Positions 1 through 64,000 of a DNA stretch of 64,000 bases are shown in pieces (position 1 is the stretch's first letter; every line of letters begins with the position of its first letter). Made by a program: the position numbers and the translations under genes. Source of the DNA: the human T2T-CHM13v2.0 reference genome, Homo sapiens; the NCBI RefSeq assembly GCF_009914755.1, contig NC_060937.1. One strand, 5' to 3'. The notes beneath the pieces were generated by a model that was given only the letters and a program-made list of their open reading frames with translations, was not told the DNA's origin and made no database searches.

Positions 1-250
1 CCTAGGACAATAAGACCTTCTTTGGAGTGGAATCTAGGTGGTGCATCTCTATGTCCACTATAGTCTACCCTCTGTGGTGTATCCATCACACAAGACCTTT
101 TATGCTGCTCAAATCCACTTCTTCATGTAATTCAAGCAGTAGCTCCTTCAGGACTCTGGTGGACCTGAACTTAGAAGAGGAAGTTTAGTAGGAAGAACTG
201 TATCCCCCAACAGTGCAGATGGTGTTGGGCTGGAATTGGTATTCATTGTC

Positions 251-673
251 TGTGTTAGTCCATTTTTGCATTGCTGTAAAGAAATATCTGAGGGTGGGTA
301 ACTTATGAAGAAAAGAGGTTTAATTTGCTCACAGTTCTGCAGGTTAGACAAGATGTGTGGTACTGGCATCTGCTTCTGATGAGGCCTCATGAAGCTTACA
401 ATCATGGCGGAAGGCAAAGGGGGAGCAGGTGCATCAAATGGCAAGAGCAGAAGCAAGAGAAAGAGATGGGGGAGGTGTCACATTTTTTTAAACAACCAGA
501 TCTCACATGAACTATCAGAGTGAGAACTCACTTGTTACTGTAGGGGCAGCACCAAGACATTCACAAGGGATCCACCACCATGACCCAAACACCTCCTACT
601 AAGCCTTATCTCCAGCACTGGGAATTACACTTCAACATGAGATTTGGAGGGGACACACATCCAAACCATATCA
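251..673 (-). mobile_element. MST-family (MSTB-like) ERVL-MaLR solo LTR
   Basis: Starts TGTGTTAGTCC and ends CCAAACCATATCA (reverse complement of MST termini); 5-bp TSD TTGTC at 246-250 and 674-678. Confidence 0.92.
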
Positions 674-919
674 TTGTCTCTTCAACCTCCACTTCCTACC
701 CCTACTCTCTATTCCAGATTTCCTTCAGTCTCAGCTTATCTTTATAGCTAATCCTGAGGGGTCTGAGATCCTAAATTCCTTGCTGTTTTCAAGCCCAGGT
801 TTCCATGCCTGTCACAATGTGGTCACAAAACGTTGGTCAACCCCAGGGAAACTTCTAAGCAAATAAGTCTTATCAGAGTTGCTGCAGTCAACTGATCAGA
901 GTTGCTGCAGTCACTCTGA

Positions 920-1631
920 GCCACTGCTCAGAGCCGATTTACTGAGACAGCAGAACTGCAATAGTAAAAGAGTTTAATAAATGCAGGGCCAGCTGAACAG
1001 AAGACCACAGTTTGTTATTCAAATCAATTTCCCCAGATTTGGAGATTGGGGCTTTTAAAGGATAATTTGGTGGGTGGGGAACCTACAGAATGGAGAATGC
1101 TGATTGATTGGGTCAGGGATAAATCACAGGGGGTCAAAGTGGGATCTTCCTTCTGTCTTCAGTTCCTGGGTGGGATTACAGGACTGGTGGAGCCAGTTTA
1201 TTGGTCGGGTGGCACCGGCTGGTCCAACAGAATGCAGGGTCTTAAGAATGTCTTGAACACCAACCTTAGGTTTTATCATAGTGATGTTATCCACAGGAGC
1301 AATTGCGGAGGTTACAAATCTTGTGGCCTCTGGCTGGATGACTCCTGAGCCATAATTTCTAATCTTGTGGTCAATTTATTGGTTTTACAAAGGCAGTTTT
1401 GGTCCCCAAACAAAGATGGGATTTGTTTTAGGAAGGGGCTGTTATTATCTTTGTTTAAAAGTTAAACTCTTAATTCTTCCTATAGTTAGTTTGGCCTATG
1501 CCTAGGAATGAGTAAGGGCCACTTGGAGGTTAGAAGCAAGATGAAATTGATTAGGTCAGATTTGTTTCACTGTCATAATTTTCCTATGTCAGATTTTTCT
1601 TACAGTCATAATTTTTGCAAAGGCAGTTTCA
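920..1631 (-). mobile_element. LTR8-family (ERV1) LTR, 3' terminus missing
   Basis: Right end TTTGCAAAGGCAGTTTCA is the reverse complement of the LTR8 start TGAAACCGCCTTTGCAAA; the left end stops at GAGCCGATTTA without the terminal GTTACA. Confidence 0.85.
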
Positions 1632-1738
1632 TTGCCTTCCAGGATGATCAGTTATTGTATGTGAACTGCCTCAGGAAGGGCGTGCTCTTGAGCAAGATGG
1701 CTCTTTGATATTGAGGGAAATCACAAAGGGACTGAGAG

Positions 1739-1993
1739 AGAGGATGAGACCAGAGGACTACTTGAGCCCAGGAGTTCGAGACCAGTCTGGGCAACATAGT
1801 GAGACCTCATCTGTATAAGAAATAAAAAAATTTGGCCAGGCGTGGTGGCACACGCCAGTAGTCTCATCTATTCAGGAAGCTGAGTGGGGAGGATCATTTG
1901 AGCTCAGAAGTTCAAGGCTGCAGTGAGCCGAGATCACGCCACTTCACTCCAGCCTGGATGACAGAGTGAGACCCTGTCTCAAAAAGAAAAATA
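1739..1993 (+). mobile_element. AluJ, 5'-truncated
   Basis: CTTGAGCCCAGGAGTTCGAGACCAG, J-type GTTCAAGGCTGCAGTGAGC, A-tail. Confidence 0.9.
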
Positions 1994-2019
1994 AGTTAAT
2001 AATAAAAGAGAAAATAGGA

Positions 2020-2190
2020 CATATTGAAACTTGTGGGAAACAGCTAAAGAGGCAAATGTATAGCTATAACTGCATATACTAGAAAGGAAAAAAGAATAAA
2101 ATTAATGATTTAAATATTCATCTCAACAAATTAGAAAAAAATTAGGAAAGTAAATCCAATTAAAATAGAAAAAATAGTAAATATAACAGA
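2020..2190 (+). mobile_element. Old L1 ORF2 fragment
   Basis: AACTTGTGGGAAACAGCTAAAG...CTCAACAAATTAGAAAAA resembles L1 ORF2 just after the endonuclease domain. Confidence 0.65.
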
Positions 2191-2194
2191 ATTT

Positions 2195-4160
<1,966 letters not shown>

Positions 4161-4944
4161 CAGACTAAGCTTGTGGAAGAATTGTTCTGCAATTCTGCAC
4201 TAACATCAGGAACAGGCAATCTTGTAGGCTTTCTTCAGTGAGAGAAAGGTACTCAGTTTCATGTTATACTCCCAGTGACTTTCACAACTCTTGATGCATG
4301 AAAGTGCTCGGAAATTTTTTCAACGAATAAAAATGTGCAAGAGAAGCATGACCTAACCCATATTCAGAAGCAGGTTTTGATCTGAAGAAACAGCCAAGGT
4401 TTAGTCAAGAATTCCTTAATGCTTAGTTTAATACCAAGATATTTCATAGAATCTTTCTTCACATCTTGAATTCTCTTATCCTTTTCTGCCCGAAAAATAT
4501 TTGAAATTCCTCAAATACAATTTATCCTTTAATCTTATATTGTATTAATAGTGCATTTGATGTTATAAGCTGGGAAATATATTGGGCATATTAGCATAAG
4601 GTGAGTTCTAGAAGACAGGCTCTGTCATATGTCTGCTACGTTCTTCAAGATATCTCAAGCAGTGCTAAACACATCGATGGTGTGTGACACTTCCTTTAAG
4701 ATATAATACAGTCAATATTGAAATTTTATATTCTAAGAGTGAAGGGCTAAAAATATGTATTTTATGCATATTTTAATAAAAATCATTTTGGTGTATTTAA
4801 AAAGTTTTAGGAAATAGGCTGCATACAAAGCATTGTTTTTTATGTTCATAAGTAAGCATCCAAATACACCATCAGTGTCATTCATGGCTGCCACCATGGC
4901 CTGGTGAGAGGGTGGCAAAATCATAGTGACAAAAAGCAAGAAGA

Positions 4945-5135
4945 GCTGTTTATTGCAAGCTTGATATGCACCCAATACCATGGTAATTATTTTATAGAGA
5001 TGGTCTCATTAGTCCTTATAATAACTCAATTCAGAGGTGCTATGGTAGTCCCAATTTTTAGATGAGGACACTGAAGCAGAGAAAGATTAAGTCACTATCC
5101 AAGGTTATAGAGCTAGGAAGAGGAGGAACTAGGTC
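4945..5135 (-). mobile_element. MIR
   Basis: MIR core CCCAATTTTTAGATGAGGACACTGAAGCAGAGAAAGATTAAGTCACTATCCAAGGT. Confidence 0.85.
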
Positions 5136-6419
5136 AGTGATTGTGGTAGGATGTGACCTAGGAAAATATGTTACTCTGTTCAACTCTCCATTTCAAATTC
5201 TCCAGTCAATCCCTGATCCTGGTAATGAAGGAGAAAGAGAGATGTATGACTCACTTGACTGCTTCATTGCCATTAGCATAGAAACACTGAAAGGGGTGGA
5301 GTGCTTATTTGAAAGTTTCCTTTCGCCTTAGGTGTATATAATTAAGCAGCGGTTGGTTTTTCCTACAGTAAGCATCAGTTGGCTGAACAATTTGTTTCTT
5401 TCATATTATGGTTTCCCTTCTTTCTTCATTTTCCACTGGAAAATTCTGTTAAACTCAAGAAATATGTAACCTAATGTTGAAAGTGTCAGAGAAGCACACT
5501 TAAAGTATTAAATGAGATAAAAGTGTTGTTCTATAGAAACAGACCAAAACATTAGGCTGTTATTTTTCCAAACCTTTAGTGGGGAAGAATAAGTGCTAAG
5601 TGGATATCCTCAAAGTCGAGAAAGTGACAAAGATTATTTTTTGGATGAACAAAGATATGTGAAAGTGCTAGAGAAGAGCAGTAAAAGTATTAAATGCAAA
5701 ACACTAAAAGTATTAAAATATTGTATAAGGAGTTGCAGAGAAGTGCTGTGACATGGATGAACCAAACTACAGGATGAAAGGCCAGGAGAGAGGGTTTCCT
5801 GAATGGATCTTTTGCTAATGGTGAAAACGGACTAGCATGTGTGCCCCATGCCAAGGAGAGAGAAGAAAGAAAAAGTAATGGTGGGATAATGTAATTTTTC
5901 TCTCATTAATATCTCTTTTGATCTGTAAATAATACATTCCTCCACATTCTATATTAAACCCAGAAATAAAATCACAATGTTAATTAAAGAGAAAGTGAGG
6001 AGAATAATTTCTAACATGTTGAAGGCACAGAATAAACTTTAGAGAATTATTAATATGTCATGAATTTTTCTCTCTTTCTACCAGAAGGCATCCCAAGAAT
6101 TATGTGTCCCAGACAAATGACTGTTTACGTTTCTGAGCCTTTATGTTAAAATCTGGTGATTGTGGAGCATAAAATATTTGAAATTGTTCAATCTGTGATG
6201 TTAAATATCTTAAGTATATAATTTATAAAATAAAATAAATCACTGAATCAAAAGAATCATTAAACATATAGAAAAATTATTTTAAAAATTTTGAATAAAT
6301 AAAATAATGTGTATAACTATAATAAATACTAGATCATATCCTAAAGGTGGCAAAATACCAAAAAAATTTTATATTAATACCAAATTTTTTATTTGACATA
6401 ATTGTTTCAATGATGAATA

Positions 6420-7170
<751 letters not shown>

Positions 7171-7532
7171 CATTCTCAAATATGCAGCGTTTCTAGACTC
7201 GTATGTATTCTGGTTGCCCTTTCAGAGGTGAATTTTAGTTTTTAGTTGTTTTATCCTAATGAACACAGTACTCTGGGATGTGTAAAAATGTTATATGCTT
7301 TGATTTTCAACATCACCTAAGATAGCGGCTGTTTCAGAGTTCACATCTTCACCATGGGTTATAGTTAAGAGTAGGTAAAAAGCTGTTCTGTGCCATTCTG
7401 GCCTCCTTATTTTGTGACACACAAGAAGTACAGCATGCTTTTAGGTCACCTAACACATTTTTGAATAAAATCTGAAACGATTTGAGTTGATACTTCTAAG
7501 ATTTAATAAAATTAAATATTTCATCAATATCA

Positions 7533-7757
7533 TCATTGTAATTGCCTGCTATGTTATAGTCACTGTGCTAAGTGCTTTACACACATTATGTCTGTTAATA
7601 CTCTCAATAATCCTGTAAGGTAGATATTTTTGTGTCCATGTTAGAGTGTGAATATTGATGCTGAGAGATTTAAGCAACTTACCCCAAATCTCAAAAGTGG
7701 TAGCAGAGTTGAACTTTTAAGTTCAATTCAAAATCTGCTTTTAATTACTATGCTGTA
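7533..7757 (-). mobile_element. MIR
   Basis: CACTGTGCTAAGTGCTTTAC...AATCCTGTAAGGTAGAT...GAGAGATTTAAGCAACTTACCC. Confidence 0.85.
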
Positions 7758-7809
7758 TTGATTCTAGCCCTCTGCTGCTGCTTCTAAAATTAACATTGAT
7801 TAAAAAAGA

Positions 7810-7894
7810 GTATATATATATATACACATATACCTATATATATATATACCTATATATATATACCTATATATATATACCTATATATATATATACC

Positions 7895-7926
<32 letters not shown>

Positions 7927-7932
7927 TATATA
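7810..7932. repeat. Compound (TA)n / (TATATATATACC)n / (CA)n microsatellite
   Basis: Directly visible. Confidence 0.97.
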
Positions 7933-8893
7933 CTGAATATATACATATGTTACTACTCTACTGTTTATACACACACAGTATATATCATCACAGTATAAAT
8001 TTTTTTCTGGGTATCTGAATTATTGTTAAAACTGTCTTTGAATATGTTTATAAGGCCATTTTATAAGTTTCAGAGATAAAATCTTTTAGATTTTCAGTTA
8101 TTACCCATGGATTTTTGGGCTTTGTGAAAATATATAGTACAGAAAATTTCTGCAGGTCCAGCAGAAATCAACTTTATGGGGATAGACTGGGTATAAAAAT
8201 TAATGGAGAGTATAAAGCCACTGCAGACTTCTTGGATTACTAGTAGATTCGAAAATGAACAAGTATTTGCATGAGCAGTAGTTTGACTGCTTATTATACT
8301 TTGCTCTTTTCTCTGGTCACATTACATGATGTAACCCGATGAATCAGAAATTGGATCTGCATGGGGGATGTGGGTGACCACAATTTCCTACTAGTCATTG
8401 CTTCTACAGACATTCCCAAATCCCCTGAAGTCATTTTGGAAATCAACCAAAGCTCCAGATTTGTTAGGGACATTTGCTAAAATGCTTACAGGTAGAGCAG
8501 ATAGTGCTGATCTGATGCCTGTTCCAGAAACATCTGTGCCTGACCTTCAAGTAATCTTTCTAGATTTAAGCCCTTTGTTTTATATAATCCTGCTCACTGT
8601 CTTCACCTCAAAAATGCACCATGTCCCCATTGTGTCAGTGTTTGTTTTCAGGAGTCTTTGTGTTCATCATAAATTCTGCTCTCTATGTCTCTAGTAACTG
8701 GTCTTCATCCACGTTTTCTGTTCTCTGCAGGCTTGTATTTATAAAACAGAACTGAACTAGCTGGTAGCATTTACTCTGGAATGAAGGATGGAACTGGTAA
8801 GTCCACTCTCCCCTACTCTTACAATGCACTGTAGTTCTTCTTAAAATTTTGGGTTTATTAGTTAGACCAGTTTTTGATTTAGCCCTAAAGAAA

Positions 8894-9162
8894 TTTGGGA
8901 GGCTGAGGCGAGTGGATCACGAGGTCAGGAGTTCAAGATCAGCTTGGCCAAAAAAGTGAAACTCTGTCTTCACTAAAAATAAAAAAATTAGCTGGGCATG
9001 GTGGCGGGTGCCTGTAATCCCAGCTACTCGGAAGACTGAGGCAGGGAATTGGTTGAACCTGGGAGGCAGAGGTTGCGGTGAGCCGAGATCGCACCACTGC
9101 ACTCCAGCCTGGGCAACAGAATGAGACTCTGTCTCAAAAAAAAAAAAAAAAAAAAAAAAAAA
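8894..9162 (+). mobile_element. AluS (Sg-like), 5'-truncated, long pure A-tail
   Basis: GGATCACGAGGTCAGGAGTTC...; A run at 9136-9162. Confidence 0.92.
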
Positions 9163-9169
9163 GATAGTA

Positions 9170-9288
9170 TCTTAGCCTCCTTCCAAACAAACAGAATCAG
9201 AATGTCTGGGAGTAGGGCTCAAAAATCTGCATTTTAAGTGTTTCCCTGGTGACCTGATGTACATGATAATTTATAAACTTCTACCTTG
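9170..9288. mobile_element. MER5-type hAT-Charlie MITE fragment
   Basis: GAATCAGAATGTCTGGGAGTAGGGCTCAAAAATCTGCATTTTAAG...CCCTGGTGA. Confidence 0.75.
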
Positions 9289-10084
9289 GAGGACTAAGCA
9301 CCTTGTGTCAAGGTGTTTGACTTTCTTCTTTCTCCTTTTGTATGAATTTTTTTTCCTTTTCCTTATCTCCTTCTTTCCTCTCCCCAAATGTAAAATGAAC
9401 GTTGGGACAAATTTGTGATCCGTAGGGAATTTCAAGTTCTATTCTGCAGGTGTCTTTTGACATTCACTATGTCTGGGTTTTGGGGCTGATCATATATATC
9501 GGGGACCCTTAAATTATTTGACCGTCTGGGCACTGCCAGGTTTCTCTTATCACTAAGAATCTCCCATTATAGGCTTCCCAATCCTTTCTCTCAGACGGAT
9601 ATTAAAAAACAAATGTCATATCTTTGGGTTACATGGTGGCTTTTACAGTTGTCCAGTTACAGAGTGTGTGGCAGTCATAAGGTTCTAGAAATGTTTAATA
9701 CCGTAACACATAACAAAATTATAGTTAAATAATACTTTATATTAAATACCATCTGCTATGGTGAAGAACCCGATTCTTGGATTATGGCATTTTGATAGTA
9801 GAATGCTTCATTTAGATTCTTGTGGTTTGAAGTGTAAAGGTGAAAAAAAGGGGAAAATACAGTAATTGTCAATACATTTCTGTTAAGATGAGTCCTTGTT
9901 ACATAGGAAAGAAGAAATGGTCCAGGAAGTTATTCTCAAAGTAAGATGTTCATATTTTCTCACAACGCTTAGTAACAACATGCACACATTGATGTCTAAG
10001 TCTAGGCCTACACAAATAATTGTGAGTGTGTTGGCTGGATCTGACATAATATGGTATCTGTTTCCATGAGACAATTGCCATAAA

Positions 10085-10485
10085 TATTGGCCTATTAGTC
10101 AATCACATTCTCCAGACTATGATCGTTGGCTCAGAATGCATCTATTAATAAGACCAAAGCAGCTACAATCAGAATGAATCTCAGGGCTCTTGAGGAACCT
10201 ATTGGAAAAGTGGCTCTCTTTTGCTGTTCCTGAAATTTTGATGATATGAGGCTACAGCTACTATAGCTATCTCGTCTCTATGAGGTGAGAGCTAGTTGGA
10301 TAATGCCATCATTTCAGAGAAGGAGAGCCAGAGGACGGAGACAAAGAAAAAAGTTTGGGGTGACATCATTTAAACTTCTCTATCAAACATCACTTGGCGT
10401 TAAATGTATGTTTAAATTTTTTTCAGTTGTATGAGCCGTTACATTTCCCCCACCTTTTTTTTTTTTTTTTTTTTTGGCTTAAGCC

Positions 10486-10529
<44 letters not shown>

Positions 10530-10562
10530 AACTTACAACTAAAAAAGTGTCCTAACCAATAT
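10085..10562 (+). mobile_element. MLT1K/L-like MaLR LTR containing poly-T and (TG)n tracts
   Basis: GGTGACATCATTT...TTTTCAGTTGTATGAGCC...GCTTAAGCCA...ACTTACAACTAAAAAAGTGTCCTAACCAATA. Confidence 0.65.
10493..10527. repeat. (TG)n microsatellite
   Basis: Directly visible. Confidence 0.97.
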
Positions 10563-10619
10563 GTCTTCATACAATGCTGATCACCCTTTCTTATTTTTGC
10601 TTATGTAAGATCTGACCTG

Positions 10620-10740
10620 ACTCCCTTGCTAGACTGTAATCTCCATGAGAGCCATGTCTGTCTTACCTGCTGTTGTGATAGATGAAGATCTACCACAATG
10701 TTAGCACAGAGTAGGTATGCAATAAACATTTTTGAACAAG
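10620..10740 (+). mobile_element. L2 3' end
   Basis: CTAGACTGTAATCTCCATGAG...AGCACAGAGTAGGTATGCAATAAACATTTTTGAA. Confidence 0.75.
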
Positions 10741-11610
10741 AAATATATAATTTATTACACTTAATGAATTTAATGTTACAGCATTTTTGTTATAAATTAT
10801 TTGTTTATTTCCATATTTTTAAAGAAAAAACATCCTACATTCCAGATCCACTTTCCTTATTTCCTGGGCTGATCTTAAGATACATCTTGCCATATACATT
10901 GTTTTCTCTTGTACCTTACTCTGGCATTAAAATGAATTAAAACAATTTTTTTTTGTCTGCTGATTTTTACCAGTTACTCCTGTTTTTTTAGCCATTCCTT
11001 TGTCTGTGTTCACACATTATTTTATTGGTACTCCAATTACAGCAGATTTTACAGCATATTATAACTAATAGTTCATTATTTTCTCTGTTCCTCAAACTGT
11101 ATTGTTTGAAAACAACCAAGTCTCTTTTTACCTTTATATTGCCAGTGACTATTACAGTGCTTTATATTTGTGTTTCAAAAATGGAAAAGCTTGCAGACAT
11201 TTTTCCTTAATTTTTTGTTTTACTATTGCCAGTGTTTTATGCTATAATAAAAATAACTGAATATTCCAATATTTTTCTTATTCTCATTTGAGGGTTGTTA
11301 TTTATACTTATATGCCACCAGTTGGCATATTTTGTATGCACTCCAAAAAGCACCTCAGGGATGGCCAAAATACTGTGAAGGGAGGCTTGAAAAAATTAGA
11401 TTTTGGCAATAATCATCCATAAGCACGGATTTTGAAAATCATCTGGAAATGATAATTATCCCAGGTAAAAAATGAAAATAGAAAATTCAAGAACTGAACT
11501 GTGAAAGCAGAGACCCATGAAGAATGCTCACAGTGAGGAGAGAGCATTTGTGTTAAAGATGTTTTGGATTACTTGGACTTTCATAAAGAATTTATGGACA
11601 GCGAGGTGCT

Positions 11611-12192
11611 AGTGGCGGTCACTGTTGCCTATTGACCTATTGCCTATTGCCCCAATCCTTCTTTCTTGACAAAACCCACATTGGTTTAGGTATTGGGCAG
11701 ATAGTAATGTTCTCAGGAAGGTAATTTCCTTTTTCATCAGTAGATGATATTATTTTTCTCTGTCAATGATGTTCTAATTGCCAATGACATTTTAATGATG
11801 AGCATTTGACCAATTCTTATTAATGAGATATAAGTCTATCTGGGTATCTAGGGATTATGGGAAACATTTTCTCTCTATATATTATAATACACACACATAT
11901 GGAGAGTGCTATGAAAGGAGAGCACTCTGGCTACTTGTTGCCTTTTGTTTTTGGATGCAATTATAACATCTGGCTCTACAGCAGCCATCTTATGCTCATG
12001 AGGAGACAAATCTAAGGATAAGGAGTCAAAATATTCAGGATGGTGAAGCAAAGTACAGAAGGAGCCTAGGTTTACTGATGGCATTGTTCAATGGTTGAAT
12101 CAACACTGATACTGCCTACTTCTGGACTTGTCAAATGTCTGATCTAAGTCATTAAGATTTCTGTCACTTGTAAACACACTCTAATAGATACA
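11611..12192 (+). mobile_element. LTR33-family ERVL LTR
   Basis: Start GTGGCGGTCACTGTTG...CTTCTTTCTTGACAAAACCC; GCAGCCATCTTATGCTCATGAGG; ends CTAATAGATACA. Confidence 0.7.
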
Positions 12193-12541
12193 CTGCCATA
12201 GTTAAGGCAAAGAGCAAAAAGGTGGGGATGTCTTCTTCAGATGTCTGCCTCACTTTGTGGTGTGCAATTGTGTGAGACTCTGGATTACAGAGATTTGTTA
12301 CAACAGATACTATGCAATTCTAGAATTTTGTGGAAAAGTAACTTGGCATGTCACATTGGTTTTGATTGCTCCATTTCATCTTAAGCACTTCTACCAAGTT
12401 TAGTGTAATATGAGGCATTTAAAAGTTGTCTGTAGGTTAACAGAATTTGAATGAATACTTTTCTAGTAAAATATGATGGCTGCCTAAGCCCAGCCTTTTG
12501 ATATGTATAAACTGAAAAAGGAAAAGAAATCCATACTTTAT

Positions 12542-12581
12542 GGTAACCATACCTGCCTTGCGGTAACCATACCTGCCTTGC
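12542..12581. repeat. Perfect 20-bp tandem duplication
   Basis: GGTAACCATACCTGCCTTGC x2. Confidence 0.97.
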
Positions 12582-13056
12582 CTGACACTATTTATTATCC
12601 CTGTGGTTCAAGAGATTAAAACTCCCTGGCCTCCAGTGATTTGTCATTGGGAGAATCCAGGCATAAGGGCATATGATCTCCCTGAATTAACACCATCCTG
12701 CTTAACATGGAGCCACCTATTCAGAATAATCAGTATTGTTTACATTTTGACTAATTTGCCTCCCTCATATACCTTTGTCAGCAAGATATCACACAATGAC
12801 AACTGCAATGAATTCAGAAAATATAAACACTTCAGAGAAAGATTATGGTGACTATCTATGTATGTAAGAAAAATGAAATTGTGTTTGTACATTTGAAATG
12901 TGAAAACATGGAATATGTAAATGTCCAAAAATGTTGGAGTTTTATAAAGGCTATTTGAAGTTTAGTGATACAATAAATTTCTGATCAGCTTGGAGATTTC
13001 CCTGCTGCCTCTCTTTAGAATATAAAAATACTTGTCACCCGTTGTGCTCTGGAGCC

Positions 13057-13534
13057 TGTAATGGTTAATTATATGTGGCAAAATGGCTAGATTATGGTGA
13101 CCAGTTGTTTGGTCAAATACCAGTATAGATATTACTGTGAAGGTATATATTTTAGCCATGATTAGCGTTTAAATCAATAGGCTTTGACTAAAGCAGATTA
13201 TTCTCCATAATGTGTGTGGGGGGGCTCATCCAATTAGTTGAAGGCCTTAAGAGCAAGCATGGTGATTTCCTGAAGAAAGAGGAATTCTTTTCAAGACTAT
13301 CACAACATGGAAACCCTACCTATTTTTTCAGCCTCTTGCCCTGCTGAATTCAGACTCAAGACTGGAACAACAACTCTTATCTGAATTTTCAACATGCTTG
13401 AAATCTAGATTTCAGATTTGTCAGCTCCCCACATTGTCTGAACCAATTCTTTAAAATAAATCTCTCTCTATCTCTACCTAAAAGATATATGTACATATCT
13501 TATTGGTTCTGTTTCTCTGGAGAATCCTAATACA
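13057..13534 (+). mobile_element. MLT2B-like ERVL solo LTR
   Basis: TGTAATGGTTAATTATATGTG...GGGCTCATCCAATTAGTTGAAGGCC...TGGTTCTGTTTCTCTGGAGAATCCTAATACA. Confidence 0.9.
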
Positions 13535-15451
13535 GGGGGCCTCAGTTCAAATTCCAAGACAATAGCATAAGTCCCTTTGAATTACCTATTACACAAATTA
13601 AGATCAAATTTGATTAATTCTGAAAATTTTTAATACCTCTCAGGAGATGTTTCTTGTAACATCTAGTCACACACACACATACACACACACATGTTTAAAG
13701 AGAGAGAACCCTCCAGTCCCCTGCAATAAGTCACAACAGATTACAAGATGAACATTAAATATTAGGGAAAAACAGAAATAGGCAAATATTAGAAGAGAAG
13801 CTAAAAAAAAGGATTTTTACAAATTTGGAACCTTTCCCTGGTGGCAATTGGCTGTAGCCATAGAAAATAATAGACTGTTGCTCTACACATTATCAGAAAG
13901 TCCTTACCCCGAAATGTTACCAATCTAAGAGGATTTATAAAGTTAAATGTTGGTAATAACTGTACAAGATTACAGAAAAAGAGAGATGTTATAATAGTAA
14001 CTATAAGCAGACGGGATATGACCCTTGTGTATAAAAAGAACGTAAAGTAAAAATATATCATTGTAACTTCAGTATTACACAAGGAGGAGATAACTTGACC
14101 CACTGACATGAGGATCCTGTTTGGGTTGATATTTATACTCTTTTGAATGAGAAAAGGGAGAATCAAAAGATTACTATAGCTTGAGAAAAATATTCACTTG
14201 TTTGCCCTGAGTTGGTTATCATTAAGCAGAAGTCTGATTATGCATTAGATTTCCCAAATAACTTCATTTTAAGAAGAAGAAAGTTTGATTATCTGACTGA
14301 CACATATGGCTAGTCCAGTGGCTATCAACATTGCTTAAGTTATCACGAACCCATTTCTATGAGCCTAGTTTCCTTTATGTGAATTTGATATCTGGACCTG
14401 TGTGCCCTTGGAATATAGAGAAGATAGCTAACCTGAAAGACCATGCCAGCCTTGCATGAAACGTTAACTCAGCCATCTTGGAGATGACCAGCCTTGCACC
14501 AAGAAGGACCAGACTGCAGCTGTATCTTGAGGGGAGAGGCAACCCAGTCACCTAAAGACACCCCTTTGAACCAAGAGAGTTTCCTGATTGAATGGAGCTA
14601 CAGAATGATGCTTTCCTGCTGGGCTGTCTGGTGCTTCCTTCAGTTCACTTCCACTGATCTCCGAAGGTACAGGACAAGCTGTGGGGAAGCACCCAGGTGC
14701 ATGATTCTGGCTTTCAAAAAAGTTGGAACAAATCTAATTGCCTCTCAGCACAATTTAAATTCTAAGCCTGCAGGGTAGGCTCCTATCCATCTTTTTTGTT
14801 TGGCACATTGGGAGTATTCCACTAGGAATGCAATAGGAAGCACTTTATTCCACACACAGGTGTCTTGGTAGATGTAGGGGAAACATTAACATTTCTGTAG
14901 GACTAGTTAAAACTTGCTTTCCGAAATGAAATTCCACAGCAGCTTAGTCTCCCTTATGAACAAACCAACCACATGACTGCCAGAAATCAATGCACATTGA
15001 TTCTATCCAAATGTTTTCAGTGAGTCAGCGCTAGAATTCTTGCCAGTAGGTTTGTTGTGTTTTTTGGATAGCTTCTTATGCATTACCAAGAGTTCCAGTG
15101 TGGGTAATATATTTTATTTAATATTTCTCCTCTCAATGAAAAATAAAGCAAATATTTATATGGTTTTACCTAAATTTGACTTTCCACTAGCAAATCAGTG
15201 CTATAGCTTGTCTTTTATTGGTGAAAATTGACCTTTTAATTTTGCCAATACCACTATTTTTTTTGTCTGTCGAGTTTCTTACCTATCCAAAAGCATCTTC
15301 GAAGAAAACGTATTCATAATGTTGAAAATAAAAATTGGAATTTGTTGTCTACTTTACTGAGTTTTAGTAAAAGCTCAATTTCTCACATTGCCTGTTATAG
15401 CCTTTTATGGTAACAAACTCATGATGAAAACTTCCCCAGGAAAAACAACCT

Positions 15452-15836
15452 GGGAGAGGGTGCCAAGATGGCTGACTAGATGCAGCCAGAAAGAGACTCT
15501 CCCAGCAAGAGACCAGACTGTCAAAAAGACTGACACACTACTCTGAGCAGATCTTCAGGAGGAAGGCATTGAGAGTGGTCAAAGGGAGGATGCAGACCCC
15601 GGGCTGAAAGAGAGAGGAAACTAGCAACCCTGCATAGGACTGCTATGCATCAGGACTTGTACTTGACCCCCAGCGGCTCCAGGGGAAGGGGTGAGTTAGA
15701 TAGGTGAGAAGTGGCCCACTTTTATCATAGACCACCAGAATCCTAGCATCAGGAATGCCATGTCCCCCACAGACATTTGAGCTGACAGAGAGAGCTACTG
15801 GGAGAGGTGGCAGGGACAGGATTCCAGCCTGATTCC
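15452..15836 (+). mobile_element. L1PA15/16-type LINE-1, 5' end of the 5'UTR (segment A, sense)
   Basis: GGGAGAGGGTGCCAAGATGGCTGACTAGATGCAGC is a typical old L1PA 5' terminus. Confidence 0.85.
15464..15472 (+). promoter_or_regulatory. YY1 motif of the L1 internal promoter
   Basis: CAAGATGGC about 13 nt into the L1, the known position of the L1 YY1 site; activity not shown. Confidence 0.6.
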
Positions 15837-16580
15837 AGTTTTAGTTTCATCAGTCTTTTGGATGGTTTATTGCATCTCAATTTCCTTCAGTTCAGCTCTG
15901 ATTTTGGTTATCTCTTTTCTTCTGCTAGCTTTGGGATTTGTTTGCTCTTCGTTTTCTACTTCCTCTCAGTGTGATGTTAGGTTGTTAATTTGAGATCTGT
16001 CTTATTTTTTGATGTGGGCATTTAGCAATATAAACTTTCCTCTTAAAACTGTTTTAGCATGTCCCAGAGATGCTGGCATGTTCTGTCTTTGTTTTCGTAG
16101 TTCCAAAGAATTTCTTGATTTCTACCTTAATACACTGTTTACCCAAAAGTCATTCAAGAGCAGATTGTTTAATTTCCATGTAATCGTGTGGTTTTGAGAA
16201 ATCTTCTTAGTATTGATTTCTATTTTTATTGGTGCTATGGTCCAAGAGTGTGGTTGGTATGATTTCTGTTTTTTGAATTTGTTGAGAATTGTTTTATGAC
16301 CAATTGTGTGGTCTATTTCAGAGTATGTGCCATGTGCATATGAGAAGAATGTATATTCTGTTGTCGTTGGGTGGAGTGTTCTATAGATGTCTGTTAAGTC
16401 CATTTGGTCAAATGTTAACTTTAGGTCCCAGATATCTTTGTTAATTTTCTGTCTCAATGATCTGTCTAGTACACACTCAATGGCGTGTTGAAGAATCCCA
16501 CTATTATTTTGGGGGTTACCTAAGCCCTTTTGTAGGGCTCTCACAACTTGTTTTATGAATCTGAGTGTTCCTGTGTTGGG
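15837..16580 (-). repeat. 744-bp inverted repeat, left arm (100% identical to 19134-19877)
   Basis: Compared base by base with the reverse complement of 19134-19877 and found no mismatch; ORF 16009-16197(+) and ORF 19517-19705(-) give identical peptides. Confidence 0.97.
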
Positions 16581-19133
16581 TGTATATATATTTAGGATGG
16601 TTAAGTCTTCTTGTTGAATTGAATCCTTTATCATGTAATGGTGTTCTTTGTCTTTTTTGATACTTGTTTTAAAGTCTGTTTTGTCTGAAATTAAGACAGC
16701 AACCTCTGCCCTTTTTGTTTTCTCTTGGCTTAGATTTTTCTCCTTCCCTTTACTTTGAGCCTATGGGCATCATTTCATGTGAGATGGCTCTCTTGAAGAC
16801 AATATACAATTGGGTCTTGCTTCCCTATCCAACTTACCACTCTTTGCCTTTTAAGTGGGACATTTAGCCCATTTGCATTCACTGTTAATATTGATATGTA
16901 CAGATTTGGTTCTGTCATCGTGTTGTTAGCTAGTTATTATACAGACTTAATTGTGTAGTTGCTTTATAGTGTGAGTGGTCTGTGTACTTAAGTATGTTTT
17001 TGTGGTGACCAGTAACAGTATTTAATTTCCATGCTTAGCACCCTCTTGAAGACCTCTTTTAAGGTGGGTATGGTGGTAATGAATTCCCTTAGCATCTTCT
17101 TGTCTGAAAAGGATCTTATTTCTCCTTTGCTTATGAAGCTTAGTTTGGCTGGATATAAAATTATTAATTGGAATTTATTTTCTTTAAGAATTTTTAATAT
17201 AGGCCCATTCATCTTTTCTGGCTTGTAGGGTTCCTGTTGAGAGGTACGCTATTAGGTGTCTTTATTTTTTTTTTTCTTTCTCATTGACCTTGGAGAACCT
17301 GATAACTATGTGTCTTGGGATGGTTGTCTTGTATAGTATCTCACAGGGGTTCTCTGCATTTCTTGAATTTGAATCTCAATCTCTCTAGCAAGGTTAGGGA
17401 AAGTTTCATGGACAATATCCTCAAATATGTTTTTCAAGTTGCTTGCCCTTTCTCTCTCTCTTTCAGGGATGCCAATGAGCCATAGGTTTAGTCCCTATAT
17501 ATAATGACTTGTTTCTCGGAGGTTTTGTTCATTCTTTTGTATTCTCTTTTCTTTAGTTTTGCCTGACTGAACTGATTCTAAGAACAAGTCTTTGAGCTCT
17601 GAGATTATTTCCTCATCTTGGTCTATTTTGCTGTTAATACTTCTGATTGTGCTATGAAATTCTTATACTGTATTTTTCATCTCTATCAGTTTGGTTTGGT
17701 TCCCTCTTAAAATGACAATTGTGTCTTTCAGCTTTCGTATCATTTATTGGAATCCTTAAATTTTTTTTTGGATTGGGTTTTTACTTTCTCCTGAATCTTG
17801 ATAATCTTCATTCCTATCCAGATTCTGTATTCTATGTCTGTCGTTTAAGCCATTTCAGCCAGTTGAGAACCATTGCCAGGGAGTTAGTGTAGTCATTCGG
17901 AGGTAAGAAGACACTCTGGCTTTTTGAATTGCACTAGTTCTTTTTCATATGTGTGGGCTGATATCCCTTTATTGTTTGAAGTTGCTGTCCTTTGGATGGG
18001 TGTTTTGGGGTTTTGGGGTTTGGGGTTTTTTTTTTGTCTTTATATTCTTTGATGTCCTTAAGTGTTTGACTATGGTATAAAGTGGGTTCTGTCAACTGAC
18101 TTCATTTCTGGAAGATTCTAGGGGTCTGAGACTCAGTTTAGCACTCCTGAGCTTCATGCTTTAACCCTGCAGGGCAGGTACCAAACACAGGGCTTTGTTC
18201 TCTGGCCCCTCGAGGGTAAGCACCTGCTGTGCTGAAAGAGTGAATGCGTTCCTGGTCTGCTGACAATAACACTCAGTGGAGGATGCCAGCTAAAATGTTT
18301 CACTGGGGTGGTGGCAGCAGGGCCTGCACTCACATGTGCATGCCAGCAGCAGTGGCTTGTGGTGCGGGCATGCATTGGTGGAAGCAGAGCACTGGTGGGG
18401 ATAGGGTAGTAACATCCCTGTGGAGGCAAGGTGGTGTCTAGCCAAATGTGTTGACAGCAGAGGCTGTGCGGCAGGGCACACTCACATCAGGGGCAGGGTG
18501 CCAGCAAGGCAGGTTGGTGGCATCTGCACAGGGGCAGGATAGCAGCGTAGGTGTGCATGTATCGTCGGTGCATGGCAAGGTGCATACACTTATGCTGACA
18601 GCAGCTGGGTGGTGGGGCGCACATATGTGTGCCAGCAGGGGAAGGCAGTGAAGACCACTCACTCATGAGCACTGGCAAAGCAGTGGTGGGGGCACAGTGA
18701 ATGAGTGTATGGCAGTAAAGCAGTGGGGAGAGGGGCTGCAGGTGAGTGTACCTCAGCAAAGCAGTTGGGGAAGGCTGTAGGTGGGGAGGCTTCAGGGGGG
18801 TGGGTGCCTGTCAGTGGGGGCTTGTTTGCTGGAACCCCGCAATGGTCAGGTGCAGTCTGCCACCAAAGGAGCTATGGTGGCCGCTGCTAGAAGTACCATA
18901 GTTGGCCATTCCAGGCTGCACTGCTAGTGGGTGCAGCCAGGCAGCCACCTTGAGAGAAGCCGACAGAAAGGGAAGCACTCAGATCAGACCGGCCCCATTC
19001 CACAGGCAAGACCACCATGCTGTGTCTAGGTTTGACAGTCAACAAGGGCCCAAGCCACCTAGAGGAACTGTGTGAGCCTTGGGGGATGGGCATCCCTGAC
19101 TGTGCCCTACTGCAGTCGTTCTTGTGCTAAACC
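15837..19133 (-). mobile_element. Inverted internal block of the same L1: rest of the 5'UTR, degenerate ORF1 and start of ORF2
   Basis: Minus-strand ORFs 16122-16634 (IQQEDLTILNIYTPNTG, endonuclease) and 16988-17212 (ILYPAKLSFISKGEIRSFSDK, ORF1 C-terminus); GC-rich 5'UTR at about 18130-19133. Confidence 0.93.
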
Positions 19134-19877
19134 CCCAACACAGGAACACTCAGATTCATAAAACAAGTTGTGAGAGCCCTACAAAAGGGCTTAGGTAACC
19201 CCCAAAATAATAGTGGGATTCTTCAACACGCCATTGAGTGTGTACTAGACAGATCATTGAGACAGAAAATTAACAAAGATATCTGGGACCTAAAGTTAAC
19301 ATTTGACCAAATGGACTTAACAGACATCTATAGAACACTCCACCCAACGACAACAGAATATACATTCTTCTCATATGCACATGGCACATACTCTGAAATA
19401 GACCACACAATTGGTCATAAAACAATTCTCAACAAATTCAAAAAACAGAAATCATACCAACCACACTCTTGGACCATAGCACCAATAAAAATAGAAATCA
19501 ATACTAAGAAGATTTCTCAAAACCACACGATTACATGGAAATTAAACAATCTGCTCTTGAATGACTTTTGGGTAAACAGTGTATTAAGGTAGAAATCAAG
19601 AAATTCTTTGGAACTACGAAAACAAAGACAGAACATGCCAGCATCTCTGGGACATGCTAAAACAGTTTTAAGAGGAAAGTTTATATTGCTAAATGCCCAC
19701 ATCAAAAAATAAGACAGATCTCAAATTAACAACCTAACATCACACTGAGAGGAAGTAGAAAACGAAGAGCAAACAAATCCCAAAGCTAGCAGAAGAAAAG
19801 AGATAACCAAAATCAGAGCTGAACTGAAGGAAATTGAGATGCAATAAACCATCCAAAAGACTGATGAAACTAAAACT
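19134..19877 (+). repeat. 744-bp inverted repeat, right arm
   Basis: CCCAACACAGGAACACTC...GAAACTAAAACT; exact reverse complement of 15837-16580. Confidence 0.97.
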
Positions 19878-22790
19878 TTGTTTTTTGAAAGAATAAATAC
19901 GACTGATAGACTTCTAGCTAGAGTAATAAAGAAAAAAGGAGAAAAGATCCAAATAAATATAATTAGAAATGACAAAGGGAACACTACCATTGGCACCCCA
20001 CAGAAACACAAAAAAACCCTTAGTGACTATTATGAACACCTCTATGCACACAAACTAGAAAACCTTAAAGAAATAAATTCCTGAAAACATATGAACTCCC
20101 AAGATTGAGCCAGGAAGAAATGAAAACCCTGAACAGACCAATAATGAGTTTTAAAATTGAATCAATAATAAAAAGTCTACAACCCAAAAAGATTCCTGGA
20201 CCAGTTGGATTCACAGATGGATTCACCCAGACATGTAAAGAAGAGCTTAGTACCAATCCTACTGAAACTATTTCGAAAATTTGTGGAGGGGAGAACTCCT
20301 CCTTAACTTATTCTATAAGGCCAGCATCATTCTATTACCAACAACCAAAAAAAAATTTTGGGGCAATATCTCTGGTGAACACAGATGCAAAAATCCTCAA
20401 CAAGATACTAGAAAACCAAATCCAGCAACACACTGACAAGCTAATCCACCATGATTAAGTAGTGTTTATTCCTGGAATGCAAGGTTGTTTCAATATACAC
20501 AATTAAATCAGTGTGATTCATCACATAAACAAGAACCATATGATTATCTCAATAGATGCAGAAGGGGCTTTTGATAAAAGTCAACATACCTTCATGTTGA
20601 AAACTCTAGACAAAGTAGGAATTGAGGGAACATATTTCAAAATAATAAGAGCCATCTATGAAAAACCCACAGCTGATATCATAACAAATGGGCAAAAGCT
20701 GGAAGCATTTCCTTTGAGAACTGGAACAAGACAAGGATTCCCACTGTCACCACTCCTAGTCAACACAGTACTGGGAGCACTTGCAGAGCAATGAGGCAAG
20801 AGAAAGAAATAAAAGGCATCCAAATAGGAAGTGAGGAAGTCAAGCTATCACTGTAGACAATATGATTTTATGCCTAGAAAACTGCATTGTGTCTACCCGA
20901 AAGCTCCTAGGTTTGATAAACAACTTCGGTATCAATGTACAAAAATCAGAAGCATTTCTACACTAACAACATCCTAGCTGAGAGCCAAATCAAAAATCAA
21001 TCCCATTCACAATTAGCTGGAAAAAGAATAAAATAGCTAGGAATAGAACTAACGAGAGAGGTGAAAGATCTCTACAATAAGAATTACAAAACACTGCTGA
21101 AAGAAATCACAGACAATACAAAGAAATGGAAAAAAATTCCATGCTCATGGATACGAATAATCACATTGTTAAAATGGTCATACTGCCCAAAGCAATGTAT
21201 AGATTCAATGCTATTCCTAGCAAATCATCAATGACATTTTTCACAGAATTAGAGAAAGCTATTTTAAAATTCATATTGAAACAAAAAAGAGCCTGAAGAA
21301 CAAAGTCAATCCTAAGCAAAAAACAAAATTGGAGACATCACATTACTCAACTTCAAACCATACTACAAGACTGCAATAACCAAAACAGCATAGCTCTGGT
21401 ACAAAAACAGACACATAAAACAATGGGATAAAAATAGAGATCCTAGAAATAAAAGCTCCATACTACATCCAACTGATACTTGACAAAGTCAACAAAACCA
21501 AGCAATGGGGAATGGAGTTTCTATTCAAGGAATGGTGCTGGGATAACTGGTTAGCCACATGCAGAAGGTTGAAACTGGACACCTTCTTTTTACCGTTCAC
21601 AAAAATCAATTCAATATGGATTAAAGACTTAAATGTGAAGCCTAAAACTAGAAAAATCCTAAAAGAAAATGGAAATACCATTATGGACATAGTCCCTGTC
21701 AAAGATTTTATGGCGAAGACTATAAAAGCAATTGCAACAAAAACAAAAATTGTCAATGAGATCTAGTTAAACTGAAAAGCCTCTGCATAGCAAAATAAAC
21801 TGTCAGTAAAGAGACAACCTACGGAATGGAAGAAAATATTTGCAAACTATGTATCTGACAAAGTTCTAATATCCAGAGTCATAAGAAACTTAAATCAACA
21901 AGCAAAAAACAACCCCACTGAAAACAGGGCAAAGGACATGAACAGACACTTCTCAAAAGAAGACATACATACAACCAACAAGCATATGAAAAAATGTTCA
22001 ACATGATTGATCATTAGAGAAATGCAAGTCAAAACTACCTGAGATACCATCTCATGCCAGTAAGAATGGCTATTAATAAAAAGTAAAAAAATAAAAGATG
22101 CTGGTAAGGTTGTGGAGAAGAGGGAATGCTTATACTTTGCTGGTAGGAATGTAAATTAATTCAGCTACTGTGGAAAGCTGTTTGAAGATTTCTTATAGAA
22201 TTTAAAATGGAGCTGCCATTCGGCCCAGAGCTACCATTCAGCTCAGCAATCTCATACTGGGTATATACCCAAAGGAGTGTAATTCATTCAATCATAAAGG
22301 CACATGCATGTACATATTCACTGCAGAACTATTCACAATAGCAAAGACATGGAATCAATCCAGATGCCCATCAATGGTGGACTGGATAAAGAAAACGTGG
22401 GTACATATACACCATGGAATACTATACAGCAATAAAAAAGAATGAGATCATGTCTTGTGCAGCAAGTTGGTTGGAGCTGGAGGCCATTATCCTAGGTGAA
22501 TTAATGCAGTTATGGAAAACCAACTACTTCACGTTCTCACTTATAAGTGGGAGCTAATCATTGAGTACCCAAGGACACAAAGAAAGGAAGGATAGACACC
22601 AGAGCCTACTTGAGAGTGGAGAGAGGGAGAAGGGTCGAGATAAAAGAAGTACTTCTCAGGTACTATGCTTATTGCCTGGGTGATGAAATAATCTGTGCAT
22701 TAAACCCCCGTGGCATGCAATTTACCCATATAACAAACAGACACATGTATCCCTGGAACCTAAAGTAAAAGTTGGAAGAAAAGTAAAAAA
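19134..22790 (+). mobile_element. L1PA15/16-type ORF2 (degenerate) and 3'UTR
   Basis: RT-domain peptides [48 protein letters not shown] with many stops and frameshifts; 3'UTR ending ACCTAAAGTAAAAGTTGGAAGAAAA. Confidence 0.93.
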
Positions 22791-22791
22791 C

Positions 22792-23218
<427 letters not shown>

Positions 23219-23574
23219 TCATTACTTAACTTACATATTTGTAGGACAACTTCACCTTCTCTCCTCCACATCTCTGATATATCTTCTTTTCAATATCAGA
23301 CATCATTTCCCTACTTTTTATGCACACTATCAGGTACTCAGACAATGGCTTTAAACCTTATTTTATTTCCTTTTGTTCCCAATCATATGGACAGTTAATT
23401 TTCCTTGATGTAGTATTTTGGTTACAAAAGAATGTGATAATATGCCTTCTAGAAAGTGCATATTAGAAAGAAGCACTGTCATATTTTTCCAGTTGTACCA
23501 AGGAGTGGGTTTTAAGGTTTCAGTAGAGAATCTTGTGATATTGTTTCTTTATAATAATGATCATAGCAATGGCA

Positions 23575-23700
23575 ACTTATTGAGTATTTACTTGGTGTTA
23601 GATACAAAACAAAGTGTATTATTTAAATGATCATATTCAATCTTTACTGCTGCTCATGAGTGAATATTGTTTCCAAGCTAAGATAAAGTAACTGGAGACC
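23575..23700 (-). mobile_element. MIR fragment
   Basis: AACTTATTGAGTATTTACTTGGTGTTAGATAC...ATTCAATCTTTAC. Confidence 0.6.
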
Positions 23701-24006
23701 ACGAATGGTCTGGCCAAGATGGCCTTAGCATTTTCCTTAATTGACTTAATTTAACAGGCTTCTTTGTAACTCAGGCCCCTGATGTCCTTTTTCCTTAGAA
23801 CATTTTCTTGAGAAAACTTGTTATTGTCAATTCTTTCTTTGTCTATTTGAGATATACATCTTTTTAAAAGCTTCTTGCCAATTTTACAACTCAGGAATGT
23901 CTCTCTCAAGGTCCTGGAAGACATGTCTTTGAAATGTCATCAGCAGGAAAAATAGAGCCCCTCTGTGCCAGTCTCTGTGGGAGGGCAGGAGTCTAACTTG
24001 GTGGGC
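23700..24006 (+). mobile_element. ERV1 LTR fragment (MER67/MER31 group)
   Basis: ACAGGCTTCTT...GGCCCCTGA...CAGGAATGTCTCTCTCAAGG...TTTGAAATGT...GTCTCTGTGGGAGGGCAGGAGTCTAACTT. Confidence 0.65.
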
Positions 24007-24407
24007 TTATGTATTTATTTTGAAAATAAATACTGGAATAATAAATATATAAATAAAGTTTTCCTTGCAATATAAATGGGTGTATAAATGAAGAATAGGG
24101 TAAAAGGACTGTAGCGTTAGGAATATATATTGACGTGTAGATTAAAACCATTCGCAACTACAAACTAAACACAAAATGCTTCCTGACCGGTGTGTGCATT
24201 TTCATCTTTTACTGTGGATTCTGATGATTAAATAGCCAACTTTTTAAGCACATACCCAGTATATAAATAAATGATGATAGAACTTTATAAAGGACTTTCT
24301 GTCTGAAACCTCCAATTAGTGTTAAACGAACTGAGTGAAGATCATCTTGCTTATGGCTTAGTAATCTTTGACTTTATGTTTCTTATTAAAGATAAACCCA
24401 TACGTTT

Positions 24408-24409
<2 letters not shown>

Positions 24410-24452
<43 letters not shown>
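24410..24452. repeat. (TG)n microsatellite
   Basis: Directly visible. Confidence 0.97.
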
Positions 24453-24455
<3 letters not shown>

Positions 24456-24478
24456 ATTAAAGCAATGAGAGATAATAG

Positions 24479-24809
<331 letters not shown>

Positions 24810-25570
24810 TAAACTTGAGTGAACAGATAGGTATTTGAATAAAAAGATTCTGGCTATACGTCTTTTAAATAATACATTTATGGTTATGTTAATTCACAGG
24901 ACCTGGTTTTATTAGGGAACTAAAATATGTCAAAAAAAGGAGAAAAGTTTTTGCCTTTATAATACTAATAGCATTATTAATACTCTTGTGAAAGACTTGA
25001 AAGAGAGCAGTTTTTCAATAAAAACTTGAAGCAGAGCAAAAAGTTAACTGAGTGTCTTCAACGGAAAAACTAGGCCTTGTCTAAGTACATCCCCCGGGTT
25101 ACTTGATTCTATGATGTCTCTGAACCTTTCACTGCAAATTATTCTTGCTCATAGATATGCAAATGAATATCATCTGGGTGTGGTGCAATTGATTCCCTAT
25201 TCTCATCTTTTGGAATAAGCTAATTTTTCAATTGTGTATGTTAATTTCAGCAGTTATAACAACTTACTTGTTTCTTCATTAACTCACAAGTTAAATAAAA
25301 TATTTGACATGTATTTATATTTGTATGAGTCATGATTATATCTGTTAAAAATTATTTAATACCATACTTAGCTATGTTGTTAGAATATCTTTTGTTTATT
25401 ACCTAGAGGTGTTGAAGTACGTCTGAAAATTTATTCTTAAGATGGAGAAATAACACCTTGATGAATGACATGTGTGGTATAAAAATATTATTATGTTTAT
25501 ATGGCTATTTAAAGTTTCCACAAATATTAAATATTTATAAGACTGATATTGAGAATTGCTAAGTAACTCA

Positions 25571-25940
<370 letters not shown>

Positions 25941-26479
25941 GTAGTAATAATACAACCATTATGGCCCATTCTCCAAAAGTATAATAGATGTCTTTGAACT
26001 TAAAAATTGTGCTAAAATTCCGTCTCAATAGAAGGCTTATTTCATAGTTTCTAATCAAAATAATTTTGTAATGATTGACTTTGAAAGGTTTATAATTGAA
26101 TAAGTAGTTTTCATTTTCTTGATAATTTTGTTTTTGAGACTCATACGGTAATGTAAAATACAGAAATGAGACTTAAGCCTTTTAATAAAAATGCTATTTT
26201 GTCAATTTGTCTTGACTCATTTTTTTAAGAAAGCAAAAATATGAATAAGAAAAATTTTACAATAAATAATAATATCTAGTTATAATTATATTGAAGTTGA
26301 AATGTGAAAAGACAAGTGGTGCTGCTTCAAAGAATCACTTGTTTGTCATTAGATAGATGGATCTTTATATGCCAAATCTACCTACCTAGATAGAAACAAC
26401 TTAATGCCTGTGGAAATAACAAATGCCATCTATCGTTTGTCTACCCTTTGTAGGAATTCATTTTTATGCAGAACAATTT

Positions 26480-27420
<941 letters not shown>

Positions 27421-27779
27421 TTTTTAAATATAAAACAAAAACAGTATAGAAAGCTCTGAATGCAGATATTGATATGTTTGTGTATGTTTGAGGGTAGGAA
27501 AGTGGAAAAGGTAGGAGATGACTTACATTCTCTGTAAATGTCCTTCTAGAATTTCATTAGTCATAATGATTAAATGATACTTTGACAAATTAAATAATAA
27601 TAATAATGAGTTTAAGAGAAGATTTATGTAGAAGTCATATGAAAAAGAATATATTTCCCTTTATGTTTATTTTTCTGTTTTTTTTCTCCTTTTCAGATTA
27701 GAGTGTTTTTTTGTTCAAAACTTAGAGATTAATGCATATGTATTGTTAAACTTCTTGGGAAGAAAAACACTCATCAGCT

Positions 27780-28000
27780 CTGAGCACACTCTCTGAATTC
27801 ACATAGCTCTGATTGGAAAGTTGGTGTAGCTACTAATTAGCTGTGTGACTGTGTGGATATCACTGGCGTTTTAAGAACGTATTTCATCATCTCTCAAAAG
27901 GGAAACAACTGCTTCTTGGAGTCTTTGTGAGAATTCTGGGCTAGTGGAAGCACAGCACTTAATACCATGACTGCTGTGTTATAAACATGCAGCAAATGCT
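27780..28000 (+). mobile_element. MIR
   Basis: GCTACTAATTAGCTGTGTGACT...TTTCATCATCT...TTGTGAGAATT. Confidence 0.65.
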
Positions 28001-28094
28001 CCTCATTGTCATCAGTAACATGCCGGTTACACAGTGGGCACTAAAAGAGTGCTAGTTTCCTTATGTTTCAGCCCACAGAAGACTTTTCATATAA

Positions 28095-29290
28095 TCCTTA
28101 TTCATTTCCTAGTAAATTATTGATAGTTCTCAGATATTTGTAATCATGCATCATTCTAAGTGCTGGAGATACAGCAGTAAATAAAATTGACAAACTCCCT
28201 GCCTTCTTGTAATGTACACTCCAGTGTGGGACCATACACTGTATACAAAAGAAGTAAACATGTAATGTCACATAGAGATAAGGGCTATGACATAGAGCAA
28301 GGCGAAGGTCAAAAAGTGATAGGGGCTGCTGGATTAGATGGTCAGAGATGCCTCTGTTGTAGCTATTATTAAGCCTCAGTAGAGACTTAACTGAAGGAAA
28401 GGAATGAACCTTGTTATTAACTGAGAGGAGTGCATGTCAGCTGGAGGAAAAAGGAATTATAAAGCCTTCAAGCATTTTTGGTTTGTTGAACAGCAAAGAG
28501 GGCAGTGTGGATGAAACAGAATGAATGAATAGAGTAGTGAGATGAGATTGAAGAGGGCGCCAGGCGCTAAATTGAGTAAGGCTTTGAATTCTATTTTTAG
28601 TGGAATGGAAATTCACTGAAAGGTTTTGAGAAGGTATGGGGGCTGAGCGAACATAGATTAAGGCCATTGGTAAACATATGAAGTGGCAATAGCCCAGGTG
28701 AGAGAAATGTGAGAGGATTTAGGCAAAGATCCTTGAGCAGGAGGGGTTGAAAAATGCTCACATCCTAGATACCCTTTAAAGTTATAACTGATTGACTGTG
28801 GGGTGTAAGAGGAGCTAAGGATGACTCCACACTTTTATGATTTATGGTTATTCTAAACAGAAAGAATGGTGTTGCATTTCTGGCATGTGGAATATGGGGG
28901 AAGATGGGTTTTATGGAAGGGAATAAAAAGTTATGTTTTGGTTATTTAGATTTCAGAGGTTTATTTAAAGTTCAAATGCAGACATTATTAGTAAGTCAGA
29001 TATAATAGGGTGACCAAATAATTGGTCATTTTAAACAGGGCACTTTTTAGAGTGAAAGAGGCTACTAACTTGTGGGAAGCTAAGACAGGTATGAACTTGA
29101 ACTGTCCTAGGGGTGAGTGGTCACCTTCAATGTAAGAATTTAGAATTTAATGAAAAGACTTAATGGCTAGAGTTATATGTGGAAGTCATCAGTGTATAAC
29201 AGTATTTAGCCAGGGGATCAGATGAGGTCACCTAAGGAGTGAGTATAAAAAGACAAGAGGTTAGGAGATCAACAACTGAACGCTGATTGC
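28095..29290 (-). mobile_element. L2 (L2a-like), interrupted by MER94
   Basis: TTCTAAGTGCTGGAGATACAGCAGTAAATAAA; CACTGAAAGGTTTTGAG; GGAAGTCATCAGTGTATA...GATGAGGTCACCTAAGGAGTGAG. Confidence 0.8.
29006..29128. mobile_element. MER94-like hAT-Blackjack MITE
   Basis: Terminal inverted repeats TAGGGTGACCA...TGGTCACCTT; internal CACTTTTTAGAGTGAAAG. Confidence 0.75.
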
Positions 29291-29659
29291 AACACTTAGT
29301 AATAGAGAATAAATTTATAACAAAGAAATAAGGACCATTGTGTGAGAGATATAAGTACCATGTTATATAAGAGTAGCAAGTGGTAAATTAAACCTAGAAT
29401 CAAGATCTGTCCTTTTACTTAGGTTATTTACATTACTGTAGGTGATAAACAAGGAAAATATGCTTGGTAAAAGAGCAAGTTTAATTTTTTAGTTGATTTT
29501 TATTTTTATTTTATCAAAGTACGTATTTGGTGAAAAAAATCAAATATTATTATAAGATAACTTAATCAGAATCATCCTTTTCTAATACTTTATATGACAT
29601 AGGTTGAAAATGAAAGGGCAATTGTTTTTACCTCTTCTTTTGACCTTTAATTCGTATTT

Positions 29660-29755
29660 CTAAATATTAAAGTAATGTGAATAATAATAGCACCTACCTT
29701 ATAGGAATGTTGGGAAGATTAAATAAAGTAATATATATAAAATGTAAGGGCTAAA
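29660..29755 (+). mobile_element. MIR fragment
   Basis: ATAATAATAGCACCTACCTTATAGG...GATTAAATAAAGTAATATATATAAA. Confidence 0.75.
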
Positions 29756-29767
29756 TGTGTTAATTGT

Positions 29768-30119
29768 TGTATTAGTCCATTTTCATGCTGCTGATAAAGA
29801 CATACCCAAGACTAAGAAGAAAAAGAGGTTTAATCGGACTTACAGTTGTATATGGCTGGGGAGACCTCAAAATCATGGTGGAGGCAAAAGGCACTTCTTA
29901 AATGGTGGTGGCAAGAGAAAAATGAGGAAGAAGCAAAAGCAGAAACCCCTGATAAACCCTTCAGATCTCGTGAGACTTATTCACTATCATGAGAATAGCA
30001 CGGGAAAGACCAGCCCCCATGATTCGATTACCTCCCCCTGGGTTCTTTCCACAACGTGGGAATTCTGGGAGATACAATTCATCTTGAGATATGGGTGGGG
30101 ACACAGGCAAACCTTATCA
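29768..30119 (-). mobile_element. THE1 (THE1A-like) MaLR solo LTR
   Basis: TGTATTAGTCCATTTTCATGCTGCTGATAAAGACATACCC...GGGGACACAGGCAAACCTTATCA; TSD ATTGT/GTTGT. Confidence 0.93.
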
Positions 30120-30159
30120 GTTGTTATTGTTACTTTTAAAATTCATTAATATTTTTAAA

Positions 30160-30283
30160 TTTAATTTTTCTTTTTTACTTTTTATAGACAAGGTTTTGTT
30201 ATGTCCCCCAGGTCTTGGGCTCAAGTGTTTCATCTTAGTCTCACAGGTAGCTGGACCTATAGGTGCACATCACTATACCTAGC
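30160..30283 (-). mobile_element. FLAM-type Alu monomer
   Basis: Single degenerate monomer; TGTTACTTTTAA on both sides (30129, 30284). Confidence 0.7.
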
Positions 30284-30619
30284 TGTTACTTTTAATTTTT
30301 AATTACTGTTATGGGAGAAGAAAGATTGGTTCCTATATACATTTCCTTACATTTCCCTATATACATCGCTTCTATATTCTTCCCAATATTATTATATGAT
30401 GATTTTGAAATAAATCAATATTTAGTGTTAAGATTAATAACACTGTAAATACATATTAGCGACTTACTATATAATGATCACTCTTTCTTATACAGCATTT
30501 AAATGATTTTTCCTGAACTTAATAATTACCTTAGTTTTTGTTTGTTTAGTTTTCTGTATTTCTCTCTACCCTGCAGACTCCTCTCAATAGAACCAAAAAC
30601 ATCAGGAAATTTATTCTCT

Positions 30620-30960
30620 TTAAAGAATTTTTAGTAAACAGAAGTTTCAATTTTAGTGAGGTCAGACTTGTTAGTTTTCCCCTTCCGAAGGCACTTTTCA
30701 GGTGTTTTTGAAAGACATTCTTCCCTATCCCCATATTATAAAGATATTGTTCTACATTTTCTTCCAAATTAAAAAAAATTTAAAACCCATCTGGAATCAA
30801 CATTTTGGTTTAGTGTTAGAAAGGGATCAATTTCTTTTTTCACATATAAATAAGCAACTGCCCCGGCATTATTTGTTGCTTAATCCTACATTTCCCCACT
30901 GATTTAGAATCATGTATCAAGCTTTCAAATATGTGTTTCTGTTTCTCAGATCTCTAGATT
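30620..30960 (-). mobile_element. L1ME-type ORF2 fragment
   Basis: AACAGAAGTTTCAATTTTAGTGAGGTCA...CCCATCTGGAAT...CCCCGGCATTATTTGTTG. Confidence 0.7.
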
Positions 30961-30999
30961 CTAATCTGATAGAGTACATGAGGTAAAACCTCATTTTCA

Positions 31000-31590
31000 T
31001 TTCTTTTTCTTTGTTATATTCCCTGCTTCCTCCCATTGTACCCTCAGAGTCTTCTCTCTCTTCCTCCAAACTGTACTAACTGCTCTCCAGGCTTATTGCA
31101 TGGCTGTTGTGCTGGGATATGTCTTCACCACTGAACTTGGAATTTTCTTTTTTTTTCCTCCCCTATTTTGGTCTTCTAGTGCCTCCTAGACCCCATGTTT
31201 CTTTCTTTCTTTCTTGTTTTACTCCTTCCTTTTGCTGAAGCATATTCTATAGTAGCTTTCTGAGAAAAGGTATATGCAGGGGTGCATTTCAGATTTTGCA
31301 TGTCTGCAAATGCTTTTATGTCTATACTCTCGATTGATACTTTGGATGAATATGTAATTTGAGGGTGAATACTATTATCTCTTAAAATATTTTTTCCTAG
31401 TTTCTGCTATTGGTCTTGAGATTTCAGATACCTTTCTGACTCTCGAACATTTCAATAAAAAAATACATTTCCTTCAATTATCTACCATTCTATGTTATCT
31501 CTATTTGCATTTTCTGGAACTCTAATTAGTTGAATGTTTGATGTACTTAATGTTATAGCTATTAAAAAAAATTTCTTGTCCTATTTCATT
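31000..31590 (-). mobile_element. HAL1-like element, left part
   Basis: TTTCTGAGAAAAGGTATATG...TTGCATGTCTGCAAATGCTTTTAT...TTGATACTTTGGATGAATATG. Confidence 0.65.
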
Positions 31591-32517
31591 TTCTTTTTTT
31601 TTTAAACTTCATTCCATTAAAGTCAGATATATTTAGAAAATGTAATTTAAGGAAAAAACATTTTTGTAATCAATGATAAATACTGCATTCCAAAGATTTA
31701 TTTGTTTTAATTTAGGCTAAAAGAAGATAAAACTTGATTTAGGATAATATTTGTGTAAAAGAAAAAGATTTCCATAAACTCTAAATTATTAAACAGATGA
31801 TAAACTTCTGATTTTTTCAAAAGAGCAATCAATTACTCTTCTCTTTTTTCCTGCTCCAAAATATGTGCTAGGGCATCACAGAACTTTCTTATGTTTGTTC
31901 TCTGGATAGGAAAGAACATACATACAGAAAACCTGAACCCCCCATTCCCTTTCCAATTCCATTTATTTGAGGGTGGTGTGGTGAGGAAAATTCCAATTTT
32001 ACTGTCTGTCCTGTTAAATAAAGTTGGGCAGAGTACTGACAGGTTGCTTGCAAAGGGATAAATGTAAAAGGACATAGGAAAAAAAAGCTTCATATCTTTC
32101 TGTTTCCAAGTCTAATATTCTACCAAGTAGCCTACACAGAATATTATTTCTGTAGACAACAGTTTAAATTATATAAGTTTATCCTGATATCTAGGGGAAT
32201 CAGTTGGCTATGCAAAGAAAAGTCAATTAGTGATATAGATCAGTTTTTATTCATTCTTTCAGAAAATTTAAACTTTGCTAGGTGAAAATCACATTTCTTT
32301 ACTTACTCCACAAAATTGTCACCAAAGTTCTACAAAGAGTAGAAAAATATGCCTAAGTGAGTTGTATAAGTATCATTATCTATCTTAGCCTTTTAAAATT
32401 TCTATAGGTTTAGGCATTATTCAAAATACTGTATATTTCTAAAACCTGTTCATTCAAACCTCTATAAAGTATCAAACTTGCAAAGACTGAATTAGGTAAT
32501 TATTGGATCTTATAAGG

Positions 32518-33236
32518 TTCTGTTCTATCTTCTATCTCTTTGTGTTTTGCTAGTATCTGGGAGATTTCCCCTACCATAGATTACAAAACTAATGTTGAAT
32601 TTTTACATTTATACCACCACATTTAAAAACTCTTGGTAGTTCTTTCTTATTCTGTGGATATTTTCAAACCTTTTTTTTTTAATGGCATCCTACTCGTTTC
32701 CTAAAAGCAATATTTTCTCTTATCTGAGGATCTTAACGTTTTGAAAAAATAACTTTTCTCCTGTTTTCCGCAGCATCTTTGTTTTATTTTAGTGAATCTC
32801 TTTCAAGTTGGATGGCGTCCTTACATATCTAGCCATTGTAGGCTATTTATATTTAAGAACAAGACATTTAAAAGCTTATTGGGGCTGTATAGATTGTAGG
32901 GCTGCCAAGTGGATTTCTGATTTTTTCATTGAGGAACCACCAAATGTTTGATTCTGTGGGTTTTTTCCCTTGAATTGATCTGTTTCTTTAGAATCTTTAA
33001 ATCTCTCATCCTTAGAGGTATCAATGCACGCATGCTATTCTCTGTTCAGTATGTTAAATTCTCATTTCTAAGTTTGGCACTTCTTTTTTAGTTTTAGCTC
33101 AGACTATTATCCTTTAGCTCAGAACTTCTCTGGACTAAACTCTCCAGAGAGTAAATCTCACATTTTCAGCCAGGGTAGCAGAAGGAGAGTTGCCTGGTTG
33201 TGCAGGATAGTCAAAGTGTCTAGGGATCTGTCTGAC
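32518..33236 (-). mobile_element. HAL1-like element, continuation
   Basis: CTATCTCTTTGTGTTTTG...TCTGGGAGATTTCC...ATGGCATCCT...GCAATATTTTCTCTTATCTGAGGAT. Confidence 0.6.
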
Positions 33237-33531
33237 TTTTTTTTTTTTTTGAGACGGAGTCTAGCTTTGTCACCCAGGCTGGAATGCAGTGGCTCTATCT
33301 TGGCTCACTGCAAGCTCCGTCTCCCGGGTTCATGCCATTCTCCTGCCTCAGACTCCTGAGTAGCTGGGACTACAGACGCCTGCCACCACGCCTGGGTAAT
33401 TTTTTGTGTTTTTAGTAGAGTAGGGGTTTCACCGTGTTAGCCAGGATGGTCTCGATCTCCTGACCTCGTAATCCACCCACCTCAGCCTCCCAAAGTGCTG
33501 GGATTACAGGCGTGAGCCACCGCACCCGGCC
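33237..33531 (-). mobile_element. AluY
   Basis: CACTGCAAGCTCC, GCCATTCTCC, GTTAGCCAGGATGGTCTCGATCTCC. Confidence 0.94.
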
Positions 33532-33588
33532 AGCTCTATCAGATTTTTAAACCAGCCTTCCTGGGCTTAGTCACAACCCACACACTTT

Positions 33589-34163
33589 TGAAAGGTGAAG
33601 TCAGCTGGACTTCCTGGGTCAAGTAGGGGCTTGGAGAACTTTTCTGTCTTACAAGAGGTTTGTAAAACGCACCAATCAGTGCTCCATAAAACACACCAAT
33701 CAGCGCTCTGTAGCTAGCATGAGGTTTGTAAAGTGGACCAATCAGCACCCTGTAAAATGGGCCAATAAGCACCCTGTAAAATGGACCAAACAGCAGGACG
33801 AGGGTGGGGAAAAAAAAGGGAATAAAAGCTGGCCACCCCAGCCAGCAGAGGCAACTTGCTCTGGTCTGGTTCCACGCTGTGGAAGCTTTGTTCTTTCACT
33901 CTTTTCACTAAATCTTGCTGCTGCTCACTCTTTGGGTCTCTGCCACCTTTGAGAGCTGTAACACTCATGGTGAAGGTCCGTGGCATCATTCTTCAAGTCA
34001 GCAAGAACACGAACCCACTGCAAAAACTCCAGACACGTCTGAAGGAACAAACTCCGGACACACCACCTTTAAGAGCTGTTAACACTCACCACGAAGGTCC
34101 GCAGCTTCATTCTTGAAGTCAGCGAGACCATGAACCCACCGGAAGGAACAAACTCCGGACACA
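33589..34163 (+). mobile_element. LTR12-family (ERV9) solo LTR, short form
   Basis: TGAAAGGTGAAGTCAGCTGGACTTCCTGGG...GAAGGAACAAACTCCGGACACA; 4-bp TSD CTTT (33585-33588, 34164-34167). Confidence 0.93.
33672..33827 (+). promoter_or_regulatory. LTR12 U3 CCAAT (NF-Y) array plus AATAAAA TATA-like box
   Basis: CCAAT at 33672, 33696, 33738 and 33762; AATAAAA at 33821; activity not shown. Confidence 0.6.
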
Positions 34164-36603
34164 CTTTCAGGATGCCAGTGTTTCCAGGAGTTGCAGCAAC
34201 CTATAGTGGCATCCTCCTTCTTTGGGCTTGTTTAGATTAGGTGAATTAGGTAACACACATGTATTAGCTTTCAACTTGTTTCCACCTCTTATTTTATGTT
34301 TTTTAACTGCCAGTCTTCTTTTTTTAGAGTTGTCTTATTCCTTTGAGAATTTATTAATTCTCTGTTCTGTGTGATGTCAGTAGGAAAAACATGTATGCTT
34401 AATCTACCATGTTTACATAGTTTGTCTCCTTTCTTTTTTAAAAATTTCTTCCATAAAGTTTTGGTCTCAGGGATGCATTTCATCTTTGAGTTTTGCAGTC
34501 TTTTAATACATCAGCCTGAAAATTAGTATGACTTCTCTTGTCAATAAGCTGGAAGTATGATTGTGATTGTCTTCTATTGCTATCACTATTTCAGTGTGTG
34601 TTTGTGGTATTTAATTTCATTAGTACTGGAGAAAAATGCTTTTGACACATATTTGCCATTACGGCAAAAACTGTCAACACAAAAAGAATTTGACCGCTGG
34701 GCAAGTGGACTTGGATAACAACTAGTTCTCAGTGAGACCTTAATAATAATGGTCAAATAATAATAACTGTTGGATATAAATCGATTTGGCTGAAGAAAAT
34801 GTTGTAAGGCTGTTTCCAAGCATAAAATACGAACTTTTATTTGTTAGGTTTAAGGAAATGTACAGCTAGAAATCTTAACTGTTCTCACCAAGATAAATCA
34901 ATGGAATTATATATTAAACCACTCCAAAAGCTGCATATTGAGAGCCTTGATCAGATTTAGCACGGAAAAATGCTAGTTCTGGTTGTTACTTGCTTTCATT
35001 ATTTATCTGCATTTCTCTATACAAGTGTCTGAATTACAAAGAGCAAGTTTAAAAAGTAATCAGCCCAACAAACCAACACAGACTTTGCAATTCATTTGGA
35101 TTTGCATTCATAGTTGTAGGATCAGATTTTACCAAGTGAAGCAAACTCGGCCAGTTAAAAATACATTGACATTGTATTAGTAAATATGCCTTTTTTAGAA
35201 TTCCTTTTGGGAAAGTTAGTAATTCTCCTCTTTTAATTCTAAAATTTGCATATACCACAGGTGTTGGTAACTGATGGCATATTCAGCTCAGCAGAACTAG
35301 ATTTACGTTGGGGGTGCATCGTGTTCCAAACTTAGGCCGGTCAAAGGATAAAAGACAGCGAAGGAGTAGAAATAATAGAAAAGTTTACTCTGAATGGTAA
35401 TACAGATTCAGTCTCCAGTCGTTCTTCTGTGGAGGAGGTACTTTCCTCTTCTTTTCTATTCACATCTGGGTGGGCATTTGTACTCATTGCACCTCTCAGA
35501 CTTCAGTGCTCAGAAGCACAATAGTTCATTAGATAGGTTATTATATTTGGCTCTGGGAAATTAGGCTTGTGAATTTTGAACTACTCAGTCCAGTAGGTAA
35601 ATATCACCCCAGATGATCAAGAATTTAGTCTTTTGTATGTTTGACTATGGAACAAAATTCTGAATATAAAGTAAGCCAAAAAGACCACAGAAAGTCAAAA
35701 TTATACTCACAAAGTCCCAGTAATAAAGCTCACATTTTTCGTTAAAAAGGCTTTCATCCGGGGATTATATCAATGAACTAGACATGATCTTAGTATGTTT
35801 GTTATATAGTGTTTCAGCCTCCTGTTCTCCTGTTGATAAATAACATGTAGGTGGCCCGAGGTAGTAGAAAACTTTTAGAGGTAGAAGTGATATGATGGCT
35901 GACTGTTAGAGAAGGGAGGAAAATATCATGTCAATAAAGAGAAGAACTACTTATAGTATAGTAGTTTGGGGCCATTAAGTGAAAGAGTAAGCATATTTAT
36001 ATAACTAAACATTTGATGCATCTCCTTTTAGAACAGAACAATAATTTTTAATTAGGAGGGCTAATTATTAGGACATTGCTGTGAATTAGCTACAGTTTTT
36101 AGGGCCGAAAGATTGTTGTTATTTACCTCCGGTCACCATCCCTTCCTCCATAGAGAAACTGCACACTGGACAAGCTGGGACTTTTTTATGGCCTAGCCAT
36201 AGCAGATTCTTTCATGCGTTCATGGATTTGCTCATTCTGAATTCTTTGTTAGGAAGCTGGTCTCTTTATTTGGTGAATTCCTGTGCATCTTGTAGAGACC
36301 AGCACAAACGTAATTTCCTCTGAGATTGCTGCATCCTTACTCTCCTCTGGTGGAATGTATACATAATATTGAAACAAAAGTACACACACACACACGTATA
36401 TTGTGTTGAATCAATGAAATTGCCTTTTATATCGGTCTTTATAAATTCAAGTGTTGGCAGTTTCATATAGTTCTTTGTCTTTTGGCCATTATGATTCTGG
36501 AAAATAAGTGCAAACACTTCATGAATAAATTCATAAAATAAATCTATTTTTCTAATTTTTATGTGATATATTTCATTAATACCTACACCGTATGGAATTT
36601 TCA

Positions 36604-36665
36604 GAATCAAAACAGAAACGTGATTATCACTGTTGAATCAAAACAGAAATGTGATTGTCACTGGT
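36604..36665. repeat. 31-bp tandem duplication (3 mismatches)
   Basis: GAATCAAAACAGAAA(C/T)GTGATT(A/G)TCACTG(T/G)T x2. Confidence 0.9.
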
Positions 36666-36837
36666 AGACACTTTCTCAGATGACATAGGCCCTAGCTTGA
36701 AAACCCACCACTTGGAAGGGAAATATTGTTATAGATAAAAAGATCTAAGAAATCATATATTTAAATAAGACAATGAAAAAGAGAGAAGAGAAAAATGCAT
36801 AAATATGTATGTTTATACAAATGTTATTAATTTATAA

Positions 36838-36867
36838 CCCATTTACCCCATTTACCCCATTTACCCC
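36838..36867 (-). repeat. (GGGGTAAAT)n 9-mer repeat, G-quadruplex motif
   Basis: Plus strand CCC ATTTA CCCC ATTTA CCCC ATTTA CCCC. Confidence 0.85.
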
Positions 36868-37039
36868 AATGCTTATTATTTAGGTTTGATTATTTAAGTT
36901 TCTGTTTCTCATACTGTGTTATTAATTCCTTAAGGCAAAGTGCTATATCCTATTCATTTTTGCAGGATCTTTCAATTAAAATGGTGAATTTCCAAAGTAG
37001 GAAAACGGTGTTGAGACATTGTATTGGTTATGGTATTTA

Positions 37040-37420
37040 AATGGATATAACCTATTGGGGCAATATTTACTAAGAGATGTAAACATTTTCTTTACATCTA
37101 ATCAAATAATCACACTTCTTGGATGTTAATCTAATAAAGTCATCTGAAATATGGAGAAAATGCAAATGCTTGAATGTGTTTATGGCGCTGTTCCTTAAAG
37201 CAGTGAAATACTGGAAGCAATATAAAGGGTTAATATTAGGACAATATTTAAATAAATAACAATTTATCTATTTAATAATATGCTCTATAATGACAAAAAT
37301 GATAGCTATGAATATGGTGAATTAGCAGTGGAAAAATGCTAAGTAAAGAAAAAAATCAGGTATGAAATATTACGATGTTTTAAAATGACACATATGCATA
37401 TTTATAAAAGCCTGAGGGAC
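37040..37420 (+). mobile_element. L1ME-type 3' fragment
   Basis: GGCAATATTTACTAAGA...CACTTCTTGGATGTTAATCT...GAAATACTGGAAGCAA. Confidence 0.55.
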
Positions 37421-39371
37421 ATACATAGTTTTTGTTGTGTTCTTTGAGTTTGAGGCAACTGTTTGTTATAAAGTATTATTATTATTGTGTAAAACAATTT
37501 CAAATTATTTCTATAATTTAAAAATATGTAATGACAAAACGCCTAAAATTTGGGGCCCAAATCAGGTGAATTTGTAACTAATGTAAATAAAATATTGTTC
37601 ATTGCATTTCCATTATTATTCTTTACATGCTGTTTATGAATATATAATAGGAAGTTGTCAACATGTTAATCCTCATGAATTTCTATATGGAATAATCTTG
37701 TTTCCAATGATGTTTAATGCATAAATATTTACTTAAAAAGACTTTTTAGTTCCTTTGTTTGAAAGTTCTTACACTATAAAACAATTTGCTTTCAATTTAC
37801 TTTAACCCTTTCTTTATTAAAAGTTATTTGTAATTTCTCTCTTACCATACTGAAATAAAATTCACAGGTAGTATAATATGCCTAGACACATAATTTAACT
37901 ATAATTATTATAATTATCTGGGTTTAATTTTAATATGAAGAGAAGCAGAATAAAACTAATTTTAATAAAGTAATATGCATTTTAATTGAAAATAAGCATA
38001 AGTAGGCAAGAAGATATAATGAAATATAAAATATTTCTGATATTTAAAATAGCATTTAACATAAATGAGCTCACAAGCCAGCCTATTTGTGTAAGTTCAG
38101 GAAAAAGACGGAACAAAAGTATGAGTATACACTACAATAAAACTAGTGTTATAATAAGTGATATATACTTATTTGTATATGATGAAGTAATGAGGGAAAT
38201 GACCTTAGCTAATGTATTGATATTGTGCCAAGACTAATTACAAACTATAGACTAGAGTAAATGAGGAAGTGTGATACAAGCTGAAAATAATCTGGGCCTT
38301 AGGTGTAGTGTCAAAAGTATTCTTTATATTATGACATAGAAAAGAGTAGTGACTTTCTTAGATGATTTCTCCTAATGTGAACTCCCATTCAGGCAGCATA
38401 CATTTTAGTAACTGGTACTTAAAAGATCATGGTGGACATATCCTTTGATAGGCAATTATAAATAGATGATGGATTGGAAAAGTAAGCATCGATACATAAC
38501 AGGTTATTAGAAATGATGATAGACCTTTTGTATAGTAACAGATATGAAAACAATAGGCAACCCAACAACATTTCTAATGGTCAATTTTGTAAACAAATTT
38601 TAAAACAGTATAAAAATATAGGGTGGCCATAACATTATATATTTTAAAATTGCATTTGTTAATGAAATGCAGATTCCTGTATTTCCTGTGCTTTGGTAAT
38701 TTTATAGTGTTGGTCTTATGTCTGTTAAAAGCAATCTCAAACCTCCACTTTATACACATATGCAATTATTTCATTATTTTTCAGTGCCTGCATCCTAGCA
38801 TTGAAACAATTCCCATATAGATAATTTCAGTAGAGTGTGATTGTATGTGTATAAGTGTGCATATGTGCGTGCCTGGGCAAACACCATCAGCATTTTCAGT
38901 ATAAACATTTCCTGAAATCGTTAGTTAAAATTTGCATTAGGTAATGAATAATGCTGCTTTTGATTGGAAATATAAGAAAGAGTTTTGTGAAATGCTCCAT
39001 TCAACAACTAATCCTCAATAAAGGCTTCCAATTTGATTTTGATGGATAATGTGAAGAAAGACCCAAAATGTGGAAATAAGGAAAATGCTTTTTGCAAAAC
39101 TTTATTACAATCCACAAAAAGTGAGGAAAATAGGGTTTTGCATATTAATGCATAACTTTCCAAATTCTAAGGAAAATAATTCTAGTTATTGTATCCGAGT
39201 CTCCTTTTAGGAAGATGCAGTTTATAATTTTGCAGATAATATACTACATGACAAGGTTTAGGAAAACCTAATTTTTCGAAGCTGAGATATAGCATTGCTA
39301 GATAAGTCCTTATGTTCCTAGAACAAGTGGCCTAGGCAGGGCTCATTGCAAAAAGATATTATTTGTATACA

Positions 39372-39694
39372 CAGTCATCTTTTTGGTATCCTGAGGAATA
39401 GGTTCCAGGACTTCTACAGATATCAAACTCCCCAGATGATCAAGTCCCTTATATAAAATGGCATAGTATTTGCATGCTGTGTAACCTACACAATCCTCCC
39501 CTGTAGTTTAAATCATCTCAAAATTACTTATGATACCTAGTACCACGTAAATACTAGGTAAGTAGTAGTTATACTGTATTGTTTTTAAACTTGTATTTTT
39601 AAAATTTTTGTTTTTTTTATTATTTTTTTCAAAATACTTTTAATCTGTTGGTTGAATCTGCAGCTGTGGAACCAGTAGATACATGAGGTTACTG
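39372..39694 (+). mobile_element. MER2/MER2B TcMar-Tigger MITE
   Basis: CAGTCATC...GGTTCCAGGAC...CAAGTCCCTTATATAAAATGGCATAGTATTTGCA...GGTTGAATCTGCAG...ACTG followed by TA. Confidence 0.88.
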
Positions 39695-41019
39695 TATTTT
39701 TGCATATGATATAAGATAATAAACATGTGTCATATAATTATTGCTATTATTATTATTGTTGGGAAAAATAGAATTATGAATGACAATTAGCCCAAGTCTC
39801 TAAGCCTTCAATAGGGGTGAGATGTGGGGAGAAACTACAATGTGAACCAAAGCACTGGGTAGAGCTCAAAGGATAGAAAAAGTACTTAACTGAGAGGGAT
39901 TTCTGGATCCATCATTTATTTATAAAGCAATTCTTATGTTCTTTCTTTAGCTAAAAAATTTTCCAATCTTCATACATATTTCTACATGTATTATACAAAT
40001 TATGGTATAATTATTGTATTGTTTGTAGGTAATATGAGGTATAGACTAAAAATAAGTAGTTAAAGCCTACTATTCTGTGCCAAAGCAGGACAAAAAGTAA
40101 TTTTCAGTGAAAGGTGGGTAGGGGATTTTAACGTAGTTCATATATCAGCAACTTTCTCTGCAGTGCATAATTTCCTATAGGTCTGGACAAATTATGTAAG
40201 TTTATAAAACCCTAGGACTAGGGAAGTTGGTGGTGGGGAGGTGGCTGGCTGCAGTTCAAACAGCATTGAATGTTAGTCTTGCCAAATTTCCATAGCTTGT
40301 AGCTAAGGAAGGTACAGAATACAATCTGATTGATACAAATTCCTGTTTCCTTCCATATAGCAAACACATACTTTCCACAGCAGCATAGTAACATGATTCA
40401 TAATTCCTTCAGGTATTAAGTGGAAAAACATCTGTTCACTTGATTACATTTATAGATATACACAGATATTATAATGGCTAATTTGGAATAGGTCATTTAC
40501 TTGTCAGTTATAGGTAATGTTAATATACATAAATTCTGTATATGTGAAGAGTTGCGATCTCAAAAAGATCTAGAGGCAAAATCGACTCTAATTTTTTTCT
40601 TTACATGTGTTGTACATGTGAGCAACTCAGCTCTGATTCAACGGCTTTTTCCTCTGCTTGTAAACGAGCTAATATGATAGGTTATAAATAGGGGATGCCA
40701 AACTTGCATTTTAAGTTTTTACTGAGCCAGGAGAGAACCATTAATATTATTAAATGATTGGCCAGTATCCTCAAGGAACTTTGAATTTTTAAATACGAAG
40801 GAAGGCTTGAGGGAGGAAGATTAACTAACATTTGTTAAACCTATGGATTTATTCAATTTACGGTTAGCTCTTAGCAAAATTGTAAGAGAAATTTGCCTCT
40901 AGGGAGATAATCTATTGGCTTTCTTCTCCCTTTATGATCTCCTTTCTCTGCCTCCACCCATTTCAACATATCAACTCCTTATTTCCTGGGTAGCTTCCAT
41001 CACCAATCTCTGCACTAAC

Positions 41020-41385
41020 AATCTACTCTCTTAGCAATAATCAAATCTGTAATATATTAATATTAACTATAGTCACCATGTTGTACAAAAGATCTCTTAC
41101 ATTTCTTCCTCCTGTCTAAAATTTTGTGCCCTTTGACCAACATCTCCCCAACTGCCTCTCCCCAGCCTCTGGTAACCATCCTTCTCCTCTGTTTATATAA
41201 GTTTGATTTTTTTAGAGTCCACACATAAGTGAGTAGATTTTAAGTATTCTAAATGCAAATAGATAAGTATATGAGGCAATGATTATGTTAATTAGCTTGA
41301 TTTAGCCATTCCACAATGTATACATGTTTTAAAACATCATACCCCATAAAATATGCATACTCTTTATTTGTCAACTAAAAAATAA
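41020..41385. mobile_element. L1MA-type 3' end with a 5' inversion (41020-41233 minus, 41231-41385 plus)
   Basis: Antisense AATCTACTCTCTTAGCA...CACATAAGTGAG joined to sense GAGTAGATTTTAAG...TTAGCCATTCCACAATGTATACA...AAAAAATAA. Confidence 0.8.
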
Positions 41386-41544
41386 GTCTGCCCTCAGTCA
41401 CACATTAAGATATGACACACTCGTATCATTCTAAACATATTTCTTGGTATAATAACCCCACATTAAAAAGATTGGCCAAAATTGTAAACCTCTTTTGAGG
41501 ACTTTTAATAGGAGGTATGGACTAAAAATAAGTAGGTAAAGCCT

Positions 41545-41750
41545 ACAATTCTGAAAGAATGTTCAGGGAACCTGAGTCTTAAGTAACTTTTTAAAAGAAG
41601 GTTCTATGGTCAAATGTTTAGTAAAGGTTATTTATCCCTATATTGGGATTTCAGTATTCACTTTAGGACAGTTAAGACTCAGTTTTTGAAAAAAAATTCT
41701 TTAATTCTGTTTAACGTGGCATTTGGCAATTGTATTTGACTACGAAAAGC
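41545..41750. mobile_element. hAT-Charlie MITE remnant (Charlie4z/MER103-like)
   Basis: GGTTCTATGGTCAAAT...TATTTGACTACGAAA, sub-terminal inverted motifs. Confidence 0.45.
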
Positions 41751-41755
41751 AATTA

Positions 41756-42396
41756 CGGTTGGCCCCCTGTATCTATGAGTTATGCATTGATAGATTCAAT
41801 TAACCACAGATCAAAAAATATTGGATAAAAAGATGTGCCTGGGCTGGGTGCAGTGGCTCATGCCTGTAATCCCAGCACTTTGGGAAGCTGAGACAGGTGG
41901 ATCACTTGAGGTCAGGAGTTGGAAACCAGCCTGGCCAACAGGATGAAACCCCATCTCTACTAAAAATATGAAAATTAGCCGGGCATGGTGGTGGGTGCCT
42001 GTACTCCCAGCTACTTGGGAGGCTGAGGCAGGAGAATCGTTTGAACCCCTGGAAGGTGGAGGTTGCACTGAGCCGAGATTGTGCCATTGCACTCCAGCCT
42101 GGGCAACAGAGTGAGACTCCATCTCAAAAAAAGAAAAAAAAGTTGTGTCTATACTAAACATGTACAGACTTTTTTCTTGTCATTATTCCCTAAACAATGC
42201 AGTATAACAACTATTTACACAGCATTGACATTGTATTAGGTATTGTAAGTAATCAAGCAATGATTCAATGTATAGGGGAGGGTGTGCATGGGTTATATGC
42301 AAATAACCACTTTATATCAGGGACTTGAGCACCCTTACATTTTGGTATCCATGGAGATCCTGGTAGCAACTGTCCAAAGATATCAAGGAATGATTA
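41756..42396 (-). mobile_element. MER2 MITE, interrupted by an Alu
   Basis: CGGTTGGCCCCCTGTATC...AACATGTACAGACTTTTTTCTTGTCATTATTCCCTAAACAAT...GGGACTTGAGCA. Confidence 0.88.
41842..42140 (+). mobile_element. AluSx/Sz-like
   Basis: Full dimer; degenerate TSD AAAAAGATGTGCCT / AAAAAGTTGTGTCT. Confidence 0.93.
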
Positions 42397-42397
42397 T

Positions 42398-43971
42398 TGA
42401 TGGCAGCAGTAGCTCATCTGGAGCAGCCGCTGCCATGACGCCAGCTGCAATGGGGGAGTTGCAGCTGGGGTTGCATGCTCCATGGAGCCTGGCAGTAGCC
42501 AGGAACAGGCAGAAGCCCTGCCCCCTTCCAACTGGGAGGGGCAGGAGCTCCACCTTCTTGGGTGGCAGCCACCCAGCCATGGCTGTAGATCCAGGCATCT
42601 CAGCACTCTTGGGGGCTCAGGAAGCCCCTCTTCCCCTGCAGGCTTGGAAGTGCCTGCTCCCGCTGCCTAGCCTTTCCCTGCTCCCAGCACCTGCTTCGAT
42701 TTTGGAGCAAAGTTGTGGCCAAGCCTAGGCACTGTCACCAACCAGCTGAGTGTGCACACACCTGGGGCAGTGCTGACATGCCAGGCCCCTGCTGCCTCAA
42801 TCCTCTCCAAACTTTGGGCACTGACGAGCATGGGAGGGAGGCCAAGGGAGACTAAGGGCAGCTTGGTGCAGGCCTGCAGCCACCCCTCAGCACAAACAGC
42901 CTGGGTGTCATGAGCACCATGGATGGCAGGTTAATGGCAGCAGGAGGCAGACAGGCTTCTGGGTGGAAAGGGATGGGTCCCAGTGAAACCCCACCTTCAG
43001 GCCATGGACGGCCTGAGGGCTGGGCACTGGGCTGCCAATTCTGTGGATCAGAGTGAGAACTTATAGTGCTTTTCTGGGCCCACCCATGGCCACCCATGGA
43101 CCAATCAGCACACACTTGCTCCCCTCTAAAGCCCTTAAACCCCTAGACTCAGCCAGACTCTGAGAGACAAAAAGACAACCTGCCTGCAGAGAGAAGCTAA
43201 CCACTGTGTGTTTCCTGTCTGCTGAGAGCTGAACAGACAATGGATGCCCTGCCTGCAGAGAGAAGCTATCCACTGAAGGTCTCCTCTGAGCTGTTGTTGC
43301 TCAATAAAGTACCTCTTCACCTTGCTCACCCTCTACTTGTTGGCATACCTTATTCTTTCTGGACACGGGACAAGAACTGGGGACCTGTCAAATGGTAGGG
43401 CTGAAAGAGCTGTAACCAGGGTTTTTATGGCCTGCAGAGGGGAGGAAGTATGTGCTGATTGGTCCATGGGCAGCCATGGGCAGGCCTGGAAAAAAGGCTG
43501 AAACATGCCCCTTGTTCACCATGTTGCAGGTGATGACCTAGGAGCTCCCTGAGCCAGGGCTGTGATACCCTCTTTGGGCCTCTGCGGTTCTTGCTGTCTC
43601 CAAGCTTCTGGGTGCCACCACATTCCCCACTGCCAGCCATGGAAGCTGCTTGCAGTATGCCTGGTGTAGCCACAGCCTCAAAGGGAGCTGGCACCCATGC
43701 TGGCACCTGGAGCTGCCCTCCCCACCACAGCTAGTGTCCCTGCCTGTGTGCAGTGGCTTGACCTCATGCTGGCTTGCTCACACAACCCTTGCCAGTCTGC
43801 ACCTGGCTCGACCTTTGCAGGTGTGAGATCCAGGCCACTAGCGAGAGCTGAGCACAGCCTGCCAGGCTGAGTGGCGGAATGAGCCCAGGGGGTCCAAGCA
43901 AAACTCGGGCAAAGGAGCCATCGGCCACAGAGCTTTCCAGGGAAAAGCAACACCCTGAGGATCCTGTGACA
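42398..43971 (+). mobile_element. MER52-family (ERV1) solo LTR
   Basis: TGATGGCAGCAGTAGCTCATCTGGAGCAGCCGCTGCCATGACGCC...GCTCAATAAAG...GGATCCTGTGACA; GC-rich; TSD TTAT/GTAT. Confidence 0.88.
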
Positions 43972-44419
43972 GTATTATTTGTTTCTATATCACCTATTAA
44001 TATTTATCAGAGTAAGTGTTTCATGAAAAGCTTTACTGAAAATGCTGCTTTAGGGGGCTTGTCCATTGCCTCTGAACTTACACCACACTAGTGGTTTGGC
44101 ATTATGACATTCTTGGGACAGAGGACTGTGCCCAATGGTCTTTTCCACAAAGTACAGAGGAAATAAACTAAAATTATTTACTGATAAGATTTCTGTGACA
44201 CTGATCATACTTTATATTTCACATTATCTCGAGAAGATCTAAGGACTTTAGAATGAAAGATGGTTTTTAATCTTTTTGGATTAATTTAAGATGTGAGATG
44301 TTGTATTGTCTTATTACATGAGGCCCAATAAATATACATGAAATTTCCAAAGTTTGTTGCAGAAAGATTTTATTTTGCTGGACTTTAAATTCCTATTGTT
44401 TAATGCTCAAATAAGTACT

Positions 44420-44965
44420 ATCTTCTTCCTTCTGCATTATTTTCATCATAGCATTTACTACCATCTAATATGTATTTTGCTTATTTATTTTGCTTATTGT
44501 TGCTTTTCCCTTCCTCCACTAGAATGTAATCTCTAAGATGAAAGTAACTTAAAATTTTTTTAAATTGATGTATAATAGATGCACATATCTTTGGGATACA
44601 TATAATAGTTTAATGCATTCATGTGATTTGTAAAGATCAAATCCATTTAATTGAGATATCTATCACCTTAAATATTTGTTTTTATGCTAGCAACATTTAA
44701 ATTATTCTTTTCTAGCTATTTTGAATATAAAGAGTAGATCATATTTTAATATAAAATAGAAGTATAACCAATTATTATAAACTATAGTCACCTTACAGAT
44801 CTATCAAACACTAGATCTTATTTCTTCCATCAAACTGTACATTTGTACTTGTTAATGAACCACAAATGAATTCCCCCCTTTTACTTTATTGTTGTACCTC
44901 CAGACTCTAGAATAGTGCTCAGCACATGAAAAGGATTCAAAATGCTGTATTTTTTAAATAAATGA
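44420..44965 (+). mobile_element. L2 3' end split by an L1MA insertion
   Basis: CATAGCATTTACTACCATCT...CCACTAGAATGTAATCTC | CTAGAATAGTGCTCAGCACAT...AATAAATGAA. Confidence 0.75.
44555..44865 (-). mobile_element. L1MA-type 3' end
   Basis: TTTGTAAAGATCAAATC...TTCTAGCTATTTTGAA...AACTATAGTCACC...AACACTAGATCTTATTTCTTC. Confidence 0.8.
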
Positions 44966-46462
44966 AGTAGGCCCTGAAGTGAATATATATTAATATTTAG
45001 CAGTTTCATCAGCATATAGGTAATAGATATATCGACGAAAATAGATGAACTCATCAAAAGAGGATATGTAAAATGAGATTCTAAAAATTCTTGAGTTGAA
45101 ACAATGAGCCTCACCAACATGTACAGGGAGGCAGGGGAAGACAAACCCCGGTGGGCACTGAGAAGGAGAAAGGGGGAGTCAATGGGAGAACCAAGAGAGA
45201 ATAGTGTCTTAGAGATAATTGGAGAAGAAACCGCAGAGAGGGAAAATTTGCTAAGACTTCAGAAAGATTGGATATGATAAACATCTCTCCTCTGTAAAGG
45301 CCCACTTTTAATTATCATGCTATCTTTTGTAGGAGGTATTATATACCTGATTTTATATAATTTGTACCAGGGAAATTTTTTAGTAGCTTTTACACCATGG
45401 TAGTTATAGAGAACTTTTAATGCTCATCTTATGCTGTATTTATTTATTTATTTAATGTGCCTTTGATTTGGAAAAAAACAACATGTAATCAGATTAACCT
45501 TTGGAAGTGACTCTGGAAGTGAAAGAGTTAATTTTTTAGCATCCTGTGTAGCTCTAGGGGAAGTGTGCAGAGTAAATGAAAAATGGAGCCGTAGTCCCAA
45601 CTCTGTATAATCTCGAATCATGTGATATTCTCCTGGGGCTGATTCTAATCAAGTTTGCTGTACAAAAGGTCATTTCCATTACCCTGTGAGGCAGATCCTA
45701 AATAGAATTATGACAGACATTAGCTTTTAATAATGCAATAGGAGTTGAATTCTCTTGACCATAGGCAGATGTCAAACCTCTTTGTGGTGGCTTTTATGCC
45801 CATTTACATGTAATTTGTAATATATTGGTGAATTGGTATAGTATGAATGTGCTATGGATATTTTTTCTTTCTAGCTAAGTCTGTTTATACATCCAGAGCT
45901 CCCTAGTTGTTGGAATAATGACAATGAAATTATTTATACTTGACATTATATTTGGATTCAGAGTGTGGTGGCCTTTTAAGTTTAATAAGGAGGATTCTAG
46001 GAATATATGTATTTCTGGTGATTTGTAAAAATATTAAATCACCATCTCTATAACCAATAGCAGCATGCACGTTTGGGAAGCTGACTTCTACTATTCTCTT
46101 AATGATTGAATTCAGTGAAGTTTTCATTTACTACTTTGTACTTCAGAATTATACATGAGAAAGAAAAGGTAAGAGTTTATGCGTATATTCTTTAACATCA
46201 ACAGTTGTGGTCCCATTTACTATGTTTCTGTAGTGTATACATGTGCTACAGCAATTATAATGATTAATATTGATTGATAAGTGATTATCGTATTAGCCTA
46301 TTTTAAAAGACATACCAGAATGGCATAAAAATCTAAGTTACCAACTACTGTTATACTTTTTAAAGAGTGGGCCACACTTTAATTCTAAAAAAAGAAAATG
46401 CTTTTGCCTAAAATAGGTGTTTTTATTAATAGTGAATATATTAATATGAAATTTGACACAAT

Positions 46463-46580
46463 CAGCATCTTGATGTAGTGGAAAGAAAATTAGACTCTCA
46501 ATTAGGAATCTTGGGTTCCAGCCCTAGTTCTATCACTATGTGTTTGCCCTTTGATGATCTCTGGGCCTCTGTTTCTTTGT
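46463..46580 (+). mobile_element. MIR 5' part
   Basis: TGTAGTGGAAAGA...CTTGGGTTCCAGCCCTAGTTCTATCACTA...CTCTGGGCCTCTGTTTC. Confidence 0.7.
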
Positions 46581-47994
46581 ATGATTCCTTTCTTATCCCA
46601 CTCTGTCTTTAATATCTTATGATTATAAGTTATATTGATGAATGAAAAAAAAACCCATGTACAAATTTGGATTATGTCCACATTTGGATAATCTATTGAA
46701 ATTGCATCAGGTTTTTAAGTACAATAAGATAAATGAGGGATTTTATTTTTCTTTTAATGCCAGAATCCTCATAGAATAAGAGATGTTCAAATCCTATGGT
46801 AGAGAGTGTTGTAAATTTTGTTCTATCAACAGCCAAATTCTCCTGACGTGTTTTATTTTTGCTGTTGAGGGGTCTTTGAAGTTTCTTGGAAGAAGCTCTC
46901 AGTGTTCGATGGAGAGACAAACCAGGATAGTCAAAGTTAATATGAGGAATGCGGCACATGAGCTTGAGGTTGCTGGTGCTATTTGTCATTTCTTGCCAAG
47001 GATGGGTGCAGCTTTAGTTGCTGGGAGTGGGAGCCTGGCGTTATCTTTTCACTAAAGCATTAAGCCGGGGCTAAAGAATTGCTGTCATCTTAGTTAGTAC
47101 CTCATTTTGCATTCTTTAAAATATGAACTGTCATTTTCTTAACTTTTTTTGCAATAATTTTTTATGTTGGTGATCTGTGTTGAAAAACATCGGGGAAAAT
47201 AAGAATAATCCGAACTCTAGGTCTCTGCTACAGTTGTAAAGTTCTAGGTGTGTGTTTGACATGCTTTTTAAACTTAATTGGAAAGCAGAGCAGGAGAAAA
47301 TATGCTTTAAAAACACTTGCAGTTCTTGATATATGAGCCAGAAATGGGAACGGCTAGGAATAGGTTTGTTTGATGTGCAAAAATCCATTTAACATTACAT
47401 AACCCACCCCCCAACAGCCCCATCTAACTCTTTGATGTGGGATATCAGGAGTCTCCTAAGTGTATTCTGTTGAAATAGATAAGACAATTACAGGCTCTGG
47501 GCTGAAGTTCTTAGGGTATTATGTGTGTGGGTATAATCATACCTTTTCATCTGAAACTTTTAGAGAACACTTTCCAGATGTGGTCTTTATTCATTTTGGA
47601 CATTAAAAATATTGTGTCTTGAATATACCCAGAGCTTGTGAGAACAGGCTTGGAGAAGAAAAGAGAACTGCTGAGTAAGATTATATTGAAGGAACTCACA
47701 GTCTAATTTTGAGGAGACATTAACACAAATAAAGCAAAGAGAGTACTCTACAAGATGTTGTTAGATTATGGACTAAAGGAATTCTGAAATACAGTAATTC
47801 ACTTAGGTCTCTATTACAATGTTTTTAAAAATTTATCTCTATTCTTGGAAAATAAAATATTCCATTTGGGAATTTTTTCAAATAATTGAAACGTACCACC
47901 TTGATATTTTTATGACATATAATCTCTTCCTGAATAAAAATCTTTTACTTTTATCATGTGATATATCAGGATCACATTACGGACATTACATTAC

Positions 47995-48150
47995 AGATTC
48001 TTTGAGCTAGAAATAAATTTAGAAATGGTCTTGTCTAATCTTTTCATTAGATGGTTGCAGAAACTGAGCCTAGAGACTGTCCCAAGGGAGAACAGGGACT
48101 AGAATCTAAGCTTTGCTGACTGTTGGGATTTTATTGTGTTATCATATTGT
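47995..48150 (-). mobile_element. MIR (MIR3/MIRc-like)
   Basis: GAAACTGAGCCTAGAGA...GGGACTAGAATCTAAG. Confidence 0.6.
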
Positions 48151-48459
48151 GCTTTGGATATTATCTTCTGGCTCTCTGAGGTATGTAGGGCTATTTTTTT
48201 TTCACTGTGGTAAATGGTCCTAGGCTGTTACGTTTTTATAATTTTTCTCTTTGTTATTTATGGTTTTCTCTACGTTTTTCTCCACTGTCAGCCTTACAGC
48301 AGTTTCTAGCACTGCCAAGGTACCTGGCTTAAACTGGGAAATGGGTTCTAATTGCTCCTCCCAAAATTCAGTAAGTACCGTGGAGAAAAGGGAAATGCTT
48401 ATTTCATGGGTTTTGAGAAGACAAGCATGTGGTTTCCTGTCTTCCCTTCTTTTCCATAT

Positions 48460-49450
48460 TTTATCTTCATCCTGGTTGATTTCAATAGTTCTGATGATGA
48501 TGGATCCAAATGCTGGATTCCCAGTTCTTTGAGGGCCTCATTTCCCTTGTTATTTACCTCTACTCCACTTCAGTCACTCATTTTCATGACCATTCCCTTG
48601 GCCTTGTCATTACTCAGACACTTTACCACTGAAATTTTAAATTAAGACATTCTTTCTCATTTAGTGCCTTTCACTGCATCAGTGCTAAAATAAAGGGACA
48701 GGTCTGGCATGGTGACTTATGCCCGTAATCTTAGCACTTTGGGAGGCCAAGGCAAGAGAAGCATTTGAGGCCAGGAGTTCAAGATCTGCCTGGGCAGCAC
48801 AGTAAGTTCCCCGACTCTACAAAGAAAAAAAAAATAAATAAATAAGCAAAGTGTAGTGGTGCATGCCTGTAGTCCTAGCTACTCAGAGGCTGAGGATTGT
48901 TCCATTGTATTCCAGCCTCAGTGACAGAGAGAGACCTTGCCTCTATTAAAATTAAATAAATAAAGAGACACCTAGGTCCTTGAACTGATTTATATTTATT
49001 CTTCTGTCTCCTCCTGTGTCTGTTTTCTTTCCTGACCAGCTTGTAGTTCATACTCAATCACTTTTATCACTCTCTTGGCATTATTCTTAACTCCTTTCAA
49101 CCCATTTTTAAATTTCTTAGTCTGTGATCAGCAACTTATGCAAAATGTCTCCATTAAGTTTATACCAGAAAGCTATTGGAAAGCTGAATAGCTTTGAGAT
49201 GGGTGCCACCATAAATTCAGTTTCCTATCTCTTATGGTATTTTAATACTGTCCAGAATTTCCTCTTCCTTTGCCTGGAACAACTCTTTCTCCTATTCTCC
49301 ACAACTTACAAAGCTCTTTGTTTTTTCAAACATGTTTTTCTCTTACTTTTGCTGTCACTCTCATTGGGCGTTCTTACCCCACAAAAAAAGAAACCACCAG
49401 GTGAGAGCACCTCAACCTCCTGCCACCAACCCTAAAATACAGTAGCCTTT
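48460..49450 (+). mobile_element. L2 ORF2 fragments flanking an AluJ
   Basis: CATCCTGGTTGATTTCAATA...CCACTTCAGTCACTCA...CCTTGTCATTAC. Confidence 0.5.
48701..48960 (+). mobile_element. AluJ with a right-arm deletion
   Basis: TTGAGGCCAGGAGTTCAAGA; TSD AAATAAAG(G/A)GACA. Confidence 0.88.
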
Positions 49451-49479
49451 GTATCTTTTGTTTCCTTTTTGTTAAAGGG

Positions 49480-50070
49480 TAGATTGTGAGCTAGGGACCA
49501 ATTTTATTTTACTTTTTCCATATGAATAATTAGTTGTCCCAAGGCCATGTATTGATTAAGTAATTTCCTCACAGGATTTTTTGAAAAGTTATTACCGTAT
49601 TTTTTTCCTTTTATGCTTGCTCTGTTCATGAACTCTGTATCTGGTTAATAAGTCGATTTCTCTTTCATTTGTAAATTATCATATAGTTTAATGACTACAG
49701 CTTTTTTGTAGATCTTGATATCTGAAGGGCAATTCCTTCTACACATTCTTTTCATCAAAATTATTTTATCTATTATTGGGGCTCTCTTCTATATGAATTT
49801 AGAACCATGTTTTTAAGTTATGTTTAAAAAGTCTTTTGGGGATTTTAATTGGAATAGCACTGAATTTATACATTAACTTGAGTGAGAACAGAAATCTTTA
49901 TAACACTGAGTCTTCCAATCCATGAATATGGTATATCCCTTCATTTAATTATTCTTTTATCTCCTCTAATAATGGTTTATATTTTTCTCTATGAAAGTGT
50001 TTTCAATATTTCTAGAATTTTCTCTGAGTATCTTATAATTTTTTAGGCTATTTTGAATAAGAATTTTTCT
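49480..50070 (-). mobile_element. Old L1 (L1M/L1ME) ORF2 fragment
   Basis: GGGATTTTAATTGGAATAGCACTGAATTTATAC...CTGAGTCTTCCAATCCATGAATATGGTATATC. Confidence 0.8.
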
Positions 50071-50309
50071 ACTAGAGTAATCTTTCAAATCACTCAATGA
50101 TCTTTGAGCATTATTTGCTCAAAGCAAGAGAGCTGCCTAAAATCTTTTAAGATATTTTCATTACCCTTGGTATTAACATTTAGACTCTGACAGGAGATGT
50201 ATATTTCTCTTAAACTGTTTCTTCTCTCCCCAGCCTCATCTTTCTTACTAGCCTCATCATTCTCTTTAAATTCCAGCCAGGTAGAACTTGTGTTAACCTT
50301 GATTTATTT

Positions 50310-50885
50310 TTCCCCTTAGCTCCTCATGTCTATTGAATTCATGGATAAGTGCTGTTAACTCCAAACCTCTATATCCAAAATGCAACCACTTTTGTCATCT
50401 CCAGTGCTTATATTCTAGACTGAGCCAGCATTCTCTCTATCGTGGCTGACTATAGTAGACTCTGATTGATTTCCTTGCTTCCTTTGTCAGCTCTCCACAA
50501 TACATTTTCTACATAATAGTCAGAGTGATCTTTGAAAAATGTAAATCAGACTACTTACTTCCTCTGCCTAAAGCCGTCTGGTGGCAAATAAAATAAAAAC
50601 CTCTTATTCTAAGAAAGCCATATAGGACTTGATTTCTGCCTAGATGCTCACTTTATTGCAGGCCACTCTTCTCCTTGGACAGTATATTGCAGCCACTTTG
50701 GTCCATTCTTTGTTTCTCAAACACATCAGGGCCTTGCAGTTTTTACTGTTTCCTCTGCCTTAAATGTATTTTGCCTAACCAAAATGTAAACAGTAATAGA
50801 GCAGAGGCTTTGTTTGTCTTTTTCATGGCTCTATTCCCAGCCATCTAACGGTTCAATAAATATTTGTTGAATAAATGTCTGAATG
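50310..50885 (+). mobile_element. L2a 3' part
   Basis: CAGAGTGATCTTTGAAAAATGTAAATCAGA...TCAATAAATATTTGTTGAATAAATG. Confidence 0.8.
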
Positions 50886-51049
50886 CATTTTTTTTTGTTT
50901 CCTCAGATGCACTGGGCTCTTGTCTTTAGTTCATCTCATATGTTTCTCTTTGCCTGAAACAACATCTTTCTCTGTTTCTCTCTCACAACCTTTCCCACCT
51001 TTGCCCAGAAATATTAGTTTGCTTTCAACCTTTGGAAAGCTTTCCCTGA

Positions 51050-51505
<456 letters not shown>

Positions 51506-52590
51506 TAGCACTTTCCCTTGCTCATGGTATAATTACTCAACAAATGTCTGATGAATCGACAAAAGAGTGAATGAATGACTAAATCTGTTTTAAATTCCCA
51601 AAGCACCCATTCAATTTCATTTATCTCTCTTATCTATGTCCTAGAATACTGGTAGTATCTGAAAAATAAACTCTAGAGATCAAATTAATATAGTTCATTT
51701 GTGGTTCCTTTTATCCAAGAACCCCAGAGAAATTTAGAAATATTATTTGAACAAAGTCTATTTTTCTGGCTTTGTAGTGTATCCCTAATGAAGGTGGATA
51801 AAAGTTGTTGACAGGAAAAAAGGAATATTTTCAGGGTACTAACATACTAATCTCTACCATTATTATTATTGTTTTCTTAGACCACACATCAACCCTTTAA
51901 ATGCCTCAAGAACATCCTGATCCAGGAGCAAGAAAACACTTTGGACCAGCAAGCAATCTTGTTGGAGTAAACGTTCTGCAATTTGGGATCTGCAAATCTC
52001 TGAATTTGGTGTCTTTTCTCTATTATCTGGAGGTTTTCTCTGGTTTTATCCTGGCTTCATTCCTTGTCTGTCTGGCTTCCTGGTTTATTCCGTCTTGGTT
52101 CTCTGAATATCTGTGCTTGCTCATTTGTTGAGCTGCATTTTGGACCTGGGTGCAAGCCTTCTTTTGCAGGTTACCTTCCCTTTCTGACACTCAAGCACTG
52201 GACCCAGCCATTGCCATTTTCCAGTTCCTCAGGGAGCAACATATTTTCTAAAACAAAAAAAAGCAAAGTATTTAAAAACCTATATTTACAGAAATATGGC
52301 ATCTTAATCTTTATTTTTACATGACTGGTTAGAAGTTATAGTTTTAAAAATCTAAGTAGTAAATACTGCCTACTTAAAAGTAGTTCTACATTAGAAATCC
52401 TGTTTATCTTGGAGATTTTAATAATTAAATATTTTAAAATTACTATACCATAGACCAAATTTTAGCAATTAAATAAGGATTATCAAAAAGGATGATTTAA
52501 CCTTCAGAAAGATACTAAAATCACACATAACTGTGTGAGAAAAAAATCATCTTCAAGCTATGTATTAAATTAAAGCAAAATTTAATTTCA

Positions 52591-52629
52591 ATGATGACGA
52601 TGATGATGATGATAATGATGGTGATGATA
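52591..52629. repeat. Imperfect (GAT)n repeat
   Basis: ATGATGACGATGATGATGATGATAATGATGGTGATGATA. Confidence 0.9.
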
Positions 52630-53739
52630 AACTAATCTGGCATCTATTAATACAATGCTAAGTTTAGTTCAGCTAATGTTCTTCTTACTTGACATTCTCA
52701 AATATGGCATGATGAAGTTATTTTTCACTTTGGCTTCAGCTAAAATGATTCTTTCCAGTTTTCAGGAGAAAACATTTGCCAGGAAACAGATTATACTGTC
52801 CAACTTCTAATGAGTTACTATGATCAGTGAGCCAATTTTTCTTTAGCCTAGGTAATATTTTACCAGTAATATTTTAAAAAGCATAAAATATGATGAAAGT
52901 TACCTTTCCTCCATAACCATACCTAATAAATTCACCTCATGTTATATACCAGTTCGGCTTAAGAATAGTTTCAAAACAAGCGTTGCACTTTAAAAATTGC
53001 CTAGAGATCTAATTTGCAGTGGTATCTAATTTTCAGCTAGGGTGAGGTGAAGCATCAGAGCAGATACAGTTTACCTTGCCACAAAATATTGCTCAGTAAG
53101 AAGTAATTATCAATATTATTATTAATTACCATAATTCATTTCTCTCAGGGGATTTTCTTCCCATTGACTATAGGTAAGTGAAAAGCCCAGAACAATTAGT
53201 AATTGGAGATAAAAATCTTTCAAAACTGCATATGGTTGAAACACTGCAACAATTCTATAAGTCAGGGGTTGGAAGGGAGGGAGAACAGAAATTTTCATTT
53301 GAATTTTTTTTTTTTTTTTGCAGAGGCTAAGGGGAAAAAATAACTACTTCAAGAAATGAAAATGGGTAGCCTAGACGTTTTTTTTTTTTGAAATGTAGAA
53401 AACCCCAGAATTCTGGAGAGCCATTGACCCAGTTCTTCCCTTTCTACTGCCCCTATTTGTCTGTGATTGAGACAATTCTGGGAGTATTTAACTCTATCTT
53501 CCTTTGTTTCTACTCTGAATCCTGGTCCCTACTGGTTCTGAGGAGCATTGCCTTATGGATTATTGTCTCTGTTTCATATATCTTAAATATATTTGTTTTT
53601 ATAACTTCTTTGTCCCAGGTCATAGGCATACTCAAAGTGTTCCCTTCCAAAAACCAAAACTTATCACAAAATCCCACTCTGTTTCTCCTGCCCTTCTTAC
53701 CTTCAACCTAGTTATATATCCCTTTCCTTCATTTCTTCA

Positions 53740-54222
53740 GGTCCATATTGCCTTTTATTTGCCTTTATTATCTTATTGAATTACCTAGGAATTCCAGTAC
53801 AATGTTGAATAAAATAGGGTGAGAGGAGACATCCTTGCCTCATTCCTAATCATAGCAATAGAGTATCTAATTTTTCACTGTAAGTTTAATATTAGCTGTA
53901 GGTTTTTCATAAATATTCACCATCAAGTTGAGGAAATTCTCACTATTCCTGGTTTGGTGAGAGTTTTTATCATAAGCAGGTTTTGGATTGTCAAAAGACT
54001 TTTTCTGCATCAGTTGATAAAAAAGTGTTATCTTTCATTAGCCTGTTGATGTAATGGGTAAGACTGATATTCTAATGTTGAACCAGGCTTTCATATGTGA
54101 AATAAAATCCACTTGGTTATGATGTGTAGTTCTTTTTATGCATTGATTCTATTTGCTAATATTTTGTTGACACTTTTTGTATCTGTGTTCATAAGAGATA
54201 CTAGTCTGTAGTTTATCTTTCT
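53740..54222 (-). mobile_element. L1M ORF2 (RT region) fragment
   Basis: CCAGTACAATGTTGAATA...GACATCCTTGCCTCATTCC...TTTGCTAATATTTTGTTGA. Confidence 0.85.
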
Positions 54223-54234
54223 TTTCGAAAAAAT

Positions 54235-55280
54235 AATTTTATTTTTTAATTATTGATTTAATTAATGAATAAAAAATTATACATGTGTATGGTGTATGAC
54301 ATGTTTTAAAACTTGTATACACTGTGGAATGACAAAATCAAACCAATTAACATATGCATTGTCTCATATGCTTGTGTTTTTGTGGTGGAGACCACTTAAA
54401 ATCTACTCTCTTAGCAATTTTCAAGTATATAATATATTGTTATTAATTATAGTAGACATGATACACAATAGATTTCTTGAACTTATTCTTCCTCTGTAAC
54501 TGAAATTCTCTGTCTTTTGGCAAACATTTCCCCTATCCCCTCTGGCTCCAGCCCCTGACAACTACCAACCAACTCTCTGGTTTCTGTGTATTTGATTACA
54601 TTAGTTACCTAGTATAAGTGGGGCCATACAGTATTTGTCCTTCTGTGATTGGCTTATTTTGCTTAATGTCCTCAAGGTTCATCCATGTTGTCACATATAA
54701 CAGGATTCCCTTCTTATTTAAGGCTAAATAACATTCCATCATGTGTAAATGCCACATTTTCCTTATCTATTCATCCATTGTTGAAATTTAGGTTGTTTCT
54801 ATATCTTGGATTGCAAATAACATTCCAGTGAACATGTAAGTGCAAATATCTCTTTGCGATTCTGATTTAAATATTTTTTGGATAAGTACCCAAAATGGGA
54901 TTACTAGATCATGTTTTTTAAAAATAGTTTTTCACATTTTAAATTGTAGTCATTTTGAGGAACCTTCATATTGTTCTCCATAGTGGCTGCACCATTTTAC
55001 ATTCCCACCAACAGAGCAGAGGGGTTCTAATTTCTCCAATTCTTGCTAACACTTAAAATTATTATATACAGTATATTTTTAATAGAAAAACATTCTACCA
55101 GATGTCAGATAATATCTCATTGTGGTTTTGATTTGCATTTCCCTTATGATTAGTGATTTTGAACATATTTACTTAGGTATGTTGGCCATTTATTTTTCTT
55201 CTCTTGAGAAAATGTATATTCACATACTTTGCCCACTTTCTAATTGGATTTTTTTTTTTTTTTTTGCTATTGTGTTCTAG
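54235..55280 (-). mobile_element. L1MA8/9-like 3' end
   Basis: ACTTAAAATCTACTCTCTTAGCAATTTTCAAG...GGCTGCACCATTTTACATTCCCACCAACAG. Confidence 0.85.
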
Positions 55281-55710
55281 ATCTCTTTCACTTTATAAAA
55301 ATGATTTCTCTGGTCAGGGAATGCTTTTTATTATTTCTTTCAACACTTTCTATCTCGTTTTAATCCACTATAATCATGTGCAATTAACACTAATGACTTT
55401 CCCCTCTAGTTGGAATAAAATCTAAATTCCTTATTATGACCAAGAATGTCCTAGTAATCTGGCCTCCACCCAAATCTCCAGCCTCTATCTGTTTCCTCCA
55501 CTCCATCCACACTGACTATCTGTTCTTTTGGTCCCTCACATCATAACTGTATGCTCACTGGGGCAGTTCATGGCACGCGCATTCTCTAGCTCAGTGCTTC
55601 TCAACTTTTGGAACTCATGCTTCCTCCTCGTGAATGTAGAAGGTGCAAGCCCTACTTTGTGCTCCCATTTTCTAATATTTTTCCAAGAGGCCAAGAAGAT
55701 TTCACTTTAA

Positions 55711-56078
<368 letters not shown>

Positions 56079-56175
56079 TATAAGATTATATTCTGATATA
56101 TGTCTCTTTGCGGTTAAGGTGTGGATTAGTGGGAAAAGGCCAACACACAATAGCTACTTTAAATATCTAGTATAT

Positions 56176-56584
<409 letters not shown>

Positions 56585-57844
56585 CTAGCTGGTGCCAGTC
56601 TTCAAGATGGTAACATCCTGCTACAGTTGAGAAAGAAGTACAATTTTTGCACTGCCACTGCTTGACTTTACCTTACAAAACAAATCTAACTTACATTGTT
56701 GTTGCCTAGATACAAATATTTGTTTCCTGCCTATAATACAAACAAAAAATTAATTTTAACTTTATTTACCAATGTGTCAAAGGACTTGATTAGATTAAAA
56801 AGATACCCAAGAACTGATTTATAGCAACTTGTCAGCACATAATTATTTTAAAAGGGTAACTATGTAGTGGAGGGTGGGTATTTGGTATTTTTTGGAAATA
56901 TTTATCATTGTTTCCTTATCAAAGTCATTGAATGACATGAAAAAGGACTTCCACAAGTTTTCCTGGATATACAACTTACGCAACTAATTAAAGATCTAAA
57001 AATTTAACTATTTTTGGAATTGAATTAGACGATTTCATTTGGTAAATGGGTTTTAGAAAAGATAGAAAAAACAAGGATGGCATTTATTTATTATTCCTGC
57101 TGTCTGTAATTTTCAGGAATATAAAGGGCACATACATTTACAGAGTATAAAATGGATGACTTTTATGTTCTGAAAGACAGATAGAGGCATGAAAACACCA
57201 ATAAGAATGTAATGGGATTCATTTGACTTTCATTTTGCATGGCTGCACATGTCTAGAATTCAGTGTGGTATCTTTAAAATAGTAAGAACTCCCTTCTCTA
57301 TGAAAGTATAAATAAATACACACATATTAACCAAAAAATATTTGAATGTATATTTTAATTATATAAAAATATTTGTTGATGTGTTTTTTGATTGTTAATG
57401 AGAAATAATTCAGAAGAATTGAGAAAATAGATGGACTTACTGTTAAGTAAATCAATAGAATTGCTAAAAAGTTTCGAATTTTATATTTCAAAATGTGCAA
57501 ATAACCATAAAAATTAAAAATAGAGTTGCTTTTTTTGAAATTTACTTTTTATTATTGCCTATCACAAGTATCTATCCCACACATTCATTTGAAATAAAGT
57601 TAAATTCGTTAATGTCATAGAGGCTAGCAGGACTGGATTAATGAAATGTTTGCTTATCTTAGATAATATTTAGGTTGTTTATGAATAGAAGTATTAGAGA
57701 AGTAATTTTTTTTTCAAATCTGGTTTTCATTCTTTACCAATTTTTATCTCTTTGAAATTGAAGATAAAAATATCATAGCACAGAATATTTTTGATGATTA
57801 AATAAAAACTGAGGGATATATAATTGTAAATGGAGTTACATTAA

Positions 57845-58170
57845 TTAATTCAACAAACATTCATTGAGTCACTTACTTTGTGTTGGGGATACTGCAGAGA
57901 AAAAGATGATAAGGTTTGTGATCTTATGGAGTTTGTACTATCCCAGCGCAACCCAGACAATGAAATGTAAACAATACAGTTCATTTGAAATTGTACTGAT
58001 TGCTGTAAAGAATTATCTGTAACTGGATGATAATAGAGAGGGTGCTGTTTTGGTAGTATGGTGGAGGAGGGCCTTTCTCCATTATATTTGAGCTGAGAAT
58101 TAATGACAACAGTCAGTCCTACTATGATTTGGGGTCTGTGCTTCATAAGTGTAAAGGTCCTACCTGGTAG
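57845..58170 (-). mobile_element. L2 3' end
   Basis: ATTCAACAAACATTCATTGAGTCACTTACTTTGTG...TTTGAGCTGAGA. Confidence 0.7.
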
Positions 58171-58425
58171 TTTAGTGATAAAAAGAGACGTTAGAACCCA
58201 ATAAATAGTAGAGAAGAAAGATTATGATTATTTATACCTCTGATTAGGTATAAGTAAGACATCATAAGCTGATTTTAGGGTGTAGTAAGTACCGGAACAC
58301 AGGTGAAATACAGGGTGTAGTAAGTTCCTGAACAAAAGTATCCAGTAACTTACTTCATTTACATGACATTTAAAATGGTAACAACCTATTTCCCTTTTCA
58401 GATGTGTTACCTGGACTTTAATGGT

Positions 58426-58768
58426 TGCAATGGACTGAATGTTTGTCTCCTTTCAAAATTCATATGTTGAAATCCAATCCCCAATGTGATGGTGTTTGGC
58501 GGTGGGCATTTTGGAGTTAATTAAGTCATGGGGTGGAACCCTCATGAATAGGATGAGTGCCCTTATGAGAAGAGGCCAGAGAGTTAGTTCACATGGGAAC
58601 ACAGTTAGAAGTTGGCCCATCTGCAACCCAGTCAAGAGTCCTTAGTAGAACCTGATCATGCTGGTCCTCTGCTCTTGAGCTTTCAGCCTCCAGAACTGTG
58701 AGGACATTTCTGTGGTTTGTAAGTCACCCAGTTTATGGTACTTTGCTCTAGCAGCCCAAACTAAGACA
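58426..58768 (+). mobile_element. MLT1A-like MaLR solo LTR
   Basis: TGCAATGGACTGAATGTTTGTCTCC...CAGCCTCCAGAACTGTGAG...GCAGCCCAAACTAAGACA. Confidence 0.9.
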
Positions 58769-58919
58769 ACTGAACTTTATTAACTCATCCATATATTAAT
58801 TTTCAAATGGTGTATTTTAAAATTTCCAATTTATTAGTCTTGGAAGACATAGCCATAATAAACATGAGAGGTAAGTACATTAGTTTTGGAAGGAGGTGGG
58901 CTTAGAGAACCATGATTTA

Positions 58920-59440
58920 GTAAGCATATTTAAAAAATGTAAATTTGATAATGTCATCTCTGTGCTAAAACTTTCCAGCAGTTGCCATTACTTTAGGATA
59001 ATGTCCCCCATTTTTAACATGGCTTCTAAGTCACTGCATGATCTGGCCCTTGCTCATGTTTCCCCAACCCCTGCAACCCCACACTGAAGTGCACTCTCAC
59101 TTCCTTGCTATGCTTCTGATTCAGGACTTAGCACACATGCTGGTCCACCTGCCTGCAGCACTTTCTCTGGCTGCCCTTGGGAGTCTGTCGCCTCAATAAG
59201 CCCTTCTAACTCTAGCTTATCCTTTAAAGTTCCAGGTTATGTCACTTTCTCAGGAAGTTCCTCCTTGATCCCCTGACCTAGCTTTAGTTTCTCTGTGAAA
59301 TGCTCTTATGGCAGTCTTTCTTTACCTTTTCTGTATCATTTTTATTGTTTATTTTTCTTGCTATGTTATAACACAAAATGGGCCAGGCCTGGGTCTGCCC
59401 TGTTCTCTGTGATTTTCCAAGAGATTCAACAGTAGGGACT
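58920..59440 (+). mobile_element. L2 fragment
   Basis: AAAATGTAAATTTGATAATGTCA...CTGCATGATCTGGCCCTTGC...TGTCACTTTCTCAGGAAG. Confidence 0.7.
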
Positions 59441-60448
59441 ATGCTAGCAATTTGTACATATTTTATTTAATCTTTATTTCAATGGCATTAGCTAATTAAT
59501 ATTTCCATTTTATAAACGAAGAAACTGAGAGTCTGAAAGCCAGGAATTCGGAGCTATGAATAAAAAGTCCAGGTTGGTTTGGATACATGCTTGTCACTGC
59601 TTACTAATAGGTTAAAATAGAAGGGTAGGATATAAAGATAAATAGAGATTAAATAAATTTGCAGAGAAGTTAAAAGTGATTTCAAAAGAGCCTGGGGTTA
59701 AATCAGAGGCTTGAGGACAGTGGTAGAGGTTTGGGATGGCATCTAGAGGAGCAGAGAAAAGAAGCTGACAAAGAATAAATAGAATTGTCTAGCAGTTTCA
59801 AAGGCCTCATTTGTGTTAGCAACTGTAACTTTGAAATGGTACCAACCAGGACAGCTGGGTGACTTTCTCCAGGAAGGCTCGGCTGTGTATGGGCAAGGGC
59901 AGCCAGAGCTTGATGCTGGTAAGACCCAGAGCTGGAAACAGGTGAGTCAGCTCAGTGAGAGTGAGCTGTTAGGGGGATTGGAGGTACTGGAGAAAATAGT
60001 TAAAAAAGAAAGCCATCAGATCCAAGTTAGATAAGGAAAGGAGTAAGAATACGGGGATGGATTGGGAAAGTGTACATCAGGTTGAAGATATACTGAACTT
60101 GAAAAATTGTTAATAGCTCCAAGCACGTCACTGCTTTTGTCAAAACACTTTAAATAGCTCCCCAAATTCAAAAGGACTATAATATCCTTATTTTCAACTT
60201 GGAAAATAGATCTACCCTACCTGTTTGGCCTCTCCTCTTCAGTCCTGTTTTTCATTATTGAGCCTGGGCTTCCCAGGTATTTTCCCACATCTGCACCTTT
60301 ATTCCTGCCAGCCTGTTCTCCAGGGTTGATTTCCACTGTCTCAGCAGCTGTTTCCTCATTGCAGTTTAACTCATGGAAACACTAGTATGGATTGGCTGAG
60401 AAGGGAGCAGTCTGACACCAACAGGGTAGGCCAGAAAGTAAAAGGTCA

Positions 60449-60813
<365 letters not shown>

Positions 60814-62749
60814 CTAAAGCTGGAGAAGATACTTAATCAGGTCCTTAAATTGCACATTGATGCGTCTTTTTGAAAGTGTTTTGGAAGGTTGAGCTTGTGT
60901 CTGGGCATCCACAATTAAACTGACCCTTCCCTAAGAGGAAAGAGGTAAGCATGACTTGATGATTTGATTGCTAATTAATCATGGAAGGCAAGTAGGTGAC
61001 AGAACAGAAGCCAAAGTGGTGCGATATCAGATTGTCTGGCTATCCAGTGGCTCTTATTGGGGGTTGGAAGTGGAAGATACTGCAGATTGACCCTCCTCTG
61101 ATGGTCATTTGCAGGAAATCTCTAGTAGTCAAGTGAGGACTTTCAGGAGAAATGGAATTTGTCTTGTTTATGTCCATGCTGCCAACACCCATGCGCATGG
61201 CTGACATATAGTGAGTAGCAAATAAATGTTTGTTAACTGAATCCATGAATATTTTGACTATTAGAAATAGACTTTCTTAGAAATAGGTTGTGAAATTGGG
61301 TTTTAATTGTGCTGTGAGTTTATTTAGAGGTACCACTGCCCCTGTTTCCTGTATATGCTACTGGATTTCTCTTCCACTATTAATCAATTGCGTTATCTTA
61401 ATGATCAGGTTAATGGAGTTTTTATGTTCTTTATTATATGAAAATAACCTACAAATTTTCATGAAAGCCTTATAGGCACAGATTTAGAATTTAGTGTGCA
61501 TTTTTAAATCATTAACTACAAACTGGAGAAACATCCCACTATGGGATTATATATTATAGTTTTGATTAACAATTCTGTTACACCCTTTTCTGCAGATAGA
61601 AATCATAGAATTTAAAAAAAGTTGTTTATTTTTTATTCTTTAGCTTTTTGTATTTTAAGAAATCATTGCTTTCATTTGAAGTTAATAAGTATTCTGGATT
61701 TTATAAATGATATAATGTTTCTAAAATGTTTCCTTAGGCTATGTAATAGCAAAACTGAGGCACTATAAGACACAAGGTAAACTAAGGACAGGGTCATGTT
61801 TATGGGAATAAAACCTTCCTGACAACGTTTACATGCTTAAATAGAAGTGAGTGGTAAAATAATAAAAAAAAAAAGAGAGAGAAAGAAAATATGCTCCAAT
61901 GTGTGCCTTAAGTTTTACCTTGTTTTCATTTTGTTCATTGTTTCCTTGTGAATTGTCTTTGCTTTTTCATTCTGTAGCCTGTTTTCAGTGAACAGATCAC
62001 ATTCCATGAGAAAGCAGAGCTGCTACAAGGGATAATTCATCCTTAAAACCTTGTTTTTTTTTTTAAGTTCTTATAAATGGAAAAATGAACTAGCATATCC
62101 TCTTCAGCTATCAGGGAAATTGCCAGAGAGGTAGATTTTAAGCATGGGAATATGTTTAAGATACTTGTTGTAAAATACACTTCCTGGTCCCTAAATTCCT
62201 AAGAATTTATCAACATGTTTCATTTCCTCTTCTTCGGAAAAAAGCTGTTTCACAACCTCTAATCTTTACTTTTATAAGGAAAACCAAAAACCAAACCCCA
62301 AAACCCTACTGCATCACTTAACCTCATTTTGGATTTTCTTGAGGTTATTCAAGGTAAAGTAAATAATAAACAATATGTAATATGTACACAAGTGTTAACT
62401 TGTTTGTTTATGTTGGGCTAATTGTGAAGGAAGAGAATCTGTCTGACTGAGGACTGGTCACTGTGATGCTTTCACTCATTCACTGATGTCCGACAAGGAG
62501 CAAGTAACTATTGATTAAATAGTTGTCAGGAATTTCTGATTTTCTGTGCTAGCATTTATTCATATTTGTGCTGTTGATTAGGGCATAAATAAGAGCTTAT
62601 TTTGATACTAAATTGTCAGAGTAATCATTAATACAAAATATTTAATAACCCATGTCTCCTCAGCTGTATGATCACTTACATATTTTCCTGAGAAAAAAAT
62701 AAGTTGTTTACTGAATGCTAGCTTTTAAGTCCTTTGAGAATTTGGAGTA

Positions 62750-63950
62750 GAGGGAAAAACAGCACAGTCAGGAGGACAAAAGAAAAAAAAGTAAAACAAA
62801 ATCATCTTCAGACAGATTTGGGAAAAGTTATCCTAGAATACTTTAAAAGCAGAAGGAAAGCATTGCAGAATAAAAGAACTCCTGGGGATGAAAAATACTA
62901 GAGCAGGAATAAAAATGTTAGTAAAGTTTGGAAGATATTAATGCAATTTCCTCATAACTAAACAAGTAAATAAAGAGATACAATATAAGCAAAAGGATAA
63001 AGGATACAAGAGGTAGACAGTCAAGCTCGAAGATCTGACATCTAGCTAATCTTAGTTTCGAAAGGATAGTGACTATGGAGAGAAGAAAAATAGCAACACA
63101 ATGCCAGAAAATGTTCTATAACTGAAGTTATCAGTTTCTAGACTGAAAGGTTTGGCCAGGTATCCAGCACATAAATGAGAAATGAGTCACGCTAAGCCTC
63201 ATCATTGCAAGAGTCCAGAATACCAAGAAGAAGACAACCCTAAAATCTTCCAAAGAGAACCAAAGCAGAGGATATACACAAAGGGACAGAGATCAGGATG
63301 ACAGATTTTTCAAGGGCAACAATACTAACTGGTGGACAAAGGAGCAAATTGACCATGGAAATTAACTTTTCAACCTAGAATTATACATCCAGCCAAATTA
63401 TACATCATACATTGCAGCTATAATAAGACAATTTGAGACATGGGAATTCTAAAAAATGTTATGTCTCTTAAAAGCACTCTTATCTCATGAAGTGAACAGT
63501 TGATCTGCTGCAACAGAAAGAGGGAGAAGCCATGAATGAGGATGACCTGGGGTCCAGAAAATAGAGTCCAGCAGGAGAGAAGAAATCTCCAGGATGTGGA
63601 TAAAGAGAAATACCATTGGCCAGCTGAGCAGCAGGTATAGCTGACAACAGGCTGGAGCAGGTTAGGGAGTGCTCCTGGAGCCATGCAGCAAAGAAAGAGA
63701 AGTTGGAACCTTTTGATTAGGATGTTTGATTGTATTAAAGGAGCTTTTTTTTTTTTTACTAGTCCTTTAAAATAACGTGGGTAAGAATTAGTGTTAGGTG
63801 TTTAGAAAACAAGAAAAATGCAAAAATTGGCAATTCTAAGAGGAACAAAATTTTAGTACATGATGTGAATCAGTTGTGGATAAGATTTAAGTCCTATTAA
63901 TGTGAGCTATGACCATTGCTTTGACATTTGTGATATTGAGAGGAGTGATA
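62750..63950 (+). mobile_element. HAL1/ancient L1 ORF1-like element
   Basis: TTTCAACCTAGAATTATACATCCAGCCAAATTA; GATCTGACATCTAGCTAAT; CTAAAATCTTCCAAAGAG. Confidence 0.7.
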
Positions 63951-64000
63951 TTGAGAGGGGGGTGGTAGAAGAGGAGTGAGAGAGCAAGTTTGTGGGAATA

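What the first reader, a model, noticed from the sequence alone, without database searches (positions are those of the whole stretch)
15452..22790. Old L1 rearranged into a duplication-inversion with a perfect 744-bp inverted repeat
Seen: the colinear L1 order A-B-C-D appears as A(+, 15452-15836), C'(-, 15837-16580), B'(-, 16581-19133), C(+, 19134-19877), D(+, to 22790). The two C copies match at all 744 bp, including frameshifts and stops, although the element is heavily decayed. Established: twin priming inverts the 5' end at insertion; it does not leave the 5' terminus in sense, and copies made at insertion would have diverged since. Inference: a recent post-insertion event (replication template switching, FoSTeS/MMBIR type), or an older duplication kept identical by gene conversion or recurrent inversion.
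Basis: partly seen in the sequence, partly recalled or inferred. Interest (0 to 1): 0.85.

Follow-up and report, generated by a model that had tools for sequence, protein, structure and literature searches.

The report
Young inverted duplication inside old L1
A long-dead L1 retrotransposon on human chromosome 13 was later rearranged, so that 3.3 kb now lies flipped with a perfect 744-base inverted copy at one edge; the structure is real, but it belongs to the commonest known class of small inversion-type variants in human genomes.

Summary
Window 15837-16580 is the exact reverse complement of 19134-19877, 744 of 744 bases.

Only two junctions are non-native, 15836|15837 and 19133|19134. Both are unique among the matches scored in the T2T genome.

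In 7 of 7 relatives the end of A and the start of B lie about 14 nt apart, so a contiguous full-length L1 was rearranged after it inserted. At the first breakpoint about 13 nt were lost and 5 nt gained. The gained bases look copied from 11 nt upstream. The second junction shares 1 nt.

The arms' best other matches in the genome are 79-84% identical, so the duplication is far younger than the L1. Without gene conversion, zero differences imply under about 4 Myr.

The structure fits the "inverted duplication" class, which 1000 Genomes papers report as the most common inversion-type variant (<1 kb copy within 5 kb). Here the spacer is also inverted. The mechanism is probably replicative template switching. 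No other human or ape genome could be examined, so polymorphism and date remain open. Interest is low.

The parts
15452..15836 (+). Segment A: the 5' terminus of the L1 (start of the 5'UTR), in sense orientation. Homology to other copies ends at about 15831.
   Evidence: 40 of 40 scored genomic matches (620 candidates) cover query positions about 1-13 to about 361-381 of 385, at 74-79% identity apart from the self match. The colinear relative maps 15463-15830 (+).
15820..15838 (+). Breakpoint 1 micro-structure. The 8-mer GATTCCAG occurs at 15820-15827 and again at 15831-15838. The 5 nt at 15832-15836 (ATTCC) replace about 13-14 nt present in other copies. The last 2 nt of the second 8-mer (AG) are also the first 2 nt of arm C'.
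   Evidence: 7/7 relatives carry a stretch of about 14 nt (TGTGGAGCCCAGAG-like) between the end of the A homologue and the start of the B homologue. The 8-mer occurs only 3 times on both strands of the 64-kb window, two of them 11 nt apart here; about 0.003 is expected within +-50 nt.
15837..16580 (-). Arm C': the inverted copy of the ORF2 stretch C. On the minus strand it continues natively from B'.
   Evidence: 744/744 reverse-complement identity to 19134-19877. A single alignment of the colinear relative runs 18273->15836 across 16580/16581.
16581..19133 (-). Segment B' (2553 nt), the spacer between the arms: the rest of the 5'UTR, ORF1 and the start of ORF2, inverted.
   Evidence: Pfam finds L1 ORF1 domains on the minus strand: Tnp_22_trimer in 17498-17662, Transposase_22 in 17309-17494, Tnp_22_dsRBD in 16991-17248. 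Relatives map 19134->16812 on the minus strand. GC is 0.51 and CpG o/e 0.18 in the 5'UTR part.
19133..19134 (.). Breakpoint 2: the start of B (inverted) joined to the start of C (sense). One nucleotide (19134) could come from either side.
   Evidence: Alignments of relatives to B' run up to 19134, one base into the arm. 6 of 7 relatives have GGG before TTT at the start of B, while the window has GG plus the arm's first base. No other place among the 40 scored matches spans this junction.
19134..19877 (+). Arm C: the sense copy of the ORF2 stretch, with 248 codons in one frame and 4 stops. It continues natively into D.
   Evidence: Translation. A single alignment of the colinear relative runs 19146-22782 across 19877/19878.
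19878..22790 (+). Segment D: the rest of ORF2 (including the reverse transcriptase), the 3'UTR and a decayed A-rich tail.
   Evidence: Pfam RVT_1 in 20507-20791, E 3.8e-12. The relative aligns to 22782. The A-rich end is seen.

Best explanation
A full-length L1 inserted tens of millions of years ago and decayed in place. Much later, probably within the last few million years on the human lineage, a single DNA-level error of replication or repair synthesis rearranged its interior.

The proposed sequence of events is as follows. A growing 3' end stalled or broke at the A|B boundary in the 5'UTR and slipped back 11 nt, copying ATTCC. It then switched, on 2 nt of microhomology, to the opposite strand at the C|D boundary and copied backwards. 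It finally rejoined on 1 nt of microhomology. The result is A-C'-B'-C-D: a 3297-nt inverted block whose last 744 nt are also retained in sense.

There are two routes to this product. Either the switched synthesis ran all the way back through B to the broken end (one step), or only C' was copied (an ordinary 'inverted duplication', A-C'-B-C-D) and the 2553-nt spacer was later flipped by recombination between the two perfect arms (two steps). Both routes give the same two novel junction sequences, so this window cannot tell them apart.

The arms are identical simply because too little time has passed for a difference to arise.

Shown here: the structure, the two junctions, the loss and gain of bases, and the age contrast. 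Inferred: the polymerase-switching mechanism, the date and the lineage.
For: 1. The arms are identical, 744/744, with sharp edges.
2. A colinear relative shows that every L1 part is present once except C, and that only 15836|15837 and 19133|19134 are non-native.
3. The end of A and the start of B are about 14 nt apart in 7/7 relatives, so the L1 was once contiguous and the break is internal.
4. The junctions show no long homology. There is 1 nt at 19134, and 2 nt (AG) plus a 5-nt insertion that repeats sequence 11 nt upstream as part of an 8-mer, with about 0.003 expected by chance. These are the junction features reported for this class: most inverted duplications show 1-15 bp microhomology, 'suggesting a replicative formation origin' (PMC12350158, section 20 passage).
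5. [quoted passage not shown] Inverted duplications were also the most common class (277 of 733 non-MEI inversions) in 1,019 long-read genomes (PMC12350158 section 18).
6. Age contrast: the arm's best other matches in the genome are 79-84% identical and segment A's are 74-79%. CpG o/e is 0.07-0.21 across the element.
7. Zero differences in 744 bp give a 50% bound of 0.9 Myr and a 95% bound of 4.0 Myr at 0.5e-9 per site per year. The rate is recalled, not taken from a call.
8. Both junctions are single-copy among the scored matches in the genome, so this is not a copy of a rearrangement made elsewhere.
Against: - No second human haplotype and no ape genome could be examined, so the date rests only on the absence of differences and on an assumed mutation rate.
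- Gene conversion between close inverted repeats would produce the same identity.
- The simple form of the 1000 Genomes 'inverted duplication' keeps the spacer in reference orientation. Here the spacer is inverted, so either a longer switched synthesis (3.3 kb) or a second event is needed.
- The ancestral bases at the A|B boundary of this particular copy are inferred from diverged relatives (about 77% identity), so the '13 nt lost, 5 nt gained' count is approximate.
- A staggered-break and fill-in route gives the same gross product.
- No target-site duplication could be found to prove independently that A and D belong to one insertion: the best local alignment score of 13 was reached by 264/500 shuffles.
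Confidence: 0.62

Rival explanations
1. Same post-insertion inversion with duplication, but made by breakage and joining rather than by polymerase switching. There was one break at A|B and a pair of single-strand (or sister-chromatid) breaks staggered by 744 nt on either side of C. The overhangs were filled in and the B-C fragment was rejoined in reverse by non-homologous end joining.
For: The product is exactly what the staggered-break model predicts when only one of the two breakpoints is staggered. In Drosophila, 17/29 fixed inversions carry inverted duplications at their breakpoints. In 12 of these only one breakpoint region is duplicated, with sizes of 46 bp to about 1.9 kb and a median of 321 bp (PMC1885836, abstract and section 10 passages). 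Small loss and near-blunt joins are compatible with end joining.
Against: The authors of that model themselves note the difficulty of unwinding long stretches between staggered nicks (PMC1885836 section 7 passage). The 5-nt insertion that copies sequence 11 nt upstream points to polymerase slippage. Human population studies attribute this class to replicative processes. The window alone cannot exclude this model.
Confidence: 0.15
2. The duplication is old, predating the human-chimpanzee split. The two arms have been kept identical by arm-to-arm gene conversion, possibly with repeated flipping of the spacer, as in larger genomic palindromes.
For: The arms are close (2553 nt apart) and inverted, an arrangement in which intrachromosomal exchange is known to occur. 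Inversions between inverted repeats recur often in humans and apes (PMC6748972 section 8 passages; PMC3961182 title and abstract). Identity alone cannot separate youth from conversion.
Against: - Identity is perfect to the last base at both edges of both arms, whereas conversion tracts would not be expected to reach every edge every time (inference).
- Arm GC (0.359) equals that of the neighbouring L1 parts (0.353 and 0.359), so there is no sign of GC-biased conversion.
- The arms are short (744 bp). The shortest repeat pair I saw in the table of validated repeat-mediated inversions was 1.6 kb (PMC3961182 table passage, seen only in part).
- The 1000 Genomes authors found no intermediates supporting recurrent rearrangement for this class (PMC4617611 section 9).
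Confidence: 0.12
3. Assembly artefact: the real CHM13 sequence is a colinear L1 and the inverted block arose from mis-joined reads.
For: Perfect identity of the arms is also what an artefact would give. No reads could be inspected here.
Against: The structure is 4041 nt from arm edge to arm edge, far shorter than the long reads used for this assembly (recalled, not from a call). The junctions carry a small deletion and a templated insertion, which read mis-joining would not create. All L1 parts are accounted for exactly once except C.
Confidence: 0.03
4. The structure was made at insertion: twin priming with a 744-nt overlap at the inversion junction (or two independent L1 insertions in opposite orientation), with the arms later homogenised.
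For: The right-hand part (C'B' inverted, then C-D in sense with an A-rich tail) has the layout of a 5'-inverted L1. In twin priming one target end primes at the poly(A) and the other internally (PMC2912911 section 3 passage).
Against: - In twin priming the inverted piece is primed from the target DNA end and so abuts the flank. Here 385 nt of the sense 5' terminus lie between flank and inverted piece, and this piece joins on to the start of B within about 14 nt in L1 coordinates.
- Arms made at insertion should now differ by the order of 100 or more positions, given 79-84% identity to the nearest relatives. They differ at none.
- Independent insertions would not complement each other base for base.
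Confidence: 0.02

Closest known systems
'Inverted Dup' class of human structural variants (1000 Genomes phase 3, PMC4617611; 1,019 long-read genomes, PMC12350158)
   Same: A copy shorter than 1 kb (744 bp) is placed in inverted orientation within 5 kb (2553 nt) of its source. The junctions have 1-2 nt of microhomology and no long homology. It is not linked to retrotransposition of the duplicated piece. A replicative origin is proposed.
   Different: In the simple form the sequence between the copies keeps its orientation; here it is inverted. 744 bp is above the reported median of 284 bp.
Inversions with inverted duplications at the breakpoints (staggered-break model; Drosophila, PMC1885836)
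   Same: An inverted segment is bounded by an inverted duplication of sequence that was single-copy before. The duplication is at one breakpoint only, as in 12 of the 17 Drosophila cases. The size lies within their range of 46 bp to 1.9 kb.
   Different: Those are megabase-scale fixed inversions between species, with duplicates about 88% identical. This one is 3.3 kb, lies inside one repeat element, has identical arms, and carries a templated insertion at the other breakpoint.
Twin-priming 5'-inverted L1 insertions
   Same: An inverted 5' part is followed by a sense 3' part of the same L1.
   Different: Here the extreme 5' end lies in sense upstream of the inverted part, the overlap is 744 nt, and the arms are far younger than the element.
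Recurrent inversions mediated by inverted repeats (NAHR; PMC3961182, PMC6748972)
   Same: The locus now has the substrate: two perfect inverted repeats around a short spacer, which could flip.
   Different: The repeats did not pre-exist as independent copies. They were created by the rearrangement itself. No evidence of flipping is available from one haplotype.

Membership tests
LINE-1 (L1) retrotransposon, old full-length copy | 5' terminus, ORF1 domains, reverse transcriptase and an A-rich 3' end, colinear with other copies | tested here: met
   Pfam finds Tnp_22_trimer, Transposase_22, Tnp_22_dsRBD and RVT_1. The parts map onto a colinear relative, positions 191-6444. The A-rich end is seen. 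The endonuclease domain was not detected by Pfam in the 212-aa piece 16125-16760. The subfamily was not determined because no repeat library was on hand.
LINE-1 (L1) retrotransposon, old full-length copy | Target-site duplication flanking the element | tested here: not met
   The best local alignment of the 42 nt spanning the 5' end (15412-15453) against the 111 nt after the Alu tail scores 13, and 264/500 shuffles reach it. This is expected for an old element whose tail was hit by an Alu.
Human 'inverted duplication' SV class | Duplicated stretch <1 kb, in inverted orientation, within 5 kb of the other copy | tested here: met
   744 nt, with 2553 nt between the copies. The definition is from PMC4617611 section 9.
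Human 'inverted duplication' SV class | Junctions with microhomology of 1-15 bp or blunt, and no long homology | tested here: met
   1 nt at 19134. 2 nt (AG) plus a 5-nt templated insertion at 15832-15838. The class feature is from PMC12350158 section 20.
Human 'inverted duplication' SV class | Sequence between source and copy keeps its original orientation | tested here: not met
   The spacer B is on the minus strand relative to A and D. The simple form would need a later flip of the spacer.
Human 'inverted duplication' SV class | Seen as a variant: an allele without the duplication exists in humans or close relatives | not testable with these tools
   Only the T2T-CHM13 genome is held.
Inversion with breakpoint inverted duplication (staggered-break type) | Inverted segment bounded by an inverted duplication of formerly single-copy breakpoint sequence, with no pre-existing inverted repeat | tested here: met
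   C is single in the colinear relative. Arm C' is native to B' and arm C is native to D.
Twin-priming 5'-inverted L1 | The inverted 5' segment directly abuts target DNA | tested here: not met
   385 nt of the sense L1 5' terminus lie between the flank and the inverted block. The model is as described in PMC2912911 section 3.
Twin-priming 5'-inverted L1 | All parts are of the same age as the insertion | tested here: not met
   The arms show 0 differences in 744, against 79-84% identity to the nearest other copies.
NAHR inversion between pre-existing inverted repeats | The breakpoints fall inside two independent homologous copies | tested here: not met
   The breakpoints lie at the arm edges, next to unrelated sequence, with 1-2 nt of microhomology. 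The arms are products of the event, not its cause.

The most novel reading that the evidence does not exclude
The locus is an autosomal mini-palindrome that predates the human-chimpanzee split. Its 744-bp arms have been held identical by arm-to-arm gene conversion, and its 2.5-kb spacer toggles by recombination, so both spacer orientations segregate in people. That would show concerted evolution with arms an order of magnitude shorter than those usually discussed.
Probability: 0.08. Interest if true: 0.45.

Novelty: new member of a known kind. Interest (0 to 1): 0.18.

Why it matters
It matters little in itself.

No gene or RefSeq functional element lies at the site. According to the hub's annotation, the nearest annotated exon (an lncRNA) is about 40 kb away. 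The host is a dead repeat.

Its limited value is threefold:
- It is a cleanly resolved example of the commonest inversion-type variant class. Because the host is an L1 with thousands of relatives, the pre-event sequence can be inferred and both junctions read to the base: about 13 nt lost, 5 nt templated from 11 nt upstream, 1-2 nt of microhomology.
- It now forms a perfect 744-bp inverted repeat around a 2.5-kb spacer. This is a possible substrate for recurrent flipping and a small test case for how short such repeats can be.
- It may be a human-lineage or population marker.

It also warns that perfect identity over about 0.7 kb only dates an event to within a few million years.

Tried and rejected
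- Target-site duplication: searched for and not found, no better than shuffles.
I repeated it with 15 stop-free pieces chosen from the 76 listed. ORF1 and RT domains were found and the endonuclease domain was not. A weak AAA_assoc_C hit (E 0.009, below the cut-off) is taken as chance.
- CpG island idea: I checked whether the GC-rich 18000-19133 stretch is a CpG island that might give the inverted 5'UTR a function. CpG o/e is 0.12-0.25, so it is not.
- Duplicated locus: I checked whether the rearranged locus is itself duplicated elsewhere. No other place among the 40 scored matches spans either junction (142 and 473 candidates).
- InvFEST-type catalogues: the chr13 inversions named in PMC3961182 (HsInv0340, HsInv0341) lie at 63 and 79 Mb in that paper's coordinates, not here. 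'chr13' does not occur in the main text of PMC6748972.
These include PMC4617611 Supplementary Table 15 and the tables of PMC6748972 and PMC12350158.
- Two literature calls failed on term format. One was repeated in corrected form and the other was replaced.
- Rejected readings: chance, two independent L1 insertions, and simple twin priming. The reasons are given under rivals.
- L1 subfamily naming and a divergence-from-consensus age were not attempted. No repeat library was on hand and I built no consensus.
Full report
**Observation**

The window holds one long inverted repeat in 14000-24000. The repeat finder gives arms 15837-16586 and 19128-19877, 750 nt, '100%'. A base-by-base check shows that the exact part is 15837-16580 against 19134-19877, 744 of 744. 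The first mismatches going inward are at 16581/19133 and 16584/19130. Going outward, 51 of 59 positions mismatch.

Chance cannot produce this. The window also offers a natural control: the 12 other inverted pairs of at least 100 nt within 10 kb are 78-89% complementary. From and from the sequence I take these to be mostly Alu pairs.

**Anatomy**

Segment A (15452-15836) matches the 5' ends of many other elements in the same genome. Forty of 40 scored matches (620 candidates) cover query positions about 1-13 to about 361-381, at 74-79% identity apart from the self match.

A colinear full-length relative (G000 C5:158853000-158861800, reverse-complemented, L011) maps onto the window in three blocks:
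- relative 191-554 to window 15463-15830 (+)
- relative 605-853 and 1104-3505 to window 19097->15836 (-)
- relative 2790-6444 to window 19146-22782 (+)

Every part of an L1 is therefore present once, except relative positions about 2790-3505, which are present twice, once on each strand.

The alignments run unbroken across 16580/16581 on the minus strand and across 19877/19878 on the plus strand, so those two joins are native L1 sequence. The only non-native joins are 15836|15837 and 19133|19134.

Pfam places the three ORF1 domains on the minus strand between 17662 and 16991, and reverse transcriptase on the plus strand at 20507-20791.

Segment C reads in one frame with 4 stops, and I saw no frameshift inside it. 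The element as a whole is badly decayed:
- one frame of 19134-22790 has 69 stops
- the longest open stretch is 212 aa
- CpG o/e is 0.07-0.21

**The breakpoints**

In 7 of 7 relatives examined, the homologue of the end of A is followed by about 14 nt (TGTGGAGCCCAGAG-like) and then by the homologue of the start of B. A and B were therefore neighbours in a contiguous L1, and the rearrangement is internal to one element.

At the first junction the window has 5 nt (ATTCC, 15832-15836) in place of those roughly 14 nt. Together with the flanking G and AG they form the 8-mer GATTCCAG. This 8-mer also lies 11 nt upstream at 15820 and occurs only once more on both strands of the 64-kb window; about 0.003 is expected within +-50 nt. 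Its last two bases are also the first two bases of arm C'.

At the second junction one base (19134) can be assigned to either side.

Both junction sequences are unique. Among the 40 scored matches for each 120-nt probe, only the locus itself spans the junction, and all others cover one half only.

**Age contrast**

The arm's best matches elsewhere in the genome are 79-84% identical (38 non-self matches among 40 scored, of 9974 candidates). If the two copies had separated when the L1 inserted, they should now differ at the order of a hundred or more positions (inference). They differ at none.

Zero differences in 744 bp is a weak clock, however. At 0.5e-9 substitutions per site per year (recalled value) the 50% bound is 0.9 Myr and the 95% bound is 4.0 Myr. 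Without gene conversion the event is therefore probably specific to the human lineage, but need not be very recent.

**Mechanism**

Twin priming is excluded as the sole cause. In that model the inverted piece is primed from the target DNA end (PMC2912911, section 3 passages). Here the sense 5' terminus lies between the flank and the inverted piece, and it continues into the start of B in L1 coordinates. Two independent insertions are excluded by the identity and by the exact complementarity of the parts.

What remains is a DNA-level event after insertion. Three routes give the observed product.

1. Serial template switching in one step. Synthesis stops at A|B, slips back 11 nt, switches to the other strand at the C|D boundary and copies back through C and B to the broken end. 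It then switches to the start of C and goes on.
2. A two-step route. The same first switch copies only C' and then returns to B, giving the ordinary inverted duplication A-C'-B-C-D. The spacer is later flipped by recombination between the perfect arms.
3. One clean break plus one break staggered by 744 nt, followed by fill-in and end joining. This is the model proposed for Drosophila inversions, where 17 of 29 carry breakpoint inverted duplications, 12 of them at one breakpoint only, with sizes from 46 bp to 1.9 kb (PMC1885836, abstract and sections 7 and 10 passages).

Routes 1 and 2 yield identical junction sequences, so they cannot be separated with one haplotype. I favour the polymerase-switching family over route 3 for three reasons:
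- the insertion at the first junction is templated
- junction homology is minimal
- human surveys attribute this class to replicative processes (PMC4617611 section 9; PMC12350158 sections 18 and 20)

A further variant has been proposed for L1-induced breaks: a resected 3' end that folds back on itself and primes synthesis (bioRxiv 10.1101/2024.12.14.628481, section 9 passages). It would give the same A-C'-B-C-D intermediate.

**Comparison with what is known**

In 1000 Genomes phase 3, 54% of 229 validated 'inversion' sites were inverted duplications. [quoted passage not shown]

In 1,019 long-read genomes, inverted duplications were again the most common class (277 of 733 non-MEI inversions, median 284 bp). 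Most had 1-15 bp of microhomology (PMC12350158, section 18 read in full, section 20 passage).

The present structure meets the size, spacing and junction criteria. It differs in having the spacer inverted, so I file it as a member of the wider known kind (inversion or inverted duplication by a non-homologous, probably replicative mechanism), not as the simple form.

Whether this locus is already listed in those call sets, in InvFEST, or among CHM13-versus-GRCh38 differences could not be checked. The chr13 inversions named in PMC3961182 lie elsewhere.

**Rivals and what stays open**

- An old duplication kept identical by gene conversion cannot be excluded. Against it stand identity right up to all four arm edges, no GC enrichment of the arms (0.359 against 0.353 and 0.359 in neighbouring L1 parts), and short arms.
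- An assembly artefact is unlikely, given the templated insertion and small deletion at the junctions, but reads were not available.
- No target-site duplication was detectable.
- The L1 subfamily was not named.

**Verdict**

The finding is an ordinary example of a well-described and very common class of small structural change, in a gene-poor stretch and inside a dead repeat. Interest is low. The most novel reading still open is a conversion-maintained, toggling mini-palindrome, and it has a low probability.

Noticed in passing
window 22794-23108: An Alu sits in the A-rich tail of the L1. It keeps 17 CpGs (o/e 0.75), against 0.07-0.21 in the L1, so it looks much younger than its host. It matches Alus in other loci at 81-86%. 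The subfamily was not determined.
   Followed up: partly
window 55815-56015 and 56229-56429; also 24489-24761 / 25641-25938 / 26679-26976: Closely spaced inverted repeat pairs lie 213 nt apart (86% complementary) and 740-890 nt apart (83%). They are presumably Alu pairs. Such close inverted Alus are regarded as unstable (recalled). Here they served only as a control for independent insertions.
   Followed up: no
L010 (G000:C1:157432100-157441100): This relative of the L1 family has its own complex layout. ORF2 sequence appears in both orientations (relative 3450-5671 against window 21338->19134, and relative 7047-8952 against window 19423-21295) at 73-80% identity to the window, with two Alus between. 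It may be nested or inverted L1 insertions.
   Followed up: no
window 18273-18842 versus L011rc 853-1104: The 5'UTR part of this L1 is about 320 nt longer than the matching gap in the colinear relative (570 nt against 251 nt unaligned). This could be an insertion here, a deletion there, or a subfamily difference.
   Followed up: no
window 16102-16300 and 19414-19612: The two stretches that NCBI's file masks inside the arms are exact mirror images of each other (their coordinates sum to 35714, as do the arms'). Only 199 nt of each 744-nt L1-derived arm is masked there, so that masking misses most of this old L1.
   Followed up: partly
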